Source: an uncultured bacterium
GTDB taxonomy: Bacteria; Acidobacteriota; HRBIN11; JAKEFK01
Length of the DNA: 64,000 bases
Assembly (NCBI GenBank): GCA_963771165.1
Contig: CAVYSN010000004.1
Location: forward strand, 30,114-94,113
Reading direction: 5' to 3'
Numbering within the stretch: the first letter of the stretch is position 1; each line of letters begins with the position of its first letter. Both the position numbers and the translations under genes were made by a program. The notes beneath the pieces are model-generated. The model searched no databases. It had not been told where the DNA came from and saw only the letters and a program-made list of their open reading frames with translations. Shown piece after piece: positions 1-64,000 of the stretch.

Positions 1-2
1 TG

Positions 3-277
3 AACCCTGCCAAACCGATTCCAATGGCTCTTTTAATGCTTCAAAACAGTAGGTTTTTCTTCACAGAAGAGAGCAAAGGAAGCAAAGGACTTAATGAGCC
101 TGGTTGGAGTATGAAGTTGAACGCCTTGTTCCGGCGCAAGCAAGATTGATTCAAACGGCAAAATACTACCCGAAAGGGCTCAGCGGATTGCTCTACTGGT
201 TTCAGCTCTACCCGATCCACCACATTATGTTTCGTGGACTCGCAAAAGCCATCGCGAACCGCGCAAGCGCAGCGTAA
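3..277 (+). CDS. 3' end of a DUF2867-like (NAD(P)H-binding family C-terminal domain) gene entering from upstream; apparent frame change near 98
   Basis: The frame opening at 98 reads AWLEYEVERLVPAQARLIQTAKYYPKGLSGLLYWFQLYPIHHIMFRGLAKAIANRASAA*. From memory this matches the conserved DUF2867 C-terminus. The upstream part is open only in another frame. The piece is under 60 aa, so it is not in the ORF track. Confidence 0.35.
59..88. repeat. Solo 5' arm of the AGCAAAG-word hairpin family (F3); no partner arm
   Basis: ttcacagaagagagcaaaggaagcaaagg matches the left arms at 9112, 12213 and 57411. No reverse-complement arm follows. Confidence 0.5.
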
Positions 278-338
278 ACCGCCAAGTATGCAAAAAAACC
301 AATCAAAGTTCTTGGCGATTTTGGCGCTCTTGGCGGTT
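277..338. repeat. Word-hairpin element, CGCCAAG family (F8)
   Basis: aaccgccaag (277..286) pairs perfectly with cttggcggtt (329..338). The inner arms are degenerate words. It lies between the convergent stops of the DUF2867-like gene and rpsT. Confidence 0.7.
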
Positions 339-386
339 ACAAAGCAGATGAAGACGCAGAATTTCGATATATACAGGAATGGATAA

Positions 387-650
387 TTATGCGTTTTTGT
401 TGGCGAGTTTGGTGAGGCGGGATTTATGACGCGCTGCGCCATTCTTGCTGAGCACGCCTTTGCGGACCGACTTATCAATGATGGAATAAGCTTCAGGCAA
501 AATCTTTGCGGCATCTTCTCCGCTCGCCGCCATTAACCTGACCTTCTTCAGCTCGGACTTCAACCGCGTTTTGTTCGCTTTATTCCGGGCTTGTAACTTC
601 TTCGACTCGCGCAATCTCTTCTTTGTCGATAATGAACTGGCTCTACCCAT
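387..650 (-). CDS. rpsT: 30S ribosomal protein S20
   Basis: An 87-aa basic ORF (KKRLRESKKLQARNKANKTRLKSELKK...) of typical S20 length and composition. A GGAGG sits about 7 nt upstream of the ATG. Confidence 0.9.
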   Translation of the reverse strand: MGRASSLSTKKRLRESKKLQARNKANKTRLKSELKKVRLMAASGEDAAKILPEAYSIIDKSVRKGVLSKNGAARHKSRLTKLANKNA

Positions 651-675
651 AGTACTTCCTCCAAAAATAACAACT

Positions 676-692
676 GCCGGCGAGCCGCCGGC
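676..692 (-). promoter_or_regulatory. Perfect 7-bp GC hairpin in the rpsT 5' leader
   Basis: GCCGGCG-AGC-CGCCGGC lies 26-42 nt upstream of the rpsT start. Its function is not established. Confidence 0.3.
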
Positions 693-753
693 GCCACATT
701 GGGACTAAGAATTATGCATAAATGAGAACAAGAAAGCAAATAGAACAATGGAG

Positions 754-820
754 ATCACGGAGGACACGAAGACAACAGAGGACAAAATTCTTTCTCCGTG
801 CTCTCCGTGACTCCGTGGTT
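754..820. repeat. Word-hairpin element, CACGGAG family (F1)
   Basis: The 5' arm is tcacggaggacacgaagacaacagagg. The 3' arm ctccgtgctctccgtgactccgtggtt (794..820) is identical to 52107..52133. The element abuts the holA stop. Confidence 0.8.
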
Positions 821-822
821 TA

Positions 823-1866
823 TTACGCCATCAGAGGGACGTCGAAAACAGGAGGAGCCGGCTCTTTCAATGTGCATAGCTGAATCGTCATCAGCTCCAG
901 AATCGTGCGATCCGAGGCTTGACCTGATTTTAAGGCCCGGTCTGCAAACGACAGCACTTCAATCGCCTTGGTCAAATCGGCCATCTGGAATCGGGCCAGC
1001 TGCGTGAGATATTTTTGCAGGAAGTAAACCGGCTTATTGATCTTTTGAGCAATCGTAGCCTGCGGCATTTTCTGGATCACCATCTCCTTCGCGAGAATCA
1101 TCTTTTCGTACTGCTTTGCCAGCAGTGCGATGCAATACACAGGCTGCTCCCCTTGTTCGAGCAGTTCTTGAAGCATGTGTACAGCCTTTCCCGCATCCTG
1201 ATCGAGCAAAGCCTCCGTCCAGTCCCAAATTTTTGCAGTGGGTGTGTAACCGACTCCATCCACCACATCCTGCAAAGCAATTTTCCTTTCGGACGCCCGG
1301 AAAAGCATGAGTTTTTCAAGCTCCGATGAGATCTTTTGCAAGTCTGTGCCCAATCGTTCTGTCAGTGCTTGAATGGCCGGCATTTCAATTTGAAAATTCA
1401 AGCTGCGGAGATGGCCAGTGATCCAGCTTGGAATTTCTTTTTCGCTGAGCGGCTGAAACTCAACCACCATCGTCTTTTTGGAAAGGATTCCCTTCAGCTT
1501 CGAGCTTCCTTCCCATTTCTCCAGATCAAAAATCAACAAAGTACCCGAAGACGGCTGTTCGACATACTGCTCCAGATAGTCTTTAATCCGCCCGATACTT
1601 TTCTCGAGAGCGGAAGCATGTCTGACATACACAACCTTCCAATCGCCGAACATCGGCATTGTGCTGGCTTCATCCAGAAATGACGTATCCTTGATCTCTT
1701 CGCCTAGTAAGGATCTGTAATTAAAAGCGCGCGAATCCTGATCGAGAAAACGGTTTAAAACCGTTTCCAGTGCACGCTCCTTCAGAAAAATTTCTTCGCC
1801 AAGAAAAGTGACGACGGGTGAGATCTTGCGCTCCTGGACCCCTTTGAGAAATTCGGAATAACGCAA
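823..1866 (-). CDS. holA: DNA polymerase III subunit delta
   Basis: A 347-aa ORF of delta-subunit length with the N-terminal pattern PVVTFLGEEIFLKERALE. It follows the leuS-lptE-holA synteny. Confidence 0.8.
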   Translation of the reverse strand: MRYSEFLKGVQERKISPVVTFLGEEIFLKERALETVLNRFLDQDSRAFNYRSLLGEEIKDTSFLDEASTMPMFGDWKVVYVRHASALEKSIGRIKDYLEQYVEQPSSGTLLIFDLEKWEGSSKLKGILSKKTMVVEFQPLSEKEIPSWITGHLRSLNFQIEMPAIQALTERLGTDLQKISSELEKLMLFRASERKIALQDVVDGVGYTPTAKIWDWTEALLDQDAGKAVHMLQELLEQGEQPVYCIALLAKQYEKMILAKEMVIQKMPQATIAQKINKPVYFLQKYLTQLARFQMADLTKAIEVLSFADRALKSGQASDRTILELMTIQLCTLKEPAPPVFDVPLMA

Positions 1867-1869
1867 CTT

Positions 1870-2421
1870 TTAGAATCCTTCGAGAATCGCGGACACAACA
1901 GATTCAGCGAAATCCTTCGCAATTTGATCGATGGCTTCCGATTGCCGGTCAAAGAAGAGAACTTCGTCCTGATCGATTTGATATTGACCCCGGAAAATAA
2001 AACTCGGGTTCTGGAATAAAACCTTCTTCTCCTGCAAATCCGTGAAAGTCACTTTTGCATTGATCACGACGTTGTATTCACTTGCGCGTCCTTCTGTGCT
2101 GAAACTGACCGGATACAGCGAAACGGAAAGGATTGTCCCTTTGAGCACGGCATCCACACCCTGAGCATCCGGTACCACTTTGTACTTGCCGCGTTGCAAG
2201 AGAACTGTTTGAATTCCGGCCGTGATCTTTTGCTCCACCTGATATCCCTGCGTGTTGTTCACAAAAATGGGAAGCCCGATCGTTTTGATATGCGCAGGCA
2301 AGCTGGATCCGGTACCGGCAAGATGGTATCCGCAAGAAAACTGAACAAACAACAGGAAAAGCAAACAGATGACGCGGGCGCGATAAATCGCGCCCCTACA
2401 ATAAGAAAATACAATCTTCAA
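1870..2421 (-). CDS. lptE: LPS-assembly lipoprotein LptE (RlpB-like)
   Basis: 183 aa with a lipoprotein signal ending FSC-GYHLAG. It lies between leuS and holA. The start is TTG with GAGG 7 nt upstream. Codons 8-16 are encoded by a REP copy. Confidence 0.7.
   Translation of the reverse strand: MKIVFSYCRGAIYRARVICLLFLLFVQFSCGYHLAGTGSSLPAHIKTIGLPIFVNNTQGYQVEQKITAGIQTVLLQRGKYKVVPDAQGVDAVLKGTILSVSLYPVSFSTEGRASEYNVVINAKVTFTDLQEKKVLFQNPSFIFRGQYQIDQDEVLFFDRQSEAIDQIAKDFAESVVSAILEGF
2374..2400. repeat. REP-A copy (GTAG head plus GGGCGCGA/TCGCGCCC palindrome) inside the lptE 5' coding region
   Basis: gcgggcgcgataaatcgcgcccctaca has an 8-bp stem and a 4-nt loop. The same element occurs at 19559, 39247 and 57489. 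Confidence 0.8.
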
Positions 2422-2425
2422 ATGA

Positions 2426-4847
2426 TTACCTCACAACAATATTGATCAGTTTATCCGGAACGAACACGATCTTGACAATCTGCTTCCCTTCCAGCTGTCT
2501 TTGAACTTTTTCATCCTTTGTCGCCAGATCCAGGATCTGTTCCTGAGAAAAACCGCGCGGAGCAGGCATGGAAGCGCGCAGTTTTCCATTCACCTGCACC
2601 ACAATCGTCGCCTGTTCCTCCTGGGCCAGGCCGGCATTGAATTCCGGCCATGGATGCGAAGACAGAAGCCGGTCATGGCCCATAGCCGCCCAGAGAGCTT
2701 CGGTCATGTGAGGAGCAAACGGGTTCAACAAATGCAGGATGGTTTGGAGTGATTGATGCACCGTTCTTGCGGAAGGTGGATTCGATTGCTGGATCGCATC
2801 TGTGGTGGCATTCACAAGTTCCATGATCGCACTGATCGCCGTATTTTGATGCATGCGTTCATCTATATCTTGAGTCACTTTGCGCACGGTCTGATGAATC
2901 TTTCGTTCCAGCGCGCGATCCGATTCTGCATTTCCTTCCGATTTGTACTGCATGTTCTGGGAAATCAGCTTCCACACGCGATGCAAGAAACGATGCGAGC
3001 CTTCCACACCCTGATCGCTCCATTCCAGTTCCTTTTCAGGTGGGGCGGCGAAGAGGCTGAACAGCCTTACGGTGTCCGCTCCATAACGCGCGATCAGATC
3101 ATCCGGATCCACCACGTTCCCTTTCGACTTCGACATTTTGGCGCCGTCTTTGATGACCATGCCCTGCGTGAACAAACGTTGGACCGGTTCATCGAAATTA
3201 ACCATTCCCATATCGTAAAAAATTTTCGTGAAAAACCGGCAATAGATCAAATGAAGAATCGCATGCTCAACTCCACCGATGTACATATCAATCGGCATCC
3301 AGTAGCTGACAGCATCTTGATTAAACATCGCGCGATCTTCGTGAGGCGAACAGTACCGGAAAAAGTACCAGCTCGAATCCATGAAGGTATCCATCGTATC
3401 GGTGTCACGGACAGCCGGTCCGCCGCATCTGGGACACGTTACATTCACGAACTCCGGCACACGCGCCAGAGGTGATCCTTTTTCCCCGCTCAGCTCAACA
3501 TGGAGCGGCAGAAGCACAGGCAAATCTTGATCGGGAACAGGAACGATTCCATCCTTTTCACAATGAATCATCGGAATGGGAGTACCCCAGTAACGCTGCC
3601 TCGATATGCCCCAATCCTTGATTTTGAAAGTAACGGCCCCTTCGCCGAATCCCTCGCTCTCAGCAAATGCCGTCATCTGTTTCTGCGCTTCCTCACTGGT
3701 CAGTCCGCTATAAGGAGCCGCTGTTGATGAGTGTGCCGTATTCTTCTTTCGCAGCTTCACCCGCTTCGGTCGCGATCACCGGTCGCTCCGGAATTCCGTA
3801 CTTGCGCGCAAATTCCCCATCGCGAACATCGTGCGCCGGTACAGCCATAATGGCCCCTGTCCCGTAATCCATCAACACGTAATTGGCCACCCAGATCGGA
3901 ATTTTTTCCTGACTGAATGGATTGATTGCGTACACTCCTGTGAAGAAACCCTTCTTTTCAAGGTCCTCTTTGCTGTGGAGCATCTGTTCTTCTTTCAACG
4001 CCCTTGCCTGGACGAATCGCTTCCGAGTCCGGTCCGGCAATCACCGAAAGCAATGGATGCTCCGGAGCTAGTACTACAAATGTAGCACCATAAATCGTAT
4101 CGATTCGTGTTGTAAAGACGCGGATTTTCTCACGCCTGCGTTCCACGCCGAAGTCAACGTAGGCGCCGCGGCTCTTTCCGATCCAGTTCCGCTGCATCGT
4201 TAAAACTTTTTCCGGCCAGGTGGAAAGCCTGTCGAGCCCCTCCAGCAAGCGGTCCGCGTATTCTGTGATTTTGAAATACCACTGCTCCAGCTGCCGGATG
4301 GTTACTTCTGTATCGCAGCGCCAGCATCGTCCGGCAACGACCTGTTCATTTGCAAGAACGGTCTGGCAGCTCGGACACCAGTTCACATTTCCTTTCTTGC
4401 GGTAGGCAAGGCCCTTTTCGAACATGCGAATGAAAAACCACTGGTTCCACTTGTAGTATTCGCGGCTCGCAAGTCGAGACTTCCCTTTTCCAATCATAAG
4501 AAATGCCGAGAGATTTCATCTGATTGCGCATCGCCGGGATGTTTTCGATGGTCCATTTGTAGGGCTGAACTTTGTTTTTGATGGCGGCATTTTCGGCCGG
4601 CATCCCGAGCGCATCCCATCCGATCGGATGGAGCACGTTATGCCCCCGGCGTCTTTTGTAGCGCGCGATCACATCACAGATGGCGTAATTGCGCACGTGA
4701 CCCATGTGAATTTTGCCGGATGGATACGGCAGCATCGCGAGAATGTAAAACTTCGACTTCCCGGACTCTTCGCGAGCTTCAAAACGTGGCTTCCGCTTCC
4801 CAGCGCTTTTGCCACTTCCCTTCGATGTTTCTGAAATCGTAATTCAT
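2426..4847 (-). CDS. leuS: Leucine--tRNA ligase, reading frame broken at least 4 times
   Basis: The HIGH region reads [15 protein letters not shown] and KMSKS reads [14 protein letters not shown]. The N-terminus [22 protein letters not shown] starts at 4847. It appears as five ORF pieces in the track, with breaks near 4786, 4500, 4000 and 3740. Confidence 0.95.
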
Positions 4848-4852
4848 AGGAT

Positions 4853-4920
4853 TTAACGCAATGACGCAAAGTCGCAAAGATGATTATTTTTTCTTAGCGT
4901 CTTTGCGCCTTTGCGTTGAG
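4853..4920. repeat. Word-hairpin element, CGCAAAG family (F2)
   Basis: The 5' arm ACGCAATG ACGCAAAG TCGCAAAG has an 8-nt period. The 3' arm is cttagcgtctttgcgcctttgcgttgag. It fills the DUF374-leuS spacer. Confidence 0.8.
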
Positions 4921-4939
4921 ATAAGAACATTATATTCGT

Positions 4940-5620
4940 TCAGGCGTTTTTCGCCCAGTGTTCGGCAGACTCACGCAATTGATTGAGTGCGTTTTCCAAT
5001 TCCACGCGTTTTGCTTCGAGCGTTTCTTCCGGGAGGTCCTTCTCCAGAAGGATGGGCGGAGCTATATCGACACGCACGCGTGAAAAGGGGAGCGGAATTT
5101 GAAAACGATCCCAGGAAGAGAGGTTTTTTGCGCGTTTTGCTTCAATATGGAAGGGTAGAATCGGATGCCGGGAATAGCTTGCAAGCCAGGTAACACCCTG
5201 TTGCACCTGATGCCGTGGACCGCGGGGTCCATCGACAGTAAAGGCAACGGGCGCTCCATGCTTTAACGTTCGAATCAAACCGATTGTGCCTTTCACGGCC
5301 CCTTTGGATGAGGAACCGCGGCTGCTGCCGTAACCAAAGCGGTGAATCACGTGAGCAATGTACTCACCATCTTTGTTTTCGCTTGTCAGCACAACGATTC
5401 CGCGATTTCGCCAGAAGAAAGTTGCCGCAAGAATGCGTCCATGCCAGAAAGCATAGATGATGGAACGGCTTTTTTCATGCAGTGTTTTGAAATGCTCATA
5501 ACCATGGATTTCCCACCGCCACGTCCGCGCAAGCAGCTGGATCAAGCTCCAACCGATCCAGCTCAGCAAATAGAAATAAAAAGATCGCAAGCGTTTCACC
5601 GCGGAGTACACAGAGAACAC
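4940..5620 (-). CDS. DUF374 / lysophospholipid acyltransferase-like protein
   Basis: 226 aa with YAFWHGRIL ... TVDGPRGPRHQVQQG, typical of DUF374. The first codons overlap a degenerate CACAGAG-word stretch (5600..5667), so the start is uncertain. Confidence 0.7.
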   Translation of the reverse strand: MFSVYSAVKRLRSFYFYLLSWIGWSLIQLLARTWRWEIHGYEHFKTLHEKSRSIIYAFWHGRILAATFFWRNRGIVVLTSENKDGEYIAHVIHRFGYGSSRGSSSKGAVKGTIGLIRTLKHGAPVAFTVDGPRGPRHQVQQGVTWLASYSRHPILPFHIEAKRAKNLSSWDRFQIPLPFSRVRVDIAPPILLEKDLPEETLEAKRVELENALNQLRESAEHWAKNA

Positions 5621-5665
5621 GGAGATAAAGAATCTCTCAGCTCAGCTCCGCTGAACTTGTGACTC

Positions 5666-6728
5666 CTAGTATGATTTTCGAATCACCTGGCAGAGATAAT
5701 CGCCGACCGCTCTTGTTCCCAGCGATCCGCCGAGGTCAGGAGTGGTCTGATTTTCGCGAATCGCGGATCTCACAGCATTTTCAACAAGCTGCGCTTCATC
5801 GTTCATTTGAAGGTGTTGATAAAGTAGCTGCGCTGTTAACACCGCGCCAAAAGGATTCGCAACATCCTTGCCGGCATACTTCGGAGCCGAACCGTGGACC
5901 GGTTCAAACATCGCAGCGCCCTTCGGATTGATGTTGGCGGATGCAGCCATTCCAAGCCCCCCCTGCAACTGCGCCCCCAGGTCCGTAATGATGTCTCCAA
6001 ACATGTTGTTGGTCACAATCACATCAAATGCCCTGGGATCCTTGATCAGTTGCATCGAGAGCGCATCGACGTACATGTGAGTGCATTGCATTTGCGGATA
6101 CTTTGATCCGACTTCCTTGAATACCCGCTGCCATAGATCATGTCCAAATGTCAGAACGTTGCTTTTATCTGTCATGCAAACTTTTTTACGTCCGTGTTTT
6201 ACAGCAAATTCAAATGCATATTCAATGATTCGCTGCACACCTTTTCGCGTGTTCACATCTTCCTGAATTGCAATTTCATCCGGAGTATTCTTTTTGAAAT
6301 TGCCTCCCATTCCAACATACAGACCTTCCGTATTCTCTCGAAAAATCGCGATATCGACATCACCTGGTTTGATTCCTTTGAGTGGACAGAGCCGTTCATC
6401 GAACAGCACAACAGGCCGGTAGTTTACGTAGAGGTCAAGCACGAAACGAGTTCCAAGCAAAATATCGGCGGCGTGACGCATATCGGGTATCCTCGGATCG
6501 CCGAACGCGCCCATGAAGATCGCATCGTAACTCGCCAGATCGTCATAACCGCCGGGCGGCATGCTGATGCCTGTCTTTAAATATTTCTCCGCCCCGTAGT
6601 CGTAGTGCGTCATTTCGACAGTTCTGTCCCGTGACTTCATTACAGGTCTGGATTACTTTGACCACCTCGGCGGTTACGTCTACGCCGATTCCATCGCCTG
6701 GAACCACGGCAATTCTTTTGTGTGCCAT
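5666..6728 (-). CDS. Isopropylmalate/tartrate dehydrogenase family enzyme, one frame break near 6640
   Basis: The N-terminus MAHKRIAVVPGDGIGVDVTAEV (frame of ORF 6543..6848) joins ORF 5666..6640 (NMFGDIITDLGAQLQGGLGMAASAN). Confidence 0.8.
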
Positions 6729-6738
6729 GACCAGAATA

Positions 6739-6921
6739 TTAACGCAATGACGCAAAGACATAAAGCGCCATAACCGCAAGTGTAAGAAGGGGGATCCAGG
6801 AGATTTGGCGATCAGGAGATTGCTCTTTAAATTTCTAACTGGGAACATCCCCTTATCTCAAATATCCCCACATCCCCATTCTTACACGTTCTAACTTTGC
6901 TCCTTCCCGCCTTTGCGTTAC
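6739..6921. repeat. F2 (CGCAAAG) word-hairpin split in its loop by an inserted F4 element
   Basis: The left arm is 6739..6779, and its first 19 nt match copy 4853. The right arm is 6888..6921 (cgcctttgcgttac). The interior 6780..6887 is a complete F4 element. Confidence 0.65.
6780..6887. repeat. GGGGATGTGG-family hairpin element (F4), nested copy
   Basis: gtgtaagaaggggga ... atatccccacatccccattcttacac is homologous across both arms and the loop motif gctctttaa to 19385..19475. Confidence 0.8.
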
Positions 6922-7045
6922 TATTTCCGTTAAGAATGGGAAGAGCTTCTCGTAAAAAGAAAACCGCACCGCAGGAGATTAAAGCTGAAGAAAGGCAACT
7001 CTGCAGTAGCTCCGATCTATCACAGGTTTAGATACGACAGATTGG

Positions 7046-9097
7046 TTGGTGTTGTGTTTGATTACGATCGCGTCACTGGCCGTTTATGCCAAAACGCTTT
7101 GTCCCACCATATTTACTACAGGAGCCGGCGAAAACGTGACCGCTGTTGTCACATTAGGGATTCCACACCCGCCTGGTTTCCCATTGTTTGTTCTCCTTGG
7201 CAAGATTTTTACTTACGTGATCCCCTTCGGAACAGCTGCTTTCCGAGTGAACTTCTTTTCAGCGGTCTGCGGCGCCGCGGCTGCTGCCATGTTTTACGTT
7301 TTATGCAGAACTCTAGTCGGTCCGGATCGTCGGTTTGCCGCTGCGGCAGCGGCTTTGTTATTTGCATTTTCACAAACGTTCTGGTCGCAGGCAGTCATTG
7401 CCGAAGTTTACACACTGAATGCGTTGATCCTGATTTGCGTCTTTTACATGCTGCGGCGATGGGAACGTGGTGGACCATTGTGGCCTGCGGCTTTATTTGC
7501 AGGCCTGGGCTTAACGGTGCACCCAATGCAAGCATTGTTCTTCCCGGGATGGATGTATTTTATTCTGCGATCCCATAAGCGATCTCAGATTGATTCCGAA
7601 GAGGTAAAAAAGAGTATTGCGGTTTTTGCCGGCGCTTTGTGTTTGCATTTGTATCCGCTCATTCGATCCAGGGCCAATCCACCGCTGGACTGGGGCAATC
7701 CTGAAAACGGGAAAAACCTGATCGCCTACCTGACGGCATCTCAATACCGGGATCGCATGTTTACGCTTCCTTTTTCGGTCGTGCTTGAGAACGCCGGTAA
7801 GGGATTTCAATTACTGTTTGAGCAATTTACGCCCTTTCTTTTTATCCTGCCTCTTGCTGGCGCCGTGTTGCTTTTCAAAAAACAAAGACGTTTGTTCATG
7901 GTAACGTTCCTCTCCGTTGTGCTGACTTTTTTATACGCCATCAATTACAACATTCCGTGGGAAATCGATGTGTACTACATTCCAATTGTGTTTGTGGCGG
8001 CGTTCTGGACCTTTTCGTTACTGTCGTTGGCTCCCGCAAAATATTCTTATGTGTTGCCTTTGCTGGCTGTTCTTCCTTTGATTTTGAACTTTCAACACAA
8101 TGACCGGTCAAAAAATAGAATTGCTCTTGATTATGGAATCGATCTTTTGAACACGGCTCCGGAGAACTCCACACTTCTTTTGCCGCAAACAGACGCTGCG
8201 TTTACGGTGCTCTATTTGACCGGCGCTGAAAAGAAACGAAATGATTTGAGCTTGTGGGTGTACAACGAAGATGGTGTGAGCACTTTGCGGGACGGAGTGA
8301 ATCCGAATGTTCCTCCGATTCCAATGGAGCGATTTCTGGCGGATCGAAAGAATATCTTTTTAACCCAGCGAGTCACGGATGAAACCGTACCGGGATACAA
8401 CCAGCTTCCATATGGCGTGCTCTATCTTCTGGCGCGAAAAGATAGTCAGCCGGGACACGCACCGATTGACTTCACAAAATATCGATTGGAGGAGAACATC
8501 TCTTCGCCACCTTCTTTCTTTCTGGATGACAGGAACCGGGCGGTGCTTGCCTCGTATTATCTGTCGCGCGGGGATCAGGCTCTTTCAGCCGGCAAGAGAG
8601 GGCTTGCGATGGAAGGATATTTAAACGCCGAAAAGTTGGGTGAGGATCTGGCGGAGATTCGGAGCCAGCTTGCACTGCGCTTCGCGGATCTCGGGAACAC
8701 CGCGGCGGCCATTGCTCAGCTTCGTGCGAGCATTCAGCTGAATGAAAGCGCGGGGGATCAGAATCGTCTGGGGCGACTTCTTGCTGAGTCCGGCCGAACG
8801 GATGAAGCCATGACCGCTTTTGTGCGCGCTATTGAACTGGATCCAAAGATGGCCATCGCTCATTCGAATCTCGGAGCCACTCTGGGCATGAAGGGTGATA
8901 TGAAACGGGCCATTCAAGCGTTGGAAACAGCAGTGAGACTCGATCCAAACGATCCGAAATCGCATAACAACCTTGCGATTGCATATATGAAAACGGGACG
9001 CCGTGAGGCGGCGGTTGCGCACTGGAAAACATCCTTGAATCTCGATCCGAGTCAGAAGCAAGTCAGAACGCAGCTGGAAGAATTGAATGTACAATGA
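7046..9097 (+). CDS. DUF2723 (PMT-like membrane glycosyltransferase) with C-terminal TPR repeats
   Basis: 683 aa with multiple TM segments, the motif GIPHPPGFPLFVLLGK, and TPR repeats in the last ~170 aa. An N-terminal extension from ATG 6937 may exist in another frame. Confidence 0.75.
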   Translation: MVLCLITIASLAVYAKTLCPTIFTTGAGENVTAVVTLGIPHPPGFPLFVLLGKIFTYVIPFGTAAFRVNFFSAVCGAAAAAMFYVLCRTLVGPDRRFAAAAAALLFAFSQTFWSQAVIAEVYTLNALILICVFYMLRRWERGGPLWPAALFAGLGLTVHPMQALFFPGWMYFILRSHKRSQIDSEEVKKSIAVFAGALCLHLYPLIRSRANPPLDWGNPENGKNLIAYLTASQYRDRMFTLPFSVVLENAGKGFQLLFEQFTPFLFILPLAGAVLLFKKQRRLFMVTFLSVVLTFLYAINYNIPWEIDVYYIPIVFVAAFWTFSLLSLAPAKYSYVLPLLAVLPLILNFQHNDRSKNRIALDYGIDLLNTAPENSTLLLPQTDAAFTVLYLTGAEKKRNDLSLWVYNEDGVSTLRDGVNPNVPPIPMERFLADRKNIFLTQRVTDETVPGYNQLPYGVLYLLARKDSQPGHAPIDFTKYRLEENISSPPSFFLDDRNRAVLASYYLSRGDQALSAGKRGLAMEGYLNAEKLGEDLAEIRSQLALRFADLGNTAAAIAQLRASIQLNESAGDQNRLGRLLAESGRTDEAMTAFVRAIELDPKMAIAHSNLGATLGMKGDMKRAIQALETAVRLDPNDPKSHNNLAIAYMKTGRREAAVAHWKTSLNLDPSQKQVRTQLEELNVQ

Positions 9098-9111
9098 ACA
9101 TGGAAGTATTT

Positions 9112-9178
9112 TTAACAGAAGGAAGCAAAGAAAGCACAGTTTTTTATTTCTTTGCTCCCTTCGCTATCTTCTGTTGAA
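9112..9178. repeat. Word-hairpin element, AGCAAAG family (F3)
   Basis: ttaacagaaggaagcaaagaaagcacag / ctttgctcccttcgctatcttctgttgaa. The 5' arm contains no T. The element ends 3 nt before the SDR ATG. Confidence 0.85.
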
Positions 9179-9181
9179 AAA

Positions 9182-9874
9182 ATGAAAAAGGTTTTAGTCA
9201 CGGGCGGTACAAAAGGAATTGGAGAGGCAATCGCTTCACATTTACGCGCCTGCGGTTACGGCGTTATCACCTGTGCTCGTGAGGGGGCTGACATCCGTTG
9301 CGACGTCACCGACAGAACGCAGGTTGAGGCAATGCATACTGAAGTCGGTCCGGTTGAAATTTTGATCAATAATGCTGGGGGAGTTCACACTTCAGCGTTT
9401 TTGAAGACCACTGAAGAAGATTGGGACTGGCACTTTAACATAAACCTCAAAAGCATTTTTTACTGTACACAGACTTTTCTTCCTCCCATGCTGGAAAACA
9501 AATGGGGCCGAATCATCAATGTCGCGTCTACTGCCGGAAAAATCGGGGGCCGCTACATTTCCACATATGTCGCCGCAAAACATGCTGTGATCGGACTTAC
9601 ACGATCCCTCGCGCTGGAATATGCGGATAAAGGGATTACGGTGAATGCAGTTTGTCCCTCTTTCGTCGACACACCGATGCTGCGTGACGAAGCGAAACGT
9701 GTTTCGGAAAGGTCAGGAAAAAGTTTGGAATTTGTGATGGAGCGATTCCTCATGATGAACCCCCAAAAACGGTTTGTAACACCGCAGGAAGTGGCAACAG
9801 CCGTTCAATTTTTGATAGAAAACGGTGCCATCAACGGCCAGGCGCTTTCGATTTGTGGAGGCGAAACCAACTGA
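9182..9874 (+). CDS. Short-chain dehydrogenase/reductase (FabG / 3-hydroxyacyl-CoA dehydrogenase-like)
   Basis: MKKVLVTGGTKGIGEAIA is a Rossmann motif, and YVAAKHAV matches the catalytic YxxxK. The start is trimmed to ATG 9182 because the upstream part of the ORF is repeat sequence. Confidence 0.85.
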   Translation: MKKVLVTGGTKGIGEAIASHLRACGYGVITCAREGADIRCDVTDRTQVEAMHTEVGPVEILINNAGGVHTSAFLKTTEEDWDWHFNINLKSIFYCTQTFLPPMLENKWGRIINVASTAGKIGGRYISTYVAAKHAVIGLTRSLALEYADKGITVNAVCPSFVDTPMLRDEAKRVSERSGKSLEFVMERFLMMNPQKRFVTPQEVATAVQFLIENGAINGQALSICGGETN

Positions 9875-10317
9875 TGCGTATCTTGAATCCAAAAACCCTT
9901 GCCACTCCTCGCGGGTACAATCACGGAATCCAGGCAATCGGAAATCTCGTTTTCGTTTCGGGCCAGATCGGATGGGACAAAGAGGGTAAGGTTGCAGAAG
10001 GCCTTGTGAATCAATTCGAGCTGGCTCTGAAAAACATTCTTGTTGTTGTAGAAGATGCAGGCGGAAAAGCAGAAAATATTGCACGTCTCACAATTTTCAT
10101 CAAAGACAAGCAACAATATCTGGACCGGCGTAAGGAGATCGGCGAGCGCTACCGGTCCCTGATGGGCAAGCACTACCCTGCCATGAGCTTGCTGATCATT
10201 CAAGACTTGCTGGAAGAGAAAGCGCTCGTTGAAATTGAAGCCACAGCAGTGCTTGGCAAAACCTCCGGGCGCGGTCGCAGAGTTCGGCGGGCGAGCCGGC
10301 AGCGGTACAACCCATGA
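9874..10317 (+). CDS. RidA/YjgF family protein
   Basis: PRGYNHGIQAIGNLVFVSGQIGWD ... VEIEATAVL. The ATG overlaps the SDR stop (TGATG). Confidence 0.8.
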   Translation: MRILNPKTLATPRGYNHGIQAIGNLVFVSGQIGWDKEGKVAEGLVNQFELALKNILVVVEDAGGKAENIARLTIFIKDKQQYLDRRKEIGERYRSLMGKHYPAMSLLIIQDLLEEKALVEIEATAVLGKTSGRGRRVRRASRQRYNP

Positions 10318-11107
10318 ATGTACCGGAAAGTTTTGAGCTGCATATCGCGGACGGAATTGCGCAAATCGTTTTAAGCCGTCCTGAAGCATACAATGCCTTG
10401 ACTTTTGAAGTCTACAGAGAGCTTACGCAATGCTTCATCGAGCTTGAGGCGGAGGATCGTGTGCGAGTGGTGATTTTGACCGGACGCGGAAAAGCCTTTT
10501 GCAGTGGCGGCGATGTAAAGGACATCATCGGCGCGCTTTTGCATGCGGAGGAAGCCAGACTGCTGCAATTCACTCGAATGACATGCGAACTTGTTTGGAG
10601 CATGCGAACCTGTTCCAAACCAATCATTGCATGCCTGAACGGTGTAACAGCAGGTGCAGGGGCGATTCTTGCGATGGCATCCGATTTTCGTATCGCGGCA
10701 GATACTGCACGAATCGCGTTCCTGTTTGTCCGGGTCGGCCTTTCCGGCGCTGACATGGGCGCCTGTTACGTGCTTCCGAAAATTGTCGGTCTTGACAAAG
10801 GCAACAGAATTGTTGATGACAGGCGACTTCATTTCGGCAGAAGAAGCCCACCGAATCGGCCTTTACAATCGAGTCGTTCGGGCAGAAGAGTTATCCGATG
10901 TCGCGGCAGAACTGGCCACCAAACTCGCGACAGGACCGGCAAACGGGCTCGCCATCACCAAACAGCAGATCAATGCCGAAACGTCTGCCGCGTCTGAAAG
11001 AAGTTCTGGACGCAGAAGCAACCGTGCAAGCACAATGCATGCGACATCCCGACTTTGAAGAAGGTTATAACGCATTCATCGAAAAACGGAATCCGAAATT
11101 TCAATGA
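10314..11107 (+). CDS. Enoyl-CoA hydratase/isomerase family protein, 2 frame breaks
   Basis: VVILTGRGKAFCSGGDVKD ... ACLNGVTAGAGAILAMASDFRIA. The C-terminus continues in ORFs 10654..11058 and 10898..11107. It has an ATGA overlap with RidA. Confidence 0.85.
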
Positions 11108-12210
11108 TTCAACCTTTGCAGCCGGAATTTCAGCAATTGGAAAGCAAGGTCCAGGCTCTTTTTCAGGACAAAAAATGGGCTGTGGAAGAACGAAACGTTT
11201 TCATTTTGCAGAAGTCTCATTCAAGCATTCGGAAAAAACGGATTGCTTCAATTCGTCACGCCTGCGCCATCCGTTCGCAATCTTTGTTTTTTACGTTATG
11301 CGATCGCGCAAAGATCGGCCCTTGGAGATTTGCTTTTTGCCATGCAGGGTCTTGGAAGTTATCCGATCACTCTTGCCGGCAGTGATGAACAAAAGGAGAA
11401 AGTATTTAAGCGGGGTCGCGAATGGGAGACCTGGTTGCGGCATTTGCGATGACAGAGCCGCAAGCAGGTTCTGATGCAGGCTCCATGACAATGAGGGCGG
11501 AAGCACAAGATGGCGGTTACCTGTCTTGAACGGCACTAAAACTTTGATCAGCAATGCAGGACTCGCTGACTTTTATACACTGTTTGCCAGAACTTCGGAA
11601 GGTTCGCGTGGAGTAACCGCTTTTATCCTGGAAGCTTCTTCGCAAGGAGTGCAAACCAAACAGCAGGAGCTTGTTGCGGCCCATCCGATCGGCCAATTGG
11701 AATTGCAGGGATTGCTTCATTCCTGCGAACCTGCGTCTGGGCAACGAGGGGGAAGGGTTGAAGATCGCGTACAGCACGCTCGATGTGTTTCGTCCGAGTG
11801 TCGCAGCGGCAGCAGTCGGAATGGCGGAACGCGCATTTCAAGAAGCTGTCAACTTTGCGAAACAGCGGAAACAGTTTGGTAAAACGATTGCCGAGTTTCA
11901 AGGGATTCAATTCAAGATCGCTGAAATGGCCCAGTTGCTGCAAGCGTCGAAATTACTTGTCTGGGACGCTGCATCAAAAAAGGATACGGGAGCCGCGCGA
12001 ATCACGTTGGAAGCAGCGCTGGCGAAATCCTATGCTACAGAAGCGGCTCAGCAGATCATTGACCAGGCATTGCAAATTCATGGTGGCGTCGGATTGCTTC
12101 GAGGTTCCATCACGGAACGGCTTTACCGCGACATTCGCGCATTGCGCATCTATGAAGGAACCACCGAAGTGCTGAAGACCTTGATCGCGCAGCAATATTT
12201 GAACGCTTGA
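11104..12210 (+). CDS. Acyl-CoA dehydrogenase, at least 4 frame breaks
   Basis: The pieces read ...AFGKNGLLQF..., FAMQGLGSYPITLAGSDEQKEK, AAFAMTEPQAGSDAGS, LNGTKTLISNAG, and the C-terminus QIHGGVGLLRGSITERLYRDIRALRIYEGTTEV. Confidence 0.85.
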
Positions 12211-12212
12211 TT

Positions 12213-12281
12213 TTTACAAAAGGAAGCAAAGAAAGCGAAGAACAAAGAATTCTCTTTGCTACCTTCGCTATCTTCTGTAAA
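12213..12281. repeat. Word-hairpin element, AGCAAAG family (F3)
   Basis: tttacaaaaggaagcaaagaaagcgaagaacaaag / ctctttgctaccttcgctatcttctgtaaa. It fills the whole 73-nt spacer and ends 2 nt before ATG 12284. Confidence 0.85.
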
Positions 12282-12283
12282 AA

Positions 12284-13739
12284 ATGAGCGGCATGCTGTT
12301 TTCACCCTTCGAAATCAACGGGATGATCCTTTCGAACCGGCTCGTTTTGCCGGCTATGGTCACGCGTCTTTCCGGTGAAGATGGATTTGTGAACAAAGAT
12401 ATTCGCGATCGATATTTGCGTTTTGCGCGCGGCGAAGTGGGGATGATCGTTATCGAAGCGATGGGGGTGCATGATACACGAAGCGGTCCATTGTTGCGCT
12501 TAAGCCGCGACGAGTTCATCCCTGGACTGTCAGACATGGCAAAAGCGATTCACGACTCGAGTCCAAGCAAAGTGGTTCCGCAGATCATTCACTTTCTGAA
12601 AGTTGCGCGAAGCGGATGGCGTCAAAAGATTAAGGATTTAACAAAGGATGAAATCCGTTCGATTGTGGATGCTTACGCTGCTGCAGCAGGCAGGGCGCGG
12701 CAAGCCGGATTTGATGGTGTTGAGCTTCACATGGCTCACGCATATACCATTTCTTCTTTTTTGTCCTTACGAAATTTGCGCAATGATGAGTATGGCCGTT
12801 CGCTTGAAAATCGGATGCGGCATGATGAGCGAAATCATTGTGCGGGTGCGGAAAATGATTGGCAATGATTTTCCTTTAGGCATCCGGTTTGACGGCGAAG
12901 AGTGCATCAAGAATGGTTATACATTGAACGATTCGCGTCAGATGGCTTTGAGAATGGCTCAGCTTGGTGTCGATTGGATCAGTGTTTCCGCGGGCGGAAA
13001 ATTTGAAGATGCCGTCCATAAACCGGGAACTCCGTTGTATCCGTACACCGGTTACAGCGGCGATAGATGCATGCCAAGCGCACATTACCCGGATATGGCC
13101 AATGTCCCTGTTACGGAAGGAATTCGCGCGTACATCCGCGAACATGGTTTCACAGTGCCTTTGATTGCAACAGGCAAGATTCGAACCCCGGAACAGGCGG
13201 AAATTCTTTTGAAGCAGGAACGAGCCGATCTCATCGGAATGGCAAGGGCGTTGCTGGCCGATCCGGATCTGCCGAAGAAAGCGCGTGAAGGAAGAACGGA
13301 TAAAATCATTCGATGCACGTACGGGAATGTTTGCAAAAATCTCGATGAGAACTTTCACAAAGTGACGTGCGTTCTTTGGCCCAAAGGTAGCTTGCAAGCG
13401 CCTGACAGTTCCGATGCAGAGGCTCCTCTCTGGCCCAACGAAGGGGCCAGTCTGCAAGCATCCTGCGAAAACGGACAGATCTTTCTTCGATGGAACCATG
13501 CTTTCGATAGGGACCAGTTGTATGGTTATGAAATCTACAGATCGATAGACGGAAAGAGTTTCGATCACGTCACCTCTGTAAAACGAACAACTTTCTATGA
13601 TCTGGATGTTGTGGCATCCAAAACTTATTCGTATTACGTTGTGGCTTACGATCTGGCCGGGAATCATTCGGAATACTCGAATACAGTAAAAATGGGCCTG
13701 CGACCCGCCATCGCGGCGAATCATCCCTGTGAAATCTAA
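12284..13739 (+). CDS. Old Yellow Enzyme family NADH:flavin oxidoreductase with a C-terminal FN3-like domain; one frame break near 12830
   Basis: The N-terminus reads FSPFEINGMILSNRLVLPAM ... GFDGVELHMAHAYTISSFLS. The C-terminus (~13425..13700) reads IFLRWNHAFDRDQLYGYEIYRSIDG ... YSYYVVAYDLAGNHSEYSN, an FN3 pattern. Confidence 0.8.
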
Positions 13740-15438
13740 AATCTGGAACTCTCTGAAAAATTATGAATGGCCGATCCTATGGCTCGCCGCGGTTACCGCT
13801 CTGATTCTGGGCATTTTAGGGTTCAAACAATATTTTGGAAACACACGAACGGAGTGGGACGTACTTTATCTGGCGCTCCAGCTTTTTACGATGGAATCGG
13901 GGTTTCAATCAGGCACAATCGGACCAGTGCTGAATATTGCGAGGTTCCTGGCGCCTCTGGTGACCGTTTATACGGCAACCAAGGCGTTGACTGTCATTTT
14001 TCGAAACCAGTTGCAGCTTGTCCGGCTCAAAACGCAGCAAGGGCATGTTGTGATTGCAGGACTTGGCCGCTCGGGAGTGCTGTTTGCGGAAGCATTTCGA
14101 AAAGCCGGGGAATCCGTGGTTGTCATCGAGAAAAATGAAGACAACGATCAGCTCGAAAATTGCCGCGATGTGGGGGCACTCACACTGGTGGGGGATGCGC
14201 GTACACCGGAGGTTCTGGCCAAAGCCAGAGTAGATCAGGCGCGCGTGCTGATCTGCGTTGCGGGAGAGGATGGTGTAAATGCGGAAATTGCAGTTCAAAC
14301 CAGAGGAATGCTCATTGAGCAAAACGGCAGGCTTACATCGGTCGTTCACATCGTGGATTCGCAACTACGTCAACTCCTCCGAAAACAAGAGCTGATGACC
14401 CTGAAAAACAATCGTATGCGAGTGGAATTTTTCAATGTTTATGAAAGCGCAATCCGCGATCTTCTGGTTCGTTATCCGGCGTTTCAGCAGAGTGGTTCTC
14501 CCAATCTCCTGATCATCGGGTTAGGCCAGATGGGAGAAACTCTTTTGCTTGCGACTGCCCGGAACTGGATCCAAAAAAGATCAAGCCCGTCGGAACGGCT
14601 GGCGGTAACTGTCGTGGATCGATCGGCAAAGAAAAAAGTCGAGGCCCTGAGCGCTCGTTATCCGTATCTAGCAGGAAATTGTTCGATCATAACCTCGGAA
14701 ATGGAAGTTGCCTCTCCTCAATTCTATGAAAGAACGTTTCTAAAAAATCCAGATACGTCGGACGTTTACGTTTGTCTGGACAACGATTCGCTCGTGCTTT
14801 CAACAGCGCTTTTGCTGCGTCAATGGCTCCCTGCTACAACGCCCATTTATGTGCGCATGTCTCAGACAGGCGGATTGTCGACGCTTCTGGAACATCCAGC
14901 CGGGATGCAGGAGAAATCGAAGTTGATTCCGTTTGGGAGCGTGGAGCGCTTCTGTACGCCGGAACTGTTGTCCCGCGGAATGAAAGAAATTCTGGCGCGA
15001 GTCATCCATGAAGAATATGTGAAAGATCTCAAACAGGAAGGTGCTTCTCCGGAACACAATCCATCCCTGTCCTCATGGGAGGAACTCCCTGAATGGTTGA
15101 AAGAATCAAACAGAACTCAGGCGGATCACATTGGTGAAAAACTGAAATCCGTTCAGTGTGATCTGATCTCGTTCTCCAATGAAGAAGCAGAAACATTTCA
15201 ATTCTCCGATCCAGAAATTGAGTCGTTGGCGAAAATGGAACATGAACGGTGGGTCGAGGAACGAAAGAAGGACGGATGGAAGTATGCGCCGGGCGAAAAA
15301 GACATAAAGAACAAGACGAGTCCTTATCTCCTGCCTTACGAAGAGATTTCTGAACAGGTCAAAGAGTACAATCGGAATACTGTCCGTGAGCTGCCGCGCT
15401 TCCTCGCAAGGGCGGGGTATCAGATTTATAGAATTTAA
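13729..15438 (+). CDS. Membrane-anchored RCK/TrkA-N protein with C-terminal RyR-domain repeats
   Basis: There are 2-3 N-terminal TM helices. GHVVIAGLGRSGVLFAEAF is a Rossmann motif. The C-terminus MEHERWVEERKKDGWKYAPGEKDIKNKTSPYLLPYEEISEQVKEYNRNTV matches the bacterial RyR-domain pattern, with a weaker upstream repeat. Confidence 0.7.
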   Translation: MKSKIWNSLKNYEWPILWLAAVTALILGILGFKQYFGNTRTEWDVLYLALQLFTMESGFQSGTIGPVLNIARFLAPLVTVYTATKALTVIFRNQLQLVRLKTQQGHVVIAGLGRSGVLFAEAFRKAGESVVVIEKNEDNDQLENCRDVGALTLVGDARTPEVLAKARVDQARVLICVAGEDGVNAEIAVQTRGMLIEQNGRLTSVVHIVDSQLRQLLRKQELMTLKNNRMRVEFFNVYESAIRDLLVRYPAFQQSGSPNLLIIGLGQMGETLLLATARNWIQKRSSPSERLAVTVVDRSAKKKVEALSARYPYLAGNCSIITSEMEVASPQFYERTFLKNPDTSDVYVCLDNDSLVLSTALLLRQWLPATTPIYVRMSQTGGLSTLLEHPAGMQEKSKLIPFGSVERFCTPELLSRGMKEILARVIHEEYVKDLKQEGASPEHNPSLSSWEELPEWLKESNRTQADHIGEKLKSVQCDLISFSNEEAETFQFSDPEIESLAKMEHERWVEERKKDGWKYAPGEKDIKNKTSPYLLPYEEISEQVKEYNRNTVRELPRFLARAGYQIYRI

Positions 15439-15540
15439 TCCCCATACCGTGGCCGAGCCTGTTGAAAAATTCGAAGAAGGAGTATTTTCTAGAAGGAGCG
15501 CGGGCCCACGTCACAGAATAGTTAAGACTATAATGAACCT

Positions 15541-16728
15541 ATGGATGATTTAGCACGATATCGTTCGGAGTTTCCGATTCTGGAATCCACCACATACATG
15601 ATCAGTCATTCGCTTGGCGCGATGCCGCGAAAGGTTTACGACAAGCTTCGTTCGTATGCAGATATGTGGGCAACGCGCGGAATCCGGGCATGGGCCGAAG
15701 GCTGGTGGGACATGCCGGTGACAACAGGCAATCTGATTGCGTCGTTGATTGGCGCCAGCCCGGGCGAAGTTGTGATGCACCAGAATGTTTCGGTTGCTGT
15801 TTCAATCATTCTCTCTTCGTTTGTCTATCAAACGCCACGAAACAAGATTCTTTATTTTGAAGTCGATTTTCCAACAGTGATCTACGTATTGGAGGCGCAA
15901 AAACGGCGCGGCGCAGAAGTTGTGGGAATTCCTTCCTCAGAAGGATTAAAAGTACCGGTCGATGCGATGCTCCATGCAATTGATGAACGAACTTTGATCG
16001 TCTCGCTCTCTTATGTCTTTTTCAAGAACTCTGAAAAGATCGATATAGCAAAGATCGTTAAAAAAGCGCATGAACAAGGGGCCATGGTTTTGCTGGATGT
16101 CTATCAAGCAACCGGGACAGTGCCTGTCAATGTGCAGCAAATGAACATCGATTTCCTTGTTGGCGGGTCTGTGAAATGGCTCTGCGGCGGACCGGGAGCC
16201 GGTTATTTGTACGTGAACCCGAAACTGTACGACAAGATTGAACCGGCCGTAACAGGCTGGATGGCACACGAACATCCGTTTGCTTTTGAAACAGGCCCGA
16301 TCAAGTATGCTCATAACAGCATGCGTTTTCTGCACGGTTCACCCCAAATCCCCGCTCTCTACGGGGCACAGGCAGGATACGAAATCATCAACGAAATCGG
16401 CGTTGATAAAATTCGACAGAAATCCTTGCGACAAACGGATCTCATCTTCAAACTTTGCGATCAACACGGTTACAAAACCCGAACGCCACGACAGCCGGGG
16501 CAACGCGGTGGAACAGTGGTTGTGGATGTGCCGTATGGAGATGCAGTGCTCAAAGAGATGACGGCGCAAAACGTGCTGGCCGATTACAGGCCGGATGCCG
16601 GAATCCGAATCTCGCCTCACTTCTATACGCTGGATTCTGAAATTGAAACGACGTTTCAAGTCATGGAACGGATTTTCGAAACGCGATCGTATGAAAAACA
16701 CATACAACAAAAAGGAAGTTTGTACTGA
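15541..16728 (+). CDS. kynU: Kynureninase
   Basis: 395 aa of the class V aminotransferase fold with a kynureninase-type N-terminus (YRSEFPILESTTYMISHSLGAMP...WATRGIRAW). It is immediately followed by TDO. Confidence 0.8.
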   Translation: MDDLARYRSEFPILESTTYMISHSLGAMPRKVYDKLRSYADMWATRGIRAWAEGWWDMPVTTGNLIASLIGASPGEVVMHQNVSVAVSIILSSFVYQTPRNKILYFEVDFPTVIYVLEAQKRRGAEVVGIPSSEGLKVPVDAMLHAIDERTLIVSLSYVFFKNSEKIDIAKIVKKAHEQGAMVLLDVYQATGTVPVNVQQMNIDFLVGGSVKWLCGGPGAGYLYVNPKLYDKIEPAVTGWMAHEHPFAFETGPIKYAHNSMRFLHGSPQIPALYGAQAGYEIINEIGVDKIRQKSLRQTDLIFKLCDQHGYKTRTPRQPGQRGGTVVVDVPYGDAVLKEMTAQNVLADYRPDAGIRISPHFYTLDSEIETTFQVMERIFETRSYEKHIQQKGSLY

Positions 16729-16729
16729 A

Positions 16730-17518
16730 ATGGATTACGGTGAATCTAAGCTTACATACGGCGAGTACTTAAAAGTTCCCGACCTGCTGAAACTGCAGCA
16801 TTGCCTCAGCGATCCTGAGAGCCATGATGAGCTGCAGTTCATCATCGTCCATCAAGCATACGAGCTGTGGTTTAAGCTCGTTCTATTTGAGCTCGACTCG
16901 ATCGTCAAAGCAATGAACGAAGGAAACGCGAAATATGCAGTCTGGCTTTTTCAACGGGTTATTTCTATTGAACGGCTTTTGAATCAACAGATCCACATAC
17001 TGGAAACGATGAGCCCTTTGGATTTCCTGCGTTTCCGTGGAAAATTAAACCCTGCCAGTGGATTTCAGTCGGTTCAATTTCGCGAAATTGAATTCATTTC
17101 GAATTTGAAAGAACCTGAGCTGATAAAACGTTTAGAATCGGACCCTGAGAGTCTGGCGAAATTGCAAAAACGTTTGAACGAACCCTCTCTCTGGGACGCT
17201 TTTCTCGGAGTTCTCGAACGAAATGGATTTGAAATTCCTCCAGACCGCGACAGCACAAAGCTGAAGCAGCAGCTTGTCCGGCTGTATGAGAACTCCGATC
17301 AGCACTACGACCTATTTTTACTGGCTGAATCCCTGATCGAACATGATGAGCTTCTTGGATTGTGGAGAGTTCACCATGTCCGCATGGTGGAGAGGATGAT
17401 CGGAAATAAGATCGGAACCGGAGGAAGTGAAGGGGTTCGATATCTCACAAGCACCCTGATGAAAAAATGCTTCCCGGAACTCTGGGACATGCGAACGATG
17501 CTTGGAAACGAGCAATGA
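16730..17518 (+). CDS. kynA: Tryptophan 2,3-dioxygenase
   Basis: LTYGEYLKVPDLLKLQH...HDELQFIIVHQAYELWFKLVLFEL. The ATG is 1 nt after the kynU stop. Confidence 0.9.
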   Translation: MDYGESKLTYGEYLKVPDLLKLQHCLSDPESHDELQFIIVHQAYELWFKLVLFELDSIVKAMNEGNAKYAVWLFQRVISIERLLNQQIHILETMSPLDFLRFRGKLNPASGFQSVQFREIEFISNLKEPELIKRLESDPESLAKLQKRLNEPSLWDAFLGVLERNGFEIPPDRDSTKLKQQLVRLYENSDQHYDLFLLAESLIEHDELLGLWRVHHVRMVERMIGNKIGTGGSEGVRYLTSTLMKKCFPELWDMRTMLGNEQ

Positions 17519-17528
17519 GTCACGGGTT

Positions 17529-18266
17529 ATGAGTTTTGAATGGCAGGAGAAAACCTGGACGGATCTCGAAAAGCATAGGCCGGACGTTGCTTTGCTGCCG
17601 GTCGGCTCCACAGAAGCTCACGGACCTCATCTGCCGCTCGCAACAGATTCGATCATTTCAACAGAAATGGCGAGACGCGCGGCGGCCGAATTGGCAAAGC
17701 AGAACGTTCATGCTCTCATACTCCCCTGTCTTGATTATGCAATCACAGAGTTCAGCAAAGATTTTTACGGGACGATCAGCGTTCGCAAGGATACTTTTCA
17801 AAACCTTCTTCGTGATATTGCGGATAACCTGGCAGCTCAATCGACAGGCCTGCTTTGCATTGTGAATTCGCACCTGGAACCAGACCATATTCAAGCTATT
17901 CAGGAATTTTGCAATTCATACAAGAAGCTGCCGGTTCTTTTCCCGGATAAAACAAAAAAGCCGTGGGGAGCACTATTGACATCCGAATTCAAACAGGGAG
18001 CGTGTCACGCCGGCTGTTATGAAACATCACTCATTCTTCCAGTTCGTGAAGATCTGGTGCGTCCGGAACGAAGTGAACTACGGTCCAATCCGGTCAATCT
18101 TGCGAGACTTATGAAGGAAGGTGTGAAATCCTTTCGAGAAGCGGGAGCCGAGCAGGCATATTTTGGAGATCCCGCAAACGCGACGAAAGAAGAAGGGGAA
18201 CAGACTTACGGCATTTTGACTCGTATGATCGTGGAAACTGTTTTGGATCATCTGCGGAAACCATGA
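17529..18266 (+). CDS. Creatininase-family amidohydrolase
   Basis: LPVGSTEAHGPHLPLATD is the creatininase-family metal-site signature. The gene starts 10 nt after the kynA stop. Confidence 0.8.
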   Translation: MSFEWQEKTWTDLEKHRPDVALLPVGSTEAHGPHLPLATDSIISTEMARRAAAELAKQNVHALILPCLDYAITEFSKDFYGTISVRKDTFQNLLRDIADNLAAQSTGLLCIVNSHLEPDHIQAIQEFCNSYKKLPVLFPDKTKKPWGALLTSEFKQGACHAGCYETSLILPVREDLVRPERSELRSNPVNLARLMKEGVKSFREAGAEQAYFGDPANATKEEGEQTYGILTRMIVETVLDHLRKP

Positions 18267-18991
18267 ACCAGGGAATCGAAATCGGGTCCTGTCTTGTCAG
18301 AAGCTGGACCCTCTACAAGAGTGAATTCGGTCTAATCTTCTTTACCACTCTGGTTGTTACGATTGCCGCTTCAGCTGCGAGCGGTTTTCCCTATATAGGC
18401 CCGGTGATAGGGCTCGCACTAAACGGTGTATTGTATGGAGGACTGTATTCGTTCTATCTGAAACTCATTCGTGGACAGAAGGCGGAGTTGCCGGATGCTT
18501 TTGCAGGCTTCCAGACAGCACTTGTTCCATTGATTCTGGGGAGCTTGCTTACAAATGTGTTGTTTGCTGCCCTCATCATCATTGCTTCTCTTCCCATGCT
18601 CATTCCTCTGGTTCCGCTGCTCATTAAATACTCCAAGGATCCTGCTCTTGCGCCCGATATCCTGCTTCCTGCCCTGGGGGCCGGCGCGATCGTAAACATT
18701 GTTTTGGCAGCTGCTCTTGCGATGTTGCTCTATCTCCTGTGGATCTTCACATTCCCGCTGATCATAGACAAACGGATGGAAGTCTGGCAGGCAATGGAAA
18801 CCAGCCGCAAGACTGTGATGAATAACTTTGGCGCAATGCTAGGCCTTTTTTTCGTGGGCATTCTGTTGACCCTTCTCGGTGTGCTCGCCTGTTGCATCGG
18901 TATGTTTTTTACGTTACCAGTGTTTTTCGGAGCGATAGCTTACGCTTACGAGGACCTATTCGCCGGGAGCGATCGATCCCCGTCCATCTAA
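18263..18991 (+). CDS. Integral membrane protein, unknown function
   Basis: 242 aa with 5-6 hydrophobic helices. It has an ATGA overlap with the preceding gene. Confidence 0.55.
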   Translation: MNQGIEIGSCLVRSWTLYKSEFGLIFFTTLVVTIAASAASGFPYIGPVIGLALNGVLYGGLYSFYLKLIRGQKAELPDAFAGFQTALVPLILGSLLTNVLFAALIIIASLPMLIPLVPLLIKYSKDPALAPDILLPALGAGAIVNIVLAAALAMLLYLLWIFTFPLIIDKRMEVWQAMETSRKTVMNNFGAMLGLFFVGILLTLLGVLACCIGMFFTLPVFFGAIAYAYEDLFAGSDRSPSI

Positions 18992-19103
18992 GAATCCAAC
19001 ACCTGTCATCAAAAAAAAGGACATTCTCCCCCGTTTTCAAAACTCCCTCCTCGAATAGAACTATTGGTATCGAACTTGCATCTAATAGTAGTGGAGGGCG
19101 AAA

Positions 19104-19379
19104 ATGAACGGACAAACAGGCAAAAATAGTTTCAAATTGGGAGATTTGATCGCTGCTTTATTTGAGGAAGCCCGGGTTCTCACATCAGATCGCGGTGAAC
19201 AGACTGTACTTGTGTACGCTGCACTCAAAGATCTATTGCGCGGAAAGGTTCGTCCTGCTCATCCCATCGCTTTGAAGGTCGGCGCCCGGATGACCGACTG
19301 GACACTGAACATTATTACGGGCCTACACGGCCGAGTCGCAGTGACGCAAAAGCAGCGAGGCCGCAGCTTGACAGTTTAA
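19104..19379 (+). CDS. Hypothetical small protein
   Basis: A 91-aa ORF with GGAGGG 6 nt upstream. I recognise no family. Confidence 0.3.
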   Translation: MNGQTGKNSFKLGDLIAALFEEARVLTSDRGEQTVLVYAALKDLLRGKVRPAHPIALKVGARMTDWTLNIITGLHGRVAVTQKQRGRSLTV

Positions 19380-19384
19380 GGGTC

Positions 19385-19475
19385 GTGTAAGAAAGGGGAT
19401 GTGGAGATGAGCTCTTTAATTTTTTACTGGAATCATTTCCTCATCTCAATTATCCCCACATCCCCCTTCTTACAC
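19385..19475. repeat. GGGGATGTGG-family hairpin element (F4)
   Basis: gtgtaagaaaggggatgtggagatgag ... ctcatctcaattatccccacatcccccttcttacac. The 5' arm contains no C. Confidence 0.85.
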
Positions 19476-19492
19476 AGAAAAGCAAACTCTTG

Positions 19493-19521
19493 AGCAGGGC
19501 ATTGGCCCACAATGCCCTGCT
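19493..19521. repeat. Perfect 11-bp hairpin (unique in the window)
   Basis: AGCAGGGCATT-ggcccac-AATGCCCTGCT. Confidence 0.6.
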
Positions 19522-19526
19522 TTCAG

Positions 19527-19583
19527 TAGGGGCGCAATTCATTGCGCTCGCACACGTCGGGCGCGATGAATCGCGCCCCTACT
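19527..19583. repeat. REPIN-like inverted doublet of REP-A
   Basis: gtaggggcgcaattcattgcgc ... gggcgcgatgaatcgcgcccctac. The outer 10-nt arms GTAGGGGCGC/GCGCCCCTAC are perfect complements. Confidence 0.8.
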
Positions 19584-19626
19584 AACTTCCTTTTTACCGA
19601 TTCCCCAGATTAATATTCTTCTTGTC

Positions 19627-21580
19627 ATGACCAAGTACTATGTAACAACTCCCATTTACTACATCAACGGACTACCACACATAGGGCATGCCTTTACGAC
19701 TGTGCTGTCCGATGCCATCGCCAGATATCACCGTTTACTGGGTCATGATGTTTTTTTCCTTACGGGAACAGACGAACATGGCCAGAAAGCCGAGAAAGCC
19801 GCCAGGGAACTGGAAATTTCACCGCAAGAATTGACCGACCGAATCGTTCCGACCTTCCGAGATTTATGGAAGCTTTTGAACATTTCAAACACGGACTTTA
19901 TTCGAACGACTGAAAAGAGACATCGCGAGGGTGTGGAAGAAATATTCCGGCGTTCTCATACCAACGGCGACATTTATCTTGGATCGTATGAAGGCTGGTA
20001 TTGCACTTACGATGAAAATTTTCTGACGGATGGACAACTGGTGGACGGAAAATGTCCCGACTGCCGGCGACCGGTGGAACGCATCCAAGAAGAAAGTTAC
20101 TTTTTCCGTCTCTCAAAATTCCAAGAACCTCTGCTGAACTTCTACAGAAAGAATCCTGATTTTGTCGTTCCCCGTTCCCGTTTCAATGAGGTCATCAGTT
20201 TCGTGCAAGGCGGCTTGCGCGATTTAAGCATTAGCCGCGTGAAGTTGAAATGGGGTATTCCGGTGCCGATCAATCCGGAACATGTGATCTATGTTTGGTT
20301 TGATGCCCTTTCCAACTACGTTACAGCCACGGGATTCCCAACCGACCAGGAAAAATACAAACGTTACTGGCCTGCTGACCTGCATGTGATCGGAAAAGAT
20401 ATTCTGCGATTTCATTGCGTCTACTGGCCGGCCTTTTTGCTATCTGCCGGCCTCCCGTTGCCGAAGCAAGCTCTGGTTCATGGATGGTGGCTGAAAGAAG
20501 ATGAAAAAATCTCCAAATCGCGCGGCAATGTTGTGGATCCGCATTCTTTGGTCAGCAATTTTGGAGTGGATGGACTTCGTTATTTCCTGATCCGCGAAGC
20601 GCCACTGGAAGGGGACAGCAATTATTCCTTCAACACAATTTTGAAACGGGTGAACAGCGATCTTGCAAACGATCTTGGAAATCTTGCCAGCAGAATCCTC
20701 ACAATGGTGGAACGCTATTCGGCAGGAAAAATTCCCGGTGTGGCTGCAACTCGTGCCCCTTTTCAAGATTCTCTCGAAAACATTGTGTCGCGAGTGCCTC
20801 AATATATCGCCGAGTTCACTCTGTCTCGTCTGCTCGCTGACATCTGGAGCATCGTAACAGCGATGAACAGATACATCGTTGAGGAACAACCGTGGAATCT
20901 CGCAAAAACGCCTGAGACCCGCGGGCGTCTGGAAGAGGTATTGTACAACAGCTGCGAAGGCCTGCGCATCATATGCAGGGTTGATCGCACCCGTCATTCC
21001 CGATTCCTCGGACTCGATCTGGGAACAGATCGGGTTGGGACGAACAGCTGCAAAAGCACGGATCGAGGATTTACAATGGGGCAGATTGCAGCCCGGAACC
21101 ACCATCGGCAAGATCACACCAATCTTTCCGCGCATCGAATTTAACCACCAAGACGCCAAAGTCACCAAGATCACACAGAAAAATCATTTAATCCCTGGCG
21201 AAAATGGCGATCTTGGCGCCATGGCGGTGAAAGAACCGGCAAAAGAAGAAAGTTCGGCGGATGCGACGATTGAAGACTTTCAAAAACTCGGATTGAAAGT
21301 GGGCGAGATTAAAAGCGCTGAAAAAATTAAAGGATCGAAGAAACTATTGAAGTTGAGCGTGGATCTCGGTTCGGAGACCCGGCAGCTTGTAGCCGGCATC
21401 GCGGAAGCTTACGCGGCGGAAGAATTGATCGGCAAACAGGTGATCGTTGTTTCCAATTTGAAGCCGACAAAAATCATGGGGGTTGAATCCAATGGAATGG
21501 TTCTGGCCGCCTCCATCGATGGAAAACCGGTACTCGCTTCCGTAACAGCAAAAGTCCCGAACGGAACGATTGTAAAATAA
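19627..21580 (+). CDS. metG: Methionine--tRNA ligase with C-terminal tRNA-binding domain; one frame break near 20972
   Basis: PIYYINGLPHIGHAFT is the HIGH region and KISKSRGNVVDP is KMSKS. The C-terminus reads KLLKLSVDLGSETRQLVAGIAEAY...VVSNLKPTKIMGVESNGMVLAA. Removing one nt at ~20972 gives ...LRIIAGLIAPVIP. Confidence 0.95.
21141..21230. repeat. CGCCAAG-family word-hairpin (F8) embedded in frame in the metG linker
   Basis: ttaaccaccaagacgccaaagtcaccaagatcacacag / ctggcgaaaatggcgatcttggcgccatggcggtga is translated as NHQDAKVTKITQKNHLIPGENGDLGAMAV. It has the same grammar as 277..338. Confidence 0.6.
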
Positions 21581-21583
21581 CGC

Positions 21584-22586
21584 ATGCGAGAGCCGAAGTA
21601 CGCGCTTGTGCTTTCAGACCTGCACTTCGGCGACTCGAGATGTTCTCTCCACTCGATGCAAATCGCACACGCTCTCGTTCAGCGGTTGAAGAATTATCAG
21701 CCCCTTGAAGAAATCTTTCTGCTGGGTGACATTCTGGATCTTCAGCTTGCCACCTGGTCACAGGCGATCGAAGGACGAATTCTGGATGGACCGGCTAAAC
21801 GGACCGTCGGCTTCCGCTACTTCTTGAATTTTCTAATTCGTGAAACCAACGCAAAGCTCATCACATACATTCCAGGCAATCATGATTATAAAATCTTTGA
21901 TTACCATTCCATTGACCGACATCTGATTCTGCCGTTGAAGCACGGCAAGAAACTTTCAGGAAAAGTTTCCTTCTTCCGAAACTTTACTCCCAGCTTTTTG
22001 CAAGGACTACTGGAATCAACAGACGCTCAATTTCGTGTCATTTATCCGCACCATATTCTGCGCGTTTCCGGCGCTCGAATTCTTCTTACACACGGCCACT
22101 ATTTCGACTCCTCTCAATCTTTTTATCAGGAAATCGCAAAGGCCTTTCCGCCTCCGGTCGAAAAAGAACAAATTCCAAAACTCACGAAAAACGTTCTTCA
22201 GCCGCGCATCCGCTTATCAAAATCTTGTCAGTGGACTCTCGATTCAGCCGCGGCTCCGAACGATTTTCAATTCCATTTACCAACCGGTCACTTCGATGAA
22301 ACAAAAGCTGGGGCACCGAAACCGGAAAACATTTCTGACCCGGGTCATGCGCCGCAACATCGAATCCTACGTGGCTTTTTGCTGTCGAGGTAAAGTGGAT
22401 GGAGTCATATTCGGCCACACACATCATCCCGGCAAAGCTTCTTTTCACGATAGTCCGATCCGCCATGTTTGGAATTCCGGAACCTTTCTGCGGGAATCAC
22501 CGAACTCACCCCCGGGAAGTTTCTTGACTCTGAATTTGAATGGATCCTCCGGGATGGAGGATGCGGTAAAAGTTCACCTGCTATAA
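21584..22586 (+). CDS. Metallophosphoesterase (calcineurin-like), one frame break near 22190
   Basis: LVLSDLHFGD, LLGDILD, IPGNHD, LLTHGH, and GVIFGHTHHPG in the second piece. Confidence 0.75.
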
Positions 22587-22593
22587 TTGCAAT

Positions 22594-23211
22594 ATGTCTT
22601 ACGTCCGGCAGATGCTCGGTCCCGATGAAACGATTCTGTTTGTATCACGAAGACATGCCTTCGTGTTAATGGGGCAATTCTTCAAAGAACTTCTTGTTCT
22701 CGCAGTGTTGATTGCCGGATGGATTGTGATCCGGAATGACGCTGACCTGTTCTGGTTGCAAGTTGCCCTGGGCCTTCTTGCGTTACTGGTTCTTGGTTCC
22801 ATGCTGATGGACTGGATCCGCTGGAACAGTGAAGCGTTCTACATAACCAACCGCCGCGTAATCCATACAAGTGGCGTGTTCAGCAAAAAAATTCTGGACT
22901 CTTCCATCTCCAAAATCAATGATGTGATTCTGGAACAATCATTTCTTGGACGAATTTTTGACTACGGGACGATCAAAATCCTGACTGCCACAGAAGAAGT
23001 CATCAACCGGGTGGATAAAATCGCCCGGCCTCTCGACTTCAAGAAAGCCATGCTGGGAGCCAAAGCCAATCTCGAGCCGATGGCGGGGACTCCGGTCTTG
23101 AACACATCACCCACGCAGCTTCTGGAAGAACTGGCTCAGCTGAAAGCAAAAAACCTGATCTCAGAAGAAGAATATAACGAAAAAAGAAAAGAGATCCTGA
23201 AAAGGATGTAG
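22594..23211 (+). CDS. Membrane bPH_2 (DUF304/YdbT-like) protein with C-terminal SHOCT motif
   Basis: Two TM helices are followed by FYITNRRVIHTSGVFSKKILDSSISKINDV. The C-terminus is LISEEEYNEKRKEILKRM. Confidence 0.7.
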   Translation: MSYVRQMLGPDETILFVSRRHAFVLMGQFFKELLVLAVLIAGWIVIRNDADLFWLQVALGLLALLVLGSMLMDWIRWNSEAFYITNRRVIHTSGVFSKKILDSSISKINDVILEQSFLGRIFDYGTIKILTATEEVINRVDKIARPLDFKKAMLGAKANLEPMAGTPVLNTSPTQLLEELAQLKAKNLISEEEYNEKRKEILKRM

Positions 23212-23233
23212 TGTCATTTGCAAGAGAGTTTCT

Positions 23234-23756
23234 ATGGTTTACCGAATTCTTATAACATTTCTTCTAATACCAGCTCTCGCTTTTTCCTACACTGTTGTGC
23301 GAAAAGACGGAAAAGTTTTTTCAGGCAAGCTTGTCGTTGAAACTTCGTCGGAAATCACACTGAAGGATCAGGAAGGAGTGACAATTAAGTTCAAAAAAGA
23401 ACAAATCGATTGGGATAAGACAACGATTGAACGTCAAAAAGTGGATGAAAAGGACAGAGTACTGGACCTTTCAAGACCTCAGTCAAAGGTGGTCGAAGTC
23501 CGGCGCGTGGAGGAAGAGAAGCAAAAATGGACCGGTGATCCGATCAGCATCGATTTTAAAGACATCGACATTCGTGATCTTTTCCGCTTTCTTGCCGAAA
23601 CAGGAGAATTTGAATCTGGTCGTGGACCCTGGTGTAAAAGGAACCGTTACGATCAAGATGACCGATGTTCCGTGGGACCAAGTCCTCGATGTTATTTGCA
23701 AAATGCATGGTCTGGGTTACACAATCGATGGGAATGTTGTGAGCATCAGCAAATAA
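23234..23756 (+). CDS. Small secreted protein carrying a PilQ-type N0 domain; one frame break near 23600
   Basis: A signal peptide is followed by ISIDFKDIDIRDLFRFLAETGEF|NLVVDPGVKGTVTIKMTDVPWDQVLDVICKMHGLGYTIDGNVVSI, which resembles the secretin N0 region. Confidence 0.55.
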
Positions 23757-23767
23757 GGAGTGAAAAG

Positions 23768-24131
23768 ATGGCAAAAAAAGCTAACGTTTACTGGCGCGCC
23801 ACTTGAACGACCTGCCAGAAGGCGGTTGCTTTCTTAAAAGGTGAGCTGGGTTACAAAGATGTAAAGTTTCGAGACCTCAAAGATCAACCACTCAAGAAAA
23901 CGGAACTGCAACAGCTCGCAAAAAAAGCCGGGTGGCGTGGACAAAATTTTTTCACGAAGAGCCATAAAATACCGGACACTTGGATTGGCGGACAAGAATC
24001 TCACGGATGACCAGAAGCTGGATTGGATGTCAAAAGAATATACGTTGATCGCGCGTCCGGTCATCGACGCGGACGGGAAGGTCGTCGCCGGCTTCTCCAA
24101 ACGCAACTACACGGAGATTTTAGGATCTTAA
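23768..24131 (+). CDS. ArsC/Spx/YffB-family thioredoxin-fold protein with in-frame TGA (UxxC) and one frame break near 23930
   Basis: MAKKANVYWRAT-TGA-TTCQKAVAFLKGELGYKDVKFRDL... stays in the same frame across TGA 23804..23806. The C-terminus reads YRTLGL...LIARPVIDADGKVVAGFSKRNY. Dropping one G from GGG near 23930 restores the frame. Confidence 0.7.
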
Positions 24132-24146
24132 CGCAGAGGCACAGAG
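24128..24146. repeat. Solo 5' arm of the CACAGAG family (F1); contains the ArsC-like stop codon
   Basis: ttaacgcagaggcacagag has no complementary arm downstream. Confidence 0.5.
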
Positions 24147-24163
24147 ATTTTCTATTCCTTTCA

Positions 24164-24198
24164 ATCTGAAATCTAGGATCTGAAATCCGAAATCTTAT
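24164..24198. repeat. Five tandem degenerate 7-mers
   Basis: ATCTGAA ATCTAGG ATCTGAA ATCCGAA ATCTTAT. Confidence 0.7.
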
Positions 24199-24482
24199 CT
24201 GGGGGCTTTGCCAAGAACGTTCAGTTCTTCTTCGTAGTAACGGCGGTAAAGAACCGACCATTCCTGACCACCTTCGGGGATTTTTCTCTTAAATGAAGCA
24301 ATCCTGTCGCGCACTTTTTGATCCAGCGCTTCATCCACCTTTAATCGCGCATTGATCAGCTTCATTACTTCCAGCCGGATCTCATTGAGATCTGTCTTCA
24401 AAATGACTTCCGGATCCACGCGCAAGGCTTCCGCAACTTGATGGGAAATCCTGGTAACTTTTTCTCTGCTTAAACGTAACAT
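24195..24482 (-). CDS. DUF507 family protein
   Basis: 95 aa; LSREKVTRISHQVAEAL...EIRLEVMKLINARLKVDEALDQKVRDRI is the typical DUF507 pattern. Confidence 0.7.
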   Translation of the reverse strand: MLRLSREKVTRISHQVAEALRVDPEVILKTDLNEIRLEVMKLINARLKVDEALDQKVRDRIASFKRKIPEGGQEWSVLYRRYYEEELNVLGKAPR

Positions 24483-24760
24483 TAGAAAATCAAATTCCTT
24501 TCCCGCTGCAATTTTGCTTTCACGCGCTTAAACATCTCGTGATACTGCACATTGGCTGCCTGAATTTCGTCGTTATGGTCGGTCAGAATTTGACGGACCT
24601 CCTCATCGATCCGGTCCTCTACCATCAGCTCCTCGAGGATGACGTTTTGAATCAACTGTACCAACTTATCTCTCTCAGGATAGGAAATGAAATCTCTCGA
24701 GAAGAGATCGGCCACGATTTGAGACGCTATGTCCTCGACCATTCTCTTTGGCACACGCAT
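24482..24760 (-). CDS. DUF507 family protein (paralogous partner)
   Basis: MRVPKRMVEDIASQIVADLFSRDFI...VEDRIDEEVRQIL. The start is trimmed to ATG 24760, which has GGAG upstream. Confidence 0.7.
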   Translation of the reverse strand: MRVPKRMVEDIASQIVADLFSRDFISYPERDKLVQLIQNVILEELMVEDRIDEEVRQILTDHNDEIQAANVQYHEMFKRVKAKLQRERNLIF

Positions 24761-24877
24761 TACACATACTCCACTTAAGACAAATATATATCTTAGCAAA
24801 TCCGCATCCACCTTACAACGAATGCTCTAACGCGTAGCGTCTCATTGTGCTGCAGTGGTAGAAATGTTGCGTGAATT

Positions 24878-24904
24878 TTTGTAGCGCCCGCGTCTCGCTG
24901 GCAG
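24878..24904. repeat. REP-B copy (GTAGCGCCCGCGTCTCGC...)
   Basis: tttgtagcgcccgcgtctcgctggcag is the reverse-orientation match to 40955 and 44982. Confidence 0.7.
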
Positions 24905-25369
24905 ACCATTCGATGCTGATGGTAAGGGCACAAGTGATCTGGATGTCACGCTGGTGAGCGCTGAAGTTCATGAAAAACTGATCAGGAGGCGTTTTACATC
25001 CCCAAGCTTCACACGAAACCGTTGGGGGATAAGGATCCGAACATTGCCCCTTCTTACGCTTCACACGGATGAAAAAGGCTACACTTTTCCGACCTGGGAT
25101 CCTCATGTGCGATTGGATTATATTATTCGTCCCTTCACCTTTCTTGCATCAATTGCATCAGAGTCAGGTTATTTCGCAGCCTCCTGCCGGGACGGCATCG
25201 GATCACTTCCCTCTTCTGTCACGGTTAGACATTCCGGATTTGTAGGCTTTCTCGGCGGGAGGGACGCCCGCACCACCTTGATTCGGGTGTCTTTCGCATT
25301 ACAAAACGTTGTGGATAGGCGCCAAAAAAAGTACTCTTAATAATAGAACCAATTCAGGGGTGTACAAAA

Positions 25370-26471
25370 ATGGGATTATTTTCGCGTAAAGAGGAGTCTG
25401 TCGTGAACGAAACGGCGGTCCTGAATGAGCTCAGAAAAATACAGGATCCGGACCTTCATAAAGATGTTGTTTCACTTGGTTTCATCAAGAATATTGAGAT
25501 CAAAGGCTCCGAAGTCAGTTTTGATTTTGTTTTAACCACTCCCGCATGTCCGGCGAAAGATGTCATGCGCGATGATGCAATCAGACTCGTGGGAATGCTC
25601 CCCGGAGTAAGCTCTGTGAACGTCAACATGCAGGCTGAGGTTAAGACAACAGCCCGCGTTCAGTAAGAACTCCATAGCCGGCGTCAAAAACATTATTGCA
25701 GTTTGCAGCGGAAAAGGTGGAGTCGGCAAATCGACCGTCAGCGCCAATTTAGCAGCCGCGATGGCGAAAGCCGGCGCCAAGGTTGGTTTGCTCGATGCAG
25801 ACATTTACGGCCCCACGATTCCAATCATGATGGGGAAAGTGGGAAGCAATATCGAGACCCACGGAAATCTTCTTCTTCCGATCGAGGCACACGGACTGAA
25901 ATTCATGTCGATGGGATTGATGGCGCCCGGGGACAAGCCTTTGATCTGGCGCGGACCCATGGCACACAAAGCGCTTCAACAAACATTGTTGGGAGTCGAA
26001 TGGGGTGAACTCGATTACATGTTCGTAGATTTGCCGCCGGGAACAGGCGATGTTCATTTAACTCTGGTCCAATCCATATCACTGACAGGCGCGGTGCTCG
26101 TTTCCACCCCGCAGGATGTGGGCCTTACAATCTCCATGAAAACCTACCGTATGTTCGTTGAAACCAAAGTTCCCATTCTTGGAATCATCGAAAACATGAG
26201 CTATTACGTCTGTTCGCACTGCGGAAACAAAGAAGATATTTTCGGACATGGAATCGTTCGAGAGGCGGCGGAAAAATTGGAAATTCCTTTTCTGGGAGAA
26301 ATTCCCCTGGATCGAGCGATCCGGGAAATGTCTGATCGCGGTTCACCGGTTGTTCTCTCCCGGCCCGAATCGTCTTCTGCAAAAGCATTTGACAATATTA
26401 TCGGCAAGCTGGCTGCTCAAATCAGTATTGCGAATTACAGCGCGCAACCGTTGGAAATCATTGACGAATAA
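25370..26471 (+). CDS. apbC: Fe-S cluster carrier ATPase Mrp/ApbC (DUF59 plus ParA-like P-loop); frame break near 25665
   Basis: The N-terminal DUF59 reads DPDLHKDVVSLGFIKNIEI...TTPACPAKD. It is followed by NIIAVCSGKGGVGKSTVSANLA and CSHCGNKEDIFG. Confidence 0.9.
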
Positions 26472-26507
26472 ACAATACCGGCTAGCCGCCGGTGGTACAT
26501 CGAAAGA

Positions 26508-26828
26508 ATGAAAACGGATCCTACCAAACCGGTTGAGCTGAAGAAACAGGGGCAGGACCATTTCAAGATCCGATGGGAAGATGATCATCTCAGCACTTAC
26601 ACCTTCCGTTATATCCGGCAGAACTGCGGGTGCGCCGGATGCAAAAATGAATTGACCGGCGAAGCTCTTCTGGATCCTGAATCGATCGCACAGGATTTGA
26701 AAGGTTTGAAAGTTGATCTCGTTGGAAACTATGCACTGCACTTCAGTTTTTCCGATCATCATTCCACAGGCATCTATCCATTTAAGGTTTTAAGAGAACT
26801 TTGCCCGTGCGATGAATGTGTATCGTAA
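26508..26828 (+). CDS. DUF971 family protein
   Basis: 106 aa; FKIRWEDDHLSTYTFRYIRQNCGCAGC ... YALHFSFSDHHSTGIYPF. DUF971 is commonly adjacent to mrp/apbC. Confidence 0.8.
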   Translation: MKTDPTKPVELKKQGQDHFKIRWEDDHLSTYTFRYIRQNCGCAGCKNELTGEALLDPESIAQDLKGLKVDLVGNYALHFSFSDHHSTGIYPFKVLRELCPCDECVS

Positions 26829-26901
26829 TTGTAGATCTCGTAGCTGTAGGGGCGTGTCTGAGACCCACCTTCTGTAAAACTGATACAATCACTTTAGCTT
26901 C

Positions 26902-27957
26902 ATGGTCGATCAAATAGATCCGTCAAAGATCAAGAAAATTGCCATCAACACGGGTGGTGGTGACGCTCCCGGTCTCAATGCGGTCATTCGCGCAGCAACG
27001 CTTGCCAGTTTACGACAAGGTTGGGAAGTCTGGGGTATCGGCCACGGATATCGCGGATTGTTTGATATGCAGGGCTTGATTCCCTTAACGCGCGACCGTG
27101 TGCGAGGTATTACGCATCTGGGAGGAACGATTCTGGGAACAGCCAATCGAGGCAATCCGTTTGAATTCCCGGTTAAGACAGAGCAAGGAACAACGGTGGT
27201 CGACATCTCCGATCACATCGTCGAAAACTTTCACCGCGCCGGTTTTGATGTCCTGATCTGCATCGGCGGCGATGGTTCACTCCGCATCGCCCAGAAGTTT
27301 ATTGAGAAAGGAATTCCCATCATCGGCGTCCCAAAAACAATCGATAACGATCTCGCTGGAACGATCATTACATTTGGTTTTGATACAGCGGTAACGACCG
27401 CAACGGACGCCATCGACAAAGTCCATTCCACGGCAGAATCTCATGAACGGGTCATGGTGGTTGAAGTGATGGGCCGTTACGCAGGCTGGATCGCTTTGCA
27501 TTCCGGCTTGTCCGGCTCTGCCGATGTCATCTTGATTCCCGAAATACCATTTGATATGAAAAAGGTATGTGAAAAAATCTGGGAACGGGAAAATTCAGGG
27601 AAACATTTTACAATCATTGTCTGTGCGGAAGGAGCACATCCGTTGGGTCAGGGAATCATCACAAAAGGAGATAAGGAAGCCGGAAGTGAGGTTTTACTGG
27701 GCGGTATCGCCGAATGTGTAGCCAAAGAAGTCTCACGTTTGACCGGGAAAGAAACCCGTTCGCTTGTTCTGGGACACTTGCAACGAGGCGGTAGTCCGAC
27801 TACATTTGATCGATTGTTGGGACTTCGTTTTGGCGCCGCCGCCGTCCGGTGTATTCTAGAGGGTCAGTGCAACGTGATGGTTGCGCTGGATCCTCCAGGT
27901 GTGAAAACGATTCCAATCAACGATGCCATCAAGGAAATGAAACTGCGTCCCTCTTGA
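26902..27957 (+). CDS. pfk: 6-phosphofructokinase (ATP- or PPi-dependent)
   Basis: IAINTGGGDAPGLNAVIRA, ICIGGDGSLRIA, GVPKTIDNDL, MGRYAGWIAL. Confidence 0.9.
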   Translation: MVDQIDPSKIKKIAINTGGGDAPGLNAVIRAATLASLRQGWEVWGIGHGYRGLFDMQGLIPLTRDRVRGITHLGGTILGTANRGNPFEFPVKTEQGTTVVDISDHIVENFHRAGFDVLICIGGDGSLRIAQKFIEKGIPIIGVPKTIDNDLAGTIITFGFDTAVTTATDAIDKVHSTAESHERVMVVEVMGRYAGWIALHSGLSGSADVILIPEIPFDMKKVCEKIWERENSGKHFTIIVCAEGAHPLGQGIITKGDKEAGSEVLLGGIAECVAKEVSRLTGKETRSLVLGHLQRGGSPTTFDRLLGLRFGAAAVRCILEGQCNVMVALDPPGVKTIPINDAIKEMKLRPS

Positions 27958-28018
27958 TTGTGATACGGTCCTGACGGCACGCTCGCTAGGTATATCTTTC
28001 GGCGATTGACGATCCTGA

Positions 28019-30570
28019 ATGACGGGCAAAACGAAAACTAGCTCAGCTTCAAAGAAAACAAAAAACGGACGGATCAAAGAACACGTACAAAAACAAACAG
28101 AAAACGATCGTGTCAATGCGATTCGAACATCATTACAAAATCATTTACTTTATACTATGGCCAAAGATCAATACTCCGCCACCAAATTAGACCTGTATAA
28201 AAGCCTTGCCGCCACGGTCAAGGACCGGCTGGTGAAACGCTGGATACAGACTCAGCAAACTTATTACAAAGTCGATGCCAAACGCATTTACTATCTCTCC
28301 CTCGAATTTCTGATGGGACGTGCTCTAGGCAACAATCTGGTGAATCTGAAAATGGTGAAGGAAGCCTACGAAGCTTTGCATCAAGCAGGACTCGATCTGG
28401 AGGAATTGCAGGAGTTGGAATGGGACGCCGGTCTTGGGAATGGCGGTCTGGGGCGACTGGCAGCCTGTTTTCTGGATTCCATGGCAACTTTGGAATTACC
28501 CGGATACGGTTATGGAATTCGCTATGAATATGGAATCTTTTATCAGCACATCCGGGATGGCCATCAAGTGGAAACGCCCGACAACTGGCTTCGTCACGGA
28601 AATGTCTGGGAGATTGAACGGCCGGAATACCTTTACACTGTAAAATTCAACGGACGGGTCGTTGAGTTTAAGGATAAAGAAGGAGTCCTGCGCTCCGAAT
28701 GGGTGGATACACAGGACGTTATGGCAATGGCGTACGACACACCCATTGCAGGCTACGGGAACAATACTGTAAATAATTTGCGTTTGTGGGCCGCAAAATC
28801 CACGCGCGAGTTTGACTTCGAATACTTTAATCACGGCGATTACATCAAAGCAGTTCAGGATAAACAAAAAACCGAGACAATCTCGAAAGTTCTCTATCCT
28901 AACGACAACGTCATTCAAGGCAAGGAACTACGTTTAAAACAGGAATACTTTTTTCAGTTCTGCGACGTTGCAAGACATCGTTCGACGATACCTAAAAACT
29001 CATGATGATTTTTCGGAGTTTTCAAGTAAGGTCGCGATTCAGTTAAACGACACTCATCCCGCCATCGCAATTCCGGAGTTGATGCGGCTCCTGGTCGATG
29101 TTTATGAAGTGCCCTGGGAGAAAGCATGGAAAATTACAATCGACACGTTCGGATATACAAACCATACGATCCTTCCCGAAGCGTTGGAAAAGTGGCCGGT
29201 TTCCATGATGGAAGCAACCTTGCCCCGCCATATGGATATCATTTACGAAATCAACAGGCGTTTTCTGGACGAAGTCAGCAAACGTTTTCCGGACGATCCT
29301 GCACGCATGGCCCGGATGTCACTGATCGAGGAAGGTGGCGACAAGCAGGTCCGCATGGCACACCTCGCCATCGTTGGCAGCCATTCGATCAACGGCGTAG
29401 CGGCGCTCCATACGGAGATTACTAAAAAAGGAACTTTTTAAGGACTTCTACGAAATGACGCCGGAAAAATTCAATAACAAAACCAACGGCATTACACAAC
29501 GCCGCTGGTTGTTGAAATGCAATCCACGGTTGTCCGATCTGATTTCAAGCGAAATCGGCGAGAAATGGGCTACGGATTTGTATGAGATGAGACAGCTGCG
29601 CCCTCTTGCATCGGATCACGCGTTTCAAGAAAAGTGGCGTGAAATCAAACGCCACAACAAAGAGGTTTTCGCCGATTATGTCGCCAGATTAACGGGCGTA
29701 AAAGCCAATCTGGATTCCATTTTCGATATTCAGGTGAAACGCATCCATGAATATAAGCGCCAGCTGATGAATGCGCTCCATGTGATCTACCTTTACAACA
29801 AGATCAAAAACAACCCGAACGATCCATTCGTACCCCGAACCAAAATCTTTGCAGGAAAAGCAGCTCCCGGTTATTTTCTGGCCAAACTCATCATTAAGCT
29901 CATCAACTCGATCGCGGATGTTGTGAACCGGGATCCGGATATCGGGGACAAATTGCGTGTTGTGTTTTTGCCGAACTATTGCGTATCCATGGCGGAAAAA
30001 ATCATGCCCGCGGCTGATTTGTCCGAACAAATATCGACTGCGGGAATGGAAGCTTCCGGAACCGGAAATATGAAATTTGCACTCAACGGAGCGCTTACAA
30101 TCGGCACTCTGGACGGCGCCAACATCGAAATCATGGAAGAAGTCGGTGAAGAAAACATTTTCATTTTTGGGCTGAACGCTGACGAAGTGAAGGGGCTAAA
30201 GAATAGCGGATACAAACCATCGGATTACTACGACAGGAATCCCGATTTGAAGAAGATTATCGACATGATCGCTTCCGGCTATTTTTCGCCGTCCAATACG
30301 GAACTGTTCAAACCGATCGTGCAATCACTTCTCAGTTTGGATCCATTTATGGTGCTTGCCGATTTCGAATCGTACGTGCGCTGCCAATCGAAAGTCTGGA
30401 AAGAATTCTTGATCCCCGATGAATGGACACGGAAAAGTATTCTTAACGTGGCAGGCATGGGAAAATTTTCCAGCGATCGCAGTATTAGTGAATACGCTCA
30501 GGAAATCTGGCACGCCAAACCCGTACCGATTGTCATGCCCGAACCCGAAGCCATTGACATTAAGCTTTAA
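28019..30570 (+). CDS. glgP: Glycogen/alpha-glucan phosphorylase, 2 frame breaks (~28975, ~29428)
   Basis: [56 protein letters not shown], and [20 protein letters not shown] (the PLP lysine region). The second break is an A6 run at 29424..29429; removing one A gives [13 protein letters not shown]. Confidence 0.95.
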
Positions 30571-30637
30571 CACAGAGGCACGGAGACACAGAGGATTTAG
30601 AATTTTGTTTCTCTGTGCCTCCGTGTCTCTATGTTAA
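30567..30637. repeat. Word-hairpin element, CACGGAG/CACAGAG family (F1)
   Basis: ttaacacagaggcacggagacacagagg / ctctgtgcctccgtgtctctatgttaa. The 5' arm has no T after the TTAAC terminus. The glgP TAA lies in the left terminus, and an extra word extends to 30651. Confidence 0.85.
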
Positions 30638-30671
30638 GAACTCTGTATTTTAGCTTTAAGCGAGGTTTTCC

Positions 30672-32015
30672 ATGCAACGTTATTTCATGATTGTTTTGTC
30701 TTTATTGGCGGTTCTGTGCCAACCGGCATGGAGCGAAACATTGTTTCCGTACAAGTATCTGGAAACCAAACTGGACAACGGGTTAAAGATCATTCTCATC
30801 CCGATCGACAATGCAGGTCTGGTTTCGTACATGACGCTGGTGAACGTGGGCAGTCGTCATGAAATTGAACCGGGGCACACAGGCTTTGCTCATTTCTTTG
30901 AACACATGATGTTCCGGGGAACCAAGAAATATCCTGCGGAAAAGTACGGCGAAATTCTTCTGGAAATCGGAGCGGACCGGAATGCGTTTACAGGAGAAGA
31001 TTTCACTTTTTACTACATGCATTTCCCCGGCCGTTATCTGGAAAAAGTTGTGGATGTGGAATCCGATCGCTTCATGAATCTGGAATACTCACTTCCCGTT
31101 TTTCAAACAGAAGCAAAAGCAGTTCTGGGGGAATATAACAAGAATTTTGCGAATCCATTCTTTCAAATCGATGAAAAGCTGAACGACATCGCCTTTGACA
31201 AAAGCACATACAAACATACTGCTATGGGCTTTCTAAAAGATATTGAAGACATGCCGAACCAATACGAATACAGTCGCACATTCTTCAGCCGGTTTTACCG
31301 CCCGGAAAACTCTACTGTGATGATCGCAGGAAAATTCAATCCCGATGAGGCCCTTGAGCTCATCAAGAAATACTATTCTCCGTGGAAACCGGCAAACTAT
31401 AACGCGGAAATGCCAAAAGAACCGGAACAAACACAGGAGAAAAGAGCATCTGTAAAATACGAAGGTGACACGCTCCCGCTCCTTGCTGTGGCATTCAAAG
31501 CTCCTGCCTTCGATCCTGCGAGCAAAGAATTTGCGTCCCTGAGTTTGTTGTCTGAACTCGCCTTCGGAGAAACATCACCGCTTTATGAAAAGCTGGTGCT
31601 CCAGGAACAAAAGGCTGATTTTGTGAGCGGTGACTACGTTCCACACATGGCCGACTATTTGTTCACGATTTATGTGCGTTTGAAGAGTCCGGAGAACCTC
31701 ACAACTGTGGAGCAGGCAATCACGGATACGCTGGAACAAATGAAATGGAAACCGGTTGAACCCGGTAGACTTTCCAATTTGAAATCCAACAGAAAATATT
31801 CTTTTTTGATGAGCTTTGATACCAGCAAAAGCATCACGAACGGCTTTTATCGATCGATGGCCCCCTATCTCTCCATGGTCCATGGTGTCATGGCTGTAGA
31901 CCGGCTTTTTGAAACCTACGATAGCGTCACACCCGAGGACATCCAGAACAGCGCAAAACGATATTTTTTGAAAGAGAAAAAAACCGTTGTCACTTTGACA
32001 GGAGCGAAATCATGA
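30672..32015 (+). CDS. M16 family zinc peptidase (catalytic HxxEH subunit)
   Basis: A signal peptide and the motif GFAHFFEHMMFRGT (HxxEH). Confidence 0.85.
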   Translation: MQRYFMIVLSLLAVLCQPAWSETLFPYKYLETKLDNGLKIILIPIDNAGLVSYMTLVNVGSRHEIEPGHTGFAHFFEHMMFRGTKKYPAEKYGEILLEIGADRNAFTGEDFTFYYMHFPGRYLEKVVDVESDRFMNLEYSLPVFQTEAKAVLGEYNKNFANPFFQIDEKLNDIAFDKSTYKHTAMGFLKDIEDMPNQYEYSRTFFSRFYRPENSTVMIAGKFNPDEALELIKKYYSPWKPANYNAEMPKEPEQTQEKRASVKYEGDTLPLLAVAFKAPAFDPASKEFASLSLLSELAFGETSPLYEKLVLQEQKADFVSGDYVPHMADYLFTIYVRLKSPENLTTVEQAITDTLEQMKWKPVEPGRLSNLKSNRKYSFLMSFDTSKSITNGFYRSMAPYLSMVHGVMAVDRLFETYDSVTPEDIQNSAKRYFLKEKKTVVTLTGAKS

Positions 32016-33505
32016 AGGGCCTGATTTTATTCATTTGTACATTACTCTCCTTCCCTTTGTGGGGCGCAGATGGGATTCTGGATTCACAATTTGTATTGCG
32101 AAAGAGCGAATCTCCGCTGATCGCTTTTCGGATCGCATTTTTAACTGGTTCCGCCTATGATCCTGCCGGAAAAGAAGGAGTCGCAGCTTTAACGGCGTCC
32201 ATTCTTGCGGAAGGAGGCACAGCAAAGAACGATTACCAGCAAATTCTGCAATTACTCTTCCCGATGGCCGCGGGATATTCTTCCCAGGTCGATAAAGAGA
32301 TGACTGTGTTTATCGGTGTTGTTCATAAAGATCACCTGAATAGTTATTACGAATTACTGCGGGACGCGATTCTGACACCCGGATTCAAACAAGACGATTT
32401 TGACCGGCTCAAAACCGATCAGTTGAACTATGTAGCGAAAACCCTGCGCTTCAATAATGATGAAGAACTCGGCAAAGAAACGTTGAACTGGGCAATTTTT
32501 CAAGGACATCCATACGGGCGGCCGAATGAAGGTACGGCCGGTGGAGTTCAAGCGTTGACACTCAAGGACGTAAAAGACTTTTATCAGAGTCAATACACCC
32601 GGCGCAATCTTGTGATCGGAGTCGCAGGCAATTATCCCGATGAACTTTTGGCGAAGCTGCGACAGGATTTTGGAAAATTGCCGGAAGGCACCGCCGAAAG
32701 AAAAGTATTGCCATCCGCGCCCAAAGTGGATGGTGTTCGAGTGGTTATCGTTCAAAAGAAAACTCCGGCCACTGCTTTCAGTTTCGGTTATCCGATTCCT
32801 TTCACGCGATCTGATGATGATTACTTTCCGATGATGGTGATGAATTCCTGGCTCGGCCAGCACCGCACACAGGTGGGGCGTTTATATAACGTGATGCGTG
32901 AACAGCGCGGAATGAACTATGGAGATTACAGCTATATTGAGCATTTCGCTTTTGGCGGTAGTTTTATGCAACCACCGCCGAATTTTCCAAGACAACAGCA
33001 GATCTTTCAGGTCTGGATTCGCCCGGTTCCTAACGCTGTGCGCCATTTCGCATTGCGTCAGGCGATACGGGAAGTCCAAATGCTCGGAGATAAGGGACTC
33101 ACTCAACAGGATGTTCAAACGATTCGCGATTTTCTGCTGAACTACATGGTCAGTCTTGCACAATCCAACTCAGAAATGCTGGGGTATGCACTGGATGATC
33201 ATTTTTATAAGTTGCCTGGTTCCTACTTCGATCTAACGAAATCGAATCTCACAGCCCTAACGCAAAATCGGGTGAACGCCACGATCCGCAAACATGTTTC
33301 TACAAAAAATATGGTGATCGCGGTGGTTACAGAGGATGCGGAGAGTTTTAAGAAAGCACTCCTGGAAAATACGCCAAGTCCGATCACCTATGAGTCCCCT
33401 AAACCAGAAGCAATTCTTGCGGAAGATAAGATAATCATGAGTTACCCGGTGAGCATCAAAGCAGAAAATATTACGATCATCCCAGCAGAAAAAATATTTG
33501 AATAG
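32012..33505 (+). CDS. M16 family peptidase-like protein lacking HxxEH (probable non-catalytic partner)
   Basis: 497 aa of M16-like fold by length and pattern. It has an ATGA overlap with the upstream M16 gene, and I see no HxxEH. Confidence 0.7.
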   Translation: MKGLILFICTLLSFPLWGADGILDSQFVLRKSESPLIAFRIAFLTGSAYDPAGKEGVAALTASILAEGGTAKNDYQQILQLLFPMAAGYSSQVDKEMTVFIGVVHKDHLNSYYELLRDAILTPGFKQDDFDRLKTDQLNYVAKTLRFNNDEELGKETLNWAIFQGHPYGRPNEGTAGGVQALTLKDVKDFYQSQYTRRNLVIGVAGNYPDELLAKLRQDFGKLPEGTAERKVLPSAPKVDGVRVVIVQKKTPATAFSFGYPIPFTRSDDDYFPMMVMNSWLGQHRTQVGRLYNVMREQRGMNYGDYSYIEHFAFGGSFMQPPPNFPRQQQIFQVWIRPVPNAVRHFALRQAIREVQMLGDKGLTQQDVQTIRDFLLNYMVSLAQSNSEMLGYALDDHFYKLPGSYFDLTKSNLTALTQNRVNATIRKHVSTKNMVIAVVTEDAESFKKALLENTPSPITYESPKPEAILAEDKIIMSYPVSIKAENITIIPAEKIFE

Positions 33506-33509
33506 CTCT

Positions 33510-33592
33510 TTAACGCAAAGACGCCAGGACACAAAGGATTTTAACCATAAATTCTTTAAAGGCCTTTGCGGCTTAGCGTCTTTGCGTTGAGA
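33510..33592. repeat. Word-hairpin element, CGCAAAG family (F2)
   Basis: ACGCAAAG ACGCCAGG ACACAAAG / cctttgcggcttagcgtctttgcgttgag. It has a 12-bp perfect basal stem and ends 5 nt before the cbiM ATG. Confidence 0.85.
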
Positions 33593-33597
33593 TAGAA

Positions 33598-34599
33598 ATG
33601 CATATTCCTGATGGTTATTTAGGTCCTGCTACGGCGGGAGCTCTGTACGCAGCGGCTGCCCCGTTCTGGTACATCGCTTCCCGCAAAACAAAAGCGATAT
33701 TGTCCGGCCGGCTTGTTCCGTTGATGGCATTGCTCTCCGCATTTTGCTTTGTGATTCAAATGATTAACGTCCCCTTACCGGGGGGCACAACGGGTCATGC
33801 GGTTGGAGCAAGTCTGGCGGCGATTGTTTTGACTCCGTGGCCTGCGGTGATTGCCGTATCGATTGCGTTAATCATTCAGGCATTCTTTTTCGGTGATGGC
33901 GGAATCACAGCGATCGGAGCGAACTGCCTGAACATGGCGGTCGTGCAGGTGTTTGTCGCGTACTATATATATAATACTATCAATGCTCAATCCGCCGGTG
34001 GGCGCCGCCTGGCTGCGGCTGTTGCCGGTTATGTATCACTGAATATCTCCGGATTGCTGGCGGGAATCGAGCTGGGGATTCAGCCGTTGATTTCACGTGC
34101 CGCAGATGGTACGCCTTTGTACGCGCCATATCCATTGTCCGTTACTGTACCGGCGGTGGTCGGCGGGCATCTTTTGGCCGGCTTCATTGAAGCAATTCTC
34201 ACCGGAGGGACGATCGCTTTTCTCGAACGTTCTGCGCCCGAATTGCTTGCTGTGTCTGGAAAGCCGGAAGTCCCTTTGCCCCGATTCTGGGCGCGCATGC
34301 GATTGGCCTGGGTTGTCCTGGCATTTCTCGTATTCATCACACCACTTGGCTTGCTCGCTCCGGGCACCGCATGGGGGGAGTGGAGCTCGGAGCAATTGCA
34401 CGATGCCGGGCTCGGTTTTGTACCACAGGGCATGAAGAAGTGGGAATCTTTCTGGCATGCTGCCTTTGCTGATTATACGATTGCCGGCCTCGGAGAGATG
34501 ACCGGGTACGTCCTTTCGGCCGTTCTTGGTATCGCGTTCATTGTTCTTGGATCTTACCTGCTGACTTTTCTCGGCAAGCGTTCCGCAACCAGGTCATGA
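33598..34599 (+). CDS. cbiM: ECF transporter substrate component CbiM/NikM with a C-terminal PDGLE-type extension
   Basis: MHIPDGYL..., INVPLPGGTTGHAVG, FGDGGITAIGAN. The C-terminus contains GTAWGEW plus a TM helix. Confidence 0.85.
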   Translation: MHIPDGYLGPATAGALYAAAAPFWYIASRKTKAILSGRLVPLMALLSAFCFVIQMINVPLPGGTTGHAVGASLAAIVLTPWPAVIAVSIALIIQAFFFGDGGITAIGANCLNMAVVQVFVAYYIYNTINAQSAGGRRLAAAVAGYVSLNISGLLAGIELGIQPLISRAADGTPLYAPYPLSVTVPAVVGGHLLAGFIEAILTGGTIAFLERSAPELLAVSGKPEVPLPRFWARMRLAWVVLAFLVFITPLGLLAPGTAWGEWSSEQLHDAGLGFVPQGMKKWESFWHAAFADYTIAGLGEMTGYVLSAVLGIAFIVLGSYLLTFLGKRSATRS

Positions 34600-35423
34600 G
34601 TCAGTATCGGACTTACCTGGAGAAAAATCTTTTTCTTCTCTCTCAAGCCATCCAGGAAAGTATGTTTGCTGAAGAAGCGGCCGTTCGCCCCGGATGGCTG
34701 CAAAAGATCGACCCTCGAATCAAACTGTCCGGTATTTTATTGTTGATCCTTGCATGTTCTTTTGCGCAAGAGATTGCTCCGATCCTGTTGCTCTTTTTGT
34801 TTTCGCTACTGCTTGTTTACGGATCCTTGCTTCTTTCAATGAGCTTTTTCAGGCGCCTTTGGATTTTTATTCCTCTGTACACTGCTTTGATCGCGTTACC
34901 TGCCCTGTTTCTCACCCCTGGAGAAGTTATTGCGAGAACTCCTTTGACTGGTTGGAGTATTACTGAACAGGGTTTACGCACCGGGCTAATGCTGGTCAGT
35001 CGGGTCACGACAACTGTTTCCTTTCTTCTCTTGTTGGTTTTGACTACGAAATGGTCCGTGCTGTTAAAGGCGCTCCGTTCGATGGGAGTTCCGCAGCTGC
35101 TTGTCTTTATGCTAGCCATGACGTACAGATACATTTATGTTCTTTTACAGTCCACAAGCGCATTATTCCTTGCAAGGCAGAGTAGAAGAGTCGGTCCGGA
35201 AGCCTGGCATAGCGCCAAGGAATGGATTGGAACAATTTCCGGAGCTCTGCTCGGCAAATCCTATTCGCTCAGCAGCGAGATTTATCTCGCAATGGTATCG
35301 CGGGGCTTTAGAGGCGAGCCGGTTCTGCTCAACGATTTCAAAACAGAACCGCGGGATTGGCTCTGGTTCACTCTATTTTCGATGCTTGCGGGTGTAACAT
35401 TCTTTTGGAAATATCTCACTTGA
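34596..35423 (+). CDS. cbiQ: ECF transporter T component (CbiQ)
   Basis: 275 aa with 5-6 TM segments, positioned between CbiM and the ATPase. It has an ATGA overlap. Confidence 0.75.
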   Translation: MSQYRTYLEKNLFLLSQAIQESMFAEEAAVRPGWLQKIDPRIKLSGILLLILACSFAQEIAPILLLFLFSLLLVYGSLLLSMSFFRRLWIFIPLYTALIALPALFLTPGEVIARTPLTGWSITEQGLRTGLMLVSRVTTTVSFLLLLVLTTKWSVLLKALRSMGVPQLLVFMLAMTYRYIYVLLQSTSALFLARQSRRVGPEAWHSAKEWIGTISGALLGKSYSLSSEIYLAMVSRGFRGEPVLLNDFKTEPRDWLWFTLFSMLAGVTFFWKYLT

Positions 35424-36235
35424 ACAATATATACAGACTTAAAAACATTCAGTACGCTTACCTGAACAGATTCTCAGCGGTCAACATCGACACGCTGGAG
35501 ATCACGCGTTCATCGCGTGTGGCCCTGATCGGCGCAAATGGTTCCGGCAAAAGCACACTATTAAAACTGCTCGACGCTCTATATTTCCCGCAAAAAGGGA
35601 CGCTGGAATTCGATGGAGTGGAACTGACGGAAGAAAAATTTCGTGAGGAATCATTTCACTATTCGTTTCGCAGACGTGTGGGTTTTCTATTTCAGGATCC
35701 GGAAGTTCAATTGTTTTCACCAACAGTCTGGGACGAGATTTGCTTCGGTCCGTTACAACTAGGATGGGAAAAGGAAAAGGTTCGAACGCAGGCGGAACGT
35801 ACGATCGAACAATTCGGACTTCAGTCATTGCGTGATCGACCCCCTTACCGTCTTTCCATTGGTGAAAAAAAGAAGGTAGCGCTTGCATCCGTTTTGGTCA
35901 TCGATCCTGATGTTCTGTTGCTCGATGAACCTACCGCTGCGCTCGATCCCCGCACGCAGAGCGTGCTGCTCGAACTACTGCATCAATGGGGTGAAAACCA
36001 CAAAACGATCGTCACATCCACCCATGACCTGAGTATCCTTAAAGAAATATGCGACAGGGTTTTCGTGATGGAACATGGCTCGATTGTTCACCAGGGAACT
36101 CCTGAAGAGGTGTTGGACAATCACGCTTTGCTCGAAGAGACGAACCTGATTCATGCACACACGCATCGCCACGAAAAAGTTGTGCATTTACACCCCCATA
36201 CACACGACTTTCATGGACATAGCCATGAAGAGTGA
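35420..36235 (+). CDS. cbiO: ECF transporter ATPase (CbiO) with a His-rich C-terminal tail
   Basis: GANGSGKSTLLKLL is Walker A, LSIGEKKKVALA is the ABC signature, and LLLDEPTAALD is Walker B. The tail is HAHTHRHEKVVHLHPHTHDFHGHSHEE. A TTG start overlaps the cbiQ stop. Confidence 0.85.
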   Translation: MNNIYRLKNIQYAYLNRFSAVNIDTLEITRSSRVALIGANGSGKSTLLKLLDALYFPQKGTLEFDGVELTEEKFREESFHYSFRRRVGFLFQDPEVQLFSPTVWDEICFGPLQLGWEKEKVRTQAERTIEQFGLQSLRDRPPYRLSIGEKKKVALASVLVIDPDVLLLDEPTAALDPRTQSVLLELLHQWGENHKTIVTSTHDLSILKEICDRVFVMEHGSIVHQGTPEEVLDNHALLEETNLIHAHTHRHEKVVHLHPHTHDFHGHSHEE

Positions 36236-36473
36236 TCCTGAGATTCACTCAGTCTTGCCGCTTGCAATCAGCCAAGAAGTCCGACAGCCATCTATGAAAA
36301 GTTCACAGTTTATTCTTTTTCTAGAAACCTTGCTCCTATTCACGCCAATCGCAACTGCCGGTGCAGGGTTGGTGATACTTGGGAGTGGGAAGGAAATGAA
36401 TGAGTTCAGGTGGACGCTGGAAAAGCCAAAAAGCGCATCGATAACAATCACTAAATATCATTCCATCAAGTGA
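36225..36473 (+). CDS. Hypothetical small single-TM protein
   Basis: An 82-aa ORF whose ATG overlaps the cbiO end. It has one hydrophobic helix and no family recognised. Confidence 0.2.
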   Translation: MKSDPEIHSVLPLAISQEVRQPSMKSSQFILFLETLLLFTPIATAGAGLVILGSGKEMNEFRWTLEKPKSASITITKYHSIK

Positions 36474-36664
36474 AGATAGTTTCTACAAACCATTCCGTAC
36501 TGCCGGTTGCTATCATGACTACGAGCGCAGAAATAGCAACGAGAAAGTTGTGAACTTACACTTCCCCTATGCTCATGGCCAGACATGAAGACAGTCCCGG
36601 AAGGGCATGATCTAGTTCTGGTTAGAAATTGGCGGACAAGAAACGACCGCCATCCTGAGGTGGC

Positions 36665-36925
36665 TTACTTACGTTTGCTGACACCCCGGGTTTTCTTAGA
36701 TAGAAATTGCAAGGGGGGTGGTGGAGCTACGTCTTTTGCTTTTTCGACTTTTGCCTGATGCTCGAGAATCAACAGGAGGTTGTCCCTATCCGAAACCTCA
36801 TGGTTCCAGATAAAGCCACAGGATTCACATTTTGCCATTCGAACGCTGATCGTCTCCAGACGATCAGACATACAGACCGGACAGGCAAGTCCCGGCCTTT
36901 CTTTTGCCTTGGTTGCTGCTTTCAT
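36665..36925 (-). CDS. Small zinc-ribbon protein
   Basis: MKAATKAKERPGLACPVCMSDRLE...AKCESCGF carries CPxC...CxxC. The start is trimmed from the 156-aa ORF. Confidence 0.4.
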   Translation of the reverse strand: MKAATKAKERPGLACPVCMSDRLETISVRMAKCESCGFIWNHEVSDRDNLLLILEHQAKVEKAKDVAPPPPLQFLSKKTRGVSKRK

Positions 36926-37003
36926 CACCTTAAAGATAGGTTCCGAGAGGGCTCTCGTCAATTTTTCAGGAACTGTGATATAGTCTCTCGAGGAGGTCTC
37001 CGA

Positions 37004-37627
37004 ATGGCTGAAACCCGATGGTACCTGTCTGTTGATGGTCAACAAGAGGGGGATTTCTCTCTCGATGATATTCGAGCGAAGATTCAAAAGAATCAAGGTC
37101 GCCGCGTTCTCGTCTGGACCCAAGGGATGTCGCAATGGGCTGATCCCGCCGATCTACCCCAATTCAAAGCTGCTCCTGCCCCTGCACCGGCTCCTGCGCC
37201 CGCGCCCGCTCCCATTCCTTCTCCGTCGCCCGCAGCGGTTTCTCCGGATGAACGGCCTGTATCAACAAAGATTGATAAGGATGCCATCAAGCAGCAGGCT
37301 GGTATTCTGAAAAGTCTGCTCGATTTTAAGTTTCAGCATTTTGTGACCGGAAAGATCATCCCTGTGATTTACATGATCTTAATCATCGTCATTGCACTTC
37401 TGGTTGTCGGCGCTGTCGTCGTTAGCGGTTTTTGGGGACTCATCACAGCCATCCGTTTCGAAAGCTTCACGATGGCGATGACCGCACTCGGCACGATCAT
37501 TCTTGCGCCACTCATTGGAATTCTGTACATTGCTTTGATTCGTCTCTGGTTTGAATTCATGATCATTATTTTCCGAATCAAAGAGGATCTGACAACTCTC
37601 GTAGATAGATCGGAAACAAAGAAGTAG
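37004..37627 (+). CDS. GYF_2 (DUF4339) plus DUF4282 membrane protein with a PA/PS-rich linker
   Basis: AGGAGG lies 8 nt upstream. WYLSVDGQQEGDFSLDDIRAKI...VLVWTQGMSQWADPADLPQF is followed by (AP)n and LLDFKFQHFVTGKIIPVIY. Confidence 0.7.
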   Translation: MAETRWYLSVDGQQEGDFSLDDIRAKIQKNQGRRVLVWTQGMSQWADPADLPQFKAAPAPAPAPAPAPAPIPSPSPAAVSPDERPVSTKIDKDAIKQQAGILKSLLDFKFQHFVTGKIIPVIYMILIIVIALLVVGAVVVSGFWGLITAIRFESFTMAMTALGTIILAPLIGILYIALIRLWFEFMIIIFRIKEDLTTLVDRSETKK

Positions 37628-37653
37628 CAACACGACGACCGCCCCACGAGCGT

Positions 37654-38604
37654 TTACGCGAGTAGAATTTCCCGTAACAATGCGGGGTCTAGATTTCCCC
37701 CGCTAACCACAACGGCGACTCGGGATCCTTTTGGTACAGATTCAACCTGGTCCAGCGCCGCCATTGTTGCGGCGCCTGAAGCTTCTACGATCAACTGTTC
37801 CCGTTCCACAAATTGCAGTACGGTTTCTTTGATTTTGACTTCCTCCACGTTGATAATCTCATCGATATAACGAGGGGCCAGATCATAAACGATCTTACCG
37901 ATGCCGCCTGCTATCCCTTCAGCGATCGAATGCGCAACCGGGTACTCTTCGTAACAGTGCTTTTCCTTTAGTGAAGCCGATAGAGAGGGTGAGTTTGCGC
38001 TTTGGACCCCGATGATTTTGATTTCAGGGTCCATCGATTTGAGAGCGATACAAATACCGCTGATCAAACCGCCTCCGCCCACAGGTACAAGCACAGCATC
38101 CAGTTCAGGCAGATGCTGTCGAATTTCGATTCCAATTGTTCCCTGGCCGGCTACGGTGCGCCAATCATCATAGGGATGAATCACCGTTACATTTTCAGTC
38201 TGTGCAAAAATACGCCCCTGTTTTTCACACTCTTCATACGTCGGAGCAAACAACAAGTCGACAGGATAATAGCGAAATTTTTCAATTTTTGAACGCGGAG
38301 TTTTTGCGGGAACGAAGATGGTTGCGGGCATCTCAAAAATCTTTGCGGCATAGGCAACGCCCAAACCGTGATTGCCTGCCGACCAGGCGACAACGCCCTG
38401 TAATCGTTCCCTTGGACTTAGAGTATGCGCGAAATGCAAAGCGCCTCGGATCTTGAACGAGCCTGTCGGCTGCCAATTCTCCAGCTTCATGTAAACGTCG
38501 AAACCGGACGCTTCAGAAAAGTAACCGGACGGGCGGAGCGGTGTTTTCAGGATGTACGGTTCTAAAATTGAAGCTGCCCGCTGAATTGCCTGCAGATCGA
38601 TCAT
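37654..38604 (-). CDS. PLP-dependent threonine/serine dehydratase
   Basis: KLENWQPTGSFKIRGALHF contains the PLP lysine. The glycine-rich loop reads PVGGGGLISG. Confidence 0.85.
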   Translation of the reverse strand: MIDLQAIQRAASILEPYILKTPLRPSGYFSEASGFDVYMKLENWQPTGSFKIRGALHFAHTLSPRERLQGVVAWSAGNHGLGVAYAAKIFEMPATIFVPAKTPRSKIEKFRYYPVDLLFAPTYEECEKQGRIFAQTENVTVIHPYDDWRTVAGQGTIGIEIRQHLPELDAVLVPVGGGGLISGICIALKSMDPEIKIIGVQSANSPSLSASLKEKHCYEEYPVAHSIAEGIAGGIGKIVYDLAPRYIDEIINVEEVKIKETVLQFVEREQLIVEASGAATMAALDQVESVPKGSRVAVVVSGGNLDPALLREILLA

Positions 38605-38761
38605 TCCATCATTCTAAATCAGCAACGACGTTTCCGGAATCAGCACCGATGTTGCTCCCTTTCCCGCCTTCTGGCGGCGCTTATACCAACCAGACCGTCC
38701 TGATCAACAATCAACCATCATGGTATTCTATTTGCAAGCGCGTTTTGTGAAGGAGGGAATC

Positions 38762-39229
38762 ATGAAGCGTCTGTGTGCGGCCATTGGTCTCTTATTTCTG
38801 ATCGGATGTCAGGGGGAAGAATACTACAAAACTCCGGAATCGACACTGGAGCGATACGTTGAAAACCGGAGGATGGGTTCGGCGATGCAGATCGAAGCTA
38901 CGATGAACTGTTTTCCAAAGGAAGATAAGGAGTGGTGGCTGAATAAATCCTTGCGCATTTGTGAATTGAAGTACGGAAAATTCAATCAGATGTGCGGAGA
39001 AAGCGCCACAAACAAATCTGCCCTTTGGAACGATCTTTTCGAAATACGCGGACCAAAGTCCACCAATGTATCTTCTTCTGATATTGACGAAAAAGAGGGT
39101 CTGGCAACTCTTGTTGTCGACGGACAGGAAGTCTATTTCGTAAAACTGAAAGGCAACTGGAAGCTGGACGGTTTCTTTGGAGTGAAGGAAGAGCTCGTCC
39201 AACAATATCCCGAACTCGCGGAGGAATAG
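38762..39229 (+). CDS. Hypothetical lipoprotein
   Basis: MKRLCAAIGLLFLIGC contains a lipobox. 155 aa. Confidence 0.5.
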   Translation: MKRLCAAIGLLFLIGCQGEEYYKTPESTLERYVENRRMGSAMQIEATMNCFPKEDKEWWLNKSLRICELKYGKFNQMCGESATNKSALWNDLFEIRGPKSTNVSSSDIDEKEGLATLVVDGQEVYFVKLKGNWKLDGFFGVKEELVQQYPELAEE

Positions 39230-39246
39230 TTCTTTTAGATACATGC

Positions 39247-39266
39247 GGGCGCGATGAATCGCGCCC
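39247..39266. repeat. REP-A copy
   Basis: GGGCGCGA-TGAA-TCGCGCCC. Confidence 0.8.
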
Positions 39267-39277
39267 AACGTTCTCGC

Positions 39278-39306
39278 TTGACCCACCATCGCCCGGCCTT
39301 TATGAT
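39278..39306 (+). promoter_or_regulatory. Sigma70-like promoter candidate
   Basis: TTGACC, a 17-nt spacer, then TATGAT. It lies 21 nt upstream of ATG 39328. Confidence 0.45.
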
Positions 39307-39327
39307 ACGCAGGATATTGAGAAGGCG

Positions 39328-40912
39328 ATGCTACAAATTCATGAATCCAGACTCGAGAAAAAGCTCTCCGAAATCTATGAGTTCTTAAACAGCAGCTCGT
39401 TTCCTTATCTTTTTGTCATTCTGTCCAGCGCCGTGATACTTTCCTGTATCAGCACCTGGCTTTTCGCAAGTCACAATTTACACATCGCACATTTCGATGC
39501 CAAGGGACACCTTCTCGTCCCGCGTCGAATCATCGATAATTTGAACCCCGGGCTACGTCAGATCGGGGCCTTCTGGCTACCGTTGCCTCATATCCTCTAC
39601 CTGCCTTTTGTGCAAAATGATTACCTCTATTTCAGCGGTCTGGCTGCTACTCCGCTATCAATGGCTTGTTTCGTCTGTACGATATGGGTTTTCTTCAGAT
39701 TTGTTGAAACGATATGTGACAGGTTTGCTGCATTTTGCGCTTCGATACTTTACGTAACCAACCCGAACATGCTGTACTCTGCAATCCACGCCGCTGACAG
39801 AAAATTTGTCTATCCTTTTTCTTATCGCCTCTGTTTACTCTTTCGTTCTATTTTTCAAGCGCAAACAGCGAAAACTACTGGTGGCAGCTTCCTTCGTCTC
39901 CGTGCTCGGAATCCTTACACGATATGAGAACTGGTTCGTCTTCGCATGTATGGGGCTCTTGTTAATCCTTTTGAGCTGGAAAGAACGCCGCGGATTCAAG
40001 AATTTTATTGGGGATTCATTGATTCTGGGTGTTCCGAACGTGGCTGCAATGGCGTTTACATTCTGGATCAACTGGTACACAACAGGCCATGCATACATGG
40101 ATCACAGCTTCAAACATACAGACTTCCAGCCGGCTGACGGCAGTTTTTTTCTGGCTTTTATTGTCATCCTTTATACGCTTGGAAATCTTATCAGTTACGA
40201 CTGGACTCTGTTCGCCTTAATTGCAGCAATTTTTTTGTTCCGGAATCGCTTCAAGGACACTCCGTTCTTAGCCTCTCTCGCGATCCTCGGTCCATTTCTT
40301 CTATACGCCTACGAGTACTGGGACAATCACCCCACGAGAATTCGATACGGATTGCCATTCGTTCCGATCGCGTTTTATTTTCTGTCTTACTGGCCCGGCA
40401 AATCCCGTCTTGTCACTTTTTTGTTTCTGATCTGGACCGGGCATGTCCTGCTCACAAGCCCTTTTTACAAGGTGGGCTCCAGCGAGCTCTTAAACGAATC
40501 CATGCGAGACTCGGACAATCTGGCTCTCCAGGCGGGGCTTCTTGCTTATCTCAAGGAGCACGATGATGGGAAACTCATTCTCGCAGCAATGGGGGACATA
40601 GCGCCGCTACTGTACGATTTAAAATTGCCGGTGAAGCGTTACGTTCATGAAGGAGCGAAACCATACTGGAATGATGCTTTAACTTATGCACATCCTGAAA
40701 AAGTTGTAGGGTGGGTTTTCATGACCCAGGATGACAGGGTCTGGAGAAAATTGCATGACGATCCTGAATTTCACAAACACTTCGCATTAATTGCTCGCAG
40801 CGGATTTCTTGAATTGTACAAGCTCAGTCCGGATGCTGAATACAATGTGAAATCGCACCGGCCTCATTCTACTCGTGACAAATATTCCATGCCAAAACTG
40901 CCCGGTATTTGA
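39328..40912 (+). CDS. PMT_2/ArnT-like polytopic membrane glycosyltransferase (inferred); one frame break near 39800
   Basis: About 11 TM segments. The first loop reads AHFDAKGHLLVPRR. ...NPNMLY|LQSTPLTENLSILFLI is the join between ORFs 39328..39927 and 39806..40912. Confidence 0.5.
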
Positions 40913-40954
40913 GTCTGTCGAAAATGCGGTGTATCGTGGGCTGCTATGCTCGAG

Positions 40955-40984
40955 CTCGGCCCGCGAGACGCGGGCGTTACAAAG
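40955..40984. repeat. REP-B copy
   Basis: ctcggCCCGCGagaCGCGGGcgttacaaag. Confidence 0.75.
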
Positions 40985-41010
40985 AAGCCCTGCTGTACTG
41001 AATGTTAACG

Positions 41011-41039
41011 TTGCTCCAACGGCCCACACTTTTTATAAT
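41011..41039 (+). promoter_or_regulatory. Sigma70-like promoter candidate upstream of hflX
   Basis: TTGCTC, a 17-nt spacer, then TATAAT. The -10 ends 14 nt before TTG 41054. Confidence 0.4.
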
Positions 41040-41053
41040 ACTAACTGGTACCA

Positions 41054-42341
41054 TTGCATAAAAAGACTCAATTAACCAATCTTCTACCCCCCAAAGAAAA
41101 GGCCGTTGCAGTCGGGATTTACTCGAAGCGCGCTCAAAAATGGAAAGAGGAACAATCACTTGAGGAGCTTGGCACACTGGCCGTGACAGCAGGCGCTGAC
41201 GTGCGGAAGATTTTTCTCCAGGAGAAACCAAGGATGGACCCGGCATACTATTGCGGAAAGGGAAAACTGGAGGAAGTTAAAGAATATTGCGATCGTTACG
41301 ATATCGATGTGGTTCTCTTTGACGATCCTTTATCATCCGCCCAGATGCGTAACATCGAAAAAGTATTGGACCGGAAAGTTCTGGACCGCACGCAACTGAT
41401 CCTAGACATATTCGCACAACGCGCCAAAACCGCGGAAGGCAAGCTGCAGGTAGAATTGGCACAAATCGATTATCTGTTGCCGCGCTTGACCGGAAAAGGA
41501 ATGGCTCTTTCCAGGTTGGGAGGCGGAATCGGCACAAGAGGCCCGGGCGAAACAAAACTGGAATTCGACAGAAGACGTCTGCGTGAACGAAGAACTCGTC
41601 TTTTAAAACAACTCCAACACGTGAAACAGATCCGGGAGCTTCAACGCAGCTCACGAAGCGAGATTCCTTTACCGATTGTTGCATTGATCGGATACACGAA
41701 TGCCGGCAAAACAACGCTGTTTAACAGAGCTTACAGGTTCCAAAGGTTTTGCATCACCAATCCTGTTTGCGACTCTGGACCCTGCGATGAAGAGCATGCG
41801 AGCCGCCAACAACCAGTTGATTCTGATTTCCGATACAGTCGGTTTTATTCAGAAAATTCCCCATGAACTGATTGCTGCATTTCGCGCAACGCTGGAAGAA
41901 GTCGTCCAGGCTCACGTGTTGTTGCATGTCATCGATATTTCCAATCAGAACGTGGATGAACAAATCGATGCCGTGCAGGAAACCCTTCGCGAACTCGGAG
42001 TCGATCACAAACCGGTGATTCACGTTTTGAACAAAATCGATCTACTAGAAAGCGATGCCACCATGCTACAATCTTTCCGCAATCGGCTTGGTGAAGCGGT
42101 AGGGATTTCGGCTGAGACCGGCCAAGGACTCGACGAACTCGTTGAGTTAATCGCAATTACGTTAAAAGCTTTCTGGCAGAGGGTGCAACTGTCTATTCCT
42201 TTGCAGGAGCAATCGTTGATTGCTCAGTTGCATCATCAGGGGAAAGTTTACGGCAAACATTATACGGATGGACATGTTGAACTCGATGTTGAGGTTCCGA
42301 AAAAGCTTGCTGAAAAATTGCGTCACTACGCTCATTCCTGA
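41054..42341 (+). CDS. hflX: GTPase HflX, one frame break near 41735
   Basis: LDRTQLILDIFAQRAKTAEGKLQVELAQ, GYTNAGKTTLFN (G1), DTVGFI (G3), NKID (G4). Confidence 0.9.
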
Positions 42342-43652
42342 TCTTCTCGTAGTTCTTTTCTCTGCATTCCTTCTCTACGCGTGCGCCGCCCCGAAACAAA
42401 GAATTGCCCCCCGACCGGATCTCGGGGACCCTTTGCGCGGAACCAATGTTGCAGCAAATCCGGATTACAGGGATGCATATCAGGACTATCTTCAAGGGAG
42501 ATCAAAAAGCAGCACGATCAGGATTCTTCGAGCTCATCAAGACATCCCCTGACTATTATCCGGCCTACCTGGCTCTCGCATACTCGTATCTTGCTGAAGA
42601 CAACACGGAATACGCAGAGAGCTATGTTCGTAAAGCCATAGAAATCAACCCGGATTATGGTCAGGCTCACTTCGTGCTTTCTAATATTTTAGAAGCTCGA
42701 CAGAATTATGCCGGCGGCTCTGGAGCAGTTAAACGAGGTTGCCCGGATCGACCCGCAATACCCTGCTCTCGGCCAGGCACAGAACGTTCTGAAATTGAAA
42801 GCCACCGAACAATACCTGAATACGGGTCGACAACTGGCGGACCAGAATCCGGAAGAAGCTCTAAAATACCTGAAGGCGGCGCACGACATGGCTCCGGAGG
42901 TTGCTCAAATTCCTGTTGAAATTGCCGACATTTTGCTGAAACAAAACAATTGTCGCGAAGCCATTAATTATCTGAGAATCGCAATCGAGAAATCTCCCGA
43001 TGATCTGGATGCAAGAACGCGACTTGCGGATTGTCTTTTGAATCTTCAAGAGTATCAGGAAGCAAAAGACATTTACGAGCATCTTGCACTTCAAATGCCG
43101 GGCAATCCCACGGTTCAACAGCGATTGGAAGAGATTAGAAAGCAGATCTTTGTGGATAGTTTGCCGCAAGAGTATCAGAGCATTCCGCACACAACGGAAA
43201 TCACTCGCGCTCAGCTCGCGGCATACATGGTAGTGAATCTGGAGATCCTGCAGAAATACAGATCGGATAATCAACAGATTGTTGTGGATATCATCCAGCA
43301 CTGGGCACAGAGCTACATCCAAAAAGTTGTAAGTCTCGGCATTATGGATGTCTACCCCAACAGGACCTTTCAACCGAATCAACCGGCGACAAAACTGGAG
43401 CTTGCCAAAGCGATATCCCGAATCCTTGAGATCGTAGAAATGAGCGGCCAGGGTAAGTTCCCCGCGGATCCGAGACTAGTGATACCGGACATACCACCCG
43501 GCCATTTGTACTACGATCTGGTGGTAAAACCTCTTTCTGCAAGAATCATCGGCCTGGACGCAGATGGACGTTTTCACGCTTCTCGCAGAGTGAACGGCGC
43601 TGAAGCCATCACGGTCGTCAATCAACTCAAAGCATTAATGGAGCCTTTATGA
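42286..43652 (+). CDS. TPR-repeat lipoprotein with a C-terminal SLH-like domain; 2 frame breaks (~42500, ~42715)
   Basis: The signal/lipobox is LLVVLFSAFLLYAC. TPR-like repeats follow. The C-terminus reads ITRAQLAAYMVVNL...YPNRTFQPNQPATKLELAKAISRIL. Confidence 0.6.
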
Positions 43653-44893
43653 AGTATTCGATTGCTTTTTTGCTTTTCCTCTTTCAAGTCACGTTTGCGT
43701 TTGCACAAAACGGAAGAATGGTCGCCGTTACGGCGGAAGAAGAAGTCTCAATCGAAAACAACGATATTGCCGCCACGCGAACGATTGCTCTTTCCTTAGC
43801 AACACGGAAAGCCGTAGAGAAAGCCTACGGCACATACATTCGCATTGAAGAATTACCTGAAGCCAGGAGGATCATCGCAACGGCAGCCGCCAAACTGAAA
43901 TTTCAGATTCTTGCGGAGCAACAAAGAAAGAAGAAATACTGGGTAAAGATTCAGGCTGAAGTTGAGGTTCCGGCCGAGTATGTAAAAAATGAAGAACAGC
44001 AGCGGGAAAGGCTCGGTGATTCGATGAACAGCTTCGTTCAAAAATATCCTCAGGGTGAAATCAACTGGGGTGATGGATTCGTCGTTGCCTATGGAAAGGG
44101 CGAAATCACAGATTCAGAAGCAAACGCCGAAGAAAGGGCCACTCGTTCAGCCGAAGTGGATGCAAAGGCTCATCTTCTGGAAATCATCAAAGATATTCCG
44201 CTCGACGATCGATCCAAGACAGGACAGGAACAGCGAATCAGCTTCGCCCTGGACGGCTTTGTGGAGGGATCCGAAGTGGTCGCGAAATCCAAAACCGGAA
44301 CGACCATTCACGTTACAGTTCAAGCTCCGATTCGTGGTGTGAAAGGCTTAACAATGGCAGTGCTCGGCTTTTATACTCCGCCGCCCCCGCCCCCGCCACC
44401 GTCTGTTGAAGAAAAACCGGAAGAACAGGCCACCGTGGCTCAGGCAGAAAAGAAGGAACCTCCGCTGCCGGATCCGCGTCTGTTTACAGGTGTTGTCATC
44501 GATGCGCGCAAGGTTCAGGCGAATGCATCCTTATTTCCGAAAGTTCAGGATACGAAAAAGCAGCAGATTTATGCGGTCGGCCAGGTGAATAAAGAAGACC
44601 TTCAGAAAAGGGGTATGGCCTCCTATGCAGTTGTGTCCCGCGACGCAATTATTTCAAAAATGTTCCCCAAAGCTCTTGTCATTCCCGTGCGTTACCAGGC
44701 CCAAAGCGCACCGGCCCAATCGCAAAAAAGACAGGGAGAGAATCCGCTCATTCTGGCCACCGATGAGGCAGAAGGAGATCTGCAAACAAATATTGTGCTC
44801 AGTGAAGATGATGCTGCCAGGCTGCAGCAACTCGCAGAACAGACGAACGTCCTGAAAGAATGCAGGGTTGTGATCGTCCTGAGCAAAAAGTAA
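43649..44893 (+). CDS. Secreted protein with FlgT-N/LPP20-like domains and a poly-Pro linker
   Basis: A signal peptide is followed by DIAATRTIALSLATRKAVEKAYG and AEERATRSAEVDAKAHLLEIIKDI. There is a PPPPPPPP run. It has an ATGA overlap with the TPR-SLH gene. Confidence 0.5.
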   Translation: MKYSIAFLLFLFQVTFAFAQNGRMVAVTAEEEVSIENNDIAATRTIALSLATRKAVEKAYGTYIRIEELPEARRIIATAAAKLKFQILAEQQRKKKYWVKIQAEVEVPAEYVKNEEQQRERLGDSMNSFVQKYPQGEINWGDGFVVAYGKGEITDSEANAEERATRSAEVDAKAHLLEIIKDIPLDDRSKTGQEQRISFALDGFVEGSEVVAKSKTGTTIHVTVQAPIRGVKGLTMAVLGFYTPPPPPPPPSVEEKPEEQATVAQAEKKEPPLPDPRLFTGVVIDARKVQANASLFPKVQDTKKQQIYAVGQVNKEDLQKRGMASYAVVSRDAIISKMFPKALVIPVRYQAQSAPAQSQKRQGENPLILATDEAEGDLQTNIVLSEDDAARLQQLAEQTNVLKECRVVIVLSKK

Positions 44894-44946
44894 TTTTCAA
44901 AAATCGTAGTGAACGCCTGTCAAAATAAGCGGATTGTACGATTCGC

Positions 44947-45011
44947 TTGTAACGCCTGCCTCCGCGGGCTCCTTAGGCAAGCTCTGCCCGCGAGACGCGG
45001 GCGCTACAAAG
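44947..45011. repeat. REP-B inverted doublet (REPIN-like)
   Basis: cttgtaacgcctgcctccgcgggc ... gcccgcgagacgcgggcgctacaaag. Confidence 0.7.
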
Positions 45012-45073
45012 ACAGAACAAAATTCCGTGCATGACGTAGGTAATTTATATATTTTATGAAGTAGGAGTATCCA

Positions 45074-45595
45074 ATGAATTCAGCCGAATACGAAGCCATT
45101 AGCAGTGCAAATGCGGACGAACAATCCGCTAAAACAGAAGATGCCGAGCCCTTGAGGGCGAGATTGATCCGTTATACCCGAACCGTCACACAATTTGCTC
45201 GTCTTCTGATCGGGCTGATGCTGGATTCGCGCGTGGACAAAAAGGTGAAAATTTTTGTCGGAGCTGTGCTTGCTTACATTATTGCTCCCGTTGATTTCAT
45301 TCCGGAGCTTTTCAGCGGATTATTTGGAATGATGGATGATTTTGTTCTAAGCGCCTTTGCTCTAAATGTGATTCTGAATTGGGTGGATCCCGCAATCGTT
45401 CGGTCTCACTGGACAGGCGAAAAGGATCTGCTGGAGACTGTGCAAAAGGGAATCCGGACCGCGGAAGTACTTGTGCCCGAACCAATCGTGAAAAAAATTC
45501 AAATGTGGATTGGTAGACATGTAGAAAAAGCGCTTGTACCGATAGAGAAACCGAAAAGCAAAGCGCGAAGAAAAAAGACGGATACTCTTCAGTAA
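45074..45595 (+). CDS. DUF1232 (YkvA-like) membrane protein
   Basis: AGGAG lies upstream. The conserved core is VLAYIIAPVDFIPELFSGLFGMMDDFVL. Confidence 0.8.
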   Translation: MNSAEYEAISSANADEQSAKTEDAEPLRARLIRYTRTVTQFARLLIGLMLDSRVDKKVKIFVGAVLAYIIAPVDFIPELFSGLFGMMDDFVLSAFALNVILNWVDPAIVRSHWTGEKDLLETVQKGIRTAEVLVPEPIVKKIQMWIGRHVEKALVPIEKPKSKARRKKTDTLQ

Positions 45596-45637
45596 ATAAA
45601 ATGATTCGGGCGTCCCGCATGTAGAGATCCGCCGACA

Positions 45638-46129
45638 TCAAATGGAAAAAATCGTGCAGCCCCCATTGCTCGAAGCGCGAAAAGCTTTTTTGAAAAGCTG
45701 GTAGATATCCATAAAAAACTGAAACTCTTTCGATTCTTGTTTTTCAGAAACTTTCCGTTCCACCAACTCTTCCCATTTTCTGAAGTCTTCTGCGAGTCTT
45801 AAGACTTGTTTGTGGGCCAAACAAATTCCGCTTTTCACATTGAATCAGATCGAAGAAAGGCTCCTCGGTAAACGCGTCGGGACTGCTCCACACGTTTTCA
45901 ACTTCATAATCCAAGGCAGCGCGGCATAACAATCTTCTCCAGCGATCAAACGTGGGAAAATCAAGCGCAAAACTCCCCTGCAGCGGGCCGGCCAGATAGC
46001 GGCCGCAGGAATTCCGTCCGATTTGGAAGTAATCAACTCAGGCTCAATCGTAAAATCCGCATTCAGTCCTTCTTCGGGCATAATTTCCTGGTAGTACGTT
46101 ACACGAAGCATTTCATTCGACCCAGTCAT
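45638..46129 (-). CDS. Hypothetical protein, 2 compensating frame breaks
   Basis: Three ORF pieces (45845..46129, 45744..45932, 45638..45838) give a continuous plausible sequence. It has an ATGA overlap with the upstream aminotransferase. No family is recognised. Confidence 0.35.
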
Positions 46130-46996
46130 GAAGCAGACTCCTGATGTTTTAGAAAATTTCTATACGCATGCATCAGTTTCTTCGTCACTGTCCCGGGCAC
46201 CGTCAAAAATTGCTTTTGATCCACCTGCCTGACGGGCAGAATTTCCTTCGTTGTGCTGGTGATAAAACATTCGTCAGCATCCAGAAGCTGCTGCGGTGTA
46301 AACTGGATCTCTTCGGTCGAAATTCCTTCTTGATCGGCAAGTTCCAGGGCGAGGGCGCGCGTGACACCTTCCAGCAGGCCTGCTTCCGGAGGAGGCGTTT
46401 TTAGTTTGCCTTCTGCAACGATAAAAATATTGCTGCCTGTTCCTTCTGCTACGTAACCCGCCATGTTGCACAGAATTCCTTCAAACGCGCCCGTCTTCTT
46501 GGCTTCCACATAACCCAGAACATTGTTCAATAAATTACTACTTTTTATTTTGGGGTTTAAGGTTGTGATGTCATTCCGCCGAACCGACACGAGCGAAACT
46601 TTCACACCTTTTTCGTAATACTCCGCCGGCGGAGGTTCCAGCGCTACAACAATAATCACCAGGCTGGGACGTTTGCTGAGGTTCACATCCAGGCCAATTC
46701 TGCCGGCGCCTCGTGTGACTATGATCCTGATGTAACATTCCCGGTTGGACGTTGCTAGCACGGTCCGGCTCACCTGATGCGCAATCTCCTCCAGCGGCAT
46801 CGGCAATTCCATGTAAAGCATGCCTGGCGGAGGTCTGCAACCGCTGCAAATGGCGGTCGATCAGGAAAGGCTGCCGGTTATAGGTTCGAAGGGTTTCATA
46901 AATACTGTCTCCAAAAAGAAACCCACGATCAAAAACCGAAATTGTTGCTTCAGCAGCTGGAACGATTTTCCCATCAATGTTTACAACCTGTTCCAT
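46126..46996 (-). CDS. Class IV (branched-chain/D-amino acid) aminotransferase, one frame break near 46815
   Basis: The N-terminus reads ISVFDRGFLFGDSIYETLRTY. RIIVTRGAG and NLLNNVLGYVEAKKTGAFEGILCN follow. The C-terminus reads ECFITSTTKEILPV. Confidence 0.85.
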
Positions 46997-47031
46997 AGGA
47001 TCTCAGTATAATCGTTTCCAAAGAATCGCAC

Positions 47032-47058
47032 GGGCGCGATTGAAGTCGTCTGCGCCCC
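47032..47058. repeat. REP-A-like degenerate hairpin
   Basis: GGGCGC-gattgaagtcgtct-GCGCCC. Confidence 0.4.
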
Positions 47059-47067
47059 GATTTCCTT

Positions 47068-48468
47068 CTAAATCTTGCGTAGCTTCCACGTCCCCTTTTA
47101 AAAATCCAGGCGCTGACAACTGCAAGTGTGGAGAAAGCGATCATGATCGCCAGAAACACTCCAGTCGGTCCAAACCCGAGTTTTCTTGCCAGGAGCCAGC
47201 CAAGGGGAACTTCCCATAACCAGAAAGCAGAAAAAATTGATTTTTGTTGGCGTTGCCGTGTCTCCGGCACCGTTAAAAGCATTCGTCAGCACCATTCCGT
47301 AGGCATAAAATATGAATCCGATGCTCACAATCCGCAGGCATTTTACTGCATAAGGCATCGCCCCCGGATCTGTTGTAAAAATGGAAACAATCGGTTCAGC
47401 AAGCAACACGAAAATCAGCCCGATTATTCCAAGAAAATAAAAATTATAACGACAGGTGATCCAAACCGACTCCTCGGCACGATCCGGTTTGTTGGCGCCG
47501 AGATTTTGTCCCACCAATGTGGCCGCAGCATTGCTCATTCCCCAGGATGGAAGGAGAGCAAAAACAATGATTCGAATTCCAACCGTATAGCCCGCGACAA
47601 CCACACTCCCAAAACCGGAAAGGATCCTGATAAGCCCCAGCCAGCTGGTGGTCCCCACGAGAGATTGGATGATTCCATTTCCGGAGATGCGGATCATAGA
47701 CCGGATTACAGGGAGATCCAGTTTTAAATGCTCCCTGCGGATTTGAACTCGTCCGTGCCCGCGTATGAGCTTGGTCAATTGATAAATGACACCGCTTCCA
47801 CGACCGATATTTGTGGCGACTGCGGCGCCCGTGACTCCGAGCTCTGGAAACGGACCGAGTCCGAAAATAAAACAAGGCCCCAGCAGGATGTTGATCGCGT
47901 TTGCAAACCACAAAACGCGCATGGCGATTGCCGCATCGCCGGCGCCCCGAAAAATGGCATTGATCAGAAACAAAAAAATGATTGTTGCATTGCCTGCAAA
48001 CATCATCCGTGTGAATCCTGTTCCTTCGCGGATCACATCTTCCGAAGCACCCATCAACATTAAAAATTTCGGTGCCAGTAAACCTCCGGCAATTGCTACC
48101 GGAATCGATACAGCCAGCCCTAAAACCATGGCTTGAACGGCGGCCACCGCCGCCCCGTCAGGGTTCTTTTCACCGATGCGACGCGCAACGGTTGCCGCGG
48201 CCCCCATAGAAAGTCCGATAGCAACGGAATAGAGCAGCGTTAACATGGCTTCGGTTAAACCGACTGTCGCCATTGCTGCTGGACCTCGCCGGGAAACGAA
48301 GAAAATGTCCATGACGGCGAAGATGGATTCCATGCAGACTTCCAGCACCATTGGTACTGCCAGCAAGAGCACGGCCTTGCCAATCGGTGTCTCTGTGTAA
48401 TCATGCGAATGGCTTCCGCGAACTGCTTCGCGCAAGTCAGACCACAACTTCGACTTCCCCGTAACCAT
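47068..48468 (-). CDS. MATE family efflux transporter, 2 frame breaks near the 3' end (~47225, ~47098)
   Basis: A 12-TM protein. The C-terminus is restored as ...FCFWLWEVPLGWLLARKLGFGPTGVFLAIMIAFSTLAVVSAWIFKRGTWKLRKI* if a G4 run is read as G5. Confidence 0.85.
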
Positions 48469-48491
48469 ATTTTTGAATCCCCTATGATAGA

Positions 48492-48578
48492 AGCTAAAAC
48501 TTAAATGTTAAAGGATAAAAGTTAAAAGTGCGTGCTGACAAAACCCTTTTAACCTTAAACTCTTAATTTTTAACTGAG
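48492..48578. repeat. Word-hairpin element, TAAAAG/TAAAGG family (F5), flanked by a 10-bp direct repeat
   Basis: TTAAATG TTAAAGG ATAAAAG TTAAAAG / cccttttaaccttaaactcttaatttttaac. CTATGATAGA occurs at 48482..48491 and 48579..48588. Confidence 0.8.
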
Positions 48579-48580
48579 CT

Positions 48581-50062
48581 ATGATAGATTGCGGAATGAA
48601 GCTTGTTTTAATGGTGCAGGACGGATCCTTAGCAGGATCTCAAATCGAGCTGGAACAAGGTTACATTCTTTTAGGCAGGGGATCGGATTGCAATCTACGC
48701 TTTCATTCCGATGGGGATAACGGCGTCTCCACGCACCACGCGATCATTCAGGCAGCACATGATGGCTTTTACCTGACAGACCAGAAAAGTACCAACGGCA
48801 CGTACGTGAACGGACATCCTATTCAGGACAAATGGCTCCAGCCGGGGGACGTCATTCAGCTGGGCCGTAGCGGACCCAAAATCAATGTGAACGTCCAGGC
48901 CCCTGCCGTCGAACCAGAGCAATCCAAAATCAAGACCTTCCAGACACTCGGTGAGCGCACATTCTACAATCCCGAAAAACCGAGAAAAGAATCACATTAC
49001 TGGAAAATGGCAATCGCCATTGTTTTCACCTTCATCATGATTTTCATTGTAACGATCTTGATGGTGACAAATATGGGTTTTGAAGGAACCTTTGTTGGCA
49101 GCTTCATGGCTTTTCTGCCTGCTCCTTTTTATTTGTTCCTGTATTTATGGATGGATCGCTACGATCCCGAGCCTCCCTGGGCGATTGCCGGCGCTTTCGC
49201 ATGGGGAGCATTGTTCTGTATCTTCATCTCCTTTATCGTGAATACGCTATTTGGTTCGGTCGCGGCCAGTTTTATGGGTGAACCGGCCGGACAAACTTTA
49301 TCGGCTGTGATCTCGGCTCCTTTTATCGAAGAACTTACAAAAGGGGCAGGCGTTGTATTTATCGCCCTTTTTCTAAGAAAGGAATTTGATGGAGTGCTCG
49401 ATGGGATTGTTTACGCGGGAGTTGTAGGACTCGGCTTTGCCACCGTAGAGAACATCCTCTATTACGGCGGTACGTTTGTGAAAGATGGTCCGGGAGGACT
49501 CCTCTTCATCGGTTTTTTACGCGGAGTACTTTCTCCGTTTATTCACTCGTTCTTCACAGCCATGACCGGAATTGGCTGCGGTTTGGCGCGGGAATCGCAC
49601 AATAAGCTGGTTCAAATTTCAGCCCCTGTGCTCGGTTTCTTTGGTGCGATGACGCTTCATGCTCTCTGGAACTTTTCCGCTTCTTTGTTGGGCGGCTTCT
49701 TCTTTCTTGCGTACTTCGTCATATGGGTCCCCTTCTTTTTAGCATTTATTGGGTTCATCTTCTTTATCGCAAGACGCGAAAAGAAGATCATGAAACGGGT
49801 CCTCGCCGTCGAACAAGGGGGGTTGTTAACGCGGGAAGAAATCGATCTGGCCGGATCGATGATGGGCAGAATCCGTTGGCTACTATCTTCCAGTGGCTGG
49901 AAGACATTTCAGGCGCGAAGAAAGTTCCTGCGCGCCATTACAAGACTTGCCTTCTGTTACTGGCATGTCGAAAGAGCCCTTTCTGCGAAAAGCGAAACGC
50001 TCAGCATGCAACAAATTCCACAATTTCGTTCGGAAATATCGCAGATCAAGGCCGTTCTGTGA
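48581..50062 (+). CDS. FHA domain fused to a PrsW-family intramembrane protease
   Basis: The N-terminus reads ILLGRGSDCNLRF...HAIIQAAHDGFYLTDQKSTNGTYVNG. The PrsW motifs are PFIEELTKGAG and GLGFATVENILY. The start may instead be 48596. Confidence 0.8.
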   Translation: MIDCGMKLVLMVQDGSLAGSQIELEQGYILLGRGSDCNLRFHSDGDNGVSTHHAIIQAAHDGFYLTDQKSTNGTYVNGHPIQDKWLQPGDVIQLGRSGPKINVNVQAPAVEPEQSKIKTFQTLGERTFYNPEKPRKESHYWKMAIAIVFTFIMIFIVTILMVTNMGFEGTFVGSFMAFLPAPFYLFLYLWMDRYDPEPPWAIAGAFAWGALFCIFISFIVNTLFGSVAASFMGEPAGQTLSAVISAPFIEELTKGAGVVFIALFLRKEFDGVLDGIVYAGVVGLGFATVENILYYGGTFVKDGPGGLLFIGFLRGVLSPFIHSFFTAMTGIGCGLARESHNKLVQISAPVLGFFGAMTLHALWNFSASLLGGFFFLAYFVIWVPFFLAFIGFIFFIARREKKIMKRVLAVEQGGLLTREEIDLAGSMMGRIRWLLSSSGWKTFQARRKFLRAITRLAFCYWHVERALSAKSETLSMQQIPQFRSEISQIKAVL

Positions 50063-50107
50063 GATTTGCTTTTTGGGAGTCCTCTCGCTATATTAAGTTG
50101 AATATTT

Positions 50108-51166
50108 TTGGAGCCATTCTTTCCTCCCATGTCTCAATTATCTGATCTGTCGTTCTCCCAGGATTGGGAAACAATTCGCGAAATTGTTCAGAAGGGCCGG
50201 CGCTTTCTAATTACGACTCATGTAAATGCCGATCCTGACGGTCTGGGTTCCGAACTGGCTCTTGCGGAAGCACTCCGCGCAATCAACAAAGAACCACACA
50301 TCGTGAATCCAACACAGATTTCAAAGAATTTTTCATTTCTTGATCCGAAACGCGAGATTCAGGAGTACACAAAAGAGATCGGTGACCTGGCCGTTGGCTT
50401 TGATGCAGTCTTCATTCTGGACATCAGCCGCTGGGAGCGTTTGGCGCTCTTGCGGACCCGATCCGCTATTGCGGCAAACCCAAAATCTGCATTGATCACC
50501 ATCCTTATTCAGGAGGATTTTCCGACCATCATCTCGTCAATGTAAATGCGTGCGCTAGTGCTGAGATTGTTTATGACTTATTGCAGTACATCGGCATTCC
50601 GATCTCCCGGCGAATTGCAGAGAGCATTTATGTTTCGATTCTTGCCGACACGGGAGCATTCACTTTCTCAAACACAAACACGCGCACTCATCAGATCGCT
50701 GCCGATCTTGCTTTCTTATGGAATTTGTCCCCGTACCTTGTATGAAAATCTCTATCAAAATCACACACCCGAAAGATTGAAGTTTCTCGGCGCTGTCCTC
50801 GATCGTCTGCAATTTGACTGTGAACAGAGGCTTGCATGGGTGACAGTGTCCCAACAAATGCTGAAGGAAAATGGCATGACGCCGGATGATCTGGAAGGAT
50901 TTGTTGATTTGCCGAGAAATTGCCGCTCTGTACTGCTTTCGATGTTATTTGCTGAAGTGGAAACGGACGATGTAAAGATCAGTTTGCGCAGCAAAGGTGA
51001 TTTTCATTCGAATAAGATAGCCGCTCAGTTTGGAGGCGGCGGTCACAGCCACGCTTCAGGGATTCGTTTGTCCGGCAATCTGCAGAGCGTCGAAGAAACC
51101 GTTCTGTCCGAAGCTCGAACCGCTCTTCGATCATTCTTGAAAGACAACATTCCCCTCGGCGCTTAA
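50108..51166 (+). CDS. nrnA: DHH/DHHA1 phosphoesterase (NrnA-like), at least 2 frame breaks (~50490, ~50700)
   Basis: ITTHVNADPDGLGS; an alternative frame gives IDHHPY...; the DHHA1 motif is GGGGHSHASG. Confidence 0.8.
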
Positions 51167-51179
51167 GACACATTGAATA

Positions 51180-51213
51180 CCTTTAACTTTTAATCTTTAT
51201 CTTTTATCTTTAC
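51180..51213. repeat. Solo 3' arm of the F5 family abutting the nfo start
   Basis: cctttaacttttaatctttatcttttatctttac has no 5' arm upstream, where the nrnA coding sequence lies. Confidence 0.6.
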
Positions 51214-51216
51214 TTG

Positions 51217-52106
51217 ATGCTTTTAGGCGCTCACATGTCCATCGAAGGAGGGCTCCATCGGGCCCTGGAGAGAGGACACTCGATCGGATGCACGACAATT
51301 CAGATTTTTACAAGGAACAATGCAAGGTGGGCGGCTCGCGATCTTTACGAGGAAGAAATCGAGCAGTTTCGGACAATTCGGGAACATGTATTCGATTCAT
51401 TCTGTTTTTGTGCATTGCAGTTATCTCATCAATCTTGCTGCGGAAAATTTCTACGAGAAATCGATTGAAGGATTAAAAGTCGAAGTGTTGCGCGCAGAGA
51501 GTCTGGGGCTGCCGTTCGTGGTTTTGCATCCAGGAGCTCACATGGGTCAAGGTGAAGAAGAAGGACTCATCCGCGTGGCCGCTGCGATCGATCGTGTGAT
51601 GGATGCAACGTCCAGGGCACGTTGCAAAATCGTGATTGAGAATACGGCGGGCCAGGGATCCTGTATAGGCTGCAAAATCGAACATCTTGAGTTTCTGTGG
51701 AATCATGTTGCCGATCGTAGCCGATTGGGGTTCTGTCTGGACACGTGCCATTTATTCGCAGCAGGTTACGACATTCGCACGGAGAAAGCTTACGAAAAAA
51801 CATTTGACTGAGCTGCTCAACCACGTTCCATTGGAAGCAATTCTTGCTTTTCATTTGAACGATTCGAAAAAACCGTTGGGCTCTCGTGTCGACCGGCATG
51901 AACACATTGGAAAAGGAGAAATTGGTCGAATCGCGTTCCGCTGCCTGTTGAATGACTCGCGATTCTTTCATGTTCCTAAAGTCCTTGAGACTCCAAAAGG
52001 AAAAGATCTGGCGGAAGATATCGTGAACTTGAAATGCTTGCGACGCATGATCAGGACTACCACGGAGTCACGGAATTCACGAGAGATAAAAACAATTGGT
52101 AGCTAG
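51217..52106 (+). CDS. nfo: Endonuclease IV, 2 frame breaks (~51395, ~51810)
   Basis: LLGAHMSIEGG, VHCSYLINLA, VLHPGAH, IENTAGQGS, CLDTCHLFAAGYD, FHLNDSKKPLGSRVDRHEHIG. The last ~15 codons read into the F1 repeat. Confidence 0.9.
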
Positions 52107-52133
52107 CTCCGTGCTCTCCGTGACTCCGTGGTT
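52059..52133. repeat. Word-hairpin element, CACGGAG family (F1)
   Basis: CCACGGAG TCACGGAA TTCACGAGAG / ctccgtgctctccgtgactccgtggtt. It lies between the convergent nfo and receiver genes. Confidence 0.85.
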
Positions 52134-52141
52134 ACGCGGTT

Positions 52142-52499
52142 TTAAGGAATTTCAGTATCGCGTTCCAGAAGTTTTTGCGTCTTGAGCGGTTTGTAGTAGA
52201 TTCCGATGATCCCGGGATGTCTTGTCATCCGTAATTGCGTTGAATCTCCGGCTGAATTCAAGAATCACATAAGAAGGAAGCTTGCGAATCTCAAATGCCT
52301 TTTCGGCAAATTGATACGCCGTCATCCCATCAAACTGACCCGCGGCGATCAACAAGTGAGGCGCCTCGATTTCGATTTCAGCAAGAGCATGCTGCGGATT
52401 GAAACACACACGCACTTTCAGCTGGGCCTCGGACAGTTTCTTGATCAACTCACCGAGAGTTTCAGAAGTGTCATCCAGAATGAGAACGCTTTTGTTCAT
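52142..52499 (-). CDS. Stand-alone receiver-like domain lacking the phospho-acceptor Asp; frame break near 52215
   Basis: The N-terminus contains VLILDDTSE. The expected acceptor position reads LLIAAGQFDGM (Ala instead of Asp). The C-terminus is restored as PGIIGIYYKPLKTQKLLERDTEIP*. Confidence 0.55.
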
Positions 52500-52507
52500 C
52501 TTACTGA

Positions 52508-52578
52508 AGATTGTAGATTGTAGACGTCAAAATGCAAAATGCTCCTTTGCAATCTAGAATATGCCATATGCCATATGC
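52508..52578. repeat. Three adjacent tandem 7-mer duplications
   Basis: AGATTGT x2 (52508..52521), AAAATGC x2 (52529..52542), ATATGCC x2.9 (52559..52578). Confidence 0.75.
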
Positions 52579-52610
52579 AATAGAAAGAGCGGTATAATAC
52601 TTCGTCTTCC

Positions 52611-53219
52611 ATGAAGATTTTAACTAGAAACAAGATTGTCGAGGCATTCCATTTCCCTTTTACGGAAGCTTTAGTCTTTTCCATACTGCTCTGGACATCC
52701 TGGGGACTTGCGGAAGCGTTCTACTGGGATCGCCTTTCAGGGATTCTACATGGCGACGATCAGCATCTCGGATCCTACATCTATTTACAGGCCTTTTTTA
52801 TCTACGTTGGAGTTGCAGCTTTTCTTGCAACGCTTCTTTACGTTGGAATGCGAATTGTGCTTGCGATCTTTCATTTGCACAATACCCGCACATTCCGGGC
52901 CTACACGCTTTGCAGTATGCTTGCAACTTTTTTTATCGCGACTCTGTTTCATTGTTCGAGAATAATTCTCCAGCAAAACCATACTGCAAATACTCGCTAC
53001 GTTGTGCTCGGTGTAATGGTTGTATTTGCGATCGGTCTCATCGTCTTGCTTTATCGTTGGGCAATGGGCGAAGACTTCAGGATTCGCAGGTCGGGCACCA
53101 TGATGCTCAGTATTCTTGTGATTTCTGTTGTGTTATCCTTCGTCCCTTTTCCGATTTTTTCATACGAATCCGGCATCAACACGTGCAAAAACCAGTGCAT
53201 CAGGGTTATCGTAATCTGA
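52611..53219 (+). CDS. Integral membrane protein, unknown function
   Basis: 202 aa with ~6 hydrophobic helices. A TATAAT box at 52593..52598 ends 12 nt upstream of the start. Confidence 0.5.
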   Translation: MKILTRNKIVEAFHFPFTEALVFSILLWTSWGLAEAFYWDRLSGILHGDDQHLGSYIYLQAFFIYVGVAAFLATLLYVGMRIVLAIFHLHNTRTFRAYTLCSMLATFFIATLFHCSRIILQQNHTANTRYVVLGVMVVFAIGLIVLLYRWAMGEDFRIRRSGTMMLSILVISVVLSFVPFPIFSYESGINTCKNQCIRVIVI

Positions 53220-53269
53220 TGGCCTATCAATACCTGGCGCCCCTGTTGAATCCATAAAGGAGCTTAAAC

Positions 53270-54437
53270 ATGCGTGAGTTTTTGGCTGAAGAACATCGCC
53301 GTCGGCTGATCGATTGGCGCCGGGATTTTCATTCTCATCCGGAGCTCGCGTATCAAGAGAACCGTACAGCAGGAATTGTTGCTCAACATCTGCAGCAATG
53401 TGGTTATCACGTTGGAGAAGGAATCGGTGGAACAGGTGTCACGGGTTTGATCCAGGGAGAATCGCCTGGTAAGACGTTGATGCTTCGAGCCGACATGGAT
53501 TGTTTGCCTGTGCAGGAAGAGAATGAGGTCTCTTATGCATCCGTATTTCCGGGCCGCATGCATGCCTGTGGCCACGATGGGCATACGGCGATCTTGATGG
53601 CCGTTGCAGAACAACTGCAAGAACGGCGCCAGAATCTTCGCGGAACAGCGAAACTTGTCTTTCAGCCCGCAGAAGAAGGCGGAAACGGAGCTGAAAAAAT
53701 GATTCAGGACGGCGTACTGGACAATCCGAAAGTAGACGTTGCGTTCGGATTGCACTTGTGGAATGACAAACCTGTTGGAAAAGTTGCTCTGAACCGGACC
53801 GCCTTGATGGCTGGCGTTCATTCGTTTGATTTGACCATTGTCGGGAAAGCTGGCCATGGCGCGGCACCTCACCAGACGATTGATCCAATCGTAACTGCAT
53901 CCCAAATCATCAATAATCTGCAAACCATTGTCAGTCGTAATGTGGATCCGCTTGAAACTGCTGTTGTAACAGTTGCTTCGATTCATGCAGGTTCTGCCTT
54001 CAACGTGATCGCAGAGTCTGCTGCTTTGAAGGGCACAGTGCGCTATTTCAGTCCGGTGCTCGGAGAGCGTCTGCCACAATTGTTTGAACGAATTGTTGCC
54101 GGGACAACGCAATCGATGGGAGCAACCTACACATTGGATTATCAAAAGCTCACGCCACCCACGATCAACGACCCAGCCTGGGCCGAATTCATCCGGGAAG
54201 TGGCTGCGCAAGTCGTGGGCAGTGAGAATGTGTTGATGGATGCCCGCACAATGGGCGGTGAGGATATGTCCTTTTTCTTAAATGAAGTTCCTGGGCTGTT
54301 TCTTCTTCGTTGGTTCCCGGAACGAGGAAAAGAATTTTGTTTATCCACACCACTCGCCAAAATTTGATTTCGATGAAGCTGCGCTGGAAATCGGAGTGGA
54401 AATTCTGTGCAGGGCCACAGAAAAGTTTCTGAGGTAG
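53270..54437 (+). CDS. M20 family amidohydrolase (N-acyl-amino acid amidohydrolase/hippuricase-like); frame break near 54295
   Basis: [34 protein letters not shown]. The C-terminus is restored as [30 protein letters not shown] by dropping one G from a GGG run. Confidence 0.85.
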
Positions 54438-54584
54438 AACTATAATCTAAGTGGTGCGAACGTCCCACTCGCAAGTTAAGCGGCCTGGATTAATACTGTT
54501 ACCCTACCATAACCTCCCAGGCGGGATGCCCGTACGACATGGTTAAGAATGTGTTGAGACTACGACTTACCAGGAGGTTGCAAC

Positions 54585-55245
54585 TTGAAAAGCAGTCAGT
54601 TTGTGAAAGAGCTTTACGAGCTCCAGCAGCAGATGTTATCGGGTCTGGACAATATGGAGCTTGTTCAGGCGGAATCCCAAAACAATCTTGAAATGGCAAA
54701 TCTGCTAAAAATTGCGTTGAAAAATGAAATAGAAGCGAGCGAGCTTGCCGCTTACTGGATCAGTTCCACGCCTGAGATCGATGTAAAGCTCGGTTTTGCC
54801 AGACAAGCCGGTGACGAAGCAAAACATTACAGGCTGATTGAAAAACGACTGGCCGAAATGGGGATCGACATCACGGGATTCGATCCCCTTTCCACAGGAT
54901 ATTCGAAAATGTTTGAATACTTAAAAAAGATGGAAGACACGGTCAGCCGGCTCGCTTGCGGACAATTTATGCGTGAAGGAATCGCTGTGAAACGGAACGA
55001 GCAATTCATCAAACTCTGCGAGATTCGCGGGGATCAGGAGACAGCAAAACTTTACAGAGAAATCATTCAACCGGATGAGCTGTTCCATCACCAGCTTGGA
55101 AAAACAATGCTGGAAAAATATGCAACCGATCCTCAAAAACAGCAAGCGGCGCGGGAGGCAGTGCTTCAAACGCTTATCGATCGCAGAAGAGTTACGAGGA
55201 CTCGCAGAAAAGAAGCTCGGCGTCTGCCAGATTCCGGGGTGCTGA
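54585..55245 (+). CDS. Ferritin-like di-iron carboxylate protein, frame break near 55175
   Basis: There are two ExxH motifs (GDEAKHY, PDELFHH). AGGAGG lies upstream of the TTG start. The C-terminus is restored as ...IAEELRGLAEKKLGVCQIPGC*. Confidence 0.55.
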
Positions 55246-55246
55246 C

Positions 55247-56110
55247 ATGGAAATCAAGAAAATCACAGTTCTGGGCGCGGGGATCATGGGTTCCGGAATT
55301 GCTCATGTTGCCGCAGCTGCCGGATTCAAGACAATCTCTACGATATTAGTAAGGAAATGCTAGCCGGCGCTCTCTGCTCAGATCCGGAAGAATCTGGAAA
55401 AGGGAGTTGAGCTCAAAAAAATCACGGCAGAACAAATGCAAGAGGCAATCTCGAATATCAATTGCTGCGACAATCTGGATGAGGTCTGCGCAGATTCTGA
55501 TTTCATCATTGAAGCCGTGCCTGAGAATATGGAGCTGAAGCTGAAAATCTTCTCCTCACTTGATCGAACGGCTCCGGCGCATGCCTGTTTTGCAAGCAAC
55601 ACTTCCGGCTTAAGCATCACAGAAATGGCAGCGGCGACCTCCCGACCGAAGCGATTGATCGGAATGCATTTTTTCAATCCGGTTCACAAAATGAAACTTG
55701 TCGAAATCATCCGGGGCCTCGAAACGGATGATGAAACTTATCGTCTGACCGATGAGATTGCGCGAAAAATGGGAAAAGAGACAGTATCGATCCGCGAATC
55801 TCCAGGCTTTGTTACAAGCCGGATCAATGCCTTAATCGGAAACGAGGCGTTCTACATGCTGCAAGAAGGAATCGCAACCGCCGAGGACATTGATAAGGCG
55901 TTAAAACTCGGATTGAATCATCCGATGGGTCCTTTCGAGCTTGTGGATCTCGTTGGCCTCGACACTCGATTGAGCATCTTAACTCATTTGCATCAAACCC
56001 TCGGTGAAAAATACCGGCCCTGTCCGTTGCTCGTAAAATATGTGAAGGCCGGCCGTTTAGGTCGAAAAACGGGCAAAGGTGTTTACGATTATCCGGAGAA
56101 AAAATCATGA
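55247..56110 (+). CDS. 3-hydroxyacyl/3-hydroxybutyryl-CoA dehydrogenase, at least 2 frame breaks (~55320-55400)
   Basis: MEIKKITVLGAGIMGSGIAHVAA is a Rossmann motif. NTSGLSITEMA, IGMHFFNPVHKMKLVEI and ESPGFVTSRI follow. Confidence 0.85.
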
Positions 56111-56886
56111 TGGATTTGAAGAATGTGAAGTTTGAAGCTCGCGACAGGATCGCATGGATCACAATCCACCGTCCGGAAGTCAGAAATGCTCTGGATTTGC
56201 AAACCGTGAATGAGTTGCATGCTATTTTTTCAGAATTCAATCAATCGGAAGACGTGGGTGTTGTTGTTTTGACCGGGGCAGGCGAAAAAGTCTTTGTTTC
56301 CGGAGCCGATATTCGCGATATTCAGGCGCGTAAAACAATGGATGCTTTAAAGGGAATCAATTCACGGTTATTTAAAGTCGTGGAAGATTGTGAAAAACCT
56401 GTGATTGCAGCGGTCAACGGATTTGCTTTCGGCGGCGGATGCGAGCTTGCGTTGTCCTGCGACATTCGAATCTGCAGTGATCATGCGAAGTTCGGGTTGC
56501 CTGAAGCCTCGCTCGGTATCATTCCTGCAGCCGGTGGGATGTACCGTCTGGCGCGCGTGGCCGGAATCGGGATAACGAAAGAACTGGTTCTAACCGGAGA
56601 ACCAATGGACGCGCAGCGGGCATACCAGGTCGGGCTCGTTTCGCGTGTTGTACCGCAAAATGAGCTGCTGAAAACGGCTGAACAACTTTGCCAGAAGATT
56701 CTTTCGCGCGGACCACTCGCGATCCGCTTAGCCAAACGGTCGCTGAATCTGATCACTCAGATGCCGACAGAAGCCGCCATGGCTCTGGAATCTTTCGTTC
56801 AGGGCATTCTCTTTGAATCGGAAGATAAGCAAGAAGGGACGAGCGCCTTTTTAGAAAAAAGACATCCGCATTTCAAAGGCAAATAA
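56107..56886 (+). CDS. Enoyl-CoA hydratase (crotonase)
   Basis: VVVLTGAGEKVFVSGADI, AAVNGFAFGGGCELALSCDIRI, EGTSAFLEKRHPHFKGK. Confidence 0.9.
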   Translation: MMDLKNVKFEARDRIAWITIHRPEVRNALDLQTVNELHAIFSEFNQSEDVGVVVLTGAGEKVFVSGADIRDIQARKTMDALKGINSRLFKVVEDCEKPVIAAVNGFAFGGGCELALSCDIRICSDHAKFGLPEASLGIIPAAGGMYRLARVAGIGITKELVLTGEPMDAQRAYQVGLVSRVVPQNELLKTAEQLCQKILSRGPLAIRLAKRSLNLITQMPTEAAMALESFVQGILFESEDKQEGTSAFLEKRHPHFKGK

Positions 56887-57320
56887 TGGGCTTTTCGGTT
56901 GCCCTCCTGCTCATTGGAATTGCATTCGGCAGCGCATTGACTCTTCAACTCTTCGTGATTCCGCCGTTGATGGCTCGTGTACAGGATCGCTCCACTGTTT
57001 CGCGGGTGTCGAATGAATCATTGAAGCGACATCACACTCTGTGTGCGTTGCTCCTCGCTCCGGCGGCGGTTCTTTTCTACGCCACCGGTCACTTCCCTGC
57101 TTTCATCCTGACTGCAATTCTATGGATCTTAAACCTGTATCAACGGTTCTGGATTTTTACAAAATTGCATCTTGTGAAGCAGCCGATCGGAGTACAGGAT
57201 ATGATCCAGCCGGATAATGTTTTGCGCGAAGAATTCAATCGTTTGCAGCAACGCGTCTACCTCCTGTTTCGAATCCATCTGTTGTTCCTTTTGATTGACC
57301 TGCTTGTAACCATCATTTGA
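56886..57320 (+). CDS. Small integral membrane protein, unknown function
   Basis: 144 aa with 4 hydrophobic helices. The start is adjacent to the crotonase stop. Confidence 0.45.
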   Translation: MGFSVALLLIGIAFGSALTLQLFVIPPLMARVQDRSTVSRVSNESLKRHHTLCALLLAPAAVLFYATGHFPAFILTAILWILNLYQRFWIFTKLHLVKQPIGVQDMIQPDNVLREEFNRLQQRVYLLFRIHLLFLLIDLLVTII

Positions 57321-57356
57321 ACCAACAGTTCACGCGGTCTACAAACCGAATCATCA

Positions 57357-57386
57357 TTGTAGGGCGACGTGTATGGCGCCCGCGGG
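57357..57386. repeat. REP-like variant (GTAG head)
   Basis: ttGTAGggcgacgtgtatggcgcccgcggg. Confidence 0.4.
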
Positions 57387-57410
57387 CCTCCGACTCAGCG
57401 GCCGGGTTTT

Positions 57411-57480
57411 TTTACAGAAGATAGCAAAGGGAACAAAGAATAAAGATTTACCCTTCGCTTACTTTGCTTGCTTCTATAAA
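57411..57480. repeat. Word-hairpin element, AGCAAAG family (F3)
   Basis: tttacagaagatagcaaagggaacaaag / cccttcgcttactttgcttgcttctataaa. It is preceded by a T7 run. Confidence 0.85.
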
Positions 57481-57486
57481 AGCTCA

Positions 57487-57514
57487 CGCGGGCGCGATGA
57501 ATCGCGCCCCTACA
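57487..57514. repeat. REP-A copy
   Basis: cgcGGGCGCGAtgaaTCGCGCCCctaca. Confidence 0.8.
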
Positions 57515-57517
57515 TCC

Positions 57518-57546
57518 TTGAACCTTCCGTTGCATGGCACTAGAAT
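57518..57546 (+). promoter_or_regulatory. Sigma70-like promoter candidate giving a near-leaderless proline dehydrogenase mRNA
   Basis: TTGAAC, a 17-nt spacer, then TAGAAT. The -10 ends 8 nt before ATG 57555, and there is no SD. Confidence 0.45.
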
Positions 57547-57554
57547 AGGCACGC

Positions 57555-58466
57555 ATGATCAAGTCCCTTCTCCTTTACATGAGCGAACAACCGCGGATAC
57601 AGCGTCTGGCTACCAATCTCAAAGTTTCCCGTCGCGTGGCTCTACGGTTTGTTGCAGGCGAAAAGATCACCGAAGCCGTTGAAGCGGTTCGAGTATTGAA
57701 TACCAGAGGCTTCAACGCCACTGTCGATTATCTGGGAGAAATGATTACAAGGCGTGAAGAGGCCGGTCATGCCACCCGGGAATATCTGGAGGCGTTGCAA
57801 CAGATCCATCACAACAATCTGAATTCCAACGTTTCCTTGAAGCTGACGCAATTCGGTCTGGGCCTCGATGAAACTTTTTGCAAAAGTAATGTGGAAGAGG
57901 TTGTTATACTGGCCGGTGAATTGAAAAATTTCGTACGAATCGACATGGAAGGCTCTGCTTATACGGATTCTACGCTGCGAATTTTCACTACGCTCAGGCG
58001 ACAATATGAAAATGTCGGTATTGTGATTCAGGCGTATCTATTTCGTTCCGAAAAGGATATTCATGATGTGTTGCAAATTGGCGGAAGAATCCGCCTTTGT
58101 AAAGGGGCTTACAAGGAACCGCCCGAAATTTCGTTTAAAGAGAAAAGCGGTACGGATGCAAATTTCATAAAGCTGATGAAGATACTTCTGGAAAGCGGAA
58201 TCTACCACGGGATTGCCACGCACGATCCTGCCATGATCCTTGCAACCAAACATTTCGCGCAACAACAAAAGATTGCAAAAGACCGATTTGAATTTCAAAT
58301 GCTTTACGGCGTAAGACGCGACTTACAAGAAAACTTGCTGAAGGAAGGATACAACGTACGTATTTATGTGCCTTATGGTGGGGAATGGTATTCTTATTTG
58401 ATGCGTCGAATGGCCGAACGCCCGGCCAACCTCCTCTTCGTTCTGAGAAATCTAATGCGGGGATGA
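57555..58466 (+). CDS. Proline dehydrogenase (monofunctional)
   Basis: 303 aa; FVAGEKITEAVEAV, ATVDYLGE, RLCKGAY, MLYGVRRDL, YVPYGGEWYSYLMRRMAERP. Confidence 0.85.
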   Translation: MIKSLLLYMSEQPRIQRLATNLKVSRRVALRFVAGEKITEAVEAVRVLNTRGFNATVDYLGEMITRREEAGHATREYLEALQQIHHNNLNSNVSLKLTQFGLGLDETFCKSNVEEVVILAGELKNFVRIDMEGSAYTDSTLRIFTTLRRQYENVGIVIQAYLFRSEKDIHDVLQIGGRIRLCKGAYKEPPEISFKEKSGTDANFIKLMKILLESGIYHGIATHDPAMILATKHFAQQQKIAKDRFEFQMLYGVRRDLQENLLKEGYNVRIYVPYGGEWYSYLMRRMAERPANLLFVLRNLMRG

Positions 58467-58543
58467 ATAAAGATAAAAGCTAAAGGTTAAAAGTGTTTGT
58501 GAGCGGATTTTTGACCTTTATCTTTTAACCTTTATCTTTTAAC
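58467..58543. repeat. Word-hairpin element, TAAAAG/TAAAGG family (F5)
   Basis: AATAAAG ATAAAAG CTAAAGG TTAAAAG / gacctttatcttttaacctttatcttttaac. Confidence 0.85.
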
Positions 58544-58559
58544 TCTATAATAGATCGTC

Positions 58560-58961
58560 ATGACCGAAAGACATTTCACACCTGAAGAAGCAGATCATTT
58601 GATTCCAAAATTGGAGCAGATCGTTTCCAATATGCTGGATCAGCGAAAGTCAGCATTGGCTCTTGGGGAAGAACTGCAGGCAATGCAGGATCGAATTCAA
58701 TCGGGTGAAAACGTCATCGCCTCGGATCTGATGAATAAAAGAACGGAGCTCGATTTCATCGTTGAAATCATTCAGGAAGGGCTGAATCAAATCGAAGATC
58801 TGGGTGGACATCCTAAAGATCTGGATCTTGGATTGGTGGATTTTCCAGCGGAGCTTGATGGCGAAGAAATATTATTGTGCTGGCGATATGGGGAGAAGTC
58901 GATCCGCTTTTATCATGGTCCCGAGGACGGTTACTCCGGCCGAAAGCCGTTAAGACGGTAA
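58560..58961 (+). CDS. DUF2203 family protein
   Basis: 133 aa; FTPEEADHLIPKLEQIV ... LVDFPAELDGEEILLCWRYGE. A TATAAT box at 58546..58551 ends 8 nt upstream of the ATG. Confidence 0.7.
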   Translation: MTERHFTPEEADHLIPKLEQIVSNMLDQRKSALALGEELQAMQDRIQSGENVIASDLMNKRTELDFIVEIIQEGLNQIEDLGGHPKDLDLGLVDFPAELDGEEILLCWRYGEKSIRFYHGPEDGYSGRKPLRR

Positions 58962-58965
58962 TTCC

Positions 58966-59928
58966 GTGGAATTGCTGGACAAGTACGGTTACAGTCTAGT
59001 TTTTGTAGTTGCACTACTGGAACAATTAGGATTACCGCTCCCAGTTGCGCCGGTGCTTCTTTTAGGTGGCGCTGTTGCCGCAAGTGGTAAATTATCGTTT
59101 ACAACCCTTGTCGTTTTTGCCGTTCTTGCCGCATTGATCGGAGACATTGTCTGGTACCATCTCGGCAGGCAGAAGGGGCGCAGTGTCCTCAAAATACTGT
59201 GCCATCTATCGTTGAGTCCTGAGACATGCGTTAAGAAGACAGAAGAAAGTTTTTTAAAGCACGGGATGAATTCGTTGCTGTTTGCGAAATTTGTTCCGGG
59301 GTTGAATACAATTGCTCCCCCAATGGCCGGTTTGGTTGGATCCCGTTTCGTTTCCTTTCTGTGGCGCGATCTGATCGGCGCCCTGGTATACGTTCTCGCC
59401 TTTCTGATCCCCGGTTATTTTCTTGAAAAAAGTATTTTTCACATTACAACTCTCTTCGAACAGCTGGGACGAACCTTTTTCTGGCTGCTTGTAGTATCAC
59501 TGATTGGTTACTTATTCATCAAATACATCAAGCTGAAACTGTTGCAGAAGCTTCTTTACAAGGAACGAATCACTCCGGAAGAACTTCATGAACGAATCCA
59601 CGCAGGAGAAGCTGTCATCATTGTGGATATTCGCTCAAACATCCCGACCGATTTGGATGCCGGATTTATTCCCGGGGCGATCCGCATTCCACCGGACGAG
59701 ATCGATGAGCATATGCATCGTCTGGATAAGGAACGATGGATTGTCATGTATTGTACGTGACCCAACGAATTCACAAGTGCCCGTGTGGCAAAGCTACTGT
59801 TCGATCGAGGTTATCAGAAAGTAAGACCTTTGCTGGGTGGATACGACGCGTGGGTGAACGCAGGATTCCCTGTTGAACCTTATCAACCTTCGTTGAAATC
59901 ACATGAAGAAACCAAAAACGCCTCCTGA
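58966..59928 (+). CDS. DedA (VTT/SNARE-associated) membrane domain fused to a rhodanese domain; in-frame TGA in the rhodanese active-site loop
   Basis: The DedA motifs are LEQLGLPLPV, GDIVWYHLGR and LFAKFVPGLNTIAPP. The rhodanese reads IIVDIRS...WIVMYCT-TGA-PNEFTSARVAKLLFDRGYQKVRPLLGGYDAWVNAGFPVE and stays in the same frame on both sides of 59758..59760. Confidence 0.8.
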
Positions 59929-60550
59929 ACAGCGGATTGGTGAAATTCTCAAACTGCTAAAAAAGGAATATCCCGATGCGACCTGTTCTTTGAATTACAC
60001 AACTCCATTTGAGCTGTTGATTGCAACAATTCTGTCCGCGCAATGCACAGATGTAAGAGTAAACCTGGTTACGAAAGAGCTCTTTCGCAAGTACGCCGGA
60101 CCAAAAGACTATCTCGCTGTTCCGGAAGAAGAATTACAAAACGATATACGCACAACCGGTTTTTTTCGTAATAAAACAAAAAGTATTCGCGGAGCCAGTG
60201 CAAAGATGATTGAGGAATTTGGAGGAGAAGTCCCCGCGACTATGGAAAAACTGTTAACCTTGCCTGGAGTGGCCCGAAAGACGGCAAATGTGGTTCTTGG
60301 AAATGCTTTTCGCATCACATCCGGCGTTGTTGTGGACACTCACGTCAGTCGGGTAAGCCAAAGGTTAGGGCTAACGAAAGAGACTCATCCTGAAAAAATC
60401 GAACAGGCCTTGATGAAACTCATCCCGAAGAAAGATTGGATTTCTTTCAGCCACCGGCTGATTCTGCACGGCCGCTATGTTTGCAAAGCGCCGAAACCGG
60501 ATTGTCCCAATTGTGTGCTGAATCACCTCTGCCCTTCCTCAACGGTATGA
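59903..60550 (+). CDS. nth: Endonuclease III
   Basis: LIATILSAQCTDVRVN, LPGVARKTANVVLG (HhH), and the Fe-S cluster motif CKAPKPDCPNCVLNHLC. Confidence 0.95.
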   Translation: MKKPKTPPEQRIGEILKLLKKEYPDATCSLNYTTPFELLIATILSAQCTDVRVNLVTKELFRKYAGPKDYLAVPEEELQNDIRTTGFFRNKTKSIRGASAKMIEEFGGEVPATMEKLLTLPGVARKTANVVLGNAFRITSGVVVDTHVSRVSQRLGLTKETHPEKIEQALMKLIPKKDWISFSHRLILHGRYVCKAPKPDCPNCVLNHLCPSSTV

Positions 60551-60551
60551 T

Positions 60552-60612
60552 CTAACACAGAGACACGAGAGAGAGAATAAAAATAATTCCAAAACTCCGT
60601 GTCTATGCGTTA
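60552..60612. repeat. Word-hairpin element, CACAGAG family (F1)
   Basis: ctaacacagagacacgagagagag / ctccgtgtctatgcgttaa. It lies between the convergent nth and methyltransferase stops, and its right terminus contains the minus-strand TAA. Confidence 0.75.
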
Positions 60613-61236
60613 AATTTTTAACGTCACGGCGACGCCGTCCCGGATTGGAAGGATCGTTGAAAATGCATCTGGACTATTAAAGATCATCTCATTGTACTGA
60701 ACGATAGCGCGGGTGGAAGCATCCTGCTGTGATTCAACTACTTTTCCGGACCATAGCACGTTATCAGTAATAAACAGCCCACCCTTGCGAAGGCGGGGAA
60801 ATCCTTTCCGGAAACCGGAAGGATACTGATGTTTATCGATATCCATAAAGATGATATCGAATTCACCTTCTTGCTGATCCAGAGTCTGTAGCGCTTCCCC
60901 GCGAAAATACGTGATTTTGTTCCAAAGTCCGGCGCGACTCAGAAAATCCTCAGCCTTTTTCACGTTCTCTTCCGAATTTTCTGTGCAGAAGATGACTGCA
61001 TCATCCGGAGTAGCCAGAGCAAACCAGAACGCAGAGTAACCGTAGCCGGAACCGAGTTCCAGAATCCTGCGGGCACCCAGCAACCGGGTCATCACGAAAA
61101 GAGATCGGCCCACAAGCGGACCGATAATAGGAAAATCCAACATTTGAGCCAGCGTCTCCATTTCCTTCAAGATCGGATGATGCGTCGGACAAATTCGGTG
61201 AAGATACTCTTCCACTACAGGATTCACAATGTTCAT
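60610..61236 (-). CDS. Class I SAM-dependent O-methyltransferase (caffeoyl-CoA OMT-like)
   Basis: ILELGSGYGYSAFW, FDIIFMDIDKHQY, GGLFITDNVLWSG. The start is trimmed to ATG 61236, which has an ATGA overlap with the upstream gene. Confidence 0.85.
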   Translation of the reverse strand: MNIVNPVVEEYLHRICPTHHPILKEMETLAQMLDFPIIGPLVGRSLFVMTRLLGARRILELGSGYGYSAFWFALATPDDAVIFCTENSEENVKKAEDFLSRAGLWNKITYFRGEALQTLDQQEGEFDIIFMDIDKHQYPSGFRKGFPRLRKGGLFITDNVLWSGKVVESQQDASTRAIVQYNEMIFNSPDAFSTILPIRDGVAVTLKI

Positions 61237-62135
61237 GAATGATCTTCTCCTTCTGCTCTCGGATGAACACCTACAAGACGGTCCGGAAAGTCGGTAATAA
61301 TTCCGTCCACACCAAAATCGATAAGTTGTTTCATTTCCTCGATATCGTTCACGGTCCAAACATGAATTACAATCCCCTTCTTTTTTGCGGTCTCACAAAA
61401 CGCTTTCGTAACAACCTGATCTCCGCGAAATCGGGGAGGAATTTGAAGAGCGTCTCCGGATCCTTTGTAAAAATTTGCGAGATGGAGGCGAAAAGAATTG
61501 TAAAAAGCAATCGATTCCTGCGCGGAGAAGTTCGTCGGAATGGCCGGCGCCAGGCTCCGGAATCGCGTGAGCGGTTCCGTGTGCTCTGAAGCGACCACAA
61601 CCTTGTCTTCCATCTTATACTTCTTTATCAGACGGTAAACGGGTTCTTCTATCGCCGGTAAGGTCTGTTTGATTTCGATGATGAAATTCATATTTGGAAA
61701 CGCTTTAAAGCTGTCTTCCAGTAAAGGGATCCCGATCCCTTTTCCACGAAAAGGGAAAGAGGAATTCTGATCCGGGTCGAACATGAATCCTGCATCAGCC
61801 TGCTTCAACGTGGCCCAGTTCTCATCGAACACGCGGCCCGTGCGGTCTGTTGTGCGATCCAGAGCCGAATCATGAATGACAACGATGCGTCCGTCACGGG
61901 TGGAGTGAACATCCAGTTCCAGAGCATCGATGGGCAATTTTGCAGCAGCTTCAAAAGCAGCCATTGTATTTTCTGGATATCGTCCCGAAAATCCCCGATG
62001 CGCGATGACCCAGAAGCGGCCATCTTTGAAAAGCTTCTTTTTTTCACGATGACTTGCGATTTCTGCAGAGAAATTCGCTACAGAGAAGAGTCCGAATCCT
62101 GAGACCAGCAAAAGAGCAGCCTTCTTGAAATTCAT
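61233..62135 (-). CDS. Glycerophosphodiester phosphodiesterase, secreted
   Basis: A signal peptide, then VIAHRGFSGRYPENTMAAFEAA...ALELDVHSTRDGRIVVIHD. Confidence 0.85.
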   Translation of the reverse strand: MNFKKAALLLVSGFGLFSVANFSAEIASHREKKKLFKDGRFWVIAHRGFSGRYPENTMAAFEAAAKLPIDALELDVHSTRDGRIVVIHDSALDRTTDRTGRVFDENWATLKQADAGFMFDPDQNSSFPFRGKGIGIPLLEDSFKAFPNMNFIIEIKQTLPAIEEPVYRLIKKYKMEDKVVVASEHTEPLTRFRSLAPAIPTNFSAQESIAFYNSFRLHLANFYKGSGDALQIPPRFRGDQVVTKAFCETAKKKGIVIHVWTVNDIEEMKQLIDFGVDGIITDFPDRLVGVHPRAEGEDHS

Positions 62136-62234
62136 TACGCGCCATTGTACTACGATTGACAGAGCTCAAGGCCTATAGAGGCTGCTAACCCTCAGGGTTG
62201 AAGTTTTTGGCTGTTCCGTGGACAATGGTAGGTT

Positions 62235-63947
62235 ATGACTGGAAAACAAAAAACCGCGTTAGCCGTTTGTGTTTTCCTTTTTGTATCCCAGGTTTTCGGT
62301 GAAACAAAGAGGCGTTGCATCTCCCCTGCTGCTGCAAAGAGGTTCGTCGAAACCAATCGAAAAGAAGTTCAAAACCGAAGAGAGATCCGTTCCCGGGCAA
62401 CCCGCAACGGAAACATCATTTGGCTGGAAGCGGATTCCGAGCTGCTCATCCTCTCTAATACATTCGATTTACAGGATCTGGCAGTACGTTTCCATCCCGC
62501 ATCCAAAGGCCGCTATACGCATACCCTGGAGCCGGCCAGTTTTGACGGTGAAACGTCGCAAACATTGGATCTCGGTGATGATGATTCTTTTGAGCTTGTG
62601 TTCAAGGACTTTCAATTCCCCTTCGGACGCAAAACTTACGACAGATGTTATATCAATTCAAACGGAAGCATTACTTTTGAAAACGCGGATCCTGAACCCC
62701 CCTCAGTCAATGTTATTTCGCAAGACCTCCCAAGGATTGCCGGGTTTTTTGCCGATTTAAATCCGCAAAATTCGGGCGCCATTCTGCTCCATGAAACCTC
62801 TGATCGGGTCTTGATCAGCTGGCTGAGAGTACCCGAATTTTTTAATCAGAATCAGTTTGACTTCGGGCAAAACACTTTCCAGATTGTACTGTATAAAACG
62901 GGAGTCATAGATATTGTGTTTACGAATGAATTTACCGCAACACAAGGAATTGTAGGGTTGATTCCTGGATTTGACAGTATTCCGGTTCACCTGGTCGATT
63001 TCAGCTCCCGCCTGTCAACAGGCCGGCAGTTCCATTCACTTGTCGAAAATTTTCATAACTACGAAAGCATCGACATTCCAAGCCTCATGAAAGCACTTTA
63101 TAGCAGCGAGCCGGACCGGTTTGATTTTGTCAGTATTTTCAGCAATTTTGATTTAACTCCTGTTCCCGGAGCTCAAGCGTTTGCAATCAATGTTCGAAAC
63201 AACGTACTTGGGATCGGAAATCCATCCGACAGAAAACCGATTTTCAAAGATACGGAGAAATATGGAAGCTCAGGACAGCTTCAAAACATTACCTTCCTCG
63301 GAAATATTCATCAATATCCTGATGATCCAGGCAAAAACATTCCAGAAGAGGATGTTTCGCTGCTTGAAATTCTGGCTCACGAATTAGGACACCGGTGGCT
63401 GTCGTACATAAAAACCTCAAGGGACGGAGAACTGAACGATACACTGCTCGGTCGCGATAAAAGTCACTGGAGTTTCTTCCTGGATAGTGATGGATCGTTT
63501 CTCGAAGGCAATCAAATTCAGCTTCGAAGCTCAAACTCTTTTGAAACAGGAACGCCATTTCAACAGTATTCCGATCTGGATTTGTATCTGATGGGTTTCA
63601 AATCGCCGGAAGAAGTGAGCGACACTTTCTACGTGGAGGGAGCGAATAACTTTTCCCCTGACTTCCCCTTTAGCACCGAATCCAGCCCGGAAAGTGATAT
63701 CCGTTTCAAAGGCACTCCTGTGCGGATCAGTATCGCGGATATTATTGATGCTAATGGTCCCAGAAAACCAGAATCAAACGAGTCCCAGAGAGAGTTCAAG
63801 CATCTGTTCCTCTTGATTGCAAAGAGCACTCAGCAGCCTACAGCTGAAGAAATCGCATACATGGAAATGGTGCGAGCTTCATGGACAGATTATTTTTACA
63901 ACGCCACGTCCGGCGCGGCCACAATTGATACTGTTTTAGACCAGTGA
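62235..63947 (+). CDS. Secreted protein with an HExxH zinc-metalloprotease motif
   Basis: A signal peptide and LEILAHELGHRW at ~63365..63400. 570 aa. The family is not recognised. Confidence 0.55.
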   Translation: MTGKQKTALAVCVFLFVSQVFGETKRRCISPAAAKRFVETNRKEVQNRREIRSRATRNGNIIWLEADSELLILSNTFDLQDLAVRFHPASKGRYTHTLEPASFDGETSQTLDLGDDDSFELVFKDFQFPFGRKTYDRCYINSNGSITFENADPEPPSVNVISQDLPRIAGFFADLNPQNSGAILLHETSDRVLISWLRVPEFFNQNQFDFGQNTFQIVLYKTGVIDIVFTNEFTATQGIVGLIPGFDSIPVHLVDFSSRLSTGRQFHSLVENFHNYESIDIPSLMKALYSSEPDRFDFVSIFSNFDLTPVPGAQAFAINVRNNVLGIGNPSDRKPIFKDTEKYGSSGQLQNITFLGNIHQYPDDPGKNIPEEDVSLLEILAHELGHRWLSYIKTSRDGELNDTLLGRDKSHWSFFLDSDGSFLEGNQIQLRSSNSFETGTPFQQYSDLDLYLMGFKSPEEVSDTFYVEGANNFSPDFPFSTESSPESDIRFKGTPVRISIADIIDANGPRKPESNESQREFKHLFLLIAKSTQQPTAEEIAYMEMVRASWTDYFYNATSGAATIDTVLDQ

Positions 63948-64000
63948 TAAAGAAACTAGCATTCATCCTTCTGCTTTTCGCCTGGGCTACAGCGAACGCT
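63944..64000 (+). CDS. 5' end of a secreted protein gene (partial, runs off the window)
   Basis: A GTG start overlaps the previous stop (GTGA). (M)IKKLAFILLLFAWATANA is signal-peptide-like. Confidence 0.3.
   Translation, partial: MIKKLAFILLLFAWATANA

What the first reader, a model, noticed from the sequence alone, without database searches (positions are those of the whole stretch)
59758..59760. In-frame TGA inside the rhodanese active-site loop of a DedA-rhodanese fusion: a second selenocysteine candidate
The rhodanese domain reads ...ERWIVMYCT-TGA-PNEFTSARVAKLLFDRGYQKVRPLLGGYDAWVNAGFPVE. It stays in the same frame and keeps canonical rhodanese sequence on both sides of the TGA, through to the stop at 59926..59928.

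The Cys after VMY is at the catalytic position. From memory, relatives of this architecture carry C-x-C-P-N-E, so the TGA would replace the second Cys and give a C-T-U pair capable of forming a selenylsulfide.

Rhodanese-like proteins are among families reported to have Sec-containing members. Only short stems follow the TGA (for example 5 bp at 59771..59788), so SECIS evidence here is weak.
Basis: partly seen in the sequence, partly recalled or inferred. Interest (0 to 1): 0.7.

Follow-up and report, generated by a model that had tools for sequence, protein, structure and literature searches.

The report
Selenocysteine-coding membrane DedA-rhodanese fusion gene
The in-frame TGA at 59758-59760 is almost certainly a selenocysteine codon in a membrane DedA-rhodanese protein, and the same TGA plus a small RNA hairpin is kept in about 150 related genes that public annotation cuts short.

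Summary
ORF 58966..59928 (+) encodes a DedA/VTT membrane domain fused to a rhodanese domain. It has one in-frame TGA at 59758-59760 inside ...IVMYC-T-[TGA]-PNEFTSARVA.

Comparative evidence points to selenocysteine:
- Of 160 related loci, 147 carry TGA at this codon, 13 carry TGC/TGT, and none carries TAA or TAG.
- All 40 full-length database homologues read C-x-C-P-N-E.
- The frame stays open after the TGA under purifying selection (dN/dS about 0.05).
- A hairpin sits 21 nt downstream (window 59778-59790, loop CGUGU). It is kept at synonymous sites only in the TGA forms: 105/110 observed against about 19 expected, and 1/13 in Cys forms. It meets the published bacterial SECIS constraints.
- TGA is also the ordinary stop in this window, including this gene's own stop.

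On its own the window's hairpin is weak (4 bp, z = -0.5). No sel genes or tRNA-Sec lie in the window.

A rhodanese C-x-U selenoprotein form is already known (NF041203). The DedA-fused form is not in NCBIfam or in the reviews I read, and it is truncated in public records. I class it as a new variant of a known kind. Its biochemical role is inferred only.

The parts
58966..59928 (+). Complete selenoprotein gene: 320 codons (GTG start, Sec at codon 265) plus TGA stop. Gene callers would report it as a 264-aa protein.
   Evidence: Homologue starts (MELLxKYGY) agree with this start. The frame is intact, although several other genes in the window are frame-broken.
59041..59418 (+). DedA/VTT membrane domain (aa 26-151)
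   Evidence: Pfam PF09335, 58 bits, E 1.7e-15. NCBIfam DedA/UptA models hit below their cut-offs.
59200..59202 (+). Cys79 codon (TGC), invariant in the family
   Evidence: C in 144/144 unique family sequences. Not conserved in YghB.
59227..59229 (+). Cys88 codon (TGC), invariant in the family
   Evidence: C in 144/144 unique family sequences. Not conserved in YghB.
59572..59859 (+). Rhodanese domain (aa 203-298), spanning the TGA
   Evidence: Pfam PF00581, 49.8 bits. NF041203 'rhodanese-related (seleno)protein', 91.2 bits against a cut-off of 115. The AF2 model of Cys homologue P0087 (pLDDT 88) matches solved single-domain rhodaneses, with target TM-score up to 0.87.
59752..59754 (+). Cys263 codon (TGT), first residue of the C-T-U motif
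   Evidence: C in 144/144. Last Cys of every truncated gene call.
59758..59760 (+). In-frame TGA, inferred selenocysteine codon (U265)
   Evidence: Among 160 related loci: 147 TGA, 13 TGC/TGT, 0 TAA/TAG. Aligns with Cys in all 40 full-length homologues.
59778..59790 (+). Core of the SECIS-like hairpin: stem UGCC (59778-59781) / GGCA (59787-59790), apical loop CGUGU (59782-59786). The loop starts 21 nt after the UGA. In most relatives the stem extends to 6-7 bp (equivalent to 59775-59793).
   Evidence: The G at loop position 2 is present in 128/128 sequences. Synonymous sites in the stem are nearly invariant in TGA forms and free in Cys forms.
59766..59803 (+). Possible lower helix of the element in the close clade (CGAAU 59766-59770 with GUUCG 59799-59803). 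Predicted only.
   Evidence: It appears in the minimum-free-energy folds of the window (-7.5 kcal/mol for 38 nt, -12.3 for 58 nt) and of only two of the other 12 close relatives folded (L003, L085). It was not tested for covariation and is not more stable than shuffles.
59926..59928 (+). True stop codon of the gene (also TGA). Overlaps the start of the downstream nth-like gene (59903..60550).
58560..58961 (+). Upstream DUF2203 gene, 4 nt from the start codon. The neighbourhood is conserved only in the closest clade.
   Evidence: Pfam PF09969. The same neighbour occurs in 13 loci including the window.

Best explanation
The gene at 58966..59928 encodes a 320-residue inner-membrane selenoprotein. 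An N-terminal DedA/VTT transporter-like domain is joined by a basic linker helix to a C-terminal rhodanese domain. The active-site loop of that domain reads Cys263-Thr-Sec265-Pro-Asn-Glu.

Shown here:
- The UGA is conserved as UGA or replaced by a Cys codon, and never by another stop.
- The sequence after it is under protein-coding purifying selection.
- A small hairpin 21 nt downstream is held by selection at synonymous sites, and only in the UGA forms.

Inferred:
- During translation, SelB carrying Sec-tRNA(Sec) binds this hairpin (a bacterial SECIS) and inserts selenocysteine at the UGA instead of terminating.
- The vicinal Cys-x-Sec pair works as a chalcogen-transfer or redox centre that cycles between selenol/thiol, a selenenylsulfide, and a persulfide or selenotrisulfide.
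- The rhodanese domain sits on the cytoplasmic face. The segment after the last membrane helix, KYIKLKLLQKLLYKER, is rich in positive charges.
- The centre may work together with two further invariant cysteines in the DedA domain (C79, C88). It would act on a sulfur or selenium species, or a lipid-linked substrate, that the DedA domain moves.

The substrate is unknown.
For: 1. Cys/Sec pairing: all 40 full-length homologues have C-x-C-P-[NSH]-E (one has L in place of P), with the second Cys at the TGA column.

2. Of 160 related loci from genomes and metagenomes, 147 have TGA, 7 TGC, 6 TGT and 0 TAA/TAG at this codon. The taxa include Acidobacteriota, Methylomirabilota/Rokubacteria, Binatia, Nitrospinota and deltaproteobacteria.

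3. Of the 80 closest database proteins (54-100% identity), 79 are truncated gene calls ending ...MYCT.

4. Downstream of the TGA the frame stays open for at least 39 codons in every locus that holds the whole tail; four shorter readings run off the end of their contig or, in L072, lose the conserved sequence after about 20 codons. dN is 0.06-0.20 while dS is near or beyond saturation, so omega is about 0.05, the same as upstream. Mean entropy per codon position is 0.72/0.65/1.44 bits.

5. Hairpin: at least 4 contiguous bp in 122/128 unique TGA sequences against 1/13 Cys sequences. Third-position entropy at the five hairpin codons is 0-0.97 bits against about 1.8 elsewhere. In total 89.4% of cells pair, against 21-61% when the partner is slid. 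Compensatory changes occur at two pairs: CG/GC/AU and CG/UA. With synonymous-codon resampling, 105/110 were observed against a mean of 19 and a maximum of 30.

6. The window's element meets the published bSECIS constraints in PMC13188914: a 5-nt loop, a 4-bp stem, G then U at loop positions 2-3, 21-nt spacing, and -7.5 to -12.3 kcal/mol for the extended fold.

7. TGA is the normal stop for 13 of 26 Pfam-supported ORFs in the window, including this gene, so the code is not reassigned.

8. Cys forms are scattered in the tree (about 10 switches) and lack the hairpin, even where they are only 0.13 distant from Sec forms.

9. Rhodanese C-x-U selenoproteins are an accepted family (NF041203). Acidobacteria are recorded as Sec decoders.

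10. A second TGA in the window (23804), in an ArsC-like gene, is followed by a GGUU-loop hairpin.
Against: - No selA, selB, selD or tRNA-Sec gene is in the 64-kb window or in the fetched flanks. The machinery is therefore unverified for this genome.
- The window's own hairpin has only 4 bp (-4.2 kcal/mol). The extended fold is no more stable than shuffled sequence (z = -0.5).
- RNAalifold run de novo recovers only 3 pairs at -1.8 kcal/mol.
- No Rfam family matches.
- The central stem pairs never vary, so covariation rests on two outer pairs.
- The window shows many frameshifted genes, so its base-level accuracy is imperfect.
- There is no experimental evidence of selenium incorporation for any member.
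- The functional part (redox or chalcogen relay, cytoplasmic orientation, link to DedA transport) is inference from architecture. No conserved gene neighbourhood supports it.
Confidence: 0.88

Rival explanations
1. The TGA is a genuine stop. The organism makes a 264-residue DedA protein with a truncated, inactive rhodanese stub. The downstream conserved sequence is a relic or a separate small ORF (for example GTG 59785..59928).
For: Gene callers and public records annotate exactly this, with 79 truncated calls. No Sec machinery was seen in the window.
Against: - A relic would not stay open, in frame and under omega of about 0.05 across lineages whose synonymous sites are saturated.
- A true stop would drift among TGA, TAA and TAG, yet 147/147 stops are TGA.
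- Cys forms occupy the same column.
- The truncation would remove half of the rhodanese fold, including the active-site loop.
- The hairpin is specific to TGA forms.
Confidence: 0.03
2. The TGA is a sequencing or assembly error in this window, and the real codon is TGC or TGT (Cys).
For: The window contains many frame-broken genes (glycogen phosphorylase, LeuRS, MetRS, ArsC-like). This indicates an error-prone assembly.
Against: - The visible errors are indels, not substitutions, and this ORF keeps its frame.
- All 14 closest relatives from independent assemblies (59-77% identity; L001-L004, L081-L090) have TGA.
- The window carries the Sec-form hairpin, including the U-A compensatory pair seen in L083 and L084.
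Confidence: 0.03
3. The UGA is read through without selenocysteine. This could be near-cognate insertion of Trp, Cys or Arg stimulated by the downstream hairpin, or a lineage-wide UGA reassignment.
For: Downstream hairpins can stimulate read-through in general. No Sec machinery was verified here.
Against: - TGA ends 13 of 26 well-supported ORFs in the window, including this gene, so reassignment is excluded.
- The position alternates only with Cys, which is the hallmark of Sec.
- The hairpin has the spacing and G-containing small loop of SelB-type SECIS elements.
- The same C-x-U rhodanese motif is an accepted selenoprotein family.
Confidence: 0.05

Closest known systems
[quoted passage not shown]
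   Same: Both have a rhodanese fold and the same Cys-x-Sec motif at the end of the central strand. This is the best NCBIfam hit for the window's domain (91.2 bits over profile positions 20-125 of 126). It is listed as a predicted selenoprotein family in reviews.
   Different: NF041203 is a stand-alone protein of about 126 aa. The window's protein scores below that model's cut-off (115) and is fused to a roughly 200-aa DedA membrane domain with its own invariant Cys pair. Its loop continues P-N-E-(F/A)-T-S.
Cys-containing DedA-rhodanese fusions (COG0586 DedA + PF00581), noted in Todor et al. mBio 2023 (PMC10127716)
   Same: Same two-domain architecture. They are direct homologues at 38-47% identity with C-x-C-P-N-E at the same place.
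   Different: [quoted passage not shown] In the 160 loci closest to the window, the Sec form is the majority (147 against 13).
TsoB, rhodanese/DsbD fusion-like selenoprotein (NF045694)
   Same: A rhodanese domain fused to a polytopic membrane domain, with Sec in the protein. It is a precedent for a membrane-bound rhodanese selenoprotein with a possible thiol/selenol relay.
   Different: The membrane domain is different (DsbD/CcdA-like, not DedA), and TsoB has two Sec residues in a UxxxxU motif. Sequence similarity is only marginal (27.8 bits against a cut-off of 805).
E. coli YgaP, membrane-anchored single-domain rhodanese
   Same: A rhodanese catalytic domain tethered to the inner membrane. 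The fold matches the model (5hbo/5hbl).
   Different: YgaP has its rhodanese at the N-terminus followed by two plain TM helices. It has no DedA domain, a single catalytic Cys and no Sec.
Bacterial SECIS elements (E. coli fdhF type; bSECISearch consensus)
   Same: A hairpin immediately downstream of the UGA inside the coding region, with a small apical loop carrying G then G/U, and a UGA-to-loop distance within 16-37 nt.
   Different: The sequence is unrelated to fdhF. The stem in the window is at the 4-bp minimum. There is no Rfam model and no bulged U. SelB binding is untested.

Membership tests
Bacterial selenoprotein gene (Sec-UGA plus bSECIS) | In-frame UGA that aligns with Cys in homologues | tested here: met
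   All 40 full-length homologues have Cys at the column. 13 loci have TGC/TGT.
Bacterial selenoprotein gene (Sec-UGA plus bSECIS) | UGA-containing orthologues in other organisms, with conserved sequence on both sides | tested here: met
   147 of 160 loci have TGA. Downstream omega is about 0.05 with coding periodicity.
Bacterial selenoprotein gene (Sec-UGA plus bSECIS) | bSECIS model: 3-9 nt apical loop, stem of at least 4 bp, G in the first two loop positions, 16-37 nt from the UGA, MFE of -7.5 kcal/mol or lower | tested here: met
   The window has loop CGUGU, a 4-bp stem, 21-nt spacing, and -7.5 (38 nt) or -12.3 kcal/mol (58 nt). The constraints come from PMC13188914. The stem-length and energy limits are met only at the boundary; relatives have 6-7 bp.
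Bacterial selenoprotein gene (Sec-UGA plus bSECIS) | The hairpin is under selection as RNA, not as a by-product of the protein sequence | tested here: met
   Synonymous resampling: 105/110 against a mean of 19. TGA forms 122/128 against Cys forms 1/13. Compensatory pairs are present.
Bacterial selenoprotein gene (Sec-UGA plus bSECIS) | selA, selB, selC (tRNA-Sec) and selD present in the same genome | not testable with these tools
   None is in the window or the fetched flanks. The rest of the source contig is not available. The phylum is recorded as Sec-decoding.
Bacterial selenoprotein gene (Sec-UGA plus bSECIS) | Selenium demonstrated in the protein | not testable with these tools
   Needs 75Se labelling or mass spectrometry.
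NCBIfam NF041203 rhodanese_LYCAU (seleno)protein | Score at or above the curated cut-off (115 bits) | tested here: not met
   91.2 bits.
NCBIfam NF041203 rhodanese_LYCAU (seleno)protein | Y-C-x-U motif in the rhodanese active-site region | tested here: met
   The window has M-Y-C-T-U; relatives have [YF]-C-[TSNA]-U.
NCBIfam NF041203 rhodanese_LYCAU (seleno)protein | Stand-alone single-domain protein of about 126 aa | tested here: not met
   The window's protein is a 320-aa fusion with DedA.
Rhodanese homology domain (PF00581) | Profile match above the cut-off, and a rhodanese fold | tested here: met
   49.8 bits against a cut-off of 22.2. The AF2 model of homologue P0087 matches solved rhodaneses at 1.5-1.7 A rmsd.
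Rhodanese homology domain (PF00581) | Catalytic Cys at the first position of the active-site loop | tested here: inconclusive
   Alignments split between U265 (6mxv, 3iwh; ungapped) and C263 (3tp9, GlpE; 2-residue gap). The model's secondary structure favours C263. Model coordinates could not be inspected.
DedA/VTT family (PF09335), COG0586-type UndP flippases | Profile match above the cut-off | tested here: met
   58 bits against a cut-off of 33.9.
DedA/VTT family (PF09335), COG0586-type UndP flippases | Conserved charged residues of YghB/YqjA (E39, D51, R130, R136) needed for activity | tested here: not met
K108 and N114 are invariant in the family. UptA and DedA equivalog models score far below their cut-offs.
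TsoB rhodanese/DsbD fusion-like selenoprotein (NF045694) | Score at or above the cut-off (805 bits); UxxxxU motif; DsbD-like membrane domain | tested here: not met
   27.8 bits on the rhodanese part only. The membrane domain is DedA.

The most novel reading that the evidence does not exclude
The DedA-rhodanese selenoprotein may be a membrane chalcogen relay. The DedA domain has lost the phosphate-binding arginines of UndP flippases and gained an invariant Cys79/Cys88 pair. It would move or bind a sulfur or selenium species such as selenite, thiosulfate or a persulfide, and hand it to the Cys263-x-Sec265 centre of the tethered rhodanese. This would be the first mechanistic link between the DedA family and selenium or sulfur trafficking, an idea raised by the old genetic link between dedA and selenite resistance. 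It would also be an unrecognised, widespread selenoprotein of soil Acidobacteriota and their allies.
Probability: 0.2. Interest if true: 0.75.

Novelty: new variant of a known kind. Interest (0 to 1): 0.5.

Why it matters
- Annotation. This gene and about 150 relatives in public genomes and metagenomes are cut at the Sec codon. They are filed as 258-265-aa 'VTT domain' or 'sulfurtransferase' proteins that lack their active site. A dedicated model would repair them.

- Selenoproteome. It adds a membrane-embedded rhodanese form to the five rhodanese selenoprotein forms listed so far. It also shows that in soil lineages (Acidobacteriota, Methylomirabilota, Binatia) the Sec form dominates the Cys form among the loci sampled here. 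That is unusual for a family with easy Cys replacement.

- DedA biology. The purpose of rhodanese fusions to DedA proteins is explicitly described as unclear. A Sec/Cys redox centre plus two invariant cysteines in the membrane domain gives a concrete, testable hypothesis.

Tried and rejected
- Rfam at gathering threshold on the whole window, and at E up to 10 on 59700-59930, gave no SECIS family and only one chance hit.
- ARAGORN found no tRNA in the window and no tRNA-Sec in the 160 loci.
- Pfam on 37 further window ORFs (plus the finding's own protein) found no SelA, SelB or SelD.
- Single-sequence folding of the window's element gave z-scores of -0.5 to -1.5, which is not significant.
- RNAalifold run de novo on 125 sequences gave only 3 pairs. 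I therefore relied on explicit pair counts, the Sec-versus-Cys contrast and a synonymous-resampling null.
- Gene-neighbourhood clustering over 157 sources (156 loci and the window) found no broadly conserved partner. DUF2203 lies upstream only in the close clade, and a TlpA-like protein lies downstream in 26 loci.
- The look-up of encoding contigs for the window's own truncated product found nothing on record.
- Literature searches for DedA with selenoprotein, selenocysteine or rhodanese found no paper describing this family as a selenoprotein.
Full report
OBSERVATION

An ORF starts at GTG 58966 and runs to a TGA at 59758-59760, after ...KERWIVMYCT. The same frame continues as PNEFTSARVAKLLFDRGYQKVRPLLGGYDAWVNAGFPVEPYQPSLKSHEETKNAS to a second TGA at 59926-59928. 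With the TGA read through, Pfam finds a VTT/DedA domain (aa 26-151, 58 bits) and a rhodanese domain (aa 203-298, 49.8 bits) that spans the TGA. The best NCBIfam match for the rhodanese part is NF041203, 'rhodanese-related (seleno)protein', at 91.2 bits. That is below its cut-off of 115.

IS THE TGA CONSERVED?

A search of about 5.8 billion proteins with the read-through product (U written as C) gave two blocks of hits.
- The 80 best hits (54-100% identity) are 248-276 aa long and cover 78-83% of the query. Of these, 79 end exactly at ...MYCT.
- The next 40 hits (40-45% identity) are full length (310-365 aa). All read C-x-C-P-[NSH]-E (one has L in place of P), with the second Cys at the TGA column.

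I then fetched DNA for 80 loci from GTDB species genomes and 80 from JGI metagenomes. At the aligned codon, 147 loci have TGA, 7 have TGC, 6 have TGT, and none has TAA or TAG. The TGA loci come from Acidobacteriota (Terriglobia, Blastocatellia, Thermoanaerobaculia), Methylomirabilota/Rokubacteria, Binatia, Nitrospinota and 'delta proteobacterium' MAGs.

In every locus that holds the whole tail, the frame stays open for 39 to 76 more codons and encodes P-[NSHT]-E-x-[TSGA]-S-A-x-x-A...G...[VI]...P[LI]xGG...W. Four shorter readings stop earlier: three run off the end of their contig, and L072 loses the conserved sequence after about 20 codons.

IS THE DOWNSTREAM PART CODING?

Between the window and its 12 closest relatives, the 36 codons after the TGA have dN of 0.06-0.20 while dS is near or beyond saturation. 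Omega is about 0.05 where it can be calculated, the same as for the 30 codons upstream. Over 130 unique TGA sequences, mean entropy per codon position is 0.72, 0.65 and 1.44 bits. This is a translated sequence, not a relic.

IS THE GENETIC CODE ORDINARY?

TGA ends 13 of 26 Pfam-supported ORFs in the window, including this gene itself. UGA is therefore a normal stop in this organism. It is read differently only at this site, and perhaps at 23804.

THE RNA ELEMENT

Folding each sequence showed one recurrent hairpin. Counting from the T of TGA as 0, the stem is 17-23 / 29-35 and the apical loop is 24-28. In most lineages it reads C-AGCGCC-[CGKGU]-GGCGCU-G.

In the window it is UGCC (59778-59781), loop CGUGU (59782-59786), and GGCA (59787-59790). 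That is 4 bp, because Lys replaces Leu on the 3' side.

- Loop composition. The loop is CGUGU, CGGGU, AGGAU or CGGGC in 122 of 128 unique sequences. G at loop position 2 is present in 128/128.
- Synonymous-site constraint. The stem lies on the codons Ser-Ala-Arg-Val/Met-Ala, so part of it follows from the protein. The third positions of these five codons have entropies of 0.39, 0.00, 0.97, 0.16 and 0.35 bits, against about 1.8 for other third positions.
- Sec versus Cys forms. In the 13 Cys-form sequences the same third positions vary freely. At least 4 contiguous pairs occur in 122/128 TGA forms against 1/13 Cys forms.
- Resampling null. I resampled synonymous codons with each gene's own codon usage. 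This gave at least 4 bp in a mean of 19 of 110 sequences (maximum 30 in 200 runs), against 105 observed. For at least 6 bp the mean was 4.9 (maximum 11), against 72 observed.
- Explicit pair counting on 125 sequences. In total 89.4% of cells pair, against 21-61% when the 3' partner is slid. No shuffle of 500 reaches the observed pairing or covariation. Compensatory changes occur at the outer pair (CG 65, GC 14, AU 4) and at the third-position pair 20-32 (CG 112, UA 4, UG 6). The window is one of the U-A cases.
- Phylogeny. Cys forms are scattered over the tree, with about 10 switches by parsimony. They lack the hairpin even when a Sec form is only 0.13 distant.
- Fit to the bSECIS model. The published constraints are a 3-9 nt loop, a 4-16 bp stem, G in the first two loop positions usually followed by G or U, 16-37 nt between UGA and loop, and MFE of -7.5 kcal/mol or lower (PMC13188914). 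The window has a 5-nt loop, 4 bp, G-U at loop positions 2-3, 21-nt spacing, and -7.5 (38 nt) to -12.3 kcal/mol (58 nt).

Caveats:
- The window's hairpin alone is -4.2 kcal/mol.
- None of its folds is significantly better than shuffles (z from -0.5 to -1.5).
- RNAalifold run de novo finds only three pairs.
- No Rfam model matches.
- The central pairs are invariant and so say nothing about pairing.

WHAT COULD NOT BE CHECKED

The window has no tRNA. The 37 further ORFs scanned against Pfam include no SelA, SelB or SelD. The fetched flanks hold no tRNA-Sec. The window's own product is not in the contig index, so the rest of the genome could not be reached.

Two indirect points:
- Acidobacteria are recorded as Sec decoders with three selenoprotein families (PMC1794560).
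- The window holds a second TGA (23804-23806) in an ArsC/glutaredoxin-like N-terminus (R-A-T-U-T-T-C). It is followed by a 7-bp hairpin with a GGUU loop.

THE PROTEIN

An AF2 model of the Cys homologue P0087 (44% identity; MYCTCPNEFTS) is confident, with mean pLDDT 88 and pTM 0.81. It shows a helical membrane domain, a long linker helix and an alpha/beta C-terminal domain. That domain matches solved single-domain rhodaneses: target TM-score up to 0.87 and rmsd 1.5-1.7 A. The matches include the membrane-anchored YgaP.

Which residue is the nucleophile is not settled.
- Alignments to 6mxv and 3iwh are ungapped and put the catalytic Cys opposite U265 (U-P-N-E-F-T-S against C-G-G-G-F-R-S).
- Alignments to 3tp9 and GlpE put it opposite C263, with a two-residue insertion.
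- In the model, the first Cys directly follows the central strand and the helix starts six residues later.
- Either way, C263 and U265 are both invariant (144/144 for C263) and form a vicinal Cys-x-Sec pair in the active-site loop.

The DedA domain differs from characterised UndP flippases. Lys108 and Asn114 are invariant in the family. So are two cysteines, C79 and C88, that YghB lacks.

The segment after the last membrane helix is strongly basic (KYIKLKLLQKLLYKER). By the positive-inside rule this suggests a cytoplasmic rhodanese domain. That is an inference.

No gene neighbour is conserved across the family. DUF2203 lies 4 nt upstream only in the close clade (13 loci). A TlpA-like WCPHC protein follows in 26 loci of other clades.

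MECHANISM

Shown: a UGA that alternates only with Cys, a translated downstream region, and a UGA-form-specific RNA hairpin at SECIS distance.

Inferred:
- SelB-dependent insertion of Sec at codon 265.
- A Cys-x-Sec centre that cycles through selenenylsulfide or (per)sulfide adducts.
- Possibly a relay to C79/C88 in the membrane domain, acting on a sulfur or selenium species or a lipid-linked substrate. The substrate is unknown.

COMPARISON WITH WHAT IS KNOWN

Rhodanese selenoproteins are established as predicted families. The 2026 review lists five forms, including 'form 3, NF041203, CxU' and the membrane fusion TsoB (rhodanese/DsbD-like, UxxxxU). The 2022 review lists 'COG0607 form 2, CxU'.

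DedA-rhodanese fusions are known as an architecture, and their meaning is called unclear (PMC10127716).

- Neither review mentions DedA, VTT, SNARE-associated, PF09335 or COG0586.
- No paper in the library links DedA with a selenoprotein of this kind.
- NCBIfam 20.0 has no model that captures the protein.
- Public records name truncated products 'VTT domain-containing protein' or 'sulfurtransferase'.

The window's gene fails two defining features of NF041203: score and single-domain architecture. I therefore do not file it as a member. It is a new, fused variant of the known C-x-U rhodanese selenoprotein kind.

VERDICT

The probability that codon 265 encodes Sec is about 0.9. Interest is moderate. 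The type of discovery is familiar from selenoproteome screens. The family is large, dominated by Sec among the loci sampled here, systematically mis-annotated, and attached to a membrane family whose rhodanese fusions are unexplained.

Noticed in passing
window 23776-24131 (TGA at 23804-23806): Second Sec candidate. An ArsC/glutaredoxin-like N-terminus reads ...VYWRAT-TGA-TTCQKAVAFLK. It is followed by a hairpin AGAAGGC-GGUU-GCUUUCU, whose loop begins 17 nt after the TGA. The C-terminal ArsC part (23937-24131, Pfam ArsC profile 20-78) lies in a different frame, so the gene also carries a frameshift.
   Followed up: partly
window 28019-30570; 2426-4735 (minus strand); 19627-21580: Several housekeeping genes are broken across frames. 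Glycogen phosphorylase is in three ORFs (Pfam profile 1-197, 197-353, 359-712). LeuRS is in at least three ORFs. The tRNA-binding tail of MetRS is in a separate overlapping ORF. This points to an indel-rich (long-read?) assembly or a decaying genome, and it cautions against trusting single bases in this window.
   Followed up: partly
window 59200-59202 and 59227-59229: Two cysteines in the DedA domain (C79, C88; ...LCHLSLSPETCV...) are invariant in 144/144 family sequences and absent from E. coli YghB. They may be partners of the Cys-x-Sec centre.
   Followed up: partly
window 59287-59309 (AKFVPGLNT): The second re-entrant motif of the DedA domain has invariant Lys108 and Asn114 where YghB has the essential Arg130 and Arg136. 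This suggests a substrate other than undecaprenyl phosphate.
   Followed up: partly
window 58560-58961; loci L002, L081-L089 and others: A DUF2203 gene ends 4 nt before the selenoprotein start. The pairing is conserved in the 13 loci of the closest clade but not elsewhere.
   Followed up: partly
L012:3945-5996 and 25 other loci: In another clade, the gene downstream of the DedA-rhodanese selenoprotein encodes a large secreted protein with a TlpA/thioredoxin-like WCPHC motif. No Pfam scan was run on it.
   Followed up: no
window 59903-59928: The endonuclease III-like gene (59903..60550) starts 26 nt before the selenoprotein's stop codon, so the two genes overlap.
   Followed up: no
L024, L034, L160 versus L148, L012, L022, L156: There are very recent Sec/Cys switches (protein distance 0.13-0.14). 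The Cys members have already lost the hairpin's closing pair or Ser codon. These are natural pairs for studying how fast a SECIS decays.
   Followed up: partly
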